The notes below the pieces were generated by a model. That model had not been told where the DNA came from and ran no database searches. It was given only the letters and a program-made list of their open reading frames with translations. A DNA stretch of 64,000 nt from positions 6,944,001 through 7,008,000 of the forward strand of contig OZ249445.1 in the NCBI GenBank assembly GCA_965235115.1, written 5' to 3'. Within the stretch, counting starts at the first letter, position 1. Each line of letters opens with the position of its first letter. A program made the position numbers and the translations under genes. Positions 1 through 64,000 of the stretch are shown here, piece after piece. Origin of the DNA: Laetmonice hystrix. Lineage: Eukaryota.

Positions 1-804
1 CCCCCTGAGGACGGGTTATACCGACTTGGTCTCTGTGTCCTCTGTCTCCATCTCCTGGTGGCATTCCTCTGTTACATGTTCGACTACATCCTTTACTGGA
101 TCCTGGCCATGATTCAGCGCCACAGTGACCCCAAGTATGACTTCACGGGCAAGGATAGTCTCCAACTGGTTGTCCTAGGCGAGGGCGTCATCACCGATCT
201 CCTTCATGTCTTCCTCAAAGGTTTCCACCCGGCAAACCTCTTTGGTTACACTCTTGATCTTCACGTCTGCCTCCCCAACCCAACCCCGCCCTCTATCTTC
301 CTTCTCCTCGTCATCTTCCTCCTCTACTTCGCCCTCATCCTCTCTATTCTCCTCAAGGCGTACATTCTCCGGTTCCGTAACCGCATCACTGCCTACTTCT
401 ACCCGGAGCGGGAGAAGGCACGCGTCGTTCACCTTTACAATGTGGTGCTCAACCAGAGGTTCCGGATACCCAAACTACTCCAACTACGAGCCAAGGTGAA
501 CAACCGCGAGAAGCAAACCCGCGAACAGATCAGCGTGTGTCACCGTATGGCGGCCAAGGTACCGTGGTGCCGGGTGTTTGTCTATAAGCAGGCCCGCTGT
601 TTGGTGTGTGGCTGCGTGGAGGATCAGACTTTCCGGGACTGCCAGACGGAGCACTGTCAAGGCGTCTTCTGTGGCGAGTGTTTTGATGACCTTGCCAGAC
701 TCTGTCCCATCTGTCACCAGGCCGAATACAGTGATGAGGAGGACTACGAGGAACTGGAAGATGACCTTCAGCCATACTGTAGGTCCAGCAAAATATACGT
801 CTGA
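1..804 (+). CDS. DC-STAMP-domain protein, DCST1/sneaky-like, 3' part (5' end outside window)
   Basis: Frame is open from base 1 (PPEDGLYRLGLCVLCLHLLVAFLCYMFDY...). It shows the DC-STAMP pattern RHS..Y.F....L...V.G, then CLPNP, a TM helix, LRFRNRITAYFYPEREKARVVHLY, and the C-terminal RING-like cluster CLVC-x10-CQTEHC-x4-CGEC-x7-CPIC typical of DCST1/DCST2/SPE-42. Confidence 0.85.
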   Translation, partial: PPEDGLYRLGLCVLCLHLLVAFLCYMFDYILYWILAMIQRHSDPKYDFTGKDSLQLVVLGEGVITDLLHVFLKGFHPANLFGYTLDLHVCLPNPTPPSIFLLLVIFLLYFALILSILLKAYILRFRNRITAYFYPEREKARVVHLYNVVLNQRFRIPKLLQLRAKVNNREKQTREQISVCHRMAAKVPWCRVFVYKQARCLVCGCVEDQTFRDCQTEHCQGVFCGECFDDLARLCPICHQAEYSDEEDYEELEDDLQPYCRSSKIYV

Positions 805-3355
805 ACCACTGCGAGGCCCTGTTTGGATTTGTAAGCTTCGTTGGTCTTCTGTTTTGTTCCACTAGGACCAGGCTACTGAAATGAGGATGCTGTTAGGAAG
901 CTAAAGTAAACATCTTCCCCGACAACTTGTTGAGTAGGGATGAGGTGGTGACATTGTACCTGGATTAGCGCAGTAAAAGGTGAGCAAACACCTGTTGGAT
1001 CTCACTGTACTATGTGACCGTCAGAACGACCAATCTCAACGTTCTGTTGTGGCAACCTCACTGCAACTAAATGATGGTTTTTTTAAAACAAACGTTTCGT
1101 CATAAAAGAGTGAACTGCAACATGTCACATGGGGTGGTGGAGTTTGCACTGAAGTAAAGTGGACCAAAAGGTCCTGTGGACCAGGAAATGTTGTGACCAG
1201 TCGACCAAGGTCAGAACCAAGGTCAGAACCAAGCCGGCAACTCTTGCCCTGAAAACAAGGTCAAGAGGCAGTGAAACACGAAAGCAGTTTGCCTGGTGGT
1301 CTGCATGTTCTTATTGAATCTACCATTAGAGGTGCAGCTTGCAGGGGTTAACCCTAATGGTGAGCCTGGTTGAGAGGGCAATTGACTTCGACATTTGAGG
1401 AAGATGCTGACCTGCCCAATCTACAACCAGACCAGCCTAAATGGAGGCAGTTGGGATCTAACATCAATACAACACCCGGCCGGGCCAATTGATCATCCTG
1501 GTTACAAGTTCTGACAACTGGAGTGGGAGTAAAATGTCGCGCCTCTCCGCTCCTGATTGACATATGCTGGCCGTGCCGGAGGTATTTGGTATGGACGAGT
1601 GGGGGTGGTCGGGCGATGTGCTCAGCTTACCGTGGTCAGTGCCGCCGGTCAGTAGTGGCCCGGCCGGACGGTGGCTCAAGCCGGCCTGGCGGGAGGGGCG
1701 TGCCGCAGTACGCAGCCATGTGGAATGTAGCCCGGGATATGTGATTACCACCTGGACACTGGCTAACAAGATTGGGACCCTGGAGAGGACGGCGGCGTCG
1801 ATGGCTGTACAGGAGGGGTTGTAACCTTCAGCAGGGACGGCCCCACAGGATGGGGCACTCAACACGTCTAACATTCTCCCCATCCTCAACTTGTAGGACC
1901 TACCGTAACTAACAATAGCCATCGGCTATTTTTGTTGGACATGATGGAATCTTACATAGAGTGGAAGGAGACAACATTCAGGGCCAAAATATGTAAATCT
2001 GGCTCGGCAAAACGTGAACTGTGACCAGAATAATTGACCTCTAATTTTCATAAAAATTTACTGATAGCAGATATCGTTAAGGCATATTTCAAAAATAGTT
2101 GTTAGTAAGGCAACAAAGAACATTATCTTAATAAAAAATTGTATCAGTCAAATATCTCCAGTCCAACCATACTCTGTGTGTCAACCATGGTAGTCAAAGC
2201 TTCACCAAAAAAACCTTTGGCAAACAATGTTAAATATGTAGGACGATTAGTGGTGTCAAGTCTTTGGGTCAAAGCACTCCCTCCGGTCTAGTGTCAAGGA
2301 TGAGTCGGCATGGCTGCCCTTGACTATAGAATATATCACTGTCTGAAATATTGCCAGACTTTCTCATTTATATTGCGTTATTTTTATTAGGTGAACTTCC
2401 GTAGGAGAGCAGGCTTCCCACGTAGGACCAACACCCTGTATATGACCTCAGTGACTAGCTTCTATAGCTTCATAGAAGTAGAACCAGCATGTTGTTCATA
2501 GGCATTGGGTACAAACCGTACGTATTGAAGATGGTGTTCAATATCATGGTGTACATAGGTTTACCTGAGGGTAAATAAAACAATGTTACCGGTATAATAT
2601 ATGTTTGTTTCATCCTGTGCTCATGGACGTATTAAATTGTAGACAGGTAGTCTATATCTGTGGCACAGAAGCAGTGAACGGAGGAGGGTCAGACCAACAC
2701 TGTATTTGTATAGTAGAAAGTCATCAAAAAGATATTATCAAAAGGTGTAAGATAGAAAGTGCGTGTACTGAGTAATAAAAGCAATATATAGAGTTGATCT
2801 TTAAATTCACCCATACGTTGTGTTTTAATTAGGAGCAATAAGGCTCCATTGGCTTCCCCTGACCACATAGAGTAAGAATGGATCCTGCCAACTGACAAAT
2901 TATTGTAGATATAACTGAAATACTCATGACCCTATACTCACATGTTATCGATCCAGGATACAGTAATAATTTCCTAGACTGCAGTCTAAATTGATAATGA
3001 CACCTTCCGGTAAAAAATAGCAAATCACTTGTAAATCTTAATTAGACTCTAATTCACCAATACATGTGTATGACACGTATGTAGTTAAAACAAAACAAGA
3101 GATTCTGTGGCTACAATACATTATACCTGAAAGTCCTTTTAACTTCTAACAAATCCATAATAAAAGTTGCGTCCGAGTCTGAATACCACCCTACCCCCAT
3201 CCCTAATATAAAGTCTGATAAAATAAGGGGGCAAAATGAAAAGACCTTCTTGAGGCATTTCATTCTACTTCTAGATGAAAAACCCTTGAACAAAAAATCT
3301 ACCAAGCAAAGGTTTTACAGTGGTAATGGAGTGGATGATGTTTCTATGTATCAGT

Positions 3356-3517
3356 ATATCTGGAAATCTCCAAGTATTTTGTTATAGCCAGGTAGGCATG
3401 ATAAACAGACTCATGTACATGTATTGTGTCTAGGTAAGGATATCTGGAAATCTACAAGTATTTTGTTATAGCCAGGTAGGCATGATAAACACTCATGTAT
3501 TGTGTCTAGGTAAGGAT
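3356..3517. repeat. Two-copy tandem duplication (~84/76 bp units)
   Basis: atatctggaaatct[c/a]caagtattttgttatagccaggtaggcatgataaac...tgtattgtgtctaggtaagg occurs twice head-to-tail. Confidence 0.9.
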
Positions 3518-4340
3518 TTTTCTGATGCCGCTACCGTTTTACAATGTTTGTTAGTGTTATAGTGGTTGTTGAAAAGAGAATTGGCTGTTGATGGAATGTT
3601 AAAGTTCACTACCAGCCAGAACTCTTCCCTATCATGGTGATGTACATAAGCCTTGTGTGCTTCAATTACTGTGACAAATCAGCACGTGAAGTGTGCATCC
3701 ATGTATATAAATATATCCACTTCCTGTGCACAATAAACAGTGTTGACAAGCAAACGCCAGCTCTCCAGCATTCTTTGTCCCCCCCCCCCACCTACTCAGT
3801 ACTGTCTGACAGAATGACGTTCATGACAACACTACCGGTACACCAGGAACCAATCCAAACTTTTTCTGCTTATTCTTATAATGACCTCCACTTACTATTA
3901 AAATAGAATAACAATTCTCATTATAACATATATATCTGCCATTCATTTCAACAGTTGAGGTCTACAAAGCATAGTGACCAGGGTTTCCTCATATATAAGT
4001 AACACTTTCATAATATAACATGATACTCTTTCTCATGAAATGTTTGGCATGTAGCTCAGCCAGGCCACTAAAAATTACGTCTTCTTTGTTAACAAAAATG
4101 TACTGTCAATCACTCTGGTTGCAAATGTTAGTACATGTTAGTATGTATGCCATGATGGCATTCAAAAATATGATTCATACTATAACAATAAAGTATTTAC
4201 AGATAAATACTAGGAGTAAAAATGTCTTGGTTTTCTAATTCCTTCTATTCTCTGGTCACCAACGTGGTCTAAGGCAGTGTGGCTAGGTTACGACGTGGAA
4301 CGTTACTGATACAGAACAGGTATGCAGTGCTGCCACCTAC

Positions 4341-5654
4341 CTTTTTGCGAGTGAGGCTATTGAAGAGCTTCAATCCTGTGATGCAGGTTCCAGCAGGTGG
4401 CGCCCATGTAGGCTGAGAACGTTTTGTGCTCTTCTCTGCCAACAGACAGAAACAAGACTTGAAAAACGGCAATTTTGATCATACATGCTGAGTTCTTCGT
4501 TGTTGTTCTTCTTTTTTAATGAATGAATGAATGAATGAATGAATGAATGAATGAATGAATGAATGAATGAATGAATGAATGAATGAATGAATGAATGAAT
4601 GAAAGGACGTAGTCCCGGAAAGTTCCACTTTCCAGCAAAAGTAAGGTTCTCCGCTGGTTTCAGTTTCATACAGGATACAAGGTCAAGACCAAACGTTTGG
4701 TTTTGCTTCTAATAAAAAGCATCTGTTAGGGAAGTTTATATTAGCCAGTATTTAACTCTCAGTTTCACAGTGGATACAATTACAGCATATGACAACAGAA
4801 TTTCATCATATTCTAGTAATGATATGATGTTAACATTCCAGATTTCTCACCCAAGACATTAGCCTAAATCATTTCAACCATATCACCCAAAGCAATGAGA
4901 AAATGAGAGGAACAAAAGTTGCTGGAAATAATAACTCTTTCTCATGACATTATCAGATCATTATTAACATGTCCAACAGGTAATGAACTACTTGATACAT
5001 CTGACAACAACTTGTAACATAGTACTAAAGTACATTTGCCATACTACATTGGTAAATATAAGAGTCAGTTCTAATGCCAATAAAGGTTGGGCACCCCTGT
5101 GCTGCTGATATTGTTAAAAGGTCAGTTGGTTAGTAGGTCACTGGGTTTAAGGTCTTTGGATTTAACAAGGGGAAAGGTATCATCACATAATTCAATAACT
5201 TTATATTGACTGTGTTGTCTTGCCTAGTACATGTGTACAAATGTATGTAACATCTTGCTCCTGATATAGTAATGGTACTGGTAGTGGTAGTTTGAGGGTT
5301 ACCATTCCAAGGTCCCTAAATTAAATACTAAAAGGAAATACTGATATAGACTTAGCAGGCACCAAGACAGAATGCCTGCATGTATTTAAATCAGGAGAGC
5401 TCCACTTAGATGACATTACTATCAACTGGACTTGGCCAGGGTAGGTGTTCATATACTGGACAAGCTTTGGTCTATAGGGAGTCGGATTGTAATGTCTTGC
5501 TTAACCTGTAGAACACTCACTGTTTTGGCTAAGATAGAAGACTTAGCTAAAACAGGGGGATCCTTTATGAAACATGACCCTTCCATATAGAAACCCATGG
5601 TATGTTCTGACAGATAACTAATCAGACACTCTTCCAGGGGCACCGCTGCCGGGC

Positions 5655-5685
<31 letters not shown>

Positions 5686-7241
5686 ATGTCTCCCCCACTT
5701 TTGCTGGTGGCCTAAAAAAGTCACAGAAATTAGGCCTACTTCAATCTGGAGGAAAAGGTCAAACACACTAGTGACCATTCAAATTGCACTAGTGGCAAAC
5801 CCTGCATTCCAACAATCAAAAATGCGATCTATTAGTACTAGTAGGCCTAAATGTGGACAATCTGTTGTAATTTCTGTCATTTTGCCACTTTTCAGGTGGT
5901 ATTAGGCTATCAGAGATATTTATCTAAATTTTCATGTCCGGAACCGAGAGATCTGAGTCTTTGAGTGGTCGACCAAAACGTCTGTGACACTCGCCCACAT
6001 TGGCGACCAAGTCCAAGGAACCGAGCCGGGAGGGGCACACAGGTTTAAAACATGTCAGGAGTTACTGACCCATTTTCAAAGATGTCAAAGCCTCAAAGGA
6101 TGGGAAGGAGGAGGGAAGGCAAGGTAGGGGGACTAAGGGGGTCTTTTGGAGGCTAGAGGTCAATTAAAATTAATTAAAAGCCATAAATAAATTAAAAAAA
6201 TTCTTTTGCCATTAGGTTAGACCACCAAAATTTGAGGTGGACCACTAAGTTTCCAGACTTACTGGTCTGGTCTGACCACCAAGTTGGTGGAACCTGTTTG
6301 CAGCACTGCACTCTCCAAGTCCAATGCCTTTAAATTCCCTGGAAATTGCATTCTTCTTAATCCGCGTAAATGCTTTTTGACCTTCCAATCTGAGAAATAC
6401 CTCAGATAGAGGCCTTTGTTTCCCTCCAATTGTCCAAATCTCACTTCAAGAGGGAGTGAGTGAGTAGTTGCTGTTGAATGCCCAGCCAGCAACATTTCAG
6501 CTATCAGGGCGAGAACAAGGTGACTAACTCAGTCGGTGAAATCCACTGTGTGATAATGATGACATGATACGAAGAAACCTGCCCACCGGGGCGAACCCTT
6601 ACTCTTTTTGATAGATTCCAAGGGATCTTTAACGTGCCCCTTCCCATAGAACTTGATAAAGCAGTTGGCAGCACTGCTATACTGCTATGCAGGCAAGTCT
6701 GGCGAGGCCGCGGCTCAAACTCAGAACCTTTGAATCAAGATCCTGTGCTCCAACCACTGCACCCCCATACTATAGCAGTATAGCTAACTAGTCTGCATCA
6801 AAATTACTGCAAACCAAAAGATGGCATGTGAATGTGATAATCAGTTTAAAGAATATTGGTCTTTTCCCCACCTTGTCAATGACATTAAACACTTTGCTGT
6901 GGGCGTGGCATTCCCCCTCCCGTATTAAAGAAGCTTTGACACCCCAGCTGACACCAGCAGACACCGCAGTCATTGTGCTTGTATCGTTAGTCTCTTTGCT
7001 TTGACTCACAGTCGCACCCACACTCAGACTTTTGCAGACGAACCCGGTGGGCGATAAAAGACGCATCCCTCATTGGCGAATATGATGAAAGTGTGTTAAC
7101 TTTGAAACTACGTATCAACAATGCATATATCGATATCACAGCGTATAAAATTCCTCAATCCAGAAGTAGTCACCTTTTGATATTACCAGGTAGGTTTTAA
7201 AGAAAGATAATCAGTCCCCAAATCTTACCGGACTCTGTCAT
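4341..7241 (-). CDS. CARS1: Cysteinyl-tRNA synthetase (cytosolic), first two coding exons: 7229-7241 and 4341-4435; rest presumably left of window
   Basis: ATG ACA GAG TCC G|gtaag spliced to cag|AGAAG...AAAAAG|gtag gives MTESEKSTKRSQPTWAPPAGTCITGLKLFNSLTRKK. This matches the CARS1 N-terminus as recalled (RRVQPQWSPPAG...LHLYNSLTRNK), with a similar short first exon. Confidence 0.8.
4518..4603. repeat. (GAAT)n microsatellite, ~21 units
   Basis: Perfect tetranucleotide run seen directly. Confidence 0.97.
6452..6766 (-). mobile_element. tRNA-derived SINE with Deu/Nin-like central domain, in CARS1 intron 1
   Basis: Minus strand: tRNA-like head with A box (TGCAGTGG) and decayed B box (GTTTGAGCC), central GCACGTTAAAGATCCCTTGG...AAGAGTAAGGGTTCGCCCCGGTG resembling the Deu-domain core, and an (ACTC)n tail. 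Confidence 0.65.
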
Positions 7242-7527
7242 GTTGGCGAACGTGTCGAGGCTATCCGAAGACTGACGAAATTACCAGCCTCGTTTCAGAC
7301 CGAATGTGTACAAGCAAAACCCTCAAAACACTAATAATATACCTTTTATACATAACATGAGACAATACTTACATTTTAATGTATTTTTTGCTTATACATT
7401 TTTTTCATAGATTTTTCTAAAGACACTTGCACTGTATAAAGGGCGTACCACGGCGTCCAGTCTTCGGTTCGAGATTATCGACCTCATTTTGACGTCTACG
7501 AGCAAGAGAGCGAGAGAGAGAGGCAGC
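7242..7527. promoter_or_regulatory. Putative bidirectional promoter between CARS1 and eIF3m
   Basis: The two ATGs point away from each other with only 286 bp between them. Confidence 0.6.
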
Positions 7528-10500
7528 ATGAGCGTGCCGGTTTTCATAGATTTAGTCGAGGACGACCAGGTAATAACTTATTCACGCTATATTTGATAAA
7601 TATGCGACGATGATGACATATAGAAAATACTGAGTGGGTATAAAAACATGAGTCTGTCAAATCATTGTAGAAAAAGCATCAGGTTTTGAAACACATGGCT
7701 AGCCGGAGATTGCAATATGGTACGAATACCGAGTTAGGTATCACAACACAACTTACTTTATAGTTATTATCTGGGAGTTTTAAAATGTAAACGCAGTGCC
7801 AGTGGTTATTCTGCCGTCAGACGGAAGAAGTACTGTATTATTATACTGTTATTATTATTAACTGTAAGAAGTATTAGTTTGACGCTTTACCGACACGAAA
7901 CAGTATGTTTGGGTTAGAGTTATGGTTAGGCCTAACGTTAGGGTTAGTGTTGCCTACTGACACTTAGTTTAGTCCAAAAATTGTTGTTAATTAGGCACTA
8001 ATTAATCCTCTATTCTGCCGTAAGGCACTATCCAATAAGAATCCAGTATTGCCGTCACGTGACCCACCCATACGCCGGCAGAATAACCACTGCCTAATGT
8101 GAATGAATTGGGGCCCCTTTTTATTTCACCCATATTCAAGGTCATAATAAACGGTGGGGTGCCCCCCCCCCCCCCCCCACTGTACAAATGCTTGTACGGT
8201 GGGGGGGGGGGCAGTGCTAAAGAAACCTGGCACAAGACTGACTCGGTGTGGCGAAACCGGTGTGGCTAGTGACTAACATGATCATTATAACAGCCATATA
8301 AAAGTCAGGCTAAGTATGCCATTTCTTTGCTTGTTGTCCACAGATAGCTGATTTACGAAGCTATCTGAAGTCACTGGGAGCAGAGATCTCTGAAGAGAAT
8401 TCACCAGATGGATACCTGGTAGATCTGGCACAGATTGTAGAAGTTTCTGACACAGTATGGAGAGAGGAAAAGTCAGAGTCAGGTGAGTACATGGACCTCT
8501 TGTGGAACTGGAGTGAAGACTGAACTATCCTTAATGATCTGTATCAGGCACCTGAGGAAAGGTTCAGCAACAGAGGAATAATATCTAACCACCCAAATAT
8601 AAAGTCAATCGAAGCAATTTTGGATGTAACCACCATTGAATGATGTGATTTTGTTTTCAGATGCAGAGAGTGTGATGAACAGCATAGTCTCACTGCTGTT
8701 AGTTGTACCACCAGAGAAGTCAGAAGGAATCATTATGACACTTTGTGAAAAACTTTGCAAAACCCATGATGACAAAAGCAACATCGCTCGCTTCAGACTG
8801 TAAGTTTATAGAAAAGGCATTATAAGAAAATCACATTTAGAAAGTAGGCATTTGTGTGTTAAACCGAATGGAGACTTAATAGCACCAAGGTTTAGTTGTT
8901 AAGTTATTGTATGTATGTCAAAAGGCATCGTCACTGAATAAAACTTGATTTTTTTTCAGGCTGAACAACCTTTTCCAAGGACTAGAAGAACGCAACCCTT
9001 TGCGATACACAGTCTACCTTTCTATGGTCAAACTGGCTGGGAAAACAGACTACATCCATCATGTTAATTCTGACCTGGATGAAGTATGGCTTTTATTTTT
9101 ATTGATTCTTTATAAACTTATTTATTATTCCTACATTTTAGTTTTCTTCTCACATACAGATTACATTAACTTATGATTTAGTAAATGTATTAATTTTGTG
9201 TCTTGACTTCTTTATGCAATTGATGTATCAGTGCAAGAGAATGAACAGCATGAAATATTATATGGCATGATGAAATGTTATTCAATTATTAACTTGCAAT
9301 ATTACAGATTAAGAAATGGCTAGGAATGTGGGAAGTTAGCCCTGTCAGAGTACAGAATCTGTTGCGCAACCTTCATGAAGCTTTCCTGGACTGCAGACAA
9401 GTGTATGTATCATCCAGGACCTTGTATTTTTCACATAGGAAACACGAGTTTTGCAAATATTCAAATTTAAAAATATTCCAACTATTTCAAAACTTAATGG
9501 ATAAGATAAATCCACGATGTTCAACCTGGTTTACATGCATGTTCCAGAGAAAAAGCCACCAAAGTCATGATTGAGCTGTTGGCAACGTATACAGAAGAAA
9601 ATGCCTCTCAGGCCAGAGATGATGCTCACAAGTATGTTACCCTTGTGCATATTGTTGACCATAATGTTTCACACTGGAAGGAAAGGACCATGTTGAAGTT
9701 TCTTTTTTAAATATTGATATTCTTCATCACTCAAAAAGCTTTGTGACATTGAGGACTACTTTTTTATGATAGCTATAATATATACATTTTATAGTTTCCT
9801 AGCTGGAAAGCTATACTAAAATTAGCATGGAATCTTAAAGATCTACATGTGTGTTTATAGGTGCATTGTGACTTGTCTGGCTGATCCAAGTACTTTTCTT
9901 ATGGACCATCTGCTAACACTCAAACCTGTTAAATTCCTTGAGGGGGAACTCATTCATGATGTAAGTATCAAACAAACCAAGAGCCTGGGAAAACCAAACG
10001 ACAGTCTTACATACTACATGATAACTGGTTCAAGCGAGATGTGCCAACCAATCCAGTGAGTCAGTTGTTATCTGTACTGATGAAATGCTGTTTTCTCTTT
10101 CAAGCTGTTGACGATATTCGTTTCTGGAAAATTGGCACAGTATATCCAGTTCTACCAATCACACATGGACTTCATCAACACCATAGGTAAACTTCCACAC
10201 AGATGCATTCAAGGATTGAATGCGTTCAGAATAAAGATATGCAAAAATCTCTCCAATATATATACTGTAATCTGCAGCTGGTTGCACTGTACCCAAGTTT
10301 CAGAACCTTTTCTTAGATGTTATGAAATTCCTAATTTAGAAAATATTATCTTTGCCCTCAGGCCTGTCACACGAAGCCAACATGCAAAAGATGCGCCTTC
10401 TCACCTTTATGCAGATGGCTGAGATGCATAAAGAGATTGATTTTGATACGATCAAGCATGAAATGAGGCTTGGAGATGATGATGTCGAGTCCTTCATTAT

Positions 10501-10814
10501 TGATGGTAAGATTTGAATATTATATAAAAATATCCACTTCGTGATGAAACGGTGCTCTTTATATGTCAGCCATGTTCATTCACTTATTCAGCAATATTAG
10601 AAGTACATGTGTACTTGTGTTTGTTTTTTCAGTTGTTCGCACCACAGCAGTTCGTGCCAAGATGGACCAGATGGCTCGAAAGGTCATTATTTCATCAACG
10701 ACCCATCGTACTTTTGGAAAACAACAGTGGCAACTTCTGCGGGAAAACCTCGTCTATTGGCACAACAACCTCGAGTCAGTTCTAAATTCACTCTCCAGCT
10801 TGACATCGGCCTAA
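7528..10814 (+). CDS. EIF3M: Eukaryotic translation initiation factor 3 subunit M; 10 exons (7528-7569, 8344-8482, 8661-8799, 8960-9083, 9308-9402, 9548-9631, 9861-9960, 10105-10186, 10362-10505, 10633-10814), 376 aa
   Basis: Spliced product [33 protein letters not shown]...[19 protein letters not shown]...[15 protein letters not shown] matches eIF3m. All introns are GT-AG and phases close to 1131 nt. AATAAA near 11063. Confidence 0.97.
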
Positions 10815-12285
10815 ATCTGTACACAGCAACAAAATATTGATACAGATCAGAAAAGACAAGGCATCATCAGATACATTTGGTTACGCGATTCTCCTCTCAT
10901 AAAAAGGCGCTGCTGAGTGGACCTCTAGAAGACCATCATAGGAATTATGCAGACTCTTTTCGCAAGCGTAGACGTTATAATATTATCTTTAATCATGCAA
11001 AATCGATTAAGAAATTGGAAGAAAAGACGAAAAAACAGTAATGCAAAAATGTAAATGTTTCCATGCCTGTAAGAGTTTTATCACATGAGATTTGATATAC
11101 TGCATTGTATAGCAAGGGGGATAATAAACCAATCTTCATGAGAAAATGACTTTTTTTATCTCCCTAAAACGGTTGATCCCTTAAAAATGAAAAATATCAC
11201 ATCAGCAAAGCAGTATGCATAATCTGATCGAGGGAACGAGTATGATTGGTGCACTTTAACAGTTCATGAGGTAACTCGCATGTATTTTATGAAAAACCTT
11301 TATTGACAACCTAGTATCTTTTACTCAACCTTTCTATAAATTAAAATGTTAGTATGCTTTCATGACTACTCCAAGAAGGCGTGTCTAAAGTTATTTTTCT
11401 GTTGCATAAAATCAAAGTACATCAAAATAACTGACTGCATAGATCTTAACACAGCATGTCGAATCAGTCACAAAAATCCTCCCAGACATACAACAGAATC
11501 TAAAAATGTTCTTTGGCAAAAATATGGTTATGTGGACGGATAACGGTGCGAACCGAATGACTAGATTCTGTTGTAGTATACACATGTATTCCTCACGGCT
11601 GTCTACGACCGTACGTTTACATACATGGTGTACCTGGTGATAGCATAACATATTGTCACGATCGTCATCACAACAGTGAAGACCCAATGTATCACCATCA
11701 CATCCACACATTTTCTTTTCTAATTAACTTTCTAATAAATGCCCACTAATAAACCTACTCCTATTAGGAGGATGCCTTTTCAAGCCTGGAATGTGTACAG
11801 ACTGGTATTGATTGGCACCTCTCACATCATCACTCTTAGAAAACATGGCAAGTACTTGGTAACTGGCATCCTACGTAACTGATAAATCGTCAAACTTCTC
11901 ACACATTCCAGGAAAATGAAATAAATGACGAATACTAGTACCTGGGAGGGACGCAGTTCACGCCTTACTGGACGGTCTTATTGATTCATATTTTATTTAG
12001 TTTTTTTAAAGTTCATCTTTGCAACATGTAATATGGCTTTAGGACAGCACTTACAGCTGTTACTGAAAGTGGTCCTTTATCCCATACCCCCACATACCGA
12101 GTTAGTCTCAATGGCACAGGGGTTACTTTGGTCTCTGACAATGCAGTTTCCTTTACATAACTCAATAACAATAGTTCTTATAGAATACAAAACAGTTTCT
12201 ATGAAAAATAATTTACATTTTCATGATGACCAGTATCTCAATGAATCTCCTTCCTTGACTGGAGTGGGTACCATGGTTGGGAGCA

Positions 12286-15200
12286 CTAACTGCCGAGGTG
12301 TGGGAATTCTTCCACCAGGAGGGAGTGAGTGCGGCACGTTGGACAGGTACGTTCCTCACCCACCAACCATCGGGTGATGCACTACAACAATCACAACCAC
12401 ATTTATCATAAATTTAGGGCAATGTCAAAGTGAGTGATTTCTTTTTTCTTTCTTTCCTAGCCAAATTGAGAATAAGCCTTGGAATAAATGAATCGATTCA
12501 TTTAAAAAATCTCTTTCCGATTCTTTATACGTGTATGTATTCTTTTTAAGTTTGATAGACATAATTTCAGGGACATAAAATTGTAAGAAGGAATTGACCA
12601 AACCTGATGGTGGAACATATGCCCACAGTCGAGACGTTTTGAAAGATTGGGACGAATGGAGTAACAGCATATCACACACATCTCGCCATCTTCATCATTG
12701 TCCTACAAACAGTGTCAGCACATACGGATCTTATTTTCTTTCCTTGATTAGGCCTACTCTGTACTAGCAACAACATTAACAATATAATTCACCTAAAACC
12801 ACACTCGTAAACCTCATTACATTTTTCGAAATGTTCAGAGCAGCCGTACTTTTTTTTATCTGGTTGCTGTGAATAAAAACATTAATAACAGTTCTGTTTA
12901 AACAAAAAGGTGCCAAAGACGCGGTATGTTCTGTCCTCCTTTGAAGGTTACAGATGGCATTACAAATCATGATAGCATGCCAGACAAAATATATAACAGC
13001 TTAATAAAGAGTACTTACACACTCCTGGCTAAAACCCGAGCTGGGACGTCGTACTTTGCTGGACCACGGGACTGTTCCACTCTCAGGTACAGACATGGCT
13101 GCTGCCGCTGCTGCCTGGGTCGATGCAGACACCTTAGTGACACCTAGTGGCACTTTTACTAACTCATGCACACCATGAGCAAAGACGCACTGAAAAGATA
13201 AAACTTAATGTTTACAGGTTCTCATATTGCCTTCTACACTCATCAATCCAAAAAGTGCTATACATAAACACAAAGTATTTGTTGACACTTCTGCACCAGA
13301 TTTTAGAAGCATAACATTCGACCTTGGAAATACTTAATGCGTTGGCTATAAACAAATGGCTAAAGCCAATACTGCTCTCATCTTTGTCATTTTAAACTGA
13401 TAACATGAACTTTTATTTGCTCACTTTGTCAGCATTAATGCATTTCCCTTTCTTCCAGTTGGGGCACATGATGTGTTTAGGAAGCTTCTTAAGCTCTGAC
13501 CGTCCATGAGCATATTCACAGTCTGACCCCTTTGTGCAAGTCCCTGCTTTCCAGTACGTACAGACTGTAGTCTTGTGAAGGATGTTGCCTTTGCCATCAA
13601 GGTTTTTCTGAATTTCAAAAGTTTTTAATGCGTTACTTCCAGACAGTACTTATAACGTTTTAGGTGTTGTCTACTTGAATTACCAGTACTACTTCTTCAT
13701 GCTGATTACAGCATAATTCTCACTGTGACATTTGATGTTGGCATTGAACAGAATACCCTAGTTAATCAATTAAAATGGCAGGTATACCAGTACATCTTAA
13801 AGGTTCACTGAAAGTTCATGACTTGCATATTTTTCAACATGTCTGACCAAATCAATCTGGCTTTATCTTATTTAGTCACCAACAATCGCAAGCATTTTTA
13901 TCACTCTGGGCTCCTGAAGCAATAATGAGAGAGCGCCAAGGCAATGGGGGAAAGGCAGATTAGGTAGGTTAGTTTATGCTCGGGGGGATTTATGCATCTG
14001 CAACAGCAAGTATAGGTACTGTTTTTTTATTTTTTTTGGCAAGTCCTTTATTATCAAAATCCCACAATCAAAAAGGTTACCAGATATCTTCAGAGGTTAG
14101 CAAAATGAATATTAAAAAAAAAGTGAATGTTAAAGGGAATTCCAAACTAATTCTCAACCTTAGACCTTTTAACGACTACAGTATTCAGAAAGTCTAAATA
14201 TCCTGCCATTTTTTCTTTAGCAAAATACCATATAGAATTGTTTCAACTCAGGATTTATTCATAATTCAAAGCTTTCATTCCAATAAAGTTACATGTACTT
14301 GTTAAACTACCTGGAATTTATTAGAAGTTCTACACGAATATCCACCTATATTCTAACCCCGAAACACCACTTCACTACTTTCTCACCTTCTGCCTTGTTG
14401 CTATGATGATCTTTCCAGTGTCAATAATTTCTGTCATGGTGGCCCCTTGGAGGCCGCCCCGACGGACACGCACCTCCTGTACCAGGGATACCACCTCAGC
14501 CCTACACCAGGGGAGAGCAATCAGTATAAGAGGTCACCACAGCCAGGGTATTAGCGAATGGTAACAGGAGTTTACCACACAGCATTCAGGTGGTAGATGG
14601 GTTAGAGATAGAGAAACTTGGTATCTGAAACTTCTTTCACTTTTTTATTACTTGTAATTCTCGCATAATTGTAATTCTCGCACACTTTTGATGGTTAATA
14701 TTCTTTATAGAAATTCTCACTGAGCAGTAAACGCAAACGCGACATAGATAGCATTCAGATATTTCAATGCAAGATTTGAAGATATGTACATTTGTACATA
14801 TATACATAAGCGACCAGTTTCAGATACCAATTTTTCCCAGTACCAGGGTATTTCACGGCAGAATACACGAAGTAAGAGACTAGGTTATTCTAAGCATTAT
14901 ACATGTCACAAAGATTTTAGCATAAATGTCCTTGGGTCTACAAATTCTGTTAAAAAGAATTTCCTGTCCAGATCGAATCATCTGTGAGATTTTCATTGCC
15001 CATCCATAATTTTTCGCTTGCTCCATTTCGAACAAATGACAACATCTGCCACTTGAAATAACTGTTTTTTTTCAGATTTGACTTGCCCCCACCCCCTACC
15101 CCAACCGTGTTTTTTGGACATGCCCAAACATGAAATCACTTGCCCCGGGTGTCAGGTAAAACAATTTGTCGACCCCTGATGATCGGACATTCAGGGGTAA

Positions 15201-18200
15201 CAGCATCCTCCACACACATAAATCAAAATGCACTTTGTGTATTATGTAGTTGTACATGTATATAAACTTGCCATTAGAGTTTCTTCACCTACTGAGTCCT
15301 CAGAAACAGAACTCCTACAAAGAAACAAGAAATAAGTGGAACCTTGGCCTGGTACCTCGAAAACTGTCATTTCAAAACTTCTCAAGGTAATACAGTTAGT
15401 ATATTTACTCAAGTGACAAAGTTGAATAGATTCTATAGCTGAAGACCATAACCAATGTCTAAGTACATACATACATTCACATTTCAAGCAATGTCTAAGT
15501 ACATACAAAGTATCGGGTACATACAATGAAGTCTTCAAAACCAAGTAAACCTACCAGACCTTATACAAGTGTTTGAGTAAAAACAATGGACTTTGTTGTC
15601 ATCTTTAAACACAATTGTCAGACCACCATTAACGTCCACAAACAGACAAATAGTCCAAGAGTTTTGATGATTTCAGTTTGTACGATTAATGGTCCTTTCA
15701 GGCCTCCCAGCCAATTCAAGAAAAAATATAGGCTAAAAAATAGGTCATCGTCGCAAAATATAGGTTTTTATAGGTCAAAAGCCTTACAAAAAATAGGTTT
15801 TTATAGGCAAGTGCAAACTAAAAGATCAATTATTTTCAAAGTTTAAGTTACCACAACCTCATCTGTATCATATGTGTAATTTAAAATTTCTAAATATATC
15901 ATACTGACCATACTCACAGCTTACATGAAGACTCCAAAATATATTCACATTTCATGGATCAAACAATAATGGACATGTTCACAGGGGACGGGGCCTGCTG
16001 TAGGAGGGTACAGAAAATACGGGCAAAGCCCATATCCGAGCACCGAAGGCAAGAGGCATTTTGCAAGGGGGGATCCAGGGATTTAGAACTGTCATTAAAA
16101 GAACATGCAATTGGGAATTCTGGAAATAGCCAGAAGAATAAAAACATGTGCGATAGTGCCTTGAGCAGTTCAAGTCAATAACATGAACCAAGAGAGTTTA
16201 GAGTTTTCAGGCTTAGTGAGAAATTTTCAGTTTTTAGTTCATTAGCCACATGCTTATGTTGAAACTGACCTTGACATGTGTGTGAAGGACTCCATCATTT
16301 TCTTCACCAGTCGCTCATAGCTTGATAATTTACTAGGTTCGGAAGGTGCAGCTGTCGTGGCAGATGCAACAAACTTCAAATGTTTCTTTCTTCTCTTTCC
16401 AGTCTGAAACAATTCACTCAAATTATTACTGACTGTATAAAGCCTTGATTTGAAAATGCTGATGTCCAATGATGAAATCTAGTTTTTTGCACAATCTAAT
16501 GCAGGAATGCCGATTCTCGCCTCATCTCAATTCTTTCCCTGAAATATGAGGTGTTCCACTCACTTTTTACTCTTTGCCTGGCTTCTACAGGACCAACAGA
16601 AACTCACCTGTTGCCACTGGTCTTCACTGTCATCTTTCTCCTTCACATCATTAAGGTCGTCATCGAAGGTAATCTCCGTGATTCCTGACACTCCATCTAC
16701 TATTGTAAAAATTGCACAATTACAATAAAAATAGGCCTCTCAGCATAGCAGGGGAAGAGTGATTCGCACCAACAAAATACGAGTCATAGATGTACCAGTC
16801 ACACCTATCAGAACATTATGATGACTTTACCCAAGCTGAAAGACATACGAATAATTCTTTTCAAAATTCCTGGAGAAAGACCAATTCTACAATAGTTACA
16901 GAAAACGTGAACAGTTGCCAGCCATGTATTTCAATCACAAATATCTTTGCTCACCGACATACATGCTTGTCTTCACAAAGCAGTACTTCATACCATACTT
17001 ACAACACACAAAATACTACAAGATGCAGAGTACCCCTGATAAATCCTGATATCTTAATCAACCAATGCAATGCAATGCACACACACACAAAAGGGCAAGC
17101 AAAGTGTTTGCCATTTCGTTACAACTTAATGTTAGCAGGTTGCAAGCACAGATTATTTTCTGCAACATGAAGATAAGGAAATACTGACCAATGGTTACGC
17201 TATTACAATTTTCCTTCTTCTACGAGGTTATAATCTGAGAAAATATGTTTCAATCCAAGGATGAATAAAGATATGATTATGTTTCTTCCTAAGTTAACTA
17301 TTTTCATCCTACCTTTGCTTTTCCTTGCCTCAAGATGTTCAGACACTGTCGGGCAAAACGAACTAGGATGATCGCTGTCAGCAGGTTTCACCTTGGCTGC
17401 TGCTGCTGTGCAATGTTTCAGATGGGGAGTACATGTAGTTTCAAAAGCCTTCATTGATAACTTTGATTTTCAGTTCTGTATACATGTATGTAGCATACAA
17501 ATAAAAGAGACCTGAATCATGACCTATTAATTTAAGGTTCCCCACCTAATCTAGATTACCAAAATGCAAAAGAATTTTGATTGATCATCCAAAAAGACAC
17601 CAACAAAGAAGTCATCAAAGCCACAGACATCTGGAGTTCACACAATTCTATCTTCTCATGTTCCTAACCTTTCTTGGTTGATGTCTCAGAGAAGGCAATA
17701 TAATGTCAGCCAATGCCATGGGTGTATTCTAAGGGAAAGGCTCACATCGATGGTCTTCAAGATACATACATACATTCCTTATCACTGAATACATGCCATG
17801 CACATTCAAATTACAGTAGTTTACAGGCCCTAAACTTAAAATGATTTGAGAAGAACTTAGTCCCAGTGAATCAATGGCCCAATGACTCATTCAGAATTAA
17901 ATTACAGATTGCCATCGTAGACCCTCCAAAAAAGGACTTGATTTCTCTGTAAACAAACAGCCAGTTATACAAGACCTGGGCCCGGTTTCTTGGTGGAGTT
18001 TGCGACAAGATTTTCGTCTCAAGCTCAAGGATTTTTAGCTCAAGACGAAAATTCTCGTCTCAAGCTCAAATCTCGTCTCAAGCTTCACAAAGAAGCCGGG
18101 CCCTGACATTACCCCACTGTGTGTGCAGAAGATTTTTCCTTGTTAGCCCAGCACCACAATTTAAAAAAATACAAGAATACAAATTAAAGGATGCCCAATT

Positions 18201-21200
18201 GACCCACACCCAGTTTCACTCGAGCCCGTGGTGGTGCTGGGGGGGGGGGCGACTCCTTAAAGTTAGTACTAGTATGAAATTGTAAGGGATAACAAAAAGT
18301 ATGAAATACCAACAATGATACAGACAAAAAACAAAAAAAGAACACTTTCAAAGCACCATTATTTTTTCATGAATTTTTTCCCTACATTTATTGCAATATG
18401 CTTCATTACAAGGACATTTTATCATACTGGTAAACTGATCCTTCCAAGAAATTGAAAATCCTGCGCTTTCTGTGCCCAGTTTTTGGCATTGTTTTTTTTT
18501 TTAAATCACAGTCTTGTAATCACAGTATATGCTACTGTAATCCCCCGACAGGGAAATCACTGTAGAAGTATGTAGTTTATGTTGGACATTGACTATAATT
18601 TAATGTCAGCAGCATTTGACCTCTTGGTGAGCTACTACTACACAAATCCAGTTGTCATCTACTCTCACCTTTTAATTGAGAATATTGGTTGGGAGTGGAG
18701 GGGGGGGGGAGCTACAAAGTTAGACTTCCGAAGGACCTTCATCGCAAGCCATATTTGTACATGACTAATTTATGATTTTAGTAATCTCTTAGGCTAATAG
18801 CATTAGTTCAACTCTTTAGATATATTAGTATCAGTAACAGCACTGAGGACCATACATATCCATGGGATACTGCATGCATCCAGCCCTAATGGTCCTTAAT
18901 CGTACTTAATACTAAGTCATTGCCTCTTGTACCTACCAACTACTGTGCCAGTCTGGCACTTGAAGCCTTCAGGTTTTTTAGCCAACAGCTGGCTCTGTAC
19001 TGGAACTGAGCTCAATGAACTAGCCACGACCGGAAGTGGCTTCGCCGGCACAAACTCATAACCTTCGGGGGCTACCTGTTTAACTGGATTTTTCTTGGAC
19101 CATGCTGCTTTAGTAGCCCAAACTGAGGACTTATCAGAGTCTATTGTGTCCTTGGGTATCTCAGATCCAGGAGTTTTGTGCGATGTTGGACGAGTCCTTT
19201 CACCACCAGAGGCAGCGACCTGATGCTTCTCACCAATGGGCCTTGAAGGCCGAGTTCCAGTTGATTCGGGTTGGACGCCAGATGACTTAACAGTAGCAAC
19301 CTTAAGTTTGGTCTGCGCATTCCATTGAAAGAAAATCTTGCTGTCATTATCGATCTCTTCGTCCCAATTCTCACCTGAATGCTGATGCTGGATGCTGCTG
19401 CCAAACTCTTTTTTGGGGTTGGTCCCACCAGACAAGTGCCTTGCAAACCTTGGTGCAACAGGATCCTTAGAAACAGACCTACTTCCACGAAATCCTTTAT
19501 CAGATATACCCGGAGGTTTGTACTCGCTCACTTGATGTATCTGGGGACAAATTTCTTCACCTGTTTTGCCTGAATTCCTCATGGTTGATTCTGAAACCAC
19601 ATCAAGCTCTGATGGAGAATTCTTTTGGTTGTTTTGGGTCATTTCTACATTAAGTGTAGGTTTGTTAGATTCAACAGGCCGTTTTGGAATCGCCTGGCCT
19701 GTTCCAAGGGAGTTCACCTGCTCCTTGGAAGAAATCACTTTGTCCTGGCCTGAGAATCCTTTAGTAGCTAACTGCCGTGGCCCATACCTTGACCGCTGGG
19801 GATGACTTGCCTCAGTCTCAGTGACCATGCTGCTTTGATTACCCGACACATGGCTTGGAGCTGGACTAGTGTTACTGGACTGGCCAGAATCTCCTGACAC
19901 GATCTTTGGAATAGTATCTGTTGGTGACTGCGAGTTTAACATGGACTGATCGTGTGGTATCATGGATGCCGAGTCGCCAGCGCCACAGACTGAGTGAGGC
20001 TGGGCGGGGGGTGGAGCAAAACCTGCCTGCTGCATGCTGGCTAGATACTGTAAGGCTGTCATCTGGAGGACGTCAGGTTGTAAGGCTAGGGCTGGGTTCA
20101 CCTGGAGTAGTGACAACATCATGGGTTGGACGAGTGGTGCCAGCTGCTCCAACTGAGACTGCTGCTGCTGCTGGTGGAGGGCATACAGCTGGAGCAGCTG
20201 CTCATCCTGCTGCTGCTGCTGTTGGGGACCAAGCCATACTTGTGGTGGTGGTAAGGTGCCGTCACTGCTACCAGCTGGTGTTGATGGAGCTTTTGTGTCA
20301 TCTGGATGAGTTACACTGGAGTTTGTCCTAGAATCACCTGAAGACTGAGTAGACGCCACACTCTTCCTCCGCTGAACCTTTATAGGGTCCTGACATAAAA
20401 TCAAGAGTGTATATATGAAACTAACCTCTATACAAGAGTACCTATTGATCTGTGTAATACTTCATCATTTATGTTCTTCTACAGATTTTGGTTTGTAAAT
20501 CTTTTACTAGAATCAGGAAATATCTTTTATGTTGTACAACACATATAAATTTTGGCACGTGACCAATTTTGCTATTATAAAATACTGATGTTATGATCTT
20601 CAAATGAATGTATAATGTCAAATGAACCAAGCGTTTACCTGGAGATTTTCTAGGCCAGGAGGTGGACGTGTCTCTGACGTGTGGCTCACACCACTACACA
20701 TAGACGATTGACGTTCTCTGTTGTTTCCCTTGTGTTCAGGGGGTGTGGCCGACTCCTCCCTCAGATCTGTCTCAGCTTGGTTTACTGGACCTTTACTGAC
20801 AGGACCAGGACGTTTGAAAACATCTTGTGGTGGCAGCACTGTGCCCTGTACATTCACCTGGTGGTTAGGAACAGAGTACATCTTCTGTTCCGTGACCAAA
20901 TCTGTGTCCAGTCCCGAGTCGGCACTTTCAGATTTAGACAACAGGTTGTCTACTTCCTGACGAGGTACTTGAACTGGGTCACACTAAAAGCAACAATTAC
21001 ATAATTAACTTAGGAACATTATACACTATAATTGCCTGTCGTATTATCTTTCTATTTATCTTGTTAGCTCTACACAATGTCAGCTCAAAGCATTAGGCAC
21101 ACAGGAAATACATAATAGCACAACATTTTATGCAAATAGCATGTGTAATATTTCATGCAGACTCTTTGATTTGATTCCAAAGTTGAGTACCTCTGGTTGT

Positions 21201-24200
21201 TGGCTACTGCCCACCATCTCAGGCTTGTCTCCATTATTGGGAGCCAGCACTGGTGGAATGCTGGGGATGGTGCAGTGGAGTGGAGGCAGCGACTCGAGTG
21301 GCACGCCATCCCGTAACACGGACAGGTTGGCAGCAAACTGTGACTGTAGCTGACATACCTCTTCCTGGATGGCCTGACTCACCCTCTGGTACTCTCCGTC
21401 CCATTCTTTCTGAACGGGTAAGCTAAGGAAAGGCAATAAACCCAAACATTTTACCACTTTATGACTATATAATCTACACAACTAGAATAAAATATATAAA
21501 ATAATGGCTATACTAATTATGACCTCAAAGTAAATAACCCACCTTAGTTTCTGGAAGGAGTCTGTTACTTGTGTAATGAGGACACCGAGTTCCATAAGGG
21601 CAATGCCCAGCCTCAGCTGTAAAACCGTCTCCTGTAAAACACAATTTTCCACGGCTTGCATCATGTAGAATGGATCACCATGAAACAGCATGATATAAAG
21701 GATGCATGTCATCTATCAATGGACACCAATTGTGGAGAAATAAAAACTTAGCTTAGACTCCACTTTCAACTGAATGTTTTTAAACCTGAATACACTGGCA
21801 CTGTGGAATAATTATGATTTTTGCTTGTTTTTCCGTACCTCAGCAGCATAGGCCCTGGCCACCATCTCATCATACTGGAGACTGTCAATGGTTTCTATGA
21901 GATCTTTGTCCTCTCCAGTCTCATCTGTGTTTGTAGCAGCATCACTGTGAGTGAGGTGTATGCATGCCAATCCAGCCTACAATAGAGCATAGCCATTGTC
22001 AGTTACCGGTACCCGAAATAGTAACCTACACTGGCTACACCTAACCTTTGAGGGCCAAGAGATATGTATCAATAACTGACAACTTTTCTTTACTAACATT
22101 GTGGTTACCAATACAGAGTAAGTATGACAACAAACCTGGCAGCGTTTGTGATGAGGTTTAGGTGGTACAGTGTTTGTTGACTGTGTGCATGTTTTAGGTA
22201 ACACCACTTCCTTGATATACTCGGGCTCCTCGGTTAGGGTATTTACAGCTACATCACAGCCTTCAAATTTAACCTGATTCCATAAAAAATAAAAGCACAA
22301 TTTCAAAAACATGACACTTTTCTTGGGGGTTCTATTCAAACTGTTTTCTCAAGCATCACTCATCCGAAACATACATGTTAGAAGTTTTCTCTCTTAAGGA
22401 GTTTACAAATTCTAATCTGTAAAAGTATAAGCACTTTCATGATCTTCCTCAAGCATCTCAGGAAGCATCAAGACTAGATAGGCAAACTATCTTTGGATTA
22501 CTTTAGACCTTCGTAACTTCCTCATTTTGATACCAATTTATTTTCTGTAATTGAAGCATGATCAAAGCAAATCTAGTCTCTAGCAGAAATTGATGAAAAA
22601 CGATGCATCTTCATAGTCACGGCGCCACCTCGACTTTTGGAGCAAGTTAATGGTTGAGGAAAGTCTAAATGGTGCCCCTTTAATAGTAGAAATATCTGGT
22701 CAGTGGGCACATACACCATACTATTAATATATCCTTAAGAGGATTTTGAATTTTGAAACATCCAAATAAAAACAGGCTTACCACATTCTAACAGATGTCA
22801 GATCTAGTAGTTAACACAAAACTGATTCCAATTGAGGTGCTCAAATATTCAGTGTTTGCCCTTGGCGACAACCTGCCGGCCATTGGTTGACAATTCTCAT
22901 TTCAGGCTGAGGATTTTCACCCAAAACAAGGGTCAATCAGCCTGGTGGGCCAACACCTTCAGCGGCCCAGCAGTGGAGCAAGAGTTAGGTGACACAGATT
23001 GATCATCGAGACCCTCAGTGGCCACAGTGGCCTTCTCGAGAGTCTGGTGTTACCGAGACTGCACCAAGTTCAGATAAAGTCAACCATCCCCCTCATTATG
23101 TAATGGCACATGTGCAGCTGAGGGACTTCATTCCCTCCTACACGACAGCCCACTTTGGGAGTGAAAAGGCCTTCGCTATTTAGCGAAAAATCGCTATAGC
23201 GAATTGGTTAAAAATATCCAGCAGGACTGACATATTCTGGGGTCGGTCAGCCCTGATGGCTGACAACTGAAAATGTAAAGGGCAAACACTGGATATCCAT
23301 TCCAATTCTCATATTATGATCAAATCTATGAGACCAGGCCCCAGTTTCAGAAAGGCTCAAAGCAGCAAGATTTAAGCCAAGTAGAGCTACGGCAGCCCAT
23401 GGGGACATAGACCTTTGGTGTTTCAACTTTCTAGATTGATTTTCATCAATATTTTCAGTGATAATAATTTCCACTGCCGTGAACATTTTCATGAAAATCA
23501 ATGTAGAAAGTTATAATGTTTGTGTCCTCATGGGCTTGCTGCTTAGATTCTTTCTGAAACCGATGCCAGGTGAGCTCGAATAATGTTCAAGTAGTGCTTG
23601 GAAGGATAAAACGAAATTAGAAAAGTGCAGATTAAAAACACGATTTACATGTATGTGCCCAACCGTTAGTAAGGTCAGTGAAAGTTAGTCATCATGCACC
23701 AAAACATAAAGTTGCTATTGTTTGACCTGGAGAGAGGAATCCTTGGTCCTGATTCGCTTGGTGTTTGTCGCCTCATCTCGACTGCTTACACTTGTCATCA
23801 TTGTCTGACTGATGGCTTCACTTAGAATTTTACTCACTGGAGTCGAGACCTTGGGCCAGACTGCCCCAGACATCAGAGTCATAATGCCACGAGGTTGCAA
23901 ATTTCGTTGCGCCGAGCCAACAGAATTACTTCCGGCTAAATTTGCACTTGCTCGACCCACTACTGTTGGAGTCGTCTGCCTTAAGCTCGATAATATGAAC
24001 GGTGGTTTGAAATCTACTGCCATGGCATTAAGCTTGTCCCGATAACTGGCAGAAGAGAACACACTTGCTGATTTAGGTTTGAACTCAGGCTTAGTGGGAT
24101 CCAAAGAGAACTGCGAGTTCATCAAACTTGAGGCATTCATAATCAGATCACTCTTCGCTGCTGTCACAGTCTTTGGTTCAGTCACAAGAGATGCACATTC

Positions 24201-26944
24201 ACTTCTACAGGGCACTGAGGATTTTGCACTCTGGCTGACTGGGCTTGCACCTTTTGGCTTGAACACTGGTTTGGTGGGATCCATGAGAGTCTTTGAACTT
24301 GAGCTCTGGAAGGGACAATCAGTAGTACTGATGGAAAATCCATGATTGTGTGACCCAGTGGTAGAGTTTACTGTATTCAGGTCAGTCTTACTGCCAACAT
24401 TGGGAACAAACTCTTGACACATTGGGTTCAATGAACTGACCTCGGTTCCATCTTCACATGAAGTATGGCTGCTCTCGAGATGGTCTCTAGACTCTGCACC
24501 TTGTCCAATCATCCTGGCAGCAAGTGTGTCCATATCACTCATCTGTTCCTCAACTAGAGAAGCCTTAGCACCTTCCAATGAACACAACACCAGTTTCCTG
24601 GCATAATTCTCTATACTATCATGACGGCCATTGTCTTGGATATTCTGTAGATCTCCTATTGCTTTGTCTATATCGACTAAATTTTGAAGATATTCCACGT
24701 GGCCAGTCAATTCTCGGACAGTGTTTTCATCTGGTGAAACCTGTTCACTTTCACTCACCTCTGACGACGTCCCTTCACTCGATTCCCAGTGCTGTTCTTC
24801 ACGATCACTCTCATAGAGTTCTTCAGGGTCCAACTGATAGTTTGGGGAGGCACCATCAGTGGTGCTCCATGCAGTGGCCCCCTCTCCTTGGAACACTGTG
24901 GTTCCTGAATGTGGAGTCTCGGAGCTTGGTATGACTGCTGACTGTTGTGACAGCCAAGATTGAACATTGAGATCACTGTCTGTTTCTTCAGAGAGATCAT
25001 CTTCCACATATTCTCCTACAGATTCTGGGGCCTCAATCCGGATACCATGACTGCTTGCCTTCTGCTCAAACAGCAGTCGCTGGCTGTCACCGTTACTGAA
25101 ATATTTCACAGACAGAGGGCAAAAGTTAATCCCTTTTGTTTTTTACATAATTTAGACTAAAACAGTGGACAATTTTTGGAGCTGACGTTTCAATGTCTTT
25201 ATCAATTCAATGCCTAATACCTAGTCGTGGTTTACAAATACGTCCAGTATTATTAGACTTGTGGTTAAAATACCCACAAAAAAAATTACCTGGGAGAACC
25301 AAGCTGTTCAGAGACTGTTTCATCCACAGTGGCTGACTGACTGGCCCGAGGGACTGATGCTCTTGCCTGGCCATATAACCCTACGAGTACAGGAAACCAA
25401 CATTTTACAAACCAGTGTCAAAACCTTTAGCATACAATCTGATAATCAAAGCAAGTATTAAAACACCTAAATGGAATGGGGGCACAAAATTCAATGTTAT
25501 GCTCCAATTTTAGATGGTGCTGGGGTCCCAGGGGTCCCTGGCACCTCAACACAAAATTGAGGGTCTCCGCGGGTTTGGCCACAACAAATTCAAGGCCTTT
25601 CAAGGCCGATTTCAGCAGATTTTCAAGGCTGCTAAGCCTAATGACAAGTTTGGGAGCCATAGTGGTCATCGCACACTCCCCCCGGTGGTTGATTTCATCC
25701 TTAGACACAGGATGTCGTTGCTCGTCATCATAATGGCACTACCAAGTGTGCTACCGGCTAATTATGCACACAACATGCACATCTTCATGTAGGATAAAAA
25801 GGAGAATTTCAAGGCTGATTTTAAGATTTTTAAAGGCCCATTTGTTGAGTTCCAAGGCCCTCAAACCGATCTGACCATTTTCAAGGCTATTCCAGGCCTT
25901 GAATTTATTTGTTCAAATTCAAGATTTTTCAAGGCTTTCAAGACCCCGCGGAGTCCGTGAACATATGATGGAGCCAGCTCAAACTATTGCTACTGTAAGA
26001 ACAGATTCAGTGATCCTTTTTTTACATGTTTTTCATGGTTGACTCACAGGATGGGGGAGGGGGGCCTTCCATTACCAAATCTTTAACCTTTTTCAATATT
26101 TCTGGTCATCTGGTTTTGACTGACCTTGTTGATCTGCCTTTGGGGTCAGACTGTCCTTCGGTGGGCCTACTTTAGTGGTCGGACTGCTCAGTTGGCCCAC
26201 ACTACCTACACTGACGCAACTTCGGCCAGCTTCTATTACTTCAGGAAGTCCATTTGGGGGAGCTCCTGCTGCGGTTGGTCCAGCCACAACCAGGGACTGT
26301 GAGGCTCGCATTCGGATTGGGTGAGACTGATGAAAAATCTTTTCAAATAATGAAGCCATTGCTGGAGGTGTAGGAGATGGTGTGTTATATGTGTATCCCA
26401 ACAACCCTCGAGGAGGTGTACCACTTCTCTCCGAACCTTTAAACCTTGGCATGGGCTGGGTTGGGCTCGTTACGAACATTTTATTTGTGTCAGGCCTTCT
26501 GGTCATATTTATGCCTGAAGTTGGATATGGTGCAGGTGGCATGACACCAGCCTGCGGAGGTCTATTGAAGCCTGTATGAACTGGAGGCATAACTTGTGAA
26601 ACAATTTTGGGGCATGGAATACCTGTTTGTGGTCCTGGAAAATTCCACTGTCCAGCTGATATTGGCACGGAAGGCATTGGCATATGTGGAGGAACCATTA
26701 GATGTTGTCCTTCATAGTAACCCGGCACAGATGTGGAAGGATGGGGCTGAAACTGTGCCTGGGCTCCGGGGTAAAATACTGCACTTGTTGGGTAGTAGTT
26801 CCTTGGATCAACCCTAGGTGCTGTTACTGTTTGACTGTGATGAGGCATGGTGGCAGATGCCACAGTATGGTATGGCTGCTGTGTCAGGGGTGGGCGAGAA
26901 ACAGGGTTCGGTGGCGACCACATTGTGGAGGAACGTTCTGCCAT
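12286..26944 (-). CDS. TTC3/DZIP3/RNF214-family RING-H2 E3 ubiquitin ligase with PAM2-like motifs and tandem CCCH fingers; 16 coding exons (26125-26944, 25290-25380, 23727-25095, 21839-21976, 21543-21631, 21191-21422, 20639-20983, 18937-20389, 17313-17405, 16608-16699, 16270-16403, 14387-14501, 13425-13607, 13019-13189, 12604-12702, 12286-12381), ~1839 aa
   Basis: Exon chain is phase-consistent (5520 nt). C-terminal RING-H2 CVICCYSIRPNLSKRLDCGHMFHHQCITRWLVGEERTCPTCRTHSLLVEEFP; family-like blocks MVARAYAAE-ETVLQLR, EWDGEYQRVSQAIQEEVCQLQSQFAANLSVLRDGVPLESL and SYERLVKKMMESF...RAEVVSLVQEVR..RGGLQGATMTEII. Confidence 0.85.
17979..18102. mobile_element. PIF/Harbinger-like MITE
   Basis: Imperfect ~30-bp TIRs (GGCCCGGTTTCTT... 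/ ...AAGAAGCCGGGCC), CTG direct repeat on both flanks (17976-78, 18103-05), internal TCTCAAGCTCAA subrepeats. Confidence 0.7.
25558..25960. mobile_element. Degenerate non-autonomous TIR element with internal TTCAAGG repeats
   Basis: Left gagggtctccgcggg versus reverse complement of right end cacggactccgcggg; many TTCAAGG(C) copies inside; no clear TSD. Confidence 0.45.
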
Positions 26945-28103
26945 CTACCGCATTTATCTAAAAAATAAAAAATAGCCATATAAATACACAGGGGTCGTTT
27001 CAATACGTGAGGACATCTTTTGTACCTCTTTAAAATACATCTTGATTGATTGTGAGACGAAGCATAAAGCCGACCTTCTTACAATGAAATGCCCATTAAT
27101 GTGCATAGCTTTCCCTAAATCTACATGCAAGACAGCACTATTCCTGAGATGATTATGACTGTCAGGGCCTTTTGTTGTTAATTGAAGCTGACTTTTTAGG
27201 CCCATTTTTGAAATCAGTTCTATTTGTACATGTGCAGTACAGAAAAACAATGGCAGACAGTGCTCACGATGATCTGTCCAACCAAAACTAGCCAGAATAT
27301 AATACAGAAAGAGCACATCATTTCTTAAACCAGGCCTCTGGAAATTCAAAATGTGCGCAAGCCATAAACGGACTCCACAAATTTCTTTCAGGTCAAATGT
27401 GCCCACGTCACGAACATACGAACAAAAATGGCAATACACTGAGAAGCATTCCGAAGGAGACATTAAAAGATCATCAATTATTGTTTAATTTCAACATAAC
27501 TGGCGAGTTTGCATGAATGCAGTTTGGGTTACGCAAATAGGAGTTTCACAAAACTAGTTCACTCAAATCCCAATATGCGCTGCCACTAAAAGCCCACTTC
27601 TGCCGACACTGGGTCTTCGGGTGTCAACATCCAGTACGACACACCGCTGGTCTCTTTCCGATATACATGATCATGGGGCTCGCTTGGGCTATAGACAACA
27701 TGCTATACCTCGGTTGCCAGTGAAACAAGTTCACTGTCTGGCCGCAAAGCCGTGACTCCGAAAGAAGCCGCGACGACTCAGGGCACATACACAGTGACTG
27801 GTACCGCCTAGCGGGATTTGCGTGAACTAGTTTATGGAAACCCCTGTATTGACATCTATGCCAGTGATGGGCCAACAAAATGGTTATTTGCGCAATTTTT
27901 AGAGGCCTGTGTGTGCGCAACACTCCAGTCAGGGATTTGAATATTTCTCTACGGACTAACCGAATTGTCATTGTCCATTGACCCAAGAATAACACCAACG
28001 CAACAGTTTATTGCTATTGCCTGTATTGGGGAGAGATATTATTGGCTAGGCCTAGTCGGTGCTGCTCAGTGGCATTACTGCAATACTGGCAAAGGGGCAC
28101 ATC

Positions 28104-28359
28104 CAGGGACGGCGCAAGTGGTCGGGCAGGTCGGTCACTCGCTCGACCAATAATTTTGGATTTTTAGGCCTATTTCTCATGATGTAAAAGGTGTCCAGAA
28201 TACACCATTTTACTCTTAGTTTTAAAAAATTTCCGGGGACATCTGCCCCCGAACCCCCCTAGCAGGGATTCGCACCGATCGGGACTCGCATCTGTGACAT
28301 AACGAATTCACATCCAGTTAAGTTGCCCGACCAATCATGCGATCGTTGCGCCGTCCCTG
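28104..28359. mobile_element. MITE with perfect 14-bp TIR and 5-bp TSD (hAT5-like)
   Basis: CAGGGACGGCGCAA ... TTGCGCCGTCCCTG flanked on both sides by ACATC. Confidence 0.8.
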
Positions 28360-30533
28360 ACATCATCCTTCCAAAGGATGCTTTTTGTGCCCCAAAACTA
28401 AGCGAGTAGTAAAAGGCACATTTTCCCTCTCCTCCCCAACCCCCCCTCCAAATGATCCCTGAGCCTTGCCTGCACTATTTGTAATAATTAACTCTATCAT
28501 GATTTAGCGTAGGGGAGGGGAGGGGACGGAGGGCAGATGAGGAGATTGTCCCACCGGACAACCTCTCGCACAAGCACAGGCGACAGGCCAACCTTGGCCG
28601 AGGGTAATGCACGACATGACCACTGGTGAGGGCACGATAACGGACAACTGTAATAACTGAGCACAACACTTGGTGAATGCTCGCCAAGTATTACGTTTAC
28701 TTATCGCTAATTGATCCGAATATCACAACTCCACAAGACTGAAACGTAGGCTAGGCAGTTACACTTACACTTACAGTCAGTAGGCCGACCTACCCAGCCA
28801 TGGCATGGACCATGGAGCCGCTAATCCTATAACAGTTAGGCTATTCCTAATGCCGTTTCCATCCACGTCAGACAACGGCAGCCATTACAATACATTTCTA
28901 CTCACAGTGGTGTGCTGAAGTAACTAATGTGGAATGTGACGAATTTCTCAGCGCTCTTCTCCAGATTTCGGATTTCGCGTTGTTCCCTCAGTCAAAGTTC
29001 AGGTATCAATGTAGTAAATTACAGCGCCTTGATGCAGTCCCAGCGGAATGTCGGCAGGTGGCGCGAAACTCCGACTGGTTCCAGATACCGTCGCTAGGTG
29101 GCCTAGGTCGGGTTGTCGCAGTGGTAGAATTTTTTAGGAAAGTTGGGTTCGCCTGGAAACGTTTGTAGGGCTGAGATGACCACTGCTAGGCTAAATATTT
29201 CCCCAATGCTGGGAAGAGATCGGATAGCGCTTAGAAAGGGAACTCCCCATATCACTTCAAGTTCATTTCACTTTATAAATTATAAGCCATTAGATGTCCA
29301 GAGTTTTGTGTAACTGTAAGCCTTAGGCCTCCTTTCTTTATGATATCAGTGTCAATTCAGTGTTGGGGACGGCACATAGGCCTAGGCCAGCATGTGTCAA
29401 AAGGGAAAATGCGGTAGGGCCCATAGCAGGGCTGTCCAAAGTTGAGGCTGCTTGGTGCTCAACACGCGTAAATCCGCGCACCAGAATTACCAACCGAGTA
29501 GCCCAACAGGGAAAAACAGTCTTCCATTCAACCAGAAATACTTGGTCGCCCACGTGGGCAAGTAGGCTAGGCCTATGGCTAGGCTAAGTGTCGCCCAACA
29601 GAACATTTGCTCACCCAACTACTTTTGCTTTTTTCAACAATCATTCTGGGCCCATTTTTGTGTCAGCTGTTCTGAAAATTATTATTTATAAACTGAGCTG
29701 CTTGACAAATGATAGGCCTAAAGGATGTAGGCCTTTGAAACAAAAATATGTGTCCTACACAAGAACGGCTGTTAGGTTTAAGGAATAAGGGCGCATCTAA
29801 GACACAGAGAGACAGAGAATAAGATACATAGGCCTATATTCATTTTTAAGTTTTGTCGCTCACTTTTTTTCTTGTCGCATTTGTGTCACTGTTGTCGCTC
29901 CATGGCGCGACATAGCGACAAATGGACAGCCCTGCATAGCTATATATATTTTTCTGGCCACGACCCCCCTCCCCCTCGCTGGAAAATTTTGAAAACTCTT
30001 GAAAGTGCAAACCATGCTCCTGAAAATCAAGGTCTCAAACAGATTCAGTCAAAGTCAAATTTAAAACATTTAGGCCTACTATGTAGCCTAACAACAGCTT
30101 CAAGACTTCCAGCTCCAGCAGGGGCGGAGAGGGTGGGTGGGGGTGGGGGTGGGGGGGGGGGGGGTTCGGAACCCATGTTTTGGTCAGAAACCTCTAGGCG
30201 TTCGGTGTGGGGCCTAATATGCCTGCTGCAACAATAGATCTAGGCCTGTTATAGGCAGTTCTATCACTTTATTGGAATATTGTTCAGGAACCCAAATCAA
30301 CGAAATTCTATTCTGCCTTGAAGCAGCAGTGATCGAGCGGGCTATTCTAGTCCTTCCCGGGCGATAGGCCTACAGGACTACCCGTCTCTTATCTGTCATT
30401 GTTTTATTGTAGGCCTAGACTTCTATATGCGGTCATGCCATATGCACCAAATTAAGGGCCTCATATCTGTACCTTGCCTACATCATGGTACCAACATGCA
30501 GAGGGCCTAACAGGCCGCTACCGGAGCTATAAA

Positions 30534-31029
30534 CAGGGGTGTCAGAAGCTATTCAAAGTTGGGGGGCTAGGGCCGTATCCTGCTAAGTGGTCTGGGGGGT
30601 TACAAAGTATGCGACCGCATAAGCACCCTTTGTGTGGCTCCAATAAAGGTTAGGGGCCTAGATATTTTAAAAAAGTCTATAATTTATTTTTAAGGGTGGA
30701 CCCAAGGGGTGTTACAGACACCCCCCCCCCCCAGGATACGGCCCTGGGGGGGGGGGGGGGCAAGTCTGATGCCCTCACATATGGGGCAACCATTATCGGA
30801 GGTATGGACAACGTGTTAAAATAAATGACTCGCCAACAAAAGATGAAGAACAATAAGATGACCACTAGATGGCCTTCAAGCATAATGGGAACAATTTCAG
30901 TCCAGGGGAAATTTAAAATAGCCTAGGCCTACCTAGGCCTAGTAAATTGGGGGGGGGGCAAATGATACTATGGCCCCCCCTCCTCTAATATTGGGGGGGG
31001 GGCATGCCCCCCCTGTTCCGACACACCTG
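30534..31029. mobile_element. MITE with 14-bp TIR (12/14) and 5-bp TSD (hAT5-like)
   Basis: CAGGGGTGTCAGAA ... TTCCGACACACCTG flanked on both sides by ATAAA; G/C-run-rich interior. Confidence 0.75.
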
Positions 31030-31362
31030 ATAAAACTGGTCCGCACTGCGTTATCTATGGGAAATATCCGATGAAACCTCAAGTAGTATATTCTACACTA
31101 ATAGCACCTATAGATGCTGTATCGATCATGACTGAGGAACTAACGCCGGGCCGTCCCAGAACGCTGATTAACGACTGAAATGTCACCGACCTGAAATTTT
31201 AACAACCAGTCAATGTAAACTCCGTTAGCGCTGACGCCAATAGGACTAAAACCACTGACAATCCTGAACCGGGTCCTATGGTATAGCAATGCCAATAGCA
31301 TTTATTTTACTGGTCTACAATTATAATGTCGCGGTGATGTTGGCCAATTTCCTATAGCAGGT

Positions 31363-32774
31363 TTACACTTGACATGGTAATGTATAGTTGGAGATGGCTT
31401 CGACCTTCTGATGAACGGGTCGAGTGGCCCTGATGACGTCATGGAGAAGGTGTTGCATGCTCTGGTCTCCCCGGTACGAGATGGTGAGATTCTTCATGAC
31501 TTGACCTCTGGCTGCCCCGAGCGCCAGTCCCGCCTTCACGGCCGTCTGGATCAACAGCGAATGTTGCCTCCCTATTGTGCTCTGTGACGGATCAAGACAC
31601 ACAGTCAACTGTCGCCTATATCAATAACTTACACCCGAGTATCTACATTGTTATAAACGTGATCAGCGAGGGTCATGTGAAAAGTCACTGCCGCCATCGT
31701 GTGTATATGCGGGGGGGGGGGGGGGGGGGGGGTCGAGGATACCTTTTGACTGTAGGCCTATAGATCCCTTCCCGTATTTTGCTGTAAAGGCCTAATATCT
31801 GTGCAATGGGAGTGGGGGTGGGGGTGGGGGTGGGGACGGGGTGGGAGCGGGGGTGGGGAGGGGGTGGGGTGTTAGGCCTACCTCATATACCCGTATCCGT
31901 TCGCCTAGATCCCAGTCGATCTTTCGTGCCAGCGTTCTCTCCAAGTGTTCCAGGACGGTGATCATGAACGCCAGCGCCGCCTGGAGGGTGATCAAAGACA
32001 TGGTTCCTGACCCTCCGTCTCGACCTGATGCTGTCTGCTCACTCTCATGACGTAACATCCACTCCAGGCTGGTAGCATGGTCCAACCGGCAAATAGTATT
32101 ACATGTACTGCTTTCCCCTGACATTTCTGACATGAGAGCTAGTCACCCTATAGCCCTATTTTAATAATGATAATAAATAACATCGAAGACAGCTACAAAC
32201 TGAACGCTGCTCCAAATACATTAGACAATTTGTTGTATTAATTGGTAACCGTAGAATGCGGTAATCGTACCGTTGGTAATGACAGCCAGCCCCTGAGACC
32301 CGTTTGATCTCAAGGACCTTGACGGCCGAGTCGACCCCACGTAGTGCCAGACCCAGACCTCCACCGAGCTGGTTAAACAACCTGTCACGATCACAAACAT
32401 GTCTGTATGACCAGTCCAATCATCCCACTATATTAAACGTGTAGCGTAGCGTATAGATCTACATCTCTCTTTGCCTCTATGGCTCCTGGCCTGGAATCTT
32501 TACTTAGACCTAGACCTAGGCCTATATCTGGGGCCTTTTAAAAGTGTAGGACTTAGGTACAGATCGGGGGTATAGATGTATAGATCTCGGCCTACATGTT
32601 GGTTTACTAGCTTTGTGACAATTCCACAAACCTGATCAACTCGTTACAGGCTCCGAGGTAGTCGTCCGTCGACATACCATCACTGTCTGCTGGCCGACAC
32701 CGTGAGAAGGCTGCCGTGATGGCCGACAGGTTGGCCGTCACACATCCATCGGCCGCCGACCCTCTCCCCTCCAT
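31363..32774 (-). CDS. GLTP-fold lipid transfer protein, CPTP/GLTPD-like; 4 exons (32632-32774, 32271-32381, 31882-32068, 31363-31581), 219 aa
   Basis: Spliced product MEGRGSAADGCVTANLSAITAAFSRC...DDYLGACNELIRLFNQLG...HYQRLEWMLRHE...SGTMSLITLQAALAFM...VYESTIGRQHSLLIQTAVKAG aligns by hand along the length of human CPTP as recalled. Phases close to 660 nt. Confidence 0.8.
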
Positions 32775-34274
32775 ATCAACCACTTACACGGCACACAGAC
32801 CTGAATAACAGACAGACAATAAAATAATAAACAAACACGGCTCATGAAACTGCTGTCTCATATTGTAAGTCTCAGATTCTCTGTAAAGGTGTACCGTCAC
32901 CGTCCTGGTGGTCACGTAGGCCTATGTAGGGGCCTAATAGGTCTATACACATACCAAACGTCGACATCACACACAAACTATAGAAACTTGGAAAATATAA
33001 TGGCAGCTGGATGAGGTTACAGTGTGGCCTACTTCATGGTTGAACACTTCGAGTAGAATACCTACGGTTCCCGTGACCTGCTACCGTATACCGAGAAGAT
33101 ACCTGTCATATACCGTGACCTTCTGTCATGCCGAGTAGAAGAAACCTAGCATACATTGACCCCCTGTCATACCGAGTAGAAACCTGCTGTACTCTTATCC
33201 GGCTGCTGTGTTTACTGTATGCCTGTATACATACCTGAAGGTAGAGGCGCACACTAGGCCTGCCGACCACCGACCATTAAATATCCTCATCCTGTGTAGG
33301 CCCACAATGAATACATCCGGCGGTTGTTAAGAATTCCATTTATGTTTAATTCATGCATTACTGCATGCTCATAGACTCCATGGCCAAAACTTAGGCCAAA
33401 CAACATAAAAAGTTGGAAAATTTTAAAAGCATGGTGAACAAGAGATGAAATATAGGATATGATGTAGACTCTATAGGTGCCTGTTTTAGATACCTGATGG
33501 ACACATAGCTTACTGCTAGGTCGTTTCTATGGTTCTCTATAGAAATAAATTGCGAGTCCCCCCTCCTTAATATATAATAACGTAACTATATGGATATAGC
33601 CTACATGTACTAAAATCATGCAGACCCTATATATGTTATAGGATACACCACTCTATGGCCGGGCCCAAAACCATAGATTTCAGTTAACTCAATGTTGTCA
33701 ATGACTATATGAACAGTTGCTGATGTTGCGGCTGGGTGGTGTTTAATGATGAGAATATTGTACAAGTACATAGTTGTTAGAAACCATATCATAACATCAC
33801 TTTGTTTCATGGCAACCTACGCTTGAACATGAATCTTTGCACAGAGTTGTTCAAGCAAGTAGTTTTTCTTTATTTTTTTTACTCCCCTCCATCTTTTGGG
33901 GTTTGATTCTTGGTGAAATATGGAATAAGATAACCAGTAACAAACGAGATAAGCTATAGGCTTATACGTATTAAAATAAGTCACCTGATCAGGTATTATA
34001 GTAGACGCCATTTATCCTCCACTGACAGAGATATGCGGCAATAAACCTCATGAATATTCATGAACTATCGTGCATGAACTCTTTCGGTCTTTCAGATCAT
34101 CCATCGCCAAACAATGTGATCATCTTCCATGTAGCAAATGAAAGGGGCTTCGATCTTGTTATTGTTACCTACACTAAGCCTATCGGCCTACCTATACCAG
34201 GCCGTAGTGTTGATACGTGTATAGGAGTAATAGACTGCCATTCCGGTCCTAGGTCTAGTCACCCCACGTGTGTG

Positions 34275-35864
34275 TTAAAAACGTGTGGTCGGACATCCGA
34301 GCAGGTTTTGGTGACGTGGTTCGTTGATGGCACAGCGAGGTTGACGGTCCCACACCCGCCTCCGCTGCCAGATCTCCCGGCTGGTCAGTGGGCGTGTCGG
34401 CTCGGGTGGCAGACAGTAGAAGTTGTTGACCAGAGGCCGACAGCCGCGGGTGAACGGTCCGGTACATTGGAGGCCTGGTGGGCACGACCTGTCCCCGTCA
34501 GAACGACCGTCCGCCCGGTTCACTGTCAGACACACCTCAAACATACCGGACAAACCGTCTTATAACGTCAAACCTACACTCATATAGTGTGGTCAAATAA
34601 CGAAGGACTTAAATGTTGAACAAATGTTCTTTTAGCACTCTGATAGGCCAATTAAGCTGACAGCGATATAGGCCTAGTTATTTTTACTTTTACAAACTAA
34701 GATATTTCTACCTAGAATCTATACTCAAGGAGTATTATGCATTACGTACAATACATGCAATACAAATACATGTCTATATTTGGAAGGACCACCGTCAAAC
34801 ATTCTGTATATATTGCATAACCATTAATTTACTTTCACCATATGGTAAACTGACCACGGGACTGCAGGCGGAGGTGTCGATCCCCGCGACCGGAGTCAGT
34901 TCCGAGTTAGAGACGGGTGTACAGATGAGGTTGGGCGGACACCGGCTGTTACAGATCACCTGCGTGTTATCAGTCGAGTTGACCAGGTCACAAAGCAAGG
35001 GTAACTGTTCGGACAGGGCCAGCCATAGCGGGATCTTGGGCAGGGAGTAGGATGGCCAGCACCCCGACCTGCCGTCCGCTCCGTAACCGCTCGGACTCCG
35101 GTCCAGCGGCGTCGGCAAGTCTTCACACCGGGGTGGTGGACGGCGTCTCAGTCGGCGGCACAGGGACACGAGAATATTCTCTCCGTCACAGGGGTCTGCC
35201 GTACACTTCGCAATGCACAAGTATCCTTGCGGGCAAGACAACTGTTGAACAGCACCAGTTTGCGTGTTCGTACGCCTGCAGACCTATTGGACATGGTACA
35301 AAAAAAGAGAAAAGAAAAGAAGAAAGAAAGATCATAAAGAAAGAAGAAGGGAAAAGACGGGGAAAGAAGGGGGGAGACCAACAAAAATATCGAAGAGGCT
35401 ACCCTCCAAAAGTGTTTCAGAAGACTATTTTCCGGCCCAGGAGTTGACCTCCATCTTCTCTTACACTGAATAAAAATGATAATAATTTACTTTTGAAATG
35501 ATTCGAAGTGAATAAAAATCGGTCTGTTTCTGTGCATTAAAGCTCATGGAACGTTACTTACCCTTAGGCCACAGTAGTATATGTCGAGATCAGCCTGGAC
35601 AAGATTTGGCCGTTGGAGGTTACAGGAGAGACCACGCCTACAGGTTCTATTGAAGACGACCACTCCCGTAGAGGTGTTAACAGCCCGACATAGGGTGAAG
35701 ATGTTGGCCAGGGAGCATCGCCCCCCGCGCCGCTGGGACCTACCGGCCGTGAAGGCCGGGAGCTGGAGGCCGGACCCACCGAGTGGTTGGGTGGACACCA
35801 GCGCCGGGAGACTGTATATAGCGGCACACATCACAACTACCACCAGACAGGCAGGCGACACCAT
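34275..35864 (-). CDS. Secreted cysteine-rich repeat protein; exons 35562-35864, ~34833-35283 and probably 34275-34558 (~345 aa)
   Basis: Hydrophobic N-terminal leader MVSPACLVVVVMCAAIYSLPALVST; phase-0 gtaag/tag junction between exons 1 and 2; four similar C-x3-N-x(8-11)-C-x5-C modules. The exon 2-3 junction is less certain. Confidence 0.6.
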
Positions 35865-38206
35865 CTTCAGTTGGAATAAATCATAACGAAAATACTATTA
35901 AAGCTAGAACTGCGCGCAGCCTATAGGCCAAAGTACACATTTGATACGACCTATACCGTGCGTTTTATCGACCATTATATACGATTAATGCCATATCAGG
36001 GATAAAGAGAATTAAGTCTCGACCACAAAATATTCTAAAAACCTACATCATTATGTGACAGGTTGTCAGTATAACAACAAGGAATGCGATGGTCCAACAT
36101 TGTACTTCTATACAAAATTCACTGCATGTACATCGCCCCTCCCCATGAGTGAAAGAGATTATGAACGTTTTATGTCCTGCGTTGTCAGCCCGGCCCTTCT
36201 AGTTTCTTCCACTCCGATACAACATGCATGCATGGTTGCTACCGTGCAATATGATCAGATAAAAAAATCATTTCCCTTTCTAACAATAGAATGAAACGCG
36301 TATATATCATAATTATTAGGTGATTTATATATGTATCTAAAGTAAATTGCAGGCCTATGTAGCTCTCGCTCAGACATGTTCCATGTCCATAATCGTAGGC
36401 TATGTATAGACTTGTGTTGTGTATATACGCCTTCCTCGAAAAGACAGTCGAAGAACATGAAATTAGTTATTTGAATGCCATTGACTATTAAATTCACGCT
36501 TACCGTGGATAGTCGATGCTGCAGGCAGGCCCCCATACGTTACGGCGTATAGTCCGTTACATATACCGATTTGTTCGCATGGCCTCAACCTATAAATGCC
36601 CGATTCCTGCCAAGATGAAAACACGATTCGTGACTACAGGTTTCTATGTACATTTTCTACCTTCATGCATGGTTGAAGCGCTACATGATGCATGCATCCC
36701 CAGGGTTGCAGGACAGGCCAATAACAGACAAACAGGTATATAGGACCACTTAGGACTGTACGTTTAGTGGAAGTAGTGACTAGTAAGGTAGCTAAGAACT
36801 AGGAAGTCGTTCTGTGAGAGAAATTCTGCTCTGTGTGACCTCCTATTCACGGTACGACTGTCCTTGTCAAGGTACTTGGCGAGGAGGTAACAATTGGCAA
36901 GACGAGCACGTGGAACTTGAACGAAACTTGAGAACGTACACAATTTTTGGCGAATGTAGGACATTTGGGCCACGGACGTTTTGGGCCATGAACCTGCAAA
37001 CCTAACACTAACCCTAACCTTAACCCTAACCCTAAACACTTGGCCAAAATGTCCTAGGTTGCAGGTTCGGGCCCAATTGTCCGTGCACCATTTTGGGCAC
37101 AATCAGCCTTGAGACAATACTGTATGCTAGCCTTCGATGCATGCGGCTTTATTAAGAACGGTGCAAAAATAATGTCAATCGAATGAACAATGATGGAAAG
37201 GTAACAATTAACTAACAAATTAAGTTCGATTTTAATCTTGCCCGAACTTAGAACATTCCTGTCGCAATATAGGCGTTGTTGCATTCCTGAATGACAGACA
37301 GGCTTAAATCCCAAACCTGCCTGCATGCATGGCGAATTATCTATACGACTACTAGATTACGGTAGCCTAAACACCAACTGTTCCCCGGACTCCACACGGT
37401 TCACAGTAAGGTCGGGGAGATTTAGACCAACAAAAAATACTCGCCATTCCGAGAATTCTTGGCAGTGGATTCAGCTGATTTAACCAGCTTACTATACCAT
37501 ACATACTGCATGGTTAAGATAAACAGGCTCGGCGACAGTCATTGATCCGTATTGGCAGGGAGGTTGGCTGAAACTACACCATCCTGGACGGGGGTGTTTA
37601 GCGGACAGCAGATGGATGTCGCTGATGGACGGTGGGAGTGTTTGTCGAAGGAAAGAGATGTGGGGCTATCACGGGGACTTCCGCCTAAACTTTTGGCTCA
37701 TATTTAAACAAAGTTAAATACCGTTTGTACAGTAACATATACAACGCTACAAAAAGTGCCTTCAGACACGTCGCCGATATGGTTTCTTTGTACATTTGTA
37801 GATAGAAACTTTAATCTATCATTTCCTTTACTCTATCATACGTTCCCACAATGTTTTTTTCATGGCAAGTTCCGAGTTGGGAGAAGACTAGAGGATGTCA
37901 AGGAAGGTAAAAGGAGAATGGCCGTATTGGGGGGGGGGGGGGGGGGGGGGGGGGAGGGGGAGGGGCAGAGACAGCGAGTGACAGACAGGTGATTCTAGTC
38001 CTTTGTCCTATGGTGAATGACCACAAATAAACAAGTATCGCAAATATTATCGATTTAAGGTTATACCCAAGTAGCCGACATATTATGTATGTACATGTAG
38101 GCCTATAGGCCTACTATAGTTCTCAACTGTGTAAATATATCGGTAAAACTCCTGATGTCCATGAGACTATAGACACAGGCGTCTCCGTCCAAACATGTTA
38201 CTCGCC

Positions 38207-38213
38207 TATAAAA
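38207..38213 (+). promoter_or_regulatory. TATA box of the secreted Pro/His-rich gene
   Basis: cc-TATAAAA-gc about 60 bp upstream of ATG 38271. Confidence 0.55.
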
Positions 38214-38270
38214 GCGCCCGTTTGAGGACTGATAGACAGGAATCTCTGAGGAATTCCCTGAACATCAACC

Positions 38271-39503
38271 ATGTGGATCTCTTGGACTCTGTTGGCGGCC
38301 TTCCTGGTCGGAGCCCACGCGGCCAGCACGCCAGGCCCATCAACTATACGAACGGAGAAACCGTCAGGCAGGCCATCCCCGTCTTGGAAGCCATCCCCGT
38401 CTTGGGAGCCATCCCCGTCCTGGAGGCCACCCCCGTCCATGAGGCCACTCCCGACCGGGAAGCCACACCCGCCCATCGAGCCAGGCCCCCCGCCAATCGT
38501 CTTCCTCTTGCTACATAAACTACATGGTACGTATAGATCTACGCCTCAATCGACCGTATTCATGCAGTCAGATATGCTCAATCGACCGTATTCATGCAGT
38601 CAGATATGCTCAATCGACCGTATTCATGCAGTCAGATATGCTCAATCGACCGTATTCATGCAGTCAGATATGCTCAATCGACCGTATTCATGCAGGTAGA
38701 TATGTTTACGTCGTCTAACGGCCCTATTTGTACGTTGCGTGTCGACCAAGAACCTATATGGGCCTGAACGTTTTGCCAGGCCTCTTGCGACTTCGGAGAC
38801 CTGTACTTATAAAATATAAATAAAACGTTTCGATATTGTGAGGATAATGTGAATAAAAACCTATATTACGACATATACACGACAGAGCTCTCGGAGATGC
38901 TGAAACACCACGGGCACGAAATGCATCCTGTCAACTGTGTCTTCTCACCAGTGTTCGCCCCAGGAGGAGGAGGACCCAAACCGTATGTATTTGGTCTCAC
39001 AATCCATTCTCAGAGCATAGTTACAGATAGTCATGTTCCGAACGATTCAATATACAGTGGTGCTATAGCCTGACAGTGCTCCTGCCGGTGAATCACCAAT
39101 GTCCATGTACAGAGTCGCTATAGCAGGGCATAGAAGGAGGGAAGGAGTAGAATCTACGTTTATGAATTTAGAACCATCGTTGATGAAACGAACTGACTAC
39201 CCAAGTATCTATAGGTCTAACATCCATTGTTTTTCCGTCAGGCCTATGTTCATGCACGGTCCACATCATGGACCAGGTCCTCACGGTCCTCACGGTCCTC
39301 ACGGTCCTCCCGGTTTTCCCGGTCCTGTTGGTCCTGCCGGTCCTGCTGGTCCTCCAGGTCCTCCCGGTCCTCACCATCATCACCATCATCACGATCACGG
39401 TGATAGCGGGGAATCTGACTGGGAGGAAAACGATGTCGACAATTCGTTTGACAGCGACAGTTTGGATGACGGCGACAACTACGAATCGGCCAGTTCCGAG
39501 TAA
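38271..39503 (+). CDS. Secreted Pro/Trp-, His-, collagen-like and acidic low-complexity protein; 3 exons (38271-38526, 38952-38982, 39242-39503), 182 aa
   Basis: Signal peptide MWISWTLLAAFLVGAHA. Phase 1 and phase 2 GT-AG introns bridged by a 31-nt exon put exon 3 in the GPHGPHGPH frame (549 nt total). TATA upstream, AATAAA at 39602. Confidence 0.8.
38545..38704. repeat. 32-bp minisatellite, 5 copies, intronic
   Basis: ctcaatcgaccgtattcatgcagtcagatatg repeated at 38545, 38577, 38609, 38641 and 38673 (last copy slightly variant). Confidence 0.95.
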
Positions 39504-40835
39504 GCCGTGGTTATCGTGTCGATGGACCGCTGACACATGCTTCCCTTCCTCCTCACCACCTTCTCTCGACATCAAGGCGCACGACGTTATCAAAGTTCTG
39601 CAATAAATGAAATATCCTTTCGAGGAAACCACTGCTGTCATATTATTTTTCCTCCGCCTTTTTTATATTCCAATCCATGGGCCTACATATAAAGCAGAAA
39701 CACTTTCTGTGTCGGGCGAAATTGACTAGAATCTCCAGACTTATGCATGCTTATCTCCTCACTATTGAAGTACTTTACGGCACTAAATGCTTATGACATT
39801 GATTCTGTTAACACAATGCTAGATGAGTAGAAAGCATGCACAGATAGGCCTATCCTCTCTGCTGCACATGGCGCAGGAAACGCAGAAACTTAAAGTGAAG
39901 GTAGACAAAATCATTTTAGCATCGACATTCTTAAAACACATTTTGTATACTACTTGCGTATATTTCCTAGTTAAAGGCCGGGATTCGTTTCCACCAGGCA
40001 GCCCTGGTCAAACCCATCGTCAGACGGATTTCGGCCCAACCCATCATCAGGCTGATTCTTGAGCAGCAGATCGTCCTGCGACCTGGACCTGGCCAACCCC
40101 ATCATCAGGCGGATCCGGCGGCCCAGGCGTATACCGCCGAACTAGGAAAAGACCCGGAGTTTAGCAGCCATCCTCGACCAGATACGGCTCCAGTCGGCTC
40201 GTGAAACAAGTATCTTCTGGTGGGCATACATCTACAAAAGAGAGTGGTTAATGAGAAGGCATGCAGAAAACTGAATAAAAGTTTCTTTTAAAGGAGGTCT
40301 TTTGGGGGTTTTGTCAACAATATATCTAATATTCATTAGATTAATAACAATAAAATTACAAATATACATATAGTCTACACTCACACCTATCACCCACTCA
40401 TAAATTTGGGATTTCTTCCATAAATTTGTAAAGGATTAGAGTGTTCGACGGAAGGTCTGTCTGTGGACACAAAACTCTATAATCATTAATGGGATGACAT
40501 CAGAGAAAGCATGATCTATGGGAATAACGATTACAATACACACACAAAGTACACGTCCGTTTCCATTACGCTAAAACGTACGCCATCATTGAGAACGGCT
40601 TTCTGTGTGCCAAGTCCGTATGCATTTCTTTTAGCCAAACGAGAGATGCCATTACTGGGAATTGGAGCCTATGTTTACCTAATTCATGCATTCCTATATA
40701 AAAGTTCATCAGGTCTTTGACGCTGGTGTGGCAGGCGGGAGCATCACAACCAGACTTCTATAGTTTAGAACTGAAACCAGCGAGAGGCAGATTGCAAGGT
40801 AGCGTGGGTACCTAAGGTATCATAGCAATTAAGCA

Positions 40836-43124
40836 ATGGTCATCTCAGAGATTGTAAGCAAAGCGTCGACGCCAACTTCACCAAATGAACGTCCGACTAC
40901 CAAGCCGGCACCTTCCCCGTTACTTCCCATCCTTTACGTCATGGCAGCTTTCGGCATGTTTAATTTCTGCGACTGGCGGAACAGACGGAACACTTTCTGC
41001 AACATCATCATTCGCGTCACCGTCTTCGTGTTCTTTCTCACGTCGTTTGTCATGACTGTGGCGTTGGAATCAGATTGGACGAGTCGTGCTGGGGTTCAAG
41101 TAGTCTGCGTGCTAACACAACTAATGTCCATCTATTACGTCGTCTTCATGTTCGCCATGTGTATCAGAAAAAAACGCGTCATCTCTCTCCTTGCACGAAT
41201 GTCCTCTGGCTCCTCAACATTAGAGGGCCAAGGCTGCAAAGGATATGTGTGCAACACGAAGGCGGCTTGGGCAACAGCACTGTGCGTTTTAATAACATAT
41301 GTCTTACTTATTCTCCCCGTGGCTGGCTTGGGGTTCTACTTGACCTCTCAGTTCACTTTTCCACATGACATCTCTCTCGGAAATGTCAGTTCGCAGCCCA
41401 CAGAACGCCTCTCGGATACGTCCGGTATTCACATCTGTGTGCACGTGTCAGTCACGGTGGGCGTCCTTATGAACATCGTCATCACGTGTTTCTTTGTCTC
41501 TCTGTGCGGCCTCATCTTCCTCGAGCTCCGCCATCATCGACGCCACCTTCAGGGCAAACCAGGAACCTCGCATTCAGGGGACCTCTCCTTGGAGAGCAAG
41601 ATAGGAAGAGCAGAGGCGATCGTCGACCTCCTCACGTCTGCTGACGATTGTTTCGGGTGGTTCCTTGTATTTCATCTTGGATTCTCGGTTCTGATACCAT
41701 CACTGCTTATGTTTAGTCTCAGCTCAGTAGGACCTTGGACACTGACATGCGTACTGGCAGTCACATGGCTCACTACCTTTTTTGCAGCGTCCTTCAACAA
41801 CCTTCAGGTATAGGCATTCGCCGCCGAGTGATATTATAAAGAAATTGTAAACTATTTTGTTTATAAAGGTAGGCCCTAGGCTTATACGTCAAATGTAATG
41901 TCTTTCCACCTCAGATTTCTACCAAGAGTATTGGAGTTTCCATTAATTGTTCTACTGGCCCGGGATATTTAGTTTATCCCCTAAAGCTATATACAGATAG
42001 ATAGATAATTCCTTTATTTCAGAGAGGTATACCTCAGGCTGTCATGACAATGCTGTGATCATGGTAATTTGATCTGCGTATAGGTGATGTACATGGCTGA
42101 TGACCTTTGTGACGCACGAAGATGTCCAATGCTGAGATCGAAGCTCCTTTTACACGTAAGGGTCGTCTCTGTGGAGAGACAGTACCTATCAGCTTTGCTG
42201 GTATGGGATTGCGTTAAAGGTGCTATTCGTGAACAAAAATTCAATTTTTTTATTTTTTATTTTGTTGACGTTTATGTGATCCCACCTATCATGGAAATAG
42301 ATTCACAACAAAGGAAATCAAAATTTTTCATGGATAACGGCACAAATGGGGCTCTCTCAGAAGGCCTGTGGAGACCCTGACACGCCCCACCATAGGAAAT
42401 GGCTCTATCTCGGTGCGCACCGAGATAGGTTTCAAATGCTGCACACAAACTAATAGAAGGTTTATCAGGCCAATGGTATCGGTAGGAATTGTTTCTAGTA
42501 CTATGTGCACAATGTATGATAGGAGAAATGCCATTCTGTGCGAGACGAATAGCACCTTTAAAGAATGTATGTTTAGCACACGCTGTGAAACTAAACGTGC
42601 AATTATTCAAGTATAAAGCATTCTGCAGTGCTATGCCGTATGCCCTCGCCGTACAGCCGGGCACATTATCACGGCATAACACCGTCTCGACCTCGCACTG
42701 TCACATCCCCTAAGTATCTAAAGTAAATACATTAAGGCGTGTCAATTGAGGAAGACGCGACTTGTTTATTATTAGGTGGTCCTAATCTTGACGACAATTC
42801 GGTACCAAAATGTTGGTTTCCGGGCCGGCCGTATCCATCTATTACATCCAATCTACAGTCTGGCAGTAAGTGATCGCTTTGTTCTCCTTAAGTCAGTACA
42901 GTATACTAGTGAATGCCCATGAATGTTTCAACAAATATATCCCTCAAGGTTAGACCTTTAATTTGACGTGGTGAAACGCCAGCCAGAAATAAAAAATCTT
43001 TTTAATCGTGACTTTATACGTTTTCATAACATTTCAGAAATTCTCTGCGGCCATCGCTCTTCTGTTTATGTCGTTCCACCGTAGAGGGGCGATACGGGCG
43101 ATGGTAGAAAACCATTTTACCTAG
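40836..43124 (+). CDS. Gustatory receptor-like (GRL/7TMIC) gene A; exons 40836-41807, 42084-42155, 42776-42865, 43038-43124; 406 aa
   Basis: Long multi-TM first exon (PILYVMAAFGMFNF ... TCFFVSLCGLIFLELRHH) plus three short 3' exons separated by phase-0 introns; VGFRAGRIHLL resembles the GR TM7a segment. Confidence 0.75.
42218..42557. mobile_element. Kolobok-like MITE in GRL-A intron 2
   Basis: TTAA|AGGTGCTATTCGT ... ACGAATAGCACCT|TTAA: perfect 13-bp TIR starting with RR and a TTAA TSD. Confidence 0.8.
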
Positions 43125-43202
43125 ATGCGAGCTGTAACGGAAATCATCAGTACCAAAGTGGTCTACAGCAACATCAGATTGATTCTGGTTGTTCGTTTCC
43201 CC

Positions 43203-43377
43203 CAGGGCCTGGTTTCAGAAAGGTTAGCATGATCTTAACTTAAGCTCTGCTTAGCCTTTTAGGACCCCTGATTGGCTGGTCCTCTGCTGCTCAGCATCAA
43301 CCAGCCAATCAGGGGTCCTAAAAGGCTAAGCAGAGCTTAAGTTAAGATCATGCTAACCTTTCTGAAACCCGGCCCTG
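43203..43377. mobile_element. Fold-back palindromic MITE (Harbinger-like)
   Basis: 78-bp arms (1 mismatch) around a 19-nt spacer; termini CAG|GGCC...GGCC|CTG, similar to the 17979 element. Confidence 0.85.
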
Positions 43378-43872
43378 AGCACTGACGAACCAGGACGTTA
43401 TGGTTGGAGGGTGGACGTTTTAGACAATGGATCATTCGATACACATTTGCTGTGCATATATTTGTTTCACTTAGCTAAAGTGCTGGACAATTATTTGCAC
43501 GTCATGGATTTTTGATGAACATTACAATTTCAGAAATTGTTTTTGAGACTGCATGCGATGACGACGGGATTGTTTGTACGATTGAAGGGATGTAGTAAAT
43601 AAATCCACACACTTCAAAATAATGAATGACAGTAGCCTTGGCTATGCCAACTAAAAGCAGCCTGGGAGGTCATCCGCTGTTGTGAATTTATTTTTTCTGA
43701 AGGTCACCATGACCCCCAGTGCTCTTGAACATCCCCCTTGGCAACCAAATTTCCTTTTCCCCCCGATAGAACCTTCTGAATTGGCCATGCTGAGCCACAC
43801 CACTCCCTTAGTAAAATTTAAATTGTACTCCTAAACCCCCCTCCCTTTACAAAAGTCCTGGACCCGCCCCTG

Positions 43873-44045
43873 NNNNNNNNNNNNNNNNNNNNNNNNNNNN
43901 NNNNNNNNNNNNNNNNNNNNNNNNNNNNNNNNNNNNNNNNNNNNNNNNNNNNNNNNNNNNNNNNNNNNNNNNNNNNNNNNNNNNNNNNNNNNNNNNNNNN
44001 NNNNNNNNNNNNNNNNNNNNNNNNNNNNNNNNNNNNNNNNNNNNN
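43873..44045. other. Assembly gap (173 N)
   Basis: Run of N, preceded by the right end of a CAGGGGCGGGTCC-type repeat. Confidence 0.99.
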
Positions 44046-44351
44046 TCATTGGCCGACATGGCACTTCAATAATTACCGCAGTTCTATATAATGAACCGTA
44101 CACCGACCTGCATTTCCAATAATGCGTAAATACTATATGTACATCACCATATAGCAGCACACAAAGTTATGGAGGTACAAACGGTGGATACGATTATGAG
44201 CCAATTTGTTGACAATTGGTCTATCACTGCTATATACGCAGGATTAATACGTTATTGCGGTGTTTAGACAGCCTCCCGGGACGTTAGGAACGGACAAGGT
44301 TGAAAACCAACAAAAGCAATTTAGTGATAGCACCAAATCGTGCAGAATTTC

Positions 44352-45907
44352 ATGGATACAATGTCAACTTCAGAACGAGTGATGGAGACGTCTTGGAAAA
44401 TGCTCAAGGCGGAACGCACCGGCATTAGACGGACGCCAAGTCTGTTACGTCCTATCGTCCACGTCATGGCATTCTTTGGCATGTTCAACTTTCGGCACGG
44501 AGGCTGTGGTCGGTGGGCGGTTCGGGTCTCCATATTGTATCAGCTTGCCTATCTGATATTTTTCATGGGATCTTTTGTACTTCTTGTGATTTTCTTTGAT
44601 ACCAAGGAGGACCCTGTGACTACGCTAGTTGGGACGATGTACGGAATGACCCAGCTGACATGTACCTATTACATCGGATTCACACTGTCGACCTGCGTAA
44701 GGAAGAAGGGTGTGACAGTTCTTCTACACAGAGTATACTCCGGGTTTCATAGTTTACGAGTTCGTGATGGTAAAGGTTGTGTTTGTAACACAAAGAAGGC
44801 TTGGGCGACGGTGATATGTATCTTAGTAGTCCATGGTCTAGTTACGTTTGCTGTGGCGGGGGGTGGATTCTTTATGACGGGTGTAGATTATATGGCGACA
44901 AGCCGTGCTTCATACGCCATTATTCACGTGTCTGTCACAGTTGGGGTCACCATGAACATTGTCATCACCTGTTTCTTTGTCTCTGTATGCGGCCTGATCT
45001 ACTGCGAGGTCCACCATCATCGACGTCACATCCAGGGCAAAAACAAAACCCTCCATTCAGAGGGAGAAACTCTGGATACACATATTCAGAGAGCAGAGGC
45101 GGTGGTGGACATCCTCACAACCGCAGACGATGTCTTTGATTGGTTCCTCTTTTTTCACTTTGGGTTCTCGATATTTATCATTGCTGCTTTGCTGAGTTTC
45201 TGCATAAACTTCAGCCCAGCTGTTCCTCAAGATTCTATGTTGTGGATACTGGTGCCAGTCTTCACCATAACAGGCCTGGCTTCCTTCTTCGCTGCCGGGA
45301 TTAACAATTGGCAGGTGAGACTTTGTATTAACTGACCGACAGACGCATTTATATAATCACGAATTACGAAAATAGAAAAAAAGCTTCCTTGTGGCTTTAT
45401 AAAATGTTTTATTGGATTTCACCGTCCTTCGGTACCAATCAATTATACAGGTCCTTGAACTGACAGATGACCTGTGCGACACCCGCGATAGCAACAGGGC
45501 GACCTCCAAGCTGCTTCTGAAGGTACGACTCTGCTGGGATAACAAAAAATTCAGTCTTTTCAAATTTTTCATACTGGACTGAGTCGAAGGATAGAGACGA
45601 TAAGATAAAGGACTGTTTTCAGATGGTCCTTATCCTGACGAAAATCAGAGACAAGAATGTCGGCTTCCACATTGGTTGCTTCCATTTTATCCATCCATTC
45701 TACAGTTTGGCGGTATGTATACCTGTATACCTTGAACAATATTTACGATATAGTTATGGTATTCAGAAGGTGACCAATTATCTGAAATTACTTCTGTCTC
45801 TACAAATCATGGTTGGTGGTCTCATGAATCGCTCACAGACTCAAAAACATTCACCACAAACGGAAGGAGCTGTACGCAATGTGCCTTTCGTAAAACGAAA
45901 TGGCTAA
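44352..45907 (+). CDS. GRL gene B; exons 44352-45314, 45451-45522, 45623-45712, 45767-45907; ~421 aa
   Basis: Paralog of gene A with the same 72- and 90-nt internal exons and phase-0 introns. Start could also be ATG 44361; last exon less certain. Confidence 0.75.
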
Positions 45908-46944
45908 TATTAATGAATTTTATGAATGTTTTCTGTGACTGTATATGAACAGAAATCTAACGTATTATGCATCACTTTTCAGTTCCTTGGCATTGGATTC
46001 AGCGCTCCCAATCTTATGCTTCCTGAGCAATATTCTGTTAAAAATATGTTAAATTCGACGACAGCGTCAATGTAAGGCCATGTCTTCCAGAGGGAGAGAA
46101 TGGAACATCTGAGGCTGGATGACGAATGGTGGAATTCGAAGTGGATTATTATTATATCATCTGGGTTACCTTGTGTAAGAACAGAAAATCTACATGTGCA
46201 CGCATACATGTCAGGAAATCAAATATGTGGCTAATTGCTGCAGCTGTGGGTGAAATAGTGTTCGTGGTGCAGTCGTGTTACACACGTAATCACATTTATA
46301 TCGGCTTTTTTTTCAACAAAGTGGCGGTCGATGCACATTTGGCGATGCTCCCTGGCTCATAATATACCCTAGGCCTCTATATAATTCCAAGAGCAGAGCT
46401 CCACTTAGGCCTGATGTCATTATAGATGTGGGGCAATGGAAACATGCGGGCAAAATGAGCCCAAATAACCCAGGACACCAGAGCTCTAGCTTTCGGGGGA
46501 AGCGCTGCATCATTATGTTTATTGTCTCCCTGGACAACGGCAGTAGCTGACAGCGGAGGGAGCCAGTAAAGGCAGTTAGTGTCTGCCGTTGTTAACCATT
46601 AGCCGATCTGAGTGAAATGACAGCTATAGGACTACGTAGGACAAAATATATACGGAAATAATAAATTGTGTCATCCTCTCATAATGAATAATTAAGGGAG
46701 GTGGCATTATCGTAGCAAAGAACCGAGTAGAAAGTAATGCATGTTTGGGGAATGAGCCGGATGCTGCACGCTCTCTGTGGGGATGTCACTGGTAGATCAC
46801 ACATAAGTGCTGCCATTCTGGCCATCCGTCCATTAGTCCACGGTGACGGACTGATGACTTGTTGAGGTAGGTCGACTCGGCCACCACACGTGCCAACAGA
46901 GCAACACCAGCATTGGGCAGGATTTCAAAATTACGTCTGTGAAA

Positions 46945-48933
46945 ATGTCTACATCAGAGCCAGAACTAGTTATGGAGACGTCCCAAACATCCAAGCAGGA
47001 ACGCCCCAGCATACGACGGACGCCACGTCCCTTACGTCCAATTGTCTACGTCATGGCGTTCTTTGGCATGTTCAACTTCCGTCATGGACGTTGCGGTCCG
47101 TCCAGTCTGTGTTTCTCCATTTTCATTCAGTTCTCCTACTTGGTATTTTTTGTGACATCGTTAATATTGGTTGCATCTACTTTCGAACACGATGGTACTA
47201 CTTTCAATCTTTTGGTTCAAATCATGTACGGTCTGTTACTACTAGCGTCGATCGTCAACGTCTTATTCATGTTTGTTACATGTATCAGAAAGAAGGGAGT
47301 GACTGTCCTCCTTGCACGAATATATTCTGGGTTTCCTGGACTGAGAGAACAAGATGGAATCAAAGGTGTGTGCAACACAAAGAAGGCTTGGGCGATAACG
47401 GTAGGCATCTTCGTAATACATGGTCTGCTAATTATTGTTGTGGCTGGCGTTGGTTTCTATGGGATTTCCTTCGGTACCATGTCACCGGTCCTTGTGCACG
47501 TGTCAGTCACGGTGGGCGTCCTTATGAACATCGTCATCACGTGTTTCTTTGTGTCTTTGTGCGGCCTCATCTTCCTCGAGCTCCGCCATCATCGACGTCA
47601 AATCAAGGCTGAACACCAAACTCAAAGTTCTGAGGAAGAGTGTCTTGGAAATCAACCAGCCTGGGAGGAAAACTGTCTTGAAAATCAAATTCAACGAGCA
47701 GAAGCGGTTGTGGACATCCTCACAACTGCAGATGGTATCTTTGGGTGGTTCCTCGTCGTCCACCTTGGGCTCTCGCTAGTAGTAGCTGGTATCATAAGTT
47801 ATTTCGGGGCAAAAGACTTCGATATATTGATAGATTCTACCATGTGGGTACTGGTGCCAACCCTCGCCGTAACAGGGATAATGAGTTTCTCCTCTGCTGG
47901 GATCAACAACCATCAGGTATGTCCCTCTCCTGCATTATCACGAGGCCAGGTTACATGTAACAAGTTACACGTAACTACGGTTTCCTATTATATCTTACTG
48001 TTGTATGGAGATACTTTCAAGGAGAACAGTTGCTTTTCACACGTCTTTTCGTTTTTTTCTAAATTCGTAAATGAATATAGGCATAACTTAGAAGTTCCTC
48101 TGTGTTGAAAACGGGACCGTAAGCTATCCAACATTTTCAAAAGCATGCACATGTAGATACCGACTTTTCTAACCCACTGTTCATTCATCCATGTCGAGTT
48201 CATTATCAGGTACTGAACCTTGCTGATGACCTCTGCGACACCCGCAATAGTCGTATGGTGACGTCGGAGCTATTCCTTAAGGTAGGCCTATATAGACATG
48301 CTTATCTTCAGGACTTGCTTAGATTTAATGGTCCTGTACAGCCTTCTTGGAGTCTCCGGAAATCTTCTCCATGTGTAAAAAGGGGCAGATGGATTGAATT
48401 TGAACTTTTTTTCATCAGGTGCTTCTAATCTTGACGAAGATCAGGGACAAGAATGTCGGATTCCGGATTGGCAGTTTCTTTTTTATCAGCCCCATCCTCA
48501 GTTTCCTGGTACATGTACATCATCTTGATTCATGCTAACAACTGAAATAATAACTATTTCAAGATGTACAGCCGAGGGTTGTTCATCCGTACTTTTAAAT
48601 GTGTTTTTCCGTCCTCGTAAAGCTAAATGTACACAGAAAAACACATGTATTTGCTTAAAGTCGGAATCTATAAATATCAACACATTAAAACCCCTAAAGT
48701 ACATAATCCCGGTATAAAAGATGCCTTTTCATGGAGCTATCAAACTTCAAAAGGTCTAAGGAAAAGTTATAATGTATTTGAAAATACAATGCTGTTGTTC
48801 ACTGGCTATATTGTGCAATAAATGTACGAAGATGTCCTAGCCGATAAAAATCTTTCTATAACACCTGATATATTTGCAGTACCTTGGAGTTCTCGTCATC
48901 GCTCCAGTGATTCTCCTTTTTATGTTTCTTTAA
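46945..48933 (+). CDS. GRL gene C; exons 46945-47916, 48210-48281, 48419-48508, 48880-48933; 395 aa
   Basis: Same architecture; exon 3 VLLILTKIRDKNVGFRIGSFFFISPILSFL; last exon YLGVLVIAPVILLFMFL*. Confidence 0.75.
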
Positions 48934-49765
48934 CATCATTCGTTTGTGCACATGGACGCGAGATATCGCCGGGCGCGGAGATGTATCGTGGAATTTGTTA
49001 AAGTCGGAACAAATTGTACCAGGAACAATTAACGATTATAGATCTAGATAGTGAATACATGGTACAGAGGAGGACTTGGTGACCGTAGGGAGAGGGGCAG
49101 GTTGGGGTATGGCGGTGGTGTCAAACCACGCCCTGCCGGTGTATATAAACGCTATGTGGTATGCCAGTATGTCATATTAAGTACCACGTGACACACATGG
49201 TAAGGTTTTCTAATTCCTCTTAGCGTCTGATAGCAATTTTGTGCACCATATGTGTACAATATAGTATTATTGGCCTATATCCCACCGTAAACCGTCAGTG
49301 ATGCCAAGTTATAGGGAACAGATGAATTTTCTCCAATGGTGGAGGCTATTTTGCATAATATGCAAATTATATTCAAATTATAAATTTGCAAATGTGCCTA
49401 TCATGTCCACTGACCATTAAAGAATGGGTTTGGATACTTGATTTGTTTCAGTTATGTCCTTCGATGCACAGTTATAGGGAAAATATAAATGTTCTCTTAT
49501 GGCGGAAGCTACATTTCATATTATGCAAATTTGACCTATTTCCCATACTCGGATTTCTTACGACTTTTAGTATGGTGTTTAGGTGACCATACTGAAATGC
49601 ACTGCAGTGAAAACAATTCTGTTGCAATTTGTGGTGGGTGAAGGTACTACTTTGACTGAACTAATACGACTCTCTGCTGGGATAACATAAAATTCAGTCT
49701 TTTCAAATGTTTCATACTGAACTGAGTCGAAGGCTAGAGACGATACGATAAAGGACTGTTTTCAG

Positions 49766-50050
49766 ATGGTCCTTATCCTGACGAAAATCAGAGACAAGAA
49801 TGTCGGCTTCCGCATTGGTTGCTTCCATTTTATCTATCCATTCTACAGTTTGGCGGTATGTATACCTGTATACCTTGAACAATATTTACGATATAGTTAT
49901 GTTATTCAGAAGGTGACCAATTATCTGAAATTACTTCTGTCTCTACAAATCATGGTTGGTGGTCTCATGAATCGCTCACAGACTCAAAAACATTCACCAC
50001 AAACGGAAGGAGCTGTACGCAATGTGCCTTTCGTAAAACGAAATGGCTAA
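49766..50050 (+). pseudogene. Orphan copy of GRL-B exons 3 (49766-49855) and 4 (49910-50050), with no exons 1-2
   Basis: Near-identical to 45623-45907 with intact splice sites and open frame; the duplication starts inside GRL-B intron 2. Confidence 0.75.
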
Positions 50051-51087
50051 TATTTATGAATTTTATGAATGTTTTCTGTGACTGTATATGAACAGAAATC
50101 TAACGTATAATGCATCACTTTTCAGTTCCTTGGCATTGGATTCAGCGCTTCGAATTTTATGCTTCCTAAGCAATATTCTGTTAAAAATATGTTAAATTCG
50201 ACGACAGCGTCAATGTAAGGCCATGTCTTCCAGACGGAGAGAATGGAACATCTGAGGCTGGATGACGAATGTTGGAATTCGAAGTGGATTATTATTATAT
50301 CATCTGGGTTACCTTGTGTAAGAACAGAAAATCCACATGTGCACGCATACATGTCAGGAAATCAAATATGTGGCTAATTGCTGCAGCTGTGGGTGAAATA
50401 GTGTTCGTGGTGCAGTCGTGTTACACGCGTAATCACATTTATATCGGCTTTTTTTCAACAAAGTGGCGGTCGATGCACATTTGGCGATGCTCCCAGGCTC
50501 ATAATATACCCTAGGCCTCTATATAATTCCAAGAGCAGAGCTCCACTTAGGCCTGATGCCATTACAGATGTGGGGCAATGGAAACATGCGGGCAAAATGA
50601 GGCCAAATAACCCAGGACACCAGAGCTCTAGCTTTCGGGGGAAGCGCTGCATCATTATGTTTATTGTCTCCCTGGACAACGGCACTTGCTGACAAAGGAG
50701 GGAGCCAGTAAAGGCAGTTAGTGTCTGCCGTTGTTAACCATTAACCGAAATGACAGCTGTAGAACTACGTAGGACAAAATATATAATATACGGAAATAAT
50801 AGATTGTGTCATTCTCTTTTTTATAATGAATAATGGATGATTAAGGGAGGTGACATTATCGTACGAAAGAACTGAGTAGAAAGTAATGCGTGTTTGGGGA
50901 ATGAGCCGGATGCTGCACGCTCTCTGTGGGGATGTCACTGGTAGATCACACATATAAGTGCTGCCATTCTGGCCATTCGTCCACCGTGACGTACTGATGA
51001 CTTGTTGAGGTAGGTCGACTCGGCCACCACACGTGCCAACAGAGCAACACCCGCATCGGGCAGGATTTCAAAATTACTTCTGTGAAA

Positions 51088-53159
51088 ATGTCTACATCAG
51101 AGCCAGAACTAGTTATGGAGACGTCCCAAACATCCAAGCAGGAACGCCCCAGCATACGACGGACGCCACGTCCCTTACGTCCAATTGTCTACGTCATGGC
51201 GTTCTTTGGCATGTTCAACTTCCGTCATGGACGTTGCGGTCCGTCCAGTCTGTGTTTCTCCATTTTCATTCAGTTCTCCTACTTGGTATTTTTTGTGACA
51301 TCGTTAATATTGGTTGCATCTACTTTCGAACACGATGGTACTACTTTCAGTCATTTGGTCCAAATCAGTTACGGTCTGGTACTACTGGCGTCGATCGTCA
51401 ACGTCTTATTCATGTTTGTTACATGTATCAGAAAGAAGGGAGCGACTGTCCTCCTTGCACGAATATATTCTGGGTTTCCTGGACTGAGAGAACAAGATGG
51501 AATCAAAGGTGTGTGCAACACAAAGAAGGCTTGGGCGATAACGGTAGGCATCTTCGTAATACATGGTCTGCTAATTATTGTTGTGGCTGGCGTTGGTTTC
51601 TATGGGATTTCCTTCGGTACCATGTCACCGGTCCTTGTGCACGTGTCAGTCACGGTGGGAGTCCTTATGAACATCGTCATCACGTGTTTCTTTGTGTCTT
51701 TGTGCGGCCTCATCTTCCTCGAGCTCCGCCATCATCGACGTCAAATCAAGGCTGGACACCAAACTCAAAGTTCTGAGGAAGAGTGTCTTGGAAATCAACC
51801 AGCCTGGGAGGAAAACTGTCTTGAAAATCAAATTCAACGAGCAGAAGCGGTTGTGGACATCCTCACAACTGCAGATGGTATCTTTGGGTGGTTCCTCGTT
51901 GTCCACCTTGGGCTCTCGCTAGTAGTAGCTGGTATCATAAGTTATTTCGGGGCAAAAGACTTTGATATATTGATAGATTCTACCATGTGGGTACTGGTGC
52001 CAACCCTCGCCGTAACAGGGATAATGAGTTTCTCCTCTGCTGGGATCAACAACCATCAGGTATGTCCCTCTCCTGCATTATCACGAGGCCAGGTTACATG
52101 TAATAAATTACACGTAACTACGGTTTCCTATTATATCTTACTGTTGTACTGAGATACTTTCAAGGAGAACAGTTGCTTTTCACACGTCTTTTCGTTTTTT
52201 TTCTAAATTCGTAAATGAATCCAGGCATAACTTTAGAAGTTCCTCTGTGTTGAAAACGGGACCGTAAGCTATCCAGCATTTTTAAAAGCATGCACATGTA
52301 GATCCCGACTTTTCTAACCTTCATACTGTTCATTCATCCATGCATCTGTCGAGTTCATTATCAGGTACTGAACCTTGCTGATGACCTCTGCGACACCCGC
52401 AATAGTCGTATGGTGACGTCGGAGCTATTCCTTAAGGTAGGCCTATATAGACATGCTTATCTTCAGGACTTGCTTAGATTTAATGGTCCTGTACAGCCTT
52501 CTTAGAGTCTCCGGAAATCTTCTCCATGTGGAAAAAGGGGCAGATGGATTGAATTTGAACTTTTTTTCATCAGGTGCTTCTAATCTTGACGAAGATCAGG
52601 GACAAGAATGTCGGATTCCGGATTGGCAGTTTCTTTTTTATCAGCCCCATCCTCAGTTTCCTGGTACATGTACATCATCTTGATTCATGCTAACAACTGA
52701 AATAATAACTATTTCAAGATGTACAGCCGAGGGTTGTTCATCCGTACTTTTAAATGTGTTTTTCCGTCCTCGTAAAGCTAAATGTACACAGAAAAACACA
52801 TGTATTTGCTTAAAGTCGGAATCTATAAATATCAACACATTAAAACCCCTAAAGTACATAATCCCGGTATAAAAGATGCCTTTTCATGGAGCTATCAAAC
52901 TTCAAAAGGTCTAAGGAAAAGTTATAATATATTTGAAAATACAATGCTGTTGTTCACCGGCTATAATGTACATTAAGTGTACGAAGATGTCCTAGCCGAT
53001 AAAATAGAACTCTTGCTATAACACCTGATCTATTTGCAGTACCTTGGAGTTCTCGTCATCGCTCCAGTGATTCTCCTTTTTGTGTTGTTAACATCATTCG
53101 TTTGTGAAAATGGACGCGAGATTTCGCCGGGCGCGGAGATATATCATGGAATTTGTTAA
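51088..53159 (+). CDS. GRL gene D (duplicate of C); exons 51088-52059, 52365-52436, 52574-52663, 53040-53159; 417 aa
   Basis: Six amino-acid differences from C in exon 1; last exon YLGVLVIAPVILLFVLLTSFVCENGREISPGAEIYHGIC*. Confidence 0.75.
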
Positions 53160-53943
53160 AGTAGGAACAAATTGTACCAGGAACTCTCATAAATTATAGA
53201 TCTAGATATTGAATACATGGTACAGAGGAGTACTTGGTGACCGTAGGGAGAGGGGCAGGTTGGGGTATGGCGGTGGTGTCAAACCACGCTCTGCCGGTGT
53301 ATATAAACGCTATGTGGTATGCCAGTATGTTATATTAAGTACCACGTGACACACATGGTGAGGTTTTCTAATTCCTCTTAGCGTCTGAGAACAATTTTGT
53401 GCACCATATTGTGTACAATATAGTATTATCGGCCTATATCCCACCGTAAGCCGTCAGTGTGTTTGATCAAATGATATTGGAATATTTACGACTACATCAT
53501 GCGGTGTGACTGTGTGTGTATCTATCAGCAGTATGGGACAGGACCCTCACATACAAACCATTTAGTGACTCGGGCAACAAAACATATTGGATGCATGAGG
53601 AGAACGCCGAGTTCCCCCGTTTCTTTTCGTATACTTGTATGTGAATACAAAATGTATATAAAAACAATAATAATGCCAGTAATAATGCCAGACTCTTATA
53701 AACCACAACACGAGGCTGGAACCTGTAAGAGTCCTATATATACATACACCAGTATATTATAAGGGTATGTTAATCGGTAATGTTGTTAGTATACATCAAA
53801 TATTTGACATCTATAACCAATATCGTATGAACTGTAATATGATTGTATGTAGTTTGTGTTAAAACTATTAATTAATACATACTGCTAATACATTCGTATA
53901 ATTTTCTCAAACTCAAAATATGCAGTCATTGTTATCGATTTCT

Positions 53944-54073
53944 CATAGGCGCCGGAACCGGGGGCAGGGTCCCAAAATATTAGCAAGGGGTGGCCCCCTC
54001 CTAGTCGGTGGATAAGAGTTGGTTTTACCCCCCCCCCCCCCCCCCCTATTGTGAACATCTTCCGGCGCCAGTG
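53944..54073. mobile_element. Short GC-rich MITE-like repeat
   Basis: CATAGGCGCCGGAA ... TTCCGGCGCCAGTG (12/14 inverted match); no TSD recognised. Confidence 0.5.
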
Positions 54074-54251
54074 TACCGCACTTTCCTATCCAGTTTGTCA
54101 TCTCACTTCTCTGAGATTTCTCTGTACAGGTTTAAAAAATCTCAATATTCGGGTCTTTCTAATGCGAGTTCTTCAAGGTAACAACTACTTCACATCTCAT
54201 AATTATGTATTTCTTTTCCACTGCTCAATTTGTTCTCGAGTGCTGAACCAG

Positions 54252-57200
54252 CTAATCGCGTGGTTCCATTTTCATCATACACTTTCGTCCGGGTTGCATA
54301 ATTTGAATCCTATCGGGTTGAAACGGTATCTGAAATAACAAAGATATGATTCAGTATTGTGCTGCGCAGGCCTAAAATAGGAGTATATATAATTATATGC
54401 GCGTGCCCTTGGCAAAAACCCTATTTTAGTGGCCAAGAATTGCATTATTTTAAGACTGATATGATCTTTAAGACTAAGCCCCATCTTGGCAATAGTGACC
54501 AAGAAGCACAAAACATCTCTAGCTCTGGACATTTACAGGATTCTAAGCAATACCTCCGTGCTTTTTGAGGGCACAACTCTCTGGCCCCGCAAGGCGTTGA
54601 TAATGGCAACTTTCATTTCCATGAGAGCCAGGCGCATGCCGATACAGTTCCTGGGTCCGAAGCCAAACGGAAGCCAATGATACGGATTGTGTTCTCGCCT
54701 CTTCTCCACAGTGAACCTGACACAGTGAATGCGTGTGTGATACTCAACTACCGGCTAGCTAGGGTTGCTGCCAAAATGCCACTTGTATATGACATGATTT
54801 GAAAAAGGGTTAGATAAAGTTGGATAGGCTTATGGAAGTAATGAACGGCGCGCACCTGTCGGGGTCAAACTTCTCCGGGTCGGGCCAGATTTCTGGGGAG
54901 TGGTGCATGGCATATACAGGGACACTGACGATTGAACCTTTGGGAAGGTTCACCCCAGCGATTGTGACGTCACGCCCCGCAACACGGTCAACGCTGCCGC
55001 GGCAAGAAGCAAACGGACGTTTAGATTATGTTATAGAACCAAGAACGTCCAGACACATGTAACTTAACATTCCGCGGTGTAATAAACTACATCAGTCTTA
55101 ATCACAACTATACTCCAATAACATAAAAGTACATCAGTCTTAATCACAACCATACCCCAATAACATAATCATTACCTGTCTCTCCATATAGGCCTACGAT
55201 TACTTACCGAAGGACTGGAGGGAATAACCGAAGGGATTCATACAGACACTGTTCCAGGTACACCATCTTTGATAGAGATTCGTATTTGACCGGTCCCTGA
55301 AATAAAGTAAGACATTTAATATAGGCTATGCTTGTTTCCCTCATATTTTTATTGCAACATCAGTAGCTGTCGGAATCATTCATTACATTATAGCTGCCTT
55401 AGATATGAGACCCTCATGGTGTCAACCCTGGCAGTAAATGTGTCCCTGACCGAGGAAGGTGCCGCCTCCCGGGCCCACACCTACCTCTCTCCCACAGACG
55501 GTGTCGATCTCGTCCAGGAGGCGGTCCTGGACGTCCTGGTTTACGGCCAGGTTGTAGAACAACAGAGTTAGACCAGAGGCCGTCGTGTCGAACCCAGCCA
55601 GGAAAAACAGGAACGCATTGCCAAGGATCTCGTTCGTCGTCAGTCCTTGCATCAAGACAAATAAACATTTATTTATAGATCTAGGCCTAATATCGCAAAA
55701 CGGAAGGCCGAGTTGTGGGCCTCATCTGTCTGCCACTTATACCGTCGTTAAGTTTGGTTCCACTCGTCTACGTGAGACACTCACCTTTCAGTTTGGTCTC
55801 GTCTAACTGGTCGTCGTCTCCTGCCTTTGTCTGCTCCCCGTCTTGGTCCTCAGCACTCTCAGGCTCAATGATGTTATGTCCTTGCTGAGCCCTCACCATT
55901 AACTGGATAAAGTCCGTCCTTGACTGGAGAACGTAGAGAAATCTCATTTTATCATACACTACATGTACGGCGTTCATACGTAATCTTTTCATGTCTTATT
56001 AAATGTACAGACCTGGTCTTCGTCTTTCTGTCGAATCTCGAGAGCTTGTTTAGTGACGTCAGTAAAGAACGATACGACGTCTTTGTCAATGAGATTGATA
56101 CCTAGCTTCTGAAGAAACGGGGCAAACGATGGGAAGAGCACTTCAATAGAAAAAGAATATCAGTTTAGGCATCAATTGTTCAAGTTGACAGCTATAGTCT
56201 AGGCTGCGTTCTATATAATTTGCTCTATCTTGACGGATTTATTAGGTACAATGTAAGCATCCAGATAGAGAGGCAAAGACCTAGTCCTACTCTGTTAGTG
56301 GTGGGTTGAAGTTATTTCAACGTGTCACAGACTAGAAGATGAAGGTTTTTACGTACGAACGAGAGCAAGCAGGGGGTTTGAATCGGTAAACTTGCTTATC
56401 GCCTCCCTCGCTTTGGCCACAAACACGTTGTTTTTGTCGGTTTGAGAGTTCACTCTCATCCCGAAGGCCGTACTGGATATAACGTCCATTGTGAACGACC
56501 CGGCACACCTACACCAAAGGGTATATCTGATTATTGCTAGGTGCATGCCTAATCTGTCCATGCGAGATTTATACCCACTTAGGTTGAATTTATCTATATG
56601 ACAGAATGGAGCTGTGAACTAGTGCTTGGTGTGATAGCAAGTTCCATGTTGTTGACCCCTAGGCCTATATATGAGACGATATGCCCGTTTTGACGACAAC
56701 TGAAAACTCAAACTGACTCTCTCATGTCAAACTCCTCCCCGGTTTCCGCTGCCTTAGTCAGGTTCTTTGCTAGCTGCTGCCCACACCGGTTCACCTCCGA
56801 CAACATCTGAAAATTAGAAGAATACTATCTGTGTCCTATTTCCTTATTTGCTGCAACCTGCGCAGAGTTTTGGTTGTTCCACAACTGTCCTTCAGAAAGT
56901 GTTTGAAAAACTTGCCCTTTTCAGTTTTCCGGTGGAGAAGGTGGGTGACATGTTGTTGCGGACATGTTTCCATTGGTTGTCCTTGATGACGGTGAGCATG
57001 GTATCAGTCACCTCATCTCCTTGCAGAAACACCTGGTGGTGAGGGGCAGAACCAGACAGTACTCACACATCACGGTACAGCCGTCACCGATCGAGCCAGG
57101 TTAAAACATCATTCACAACGACAATCAAACATGACTTTCTATGTAAGGGATTTTAATAGGGACTGTAACATAAACACACGTCGGTTCAGAGGGTGACAAA

Positions 57201-58341
57201 TTGAAGCAATTAATGCAGTCAAGCCGCTTACTCTTCTGTTGGTGAAGTTGTGAAAATCCTTGACCATCACTTGTGACAGCAACTCCTCGTCGAATATCAA
57301 CAACTCGGGAGTTCGGCCAGCGAACGTTCTACAAATATCACAAAGGGTCCGAGAAAACCAAACACATTCATTTCAAAATACAATCCTGAAACCTGAAAAT
57401 CATCCTCGCTAACCTTACGTAGAGTTGAAGAACCCCCTGGGAAGCCACTTTACATAGTTTAAATATAGACCACTTATATGTCATCCTGAGTAGCTGGCTT
57501 TACTTTTTACCCACGTTAAACATCTGAGAACGTTTGACCACTCACCCCACCATCTTGCCATATTTCTTCAGCTCCAAATCACCCTTTGGGAAGCCCTAGG
57601 AATGAACGTTCATAGTGTAGAGCATTGGTACAAAAGGACCTGACTCACTTTGCATGTCTTCATGTTTAACTAAGCATGTCTTAATGTTAATGTTTAATCG
57701 GATAAAGAACATGGGAAAATAAACACTTTTAAATACGCCATAAAATCGGGAAAGGTGCCAAAGGGATTGAACACACAGAGTGTTGACACTTACCTTGGAT
57801 ATCTCACCCAGCATAGTGCCCACAAAAGGGTATGGAGTCGGCCCAGGTACACCCTGAGATTTGAAAACGTTGAACGTCGACGTGCCATATCTGAGACAGA
57901 GCAAAAGCTTAGTATCTTAATAAAAGTAAAATAACAAATTTACGAAAGTTTACATCAACTGATCTAATGATGATAGTTTCGTCAATCTGTCAGAAGTCCG
58001 ACAGTTTTGGTTGCCAAAACTTTGATTTGACCCATATTTTCCTAGGACATATATATTTACATATCATTTATTACCGTTTGATTAGGTTAGGGCAGTGACA
58101 AGGACAGGGGAGTTAACAACAGTTAGAGGTCGAGTGGTTCGTACAACCAATCTCCACTCAGATCTTTGACAGCCTATCATGGCCCATACCTGTAGGTACC
58201 ACAGTACATGATCCTGTCATAGCCCAAAACGCAAGAAATAAAAATGGTACTAAATATGTTTACTCACATGTAAATGGCGACGATGATGACCAGTAACAAT
58301 AAAAGCCATAAAGGCACGTCAAGGAGTCCAAAGATCAACAT
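54252..58341 (-). CDS. Cytochrome P450, clan 3 (CYP3-like); 14 exons (58268-58341, 57794-57890, 57546-57595, 57232-57328, 56916-57032, 56718-56806, 56357-56508, 56013-56140, 55785-55923, 55485-55645, 55208-55296, 54856-54993, 54554-54716, 54252-54329), 523 aa
   Basis: N-terminal anchor, PGPTPYP, AGFDTT (I helix), ESLR (ExxR), PEKFDPDRF and FGFGPRNCIG heme motif. Exon sizes 89/128/161/163 match CYP3A4 as recalled. Confidence 0.95.
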
Positions 58342-58713
58342 TGTGATCAGCTGTGGACGCTGTCCCCGTTCCAAAAGCCTGTATAGAACACTGCTAGCTG
58401 CTACACTGATCGAGACCACCGATTTACATGTCACTATGTCAGTACACATATATAGCACGGTACGGAAATAGGTCGGGCGATCGCATGGTTCCCTTCCAGA
58501 TCAGGCCCTGCCCCCCCCCCCCCCCCTCGTTGGCATGGCGGCTTGGTTCATGTTGAGGTCAGCCTTACCAAGGTCAGCCATGCGTGGGGGCCAGCTTAGC
58601 TGGACGGCTCCCTCCCTTCATCTTTGTTCTCTCCACTAGACGGCCTCCCTCTAAAACAAGCCGTGCGTATGGGTCACTGACCCTCAAAACATGTAACCTT
58701 CTTGTAAAGAATC

Positions 58714-58864
58714 CAGGGGCGGATCCAGGATTTTGGTAGGGGGTGGGGGTGGGGTGGGAGTCAGCATGGGGGAAAAAGAAGTTGCCGGGGGGGGGGGGGT
58801 TTAAAACGTGATAAGAATAAAAACCCTTACACGTAACCCCCCCCCCCCCCCCGATCCGCCACTG
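58714..58864. mobile_element. Short GC-rich MITE-like repeat
   Basis: CAGGGGCGGATC ... GATCCGCCACTG inverted ends; no TSD recognised. Confidence 0.55.
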
Positions 58865-60954
58865 CCACCCCACACACCCAAACACCGGCGAGGGAGGGCC
58901 TACGAATAGGTCCCTTGGTTGTTGGGCCTGCAATTTTTGGTCCGTCGCCGGTAGGACGGTCCGACGCGCTTATTGAACCCCCCCCCCCCCCCCCCCCGGA
59001 GTGAAAACTCCAAATCACCCAGATGACCTATACGTTTCCCCTCAGATCTAGACGTATACTAAGCAGGGGACATCACAGGATAACCTGCGCACTACTAAAA
59101 TCTCAGGAAGATTACCCCACGAAGTACGGGCTTGCAGGAAATGTTCAGGATGACCCCGAGTTGTGTATAGATATGTGGGTATGTGTCCTTGAGCCCCTTC
59201 AATCTGTGCAGCGTCCTCCTCTTATATTATTCTGTGGGTTTGTATGGGTACGTGTATGGGTTTTTATTATTATGGCGATGTGGACTCATAAAACCTATTG
59301 CTACTTCTATATAGATGGGAAACAATTCCCCATGGACAGATGAATCAGATTAGAGATACTCTTTACTGTTAACCACACACATCTGACGATCAGATGTAGA
59401 AAATGGGAAAAAAGGACAACTTAACACATATTATCTTTAGTACTTAAGTATAATTACCCGTTAGTACAATATCCAGCATGTCATATGTACAGGGGCCATC
59501 GACAATGTATGTTATGTGATAAAGGTCGTGAAATGCAGCGGTACTATTACCAATTGATAGTTTAGAGGTGTCTCCTGTGCAGTAAGTATAATCTTGCTAA
59601 TAAAGTGATAAAATGTCAAATAGCTGTCCTGCATGTATCACGTCTTGTTTCAGGAACGTCTAATGTGTACTATGAACCAGTCAAATAGAATACAATGTAC
59701 GTGTATTAAACACTATTCTCTTTTCAATCACACGAACAATGGGGAGACTCCTAACTTTATGGATTTATCTAGTCATATTCCCCATGTATTCTATAATCTC
59801 AAATCTTGAATCAATTCCTCCAATTCATGACAAATCCGGAGCCCGATATATTTTTTCAATCTGTGATCTCAATCTCTTCCATGATTTCTGAGTATCGTTT
59901 TTCTGATACATTTGATTTTTGTTCCGACTTTTCTTGTTATTGTCTCAAGTCATAGACATTTTTCATACGACATACAGTAAACCTTGCATACAGTAAACCT
60001 TGCGGTCGTCAAAACCGGATAATCGCTCATATCAGACAACAGCAAAAGTTCCGATTTCCTGTATTTTGTTTTCCATTCAATAAACGCCAATAACGGATTT
60101 TCTATAACGATTTCTATCACACATTCCCAGAACGAATGTAACCATGGAGTCCGTTGACACATCACTATATATTAGCCGTTCAAACCCTCTAACGGCTCAT
60201 ACCCACGGTAGCATCAAGAGAACACTCTAGCCACGTCCTCATCATCGCATTTTCTATAACGGATTTTCACGTATAAGAGACCAAAGGTCTGACCCAGTCG
60301 CAATGCATTTCCATTAAAAAGCACCGTGTATATCGGACAAGCCGTTGATCGTTAGCATGTGGGCAGTGTCAGCGTACTGCGTGAAGTGCTGTGAGTGTAT
60401 GACCCGTGCACGTGTGTATTTGGTCTGGGTGCTTGTTCAGAAATATGGCAAGTAAACGAAAAACATTTATATACCAGGAGAAGTATGACATTATCAAATA
60501 CGCTGAAGCAAATCCTTCTATGACGTAGGTGGCATATAGCAGATATTATCTGTCTTATGTGTAAAACGGATTTTTTCTGGTTTACACACGTAACAGATCT
60601 CGCATATAACAGACAAAATGTGCTGGTCAACTTGAATCCGTTATATGCGTGGTTTACTTGTATTACCTACGTATCCTGTCCATTTCGTGTCCTTGCTACT
60701 AACCTGTTCTTATATTTGACTGTTTGGTCATTCACCTGACCATGATATGAATGTATCACCAATTATTCTGCAAGCTAGAATGCCGTGAAAAACGGCTGTT
60801 CGCCAATTCTGTTCTTATCTCGGATAAATAAAAATACTTATCTCAGATAAATAAGATATATTAAACAAAATTAATACTATATTTGTCTTGCACTATACCC
60901 TGTGCCAGGTGGTGGACCAGTGGATCTGGGCATGGAGCAGACTGTCCCTATAAT

Positions 60955-61179
60955 ACTATAGTCTGTTCGCTCTAAGAAGAGCTCGACCTCGGCCTCATTA
61001 AAGCTCTGACCTGCCCCCTCCTCCCGTCTACCCACAGCCGGCGTATCACAAATCATCACCGCCTGTCATTCAAGAATATGACCAAATTCCACGTGGTTCT
61101 GTATTACCCCAAATGAAGTACATGTAATAGCTTTAACGAGGCCGAGGTCGAGCTCTTCTTAGAGTGAACAGACTATAGT
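60955..61179. mobile_element. MITE-like inverted repeat (51-bp arms, 2 mismatches) 30 bp downstream of the ILVBL stop
   Basis: 60955-61005 is the reverse complement of 61129-61179; both ends carry the palindrome ACTATAGT. Confidence 0.85.
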
Positions 61180-61208
61180 TCCTGTGTCGTGACCTGGCTC
61201 CCCGTCTG

Positions 61209-64000
61209 TTACACTGATATGCTTCCCTCCCTGAAGTTGGTCTTTCCGATGAGACAGTTGATAAGTACGCTGGCACCACCAGCCTGCGCTGCCTGCGCCT
61301 CTCGCAGGACCTCTGCCATCTGCGTCTCGTTTGACCGGTCCAGTTTGTAACCCTTACCGCCATACCCTTCAGCAACCACCTCGTAGTCGGTGAACTGCCA
61401 AAGCCAGGAAAAGGTCATTTTTATCGATAACTTACATTCATTGTCTTCTTTGTTTATAACAGCTATTAACCGAATTTACCTGTGATTTCAACATACGTTT
61501 GTATATGTAGTCCGATGTGATTCACAACATATTATGGTGGCTATTGTTAACCACATTACCACTGCACTATAGTAATAATCACAATGTCCTGTTATTGTGG
61601 TTCTGTAGGAACCTTAATATCCAGCACTATCACATAATGTGTAAATCTTGTCTACAAGTGACATGATCTCAGTTATCAAGCCTGGACCTACCTCTAGTTC
61701 ACAGGCCACGTTACTTCCAAACATTGGGACCTGTTCACGAGCAATCTGTGTCCACCCTGCATCATTCCCCACTAGGGCAAGAACTGGCGTCTGGAAGAAT
61801 ATATACAATCTCATTACCTCGTACACAGTACACTTATTGCAGTACACTTATTGGATTCCTATATAAAAATGATTAATTAAAAATACATTAATGATACACT
61901 TATTCCACTATTAATCAGCTGGCCCTGAGTTTTCTAAAGGTGTTTCTCTTCCTTTACAAGAGTGGATAATCATATTAATATTTTGTACTCTCTGTATTAA
62001 AAAAGTGATATCTAGTTTTATAACTTACACTACTAGAATGAAATGATCCCAATTTCAACAATGAATATCTTGTATTTAATGCATACCTTATGGCGTGTAA
62101 AAGTGTCAAATTCTGCAATGCTGTAACCCAGTGATCCATCCCCATAAACGATCCAAACCTCGCTCTCAGGTCGACATAACTTGGCACCTAGGGCAAACCC
62201 CCCGCCCACACCAAGTGTGCCAAAGGCACCAGGGTCCAGCCATCGAAGAGGGCCACGAGGTCTACAAGAAAGGACATAATACGGGTATTGTTAATCCTTT
62301 CTATTTCTATATCATTCCTTATTTTAAAAGTCCAGTCAAATACAAGAGTTTCAGTAACCATCCCACTGGGAGCCAGAGCCTTACCTCAGAATGTAAGCCG
62401 CTGTACCGACAAAGTCTCCACCATCAGCGACCATGATGGCATCGTCAGCCATGATCTCCTCTACCTGGTGCAGGACCTTGACGGGATTTAGGTGCAGCTC
62501 AGTTGGCTCATCGCCCTTCTTCCTGATCAGGTGTAAATCCATGCCACAGTAATATTATCACACTTATTTCCAATGTAAGTTTATGATATAAGGAGGAAAA
62601 ATGTCCTATCGCTTTCTGAGGCTGCATAAGTCTGACGGACAGCATAGGATATGTACATGGTACATCACAAACCTATTAGTTTCTTCTTTGACACTGTCAC
62701 GTTCCTTGAGGGAGCAGGCCCACTCAGGGTCGGCCTTGTAACCTTGCAGTCCTTGCTGCAGTGACACCAAGAAACTGCCAGCATCTCCCTCAATGGCTAT
62801 GCTGGGTTTCCAGAACATGTCAGAATTCTGGTGGAAGATCACAGAAAATCATGCACAAGTCAGAATTAATGCTGGTATGAATGTATTGTAAAGACTGTAA
62901 CTTTTATTCAGGAGACTCGGCCCATACAAGTTATAATTGCAACTTTTCTTTACCCAGTTTCATTTTGCACTGAAGTGTCACTTCTATTTGGAAGTGAATA
63001 ACAAGGTTTAGTAATCACTCCATTTATTTATGACTCACCTTGTATAACTGTTCCTTGCTGCGGTTGACAGCTATAACCTTTGCCCGCCGTGGAAGAACAC
63101 GACCATAACTAAGGCGGAAGTCACAAACGGCACCTATAGAAATTACAGCAAATTTATCAAGTTTTTCAAAACTGCAGAGTTGGCTTGAAAAATGTACCAA
63201 CGTTTAACAAAGTATCAATGGTATCAATTTTATGTTAAATAGCATTATGTGCTGTACCAAACTGTGCCTACCTGCCAGGATGATGACATCAGCTTCTTTG
63301 AGAGCATCCCGTCGACACTGACGGGCTTGGATGGCACTGTTCCTTCCCAGCAGCCCACGGGCCATACCACCAAGAAAGCAGGGGATTCCCATTTCCTACA
63401 TTGGGGAAAGGTTTACATGACATGAAAGGTAGGACAGGGTCTTCATGCAGCCCCCGTGATCCAACCCGCAGACCACAACCATATTGATGAGCGACATTTC
63501 TATATTGCATCATCTGACATTACATGCCAATTCTCCATGTTGTTCTGCAAATTGATAAGTGAGGATCTGACTGGTTAATGACGAAGTGAAAAAACAATGA
63601 TACCTCAAGCGATGCTCGCAGTGTTTCAACAGGTGTTGGGGGTAGTGTTGCCTGACTCCCAATCAGAATCACTGGTTTTTTGGCCCTAGACACCAGTTCC
63701 ACACACTTCTGCACTAATTCATTCAACACACACAAACACAACTATCATTTGGATACGAATAATAACACATGGCTCCCAACAAGAACTCAAAATAATTATA
63801 TGCAGTCAAGTATCATTTCAAATAGAAACCCACCAAACATCATGATTGCAAACTTTTAAATCCAATTTACTCTTCCCTTCAGTAATTACAACTCGATAAC
63901 CTTCATATACTTGATAAAATTATATATATCATCTACCTTGTGAGGGGAGTGCTAAAGGTCGTTCGACTGGGAGGGGAGTGACATCCCGTTGTTCCCATGC
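61209..64000 (-). CDS. ILVBL: Acetolactate synthase-like protein / 2-hydroxyacyl-CoA lyase 2, 3' part; exons 63937->64000, 63604-63713, 63272-63395, 63039-63133, 62673-62827, 62385-62522, 62087-62261, 61692-61790, 61209-61394
   Basis: [61 protein letters not shown]...[15 protein letters not shown] (ThDP-binding GDG...N) and C-terminus [12 protein letters not shown]; phases consistent. Confidence 0.95.

What the first reader, a model, noticed from the sequence alone, without database searches (positions are those of the whole stretch)
40836..53159. Tandem cluster of four gustatory-receptor-like (7TMIC) genes
Seen: four same-strand ~395-421-aa multi-TM genes, each with one long exon plus exons of 72 and 90 nt and a terminal exon, all introns phase 0. 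Knowledge: three C-terminal phase-0 introns are the ancestral signature of insect GRs and non-insect Grls; Grls outside arthropods and nematodes are usually few and have no known ligands. Inference: a lineage-specific, still-expanding family of candidate ligand-gated chemosensory channels.
Basis: partly seen in the sequence, partly recalled or inferred. Interest (0 to 1): 0.75.

Follow-up and report, generated by a model that had tools for sequence, protein, structure and literature searches.

The report
Four tandem gustatory-receptor-like channel genes
Four neighbouring genes encode divergent relatives of insect taste and smell receptor channels; this family is already known in non-insect animals, so the cluster is real but fairly ordinary.

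Summary
Four same-strand genes (406, 405, 395 and 417 aa) lie at 40836-53159. Each has one long exon, exons of 72 and 90 nt and a short terminal exon, with GT-AG introns that are all phase 0.

- **Assembly gap:** 43873-44045 lies between gene 1's stop and gene 2's start, outside every gene model.
- **Family:** Copies 3 and 4 pass Pfam 7tm_7 (51-53 bits; cut-off 26.6). Copies 1 and 2 fall just below it but are about 50-55% identical to copy 3 over exon 1.
- **Fold:** AlphaFold models of the exon-1 part (TM1-6) of copies 1 and 3 match only insect OR/GR/Orco structures strongly (Z 17.7-21.8; next fold 8.7-9.0). The fold is not GPCR-like.
- **Selection and duplication:** dN/dS among the older copies is 0.18-0.40. 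Copies 3 and 4 come from a roughly 4.1-kb tandem duplication whose exons diverged less than the non-coding DNA (1.2% vs 3.4%).
- **Departures:** The TM7 motif TYhhhhhQF is absent, although other paralogs in this genome keep it. The genome holds about 40 such loci, so the family is not small here.
- **Untested:** No RNA data exist, so expression and a chemosensory role remain inferred.

The scan noted other arrays of this family elsewhere in the same genome (s1-349240, s1-330571). Verdict: a new, divergent subfamily of a known kind.

The parts
40836..43124 (+). GRL gene g1, 406 aa: exons 40836-41807, 42084-42155 (72 nt), 42776-42865 (90 nt), 43038-43124 (including stop)
   Evidence: ORF and splice sites. 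Pfam 7tm_7 scores 23.2 bits, below the cut-off. AF2 model pLDDT 73.9; matches OR/GR/Orco at Z 18.3-20.8. The terminal exon is 4 codons shorter at its 5' end than in g2-g4 and places a Lys inside TM7.
43873..44045 (.). Assembly gap (173 N) in the g1-g2 intergenic spacer
   Evidence: It lies outside all exons and introns. No GRL-like sequence abuts it.
44352..46075 (+). GRL gene g2, 405 aa: exons 44352-45314, 45451-45522, 45623-45712, 45983-46075
   Evidence: Pfam 7tm_7 scores 23.9 bits. It is 55% identical to g3 over exon 1. dN/dS against g3 is 0.37.
46945..48933 (+). GRL gene g3, 395 aa: exons 46945-47916, 48210-48281, 48419-48508, 48880-48933
   Evidence: Pfam 7tm_7 scores 51.4 bits against a cut-off of 26.6. 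AF2 model pLDDT 67.5, pTM 0.67. Foldseek top 21 hits are all OR/GR/Orco. VIA Z is 17.7-21.8.
51088..53159 (+). GRL gene g4, 417 aa: exons 51088-52059, 52365-52436, 52574-52663, 53040-53159
   Evidence: Pfam 7tm_7 scores 52.6 bits. It is 98% identical to g3. It has a longer C-terminal tail than g3 because of differences at the end of the last exon.
45524..49300 (+). Duplicated unit 1: g2 exons 3-4, the intergenic spacer and all of g3
   Evidence: Self-BLAST gives 95.9% identity to 49665-53459. Mismatches are 1.18% in CDS versus 3.36% in non-coding DNA, p=7e-5.
49665..53459 (+). Duplicated unit 2: orphan copies of g2 exons 3-4, the spacer and all of g4
49301..49664 (.). 364-nt dispersed repeat (transposon-end-like) at the junction of the two units
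   Evidence: It has 52 matches in the genome at 68-100% identity, often as inverted pairs 2.5-5 kb apart. Contig depth here is very high.
49766..50218 (+). Orphan exon-3-like (49766-49855) and exon-4-like (50126-50218) copies of g2's 3' end, between g3 and g4
   Evidence: Frames and splice sites are intact. However, 6 of 180 nt differ from g2's exons, which is the neutral rate, with dN 0.036 and dS 0.027.
41438..41545 (+). 108-nt tract in g1 (TM4) that is 97% identical to g3 47493-47600 and 96% to g4 51636-51743: a gene-conversion tract
   Evidence: 6 differences g1-g3 against 19-20 for g1-g2 and g2-g3 in a comparable, motif-anchored 108 nt. Contigs of the public runs join g1 sequence to this tract (loose ends).

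Best explanation
The stretch holds four tandem, intact genes of the gustatory-receptor-like (GRL) branch of the seven-transmembrane ion-channel (7TMIC) superfamily. That superfamily includes insect GRs, ORs and Orco.

Shown here:
- homology to Pfam 7tm_7;
- a predicted OR/GR-type fold for TM1-6;
- an N-in topology by the positive-inside rule;
- purifying selection on all exons;
- growth of the cluster by tandem duplication (g3/g4 most recently) with gene conversion between copies.

Inferred:
- Each protein is a subunit of a tetrameric ligand-gated cation channel, with a ligand pocket in the outer half of its helix bundle, a central pore lined by TM7b, and a cytoplasmic anchor made by the long TM4/TM5 extensions and TM7a.
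- The cluster most likely serves chemoreception.

The four genes, with two relatives from other samples, form a separate long-branch subfamily. It has lost the TYhhhhhQF motif of TM7 and has an unusually variable pore helix.
For: - **Pfam:** 7tm_7 scores 51-53 bits for g3/g4 and 23-24 bits for g1/g2.
- **Fold:** Foldseek against the PDB gives 21 top hits that are all OR/GR/Orco (TMq 0.52-0.69), then a drop to 0.24; the best GPCR scores 0.13. VIA-align gives Z 17.7-21.8 for g3 and 18.3-20.8 for g1, with the next fold (Otop) at 8.7-9.0. AlphaFold DB hits are GRs and ORs, including C. elegans GUR-3, LITE-1 and EGL-47.
- **Topology:** 25 Lys+Arg lie in the predicted cytoplasmic segments and 0 in the three outer loops. 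N-glycosylation sequons occur in the TM3-TM4 loop of g1 and P0001.
- **Introns:** All are phase 0. The 90-nt exon and the 'six codons before the motif' position are shared with the canonical paralog L009, which has TYFVVLLQF (PMC2680840, PMC9998090).
- **Selection:** dN/dS is 0.18-0.40 for the whole CDS and 0.12-0.27 for exons 2+3. g3/g4 exons diverged 1.18% against 3.36% for non-coding DNA, p=7e-5.
- **Tree:** The four genes plus P0001 and P0002 form a clade (SH-aLRT 99, stem 1.7 changes per site) apart from 27 other GRL loci.
Against: - No RNA run holds the stretch, so expression, splicing and tissue are untested.
- TM7 was not in the folded models, because a spliced protein has no reference that I could hand in.
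- The TM7 motif is absent: IAPVILLFM in g3/g4 where the paralog L009 has TYFVVLLQF.
- g1 has a Lys inside TM7 and a positively charged C-tail. g2's TM7 is only weakly hydrophobic.
- Non-arthropod GRLs with known roles are not all chemoreceptors (from papers and my own knowledge: the Nematostella GRL in body patterning; C. elegans LITE-1 and GUR-3 in light/peroxide sensing).
- Public contigs could not separate a true g3/g4 duplication from two haplotypes laid in tandem.
Confidence: 0.72

Rival explanations
1. The genes are true GRL/7TMIC genes but have a non-chemosensory role. Examples would be developmental signalling, light or oxidant sensing, or an internal channel. Alternatively they are accessory subunits that do not form a pore on their own.
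For: The pore/gate motif TYhhhhhQF is lost, and TM7 is the least conserved part: over the first 13 residues of exon 4, 0/13 (g1 vs the others) to 5/13 (g2 vs g3) residues are identical. TM4 and the HHRR boundary are invariant. Structural neighbours include LITE-1, GUR-3 and EGL-47. PMC7746228 notes that divergence from the motif may mean different assembly and biophysics.
Against: Tandem duplication, gene conversion and clustered amino-acid changes at the outer end of TM2 between g3 and g4 are typical of environment-facing receptor families. Many accepted GRs also lack the motif (PMC5203786).
Confidence: 0.17
2. One or more copies are decaying or silent. The candidates are g1, with its altered TM7, and g3, with its shortened tail. 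In that case the cluster holds fewer working genes than four.
For: g1's terminal exon is 4 codons shorter, puts a Lys in TM7 and has a basic tail. g3 ends 22 residues earlier than g4. There is no expression evidence. The orphan exons show that relics persist here with intact frames.
Against: All four have intact frames and splice sites. dN/dS of g1 against the others is 0.18-0.29. g3/g4 exons are more conserved than their introns.
Confidence: 0.12
3. g3 and g4 are not two genes but two haplotypes of one locus, placed in tandem by the assembler. The cluster then has three genes.
For: Divergence of 1-4% is within the heterozygosity of many marine invertebrates. Copy-specific contigs have about half the depth of shared ones, which fits either reading. 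The 'other letters' on g3 contigs are the g4 bases and vice versa.
Against: The two units have sharp ends and are separated by a 364-nt dispersed repeat that is homologous to neither flank. There is no gap at the junction. The flanks of unit 2 do not repeat the flanks of unit 1, as overlapping haplotypes would.
Confidence: 0.1
4. The proteins are GPCR-like or have another seven-helix fold rather than 7TMIC.
For: None found, beyond the helix count.
Against: The best GPCR in Foldseek has TMq 0.13, against 0.52-0.69 for OR/GR/Orco. VIA Z of about 20 is restricted to OR/GR/Orco. The charge distribution gives an N-in topology, opposite to GPCRs.
Confidence: 0.01

Closest known systems
Insect gustatory receptors (e.g. 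BmGr9, DmGr43a, DmGr64a; Pfam 7tm_7 PF08395)
   Same: Pfam 7tm_7 homology. The same predicted fold over TM1-6, with Z 18.4-19.8 and 273-288 residues aligned. N-in topology. Three C-terminal phase-0 introns, the last six codons before the TM7-motif position (PMC2680840).
   Different: Only 7-12% identity in the structural alignments. The TYhhhhhQF motif is absent. The TM7 sequence is highly variable between copies. No ligand, expression or channel data exist.
Insect odorant receptors and Orco (6C70, 7LIC, 8V00, 8Z9A; Pfam 7tm_6)
   Same: They are the best structural matches: Z up to 21.8 and TMq up to 0.69. There is a weak 7tm_6 hit of 20-24 bits and a weak profile hit to AgamOR28, E 0.007.
   Different: ORs are an insect-specific offshoot of GRs. 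These genes score below the 7tm_6 cut-off and keep the GR-type intron pattern.
Canonical GRL paralogs of the same genome (e.g. L009/L012 on C21; L008, L010, L011, L013 on C5)
   Same: [quoted passage not shown]
   Different: The paralog checked for this, L009, keeps TYFVVLLQF. In L007, L009 and L012 exon 2 is a 69-nt candidate rather than 72 nt. They share only 10-15% identity with g3. The window's genes sit on a separate long branch.
Published non-arthropod GRLs (annelid GRLs of Capitella and spionids; C. elegans GUR-3/LITE-1/EGL-47; cnidarian GRLs)
   Same: The same superfamily in non-insect animals. Annelid GRLs are reported: 12 in the first annelid genomes (PMC6223215) and 2 per spionid genome (PMC11730519). 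C. elegans members are structural neighbours.
   Different: The spionid GRLs keep the TM7 motif (PMC11730519), whereas these do not. Two of the four window genes and both outside relatives fall below Pfam's cut-off. The repertoire here is about 40 loci. That this genome is an annelid rests on other agents' notes and was not tested here.

Membership tests
GR/GRL family (Pfam 7tm_7; criteria of Robertson 2015 as listed in PMC5203786) | Sequence homology to the 7tm_7 signature domain | tested here: met
   g3 scores 51.4 bits and g4 52.6 bits against a cut-off of 26.6. g1 (23.2) and g2 (23.9) are below the cut-off but are about 50% and 55% identical to g3 over the whole of exon 1.
GR/GRL family | Seven transmembrane helices with an intracellular N-terminus | tested here: met
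   Hydropathy and AF2 helices give TM1-6 in exon 1 and TM7 across exons 3/4. K+R count is 25 in the predicted inner segments and 0 in the outer loops. Sequons occur in the TM3-TM4 loop of g1 and P0001. This is prediction only. g2's TM7 is weakly hydrophobic.
GR/GRL family | [quoted passage not shown] | tested here: met
   There are three phase-0 introns in all four genes. The 90-nt exon and the six-codon offset match paralog L009, whose last exon reads LIGMLI-TYFVVLLQF (PMC2680840). g1's last exon is 4 codons shorter at its start.
GR/GRL family | TM7 motif TYhhhhhQF (characteristic, but stated in the literature to be often divergent and not universal) | tested here: not met
   At the motif position g3/g4 read IAPVILLFM and g2 reads SAPNLMLPE. 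In g1, AIALLFMSF by my reading of the gapped alignment. PMC5203786 and PMC9998090 describe accepted GRs that lack the motif or carry a variant, so I do not treat this as excluding membership.
7TMIC superfamily (OR/GR/Orco fold) | OR/GR-type helix bundle with long cytoplasmic extensions of TM4 and TM5 (anchor domain) | tested here: met
   For g3, Z is 17.7-21.8 with 245-293 residues aligned. For g1, Z is 18.3-20.8. The next fold scores 8.7-9.0. Helices 181-230 and 238-290 in the g3 model are the long TM4/TM5 helices. TM7a/TM7b were not modelled.
7TMIC superfamily | Tetrameric assembly with a central pore lined by TM7b, gated by a ligand | not testable with these tools
   The full-length spliced protein could not be handed to the folding tools. 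Four copies of the exon-1 part exceed the complex tool's size limit and lack TM7. There are no functional data.
Rhodopsin-like and other GPCRs | GPCR seven-helix fold with an extracellular N-terminus | tested here: not met
   The best GPCR chain has TMq 0.13. There are no GPCR Pfam hits. The charge distribution indicates an N-in topology.

The most novel reading that the evidence does not exclude
This long-branch subfamily has lost the TY...QF subunit-interface and gate motif. Its pore helix is hypervariable, and in g1 it carries a Lys. In contrast, TM4 and the HHRR membrane boundary are invariant. Such a subfamily may be a 7TMIC whose pore, gating or assembly differs from insect GRs/ORs. Possibilities are an obligate partner subunit, altered ion selectivity, or a non-ligand-gated sensor. 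It is also largely invisible to standard annotation: four of its six known members fail Pfam.
Probability: 0.15. Interest if true: 0.6.

Novelty: new member of a known kind. Interest (0 to 1): 0.3.

Why it matters
GRLs outside arthropods and nematodes have almost no assigned ligands or physiology. This cluster adds a clean, compact set of closely related genes: a 98% identical pair plus copies about 50-55% identical. Their differences concentrate at the outer end of TM2 and in the pore helix, which suits chimera and mutagenesis work on ligand pocket and pore in a non-insect 7TMIC.

It also shows that this probably annelid genome holds about 40 GRL loci. Published annelid surveys reported 2 to 12, and part of this family falls below Pfam's cut-off, so GRL counts in spiralians are likely underestimates.

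The finding does not change how the family is understood.

Tried and rejected
- **Word-indexed protein search:** The search for homologous proteins with g3 exon 1, and then with the 13-sequence alignment, returned no hits. This says little, because the exhaustive profile search did find relatives.
- **Exhaustive profile search:** The search of 1.84 billion representatives returned three hits. P0001 (233 bits) and P0002 (64 bits) are relatives. P0003 looks spurious: 158 aa, low complexity, E 6e-4.
- **DNA of the relatives:** DNA around P0001 could not be fetched because the file was too large. P0002's contigs end about 200 nt after exon 1, so its downstream exons could not be checked.
- **RNA evidence:** None. 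The only runs holding the stretch are DNA contigs of one sample.
- **Read laying:** I used it to test the g3/g4 duplication. Contigs are short mosaics of the two copies, and the depth fits both a true duplication and haplotypes. It is not decisive, and only one call is allowed.
- **Full-length folding and tetramer prediction:** Not done.
- **PDB sequence profile search:** It gave only a weak OR28 hit, E 0.007.
- **GPCR reading:** Rejected on fold and topology.
- **Orphan exon cassette as a working alternative 3' end of g3:** Considered unlikely, because it diverges at the neutral rate with dN about equal to dS. It cannot be excluded without RNA.
- **Organism identity:** Not tested. 'Annelid' comes from other agents' notes.


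Full report
**Observation**

The region holds four long + strand ORFs, at 40836, 44340, 46939 and 51082. Each runs to a GT donor placed directly after a conserved NN[L/W/H]Q.

I scanned downstream for open exons of exactly 72 and 90 nt bounded by AG and GT. For each gene this gave one conserved pair: VL.L.DDLCD.R... for the 72-nt exon and V.LILTKIR..NVGF... for the 90-nt exon. Each pair is followed by a short terminal exon behind a pyrimidine-rich acceptor.

The resulting models are:
- g1: 40836-41807 | 42084-42155 | 42776-42865 | 43038-43124 (406 aa)
- g2: 44352-45314 | 45451-45522 | 45623-45712 | 45983-46075 (405 aa)
- g3: 46945-47916 | 48210-48281 | 48419-48508 | 48880-48933 (395 aa)
- g4: 51088-52059 | 52365-52436 | 52574-52663 | 53040-53159 (417 aa)

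None has an internal stop. All introns are GT-AG, 100-620 nt long and phase 0.

**The assembly gap**

The N run 43873-44045 starts 748 nt after g1's stop and ends 306 nt before g2's ATG. g2's reading frame is closed by a stop between the gap and its start codon. tblastn with the four proteins finds no GRL-like sequence next to the gap.

The gap therefore interrupts no gene model. What it hides, and its true length, are unknown. It could hold part of g2's promoter or more DNA. I did not try to fill it.

**Are these real genes?**

- Exon-1 identities to g3 are 98% for g4, 55% for g2 and 50% for g1.
- Whole-CDS dN/dS among g1, g2 and g3 is 0.18-0.40, with dS of 0.9-2.7.
- For the two small exons alone, dN/dS is 0.12-0.27, so they are coding exons and not chance frames.
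- g3 and g4 lie in a tandem duplication, 45524-49300 against 49665-53459, at 95.9% identity.
- Within that duplication the g3/g4 coding exons differ at 1.18% of sites and the non-coding DNA at 3.36% (Fisher p = 7e-5). That indicates constraint since the duplication.

**What they are**

*Sequence.* Pfam 7tm_7 (PF08395) is hit over profile positions 1-292 by g3 (51.4 bits) and g4 (52.6 bits), against a cut-off of 26.6. g1 and g2 score 23-24 bits, just below it. 7tm_6 is a weaker second hit.

*Fold.* A spliced protein has no reference, so I folded the exon-1 part (324 aa, TM1-6) of g3 and g1. The alignment had 13 sequences: the paralogs plus two outside relatives.
- The g3 model has pLDDT 67.5 and pTM 0.67. 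The g1 model has pLDDT 73.9 and pTM 0.74.
- Foldseek against the PDB lists 21 insect OR, GR and Orco chains first (TMq 0.52-0.69, probability 0.99-1.00). It then drops to ABC transporters at 0.24. The best GPCR has TMq 0.13.
- The Foldseek-independent search of 48,161 representatives gives Z 17.7-21.8 for g3 and 18.3-20.8 for g1. These scores go to the same eight OR/GR/Orco entries, over 236-293 residues. The next fold, otopetrin, scores 8.7-9.0.
- AlphaFold DB neighbours are GRs and ORs, including C. elegans GUR-3, LITE-1 and EGL-47.

*Topology.* In g3 the predicted cytoplasmic segments (N-terminus and the loops TM2-3, TM4-5 and TM6-7) hold 25 Lys+Arg. The three outer loops hold none. g1 and the relative P0001 carry N-glycosylation sequons in the TM3-TM4 loop. 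This fits the N-in, C-out topology of GRs.

**Introns and TM7**

[quoted passage not shown] They also state that the last lies six codons before the TYhhhhhQF motif in Daphnia, insect and nematode genes (PMC2680840).

A Pfam 7tm_7 scan of the whole genome found other GRL loci. Their first exons end at the same aligned column as those in the window. Five of the seven I examined have a 90-nt penultimate exon. In L009 the last exon reads LIGMLI followed by TYFVVLLQF, which is the canonical layout.

The window's genes have the same 90-nt exon and, in g2-g4, the same six-codon offset. At the motif position, however, they read IAPVILLFM (g3/g4) and SAPNLMLPE (g2). The intron signature is therefore met and the motif is not.

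Other points on TM7:
- TM7 is the least conserved part of these proteins: over the first 13 residues of exon 4, g1 shares 0 with the others and g2 shares 5 with g3.
- g1's last exon is 4 codons shorter, places a Lys in the helix and is followed by a basic tail.
- g2's TM7 is only weakly hydrophobic.
- By contrast, a TM4 block and the HHRR at its inner end are invariant in all four genes.
- PMC7746228 argues from Orco that TY lies at the subunit interface and the last motif residue at the gate. On that view divergence is compatible with a channel, but one with different assembly and biophysics.
- PMC5203786 shows large accepted GR clades without a recognisable motif.

**Family context**

- A profile of the four genes finds only these four in the 627-Mb genome.
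- A broader 13-sequence profile finds 45 matches, about 40 separate loci. Many are in arrays: seven near-identical copies on C8 at 21.23-21.26 Mb, six on C7, and others on C19, C5, C21 and C20.
- In a maximum-likelihood tree of 33 first exons, the four genes plus P0001 and P0002 form a clade. Support is SH-aLRT 99 and the stem is 1.7 changes per site, apart from the other 27 loci.
- P0001 and P0002 are the only credible hits among 1.84 billion representative proteins. They come from other samples and get no Pfam hit at all.

The subfamily is therefore older than this species, but poorly detectable.

Other follow-up agents call this genome an annelid. I did not test that. Published annelid counts are 12 GRLs in the first annelid genomes (PMC6223215) and two per spionid genome (PMC11730519). 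About 40 loci is therefore large for the group, though this point lies outside the finding's coordinates.

**How the cluster grew**

- *Duplicated unit.* It begins inside g2's second intron. Unit 2 therefore carries orphan copies of g2's exons 3 and 4 (49766-49855 and 50126-50218), followed by g4.
- *Orphan exons.* They keep their frame and splice sites. They differ from g2's exons at 6 of 180 nt, which is the non-coding rate, with dN 0.036 and dS 0.027. I read them as relics rather than a working alternative 3' end of g3. Only RNA can settle this.
- *Junction.* The 364 nt between the units is a dispersed repeat with 52 matches in the genome, often in inverted pairs a few kb apart.
- *Gene conversion.* A 108-nt tract of g1 (41438-41545) is 97% identical to g3, while the surrounding sequence shows no comparable nucleotide similarity. 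In a comparable, motif-anchored 108 nt there are 6 differences between g1 and g3, against 19-20 for the other pairs. Public contigs join g1 sequence to this tract.
- *Clustered changes.* Seven of the 14 coding nucleotide differences between g3 and g4 fall in codons 88-100, at the outer end of TM2. Four of them change the amino acid. From my own knowledge, that is where OR/GR ligand pockets open. This is a lead only.

**Is the g3/g4 duplication real?**

The three public runs are DNA contigs of one sample. Copy-specific contigs lie on both copies.

Three things limit what they show. The contigs are short. Their variant letters are the other copy's bases. And the depth pattern, copy-specific about 55-60 and shared about 110-120, fits either two loci or two haplotypes.

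Against an artefact, the units have sharp ends, their flanks are not homologous, a transposon-like filler sits at the junction, and there is no gap there. I put a true duplication at about 0.9.

**Mechanism**

Shown: family, fold, topology, gene structure, selection and mode of expansion.

Inferred by homology to solved insect GR/OR channels: a tetramer, with a ligand pocket in each subunit's outer half, a TM7b pore, and an anchor domain formed by the long TM4/TM5 helices (seen in the models) together with TM7a (encoded by the 72- and 90-nt exons). A chemosensory role is the most likely use of a tandemly duplicating, converting, diversifying receptor cluster. It has no direct support here.

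**Verdict**

This is a correct first reading of a real cluster. It is a new, divergent subfamily of a known family, not a new kind of system. Interest is modest.

Noticed in passing
window 43203-43377: A 78-nt inverted repeat, 99% complementary, with a 19-nt loop: a MITE-like hairpin in the g1-g2 spacer.
   Followed up: partly
window 49301-49664: The 364-nt filler at the duplication junction is a dispersed repeat with 52 matches in the genome at 68-100% identity. Copies often form inverted pairs 2.5-5 kb apart, as the ends of a DNA transposon would.
   Followed up: partly
window 49766-49855 and 50126-50218: Orphan copies of g2's exons 3 and 4 lie behind g3, with intact frames and splice sites. 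They diverge at the neutral rate, so they are probably relics. Their use as an alternative 3' end of g3 is untested.
   Followed up: partly
window 47206-47244 vs 51349-51387 (codons 88-100 of g3/g4): Half of all coding differences between the 98%-identical g3 and g4 cluster in 13 codons at the outer end of TM2, and four change the residue. This could be local positive selection or a small conversion from an unknown source.
   Followed up: no
G000 C8:21227552-21262736 and C7:32479414-32500840: Other GRL arrays exist in the same genome: seven near-identical copies on C8 and six on C7. In total about 40 GRL loci were found.
   Followed up: partly
window 38545-38704: Two overlapping direct copies of 96 nt, 98% identical and offset by 64 nt (a short-period tandem repeat), lie upstream of the cluster. 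They are inside another finding's gene.
   Followed up: no
P0001 contig (ENA sample, 85 kb; no DNA served): The closest outside relative lies about 2.8 kb from a rhodopsin-type GPCR gene (7tm_1) and near an ankyrin-repeat gene on its contig. Its neighbours therefore differ from those in this window.
   Followed up: no
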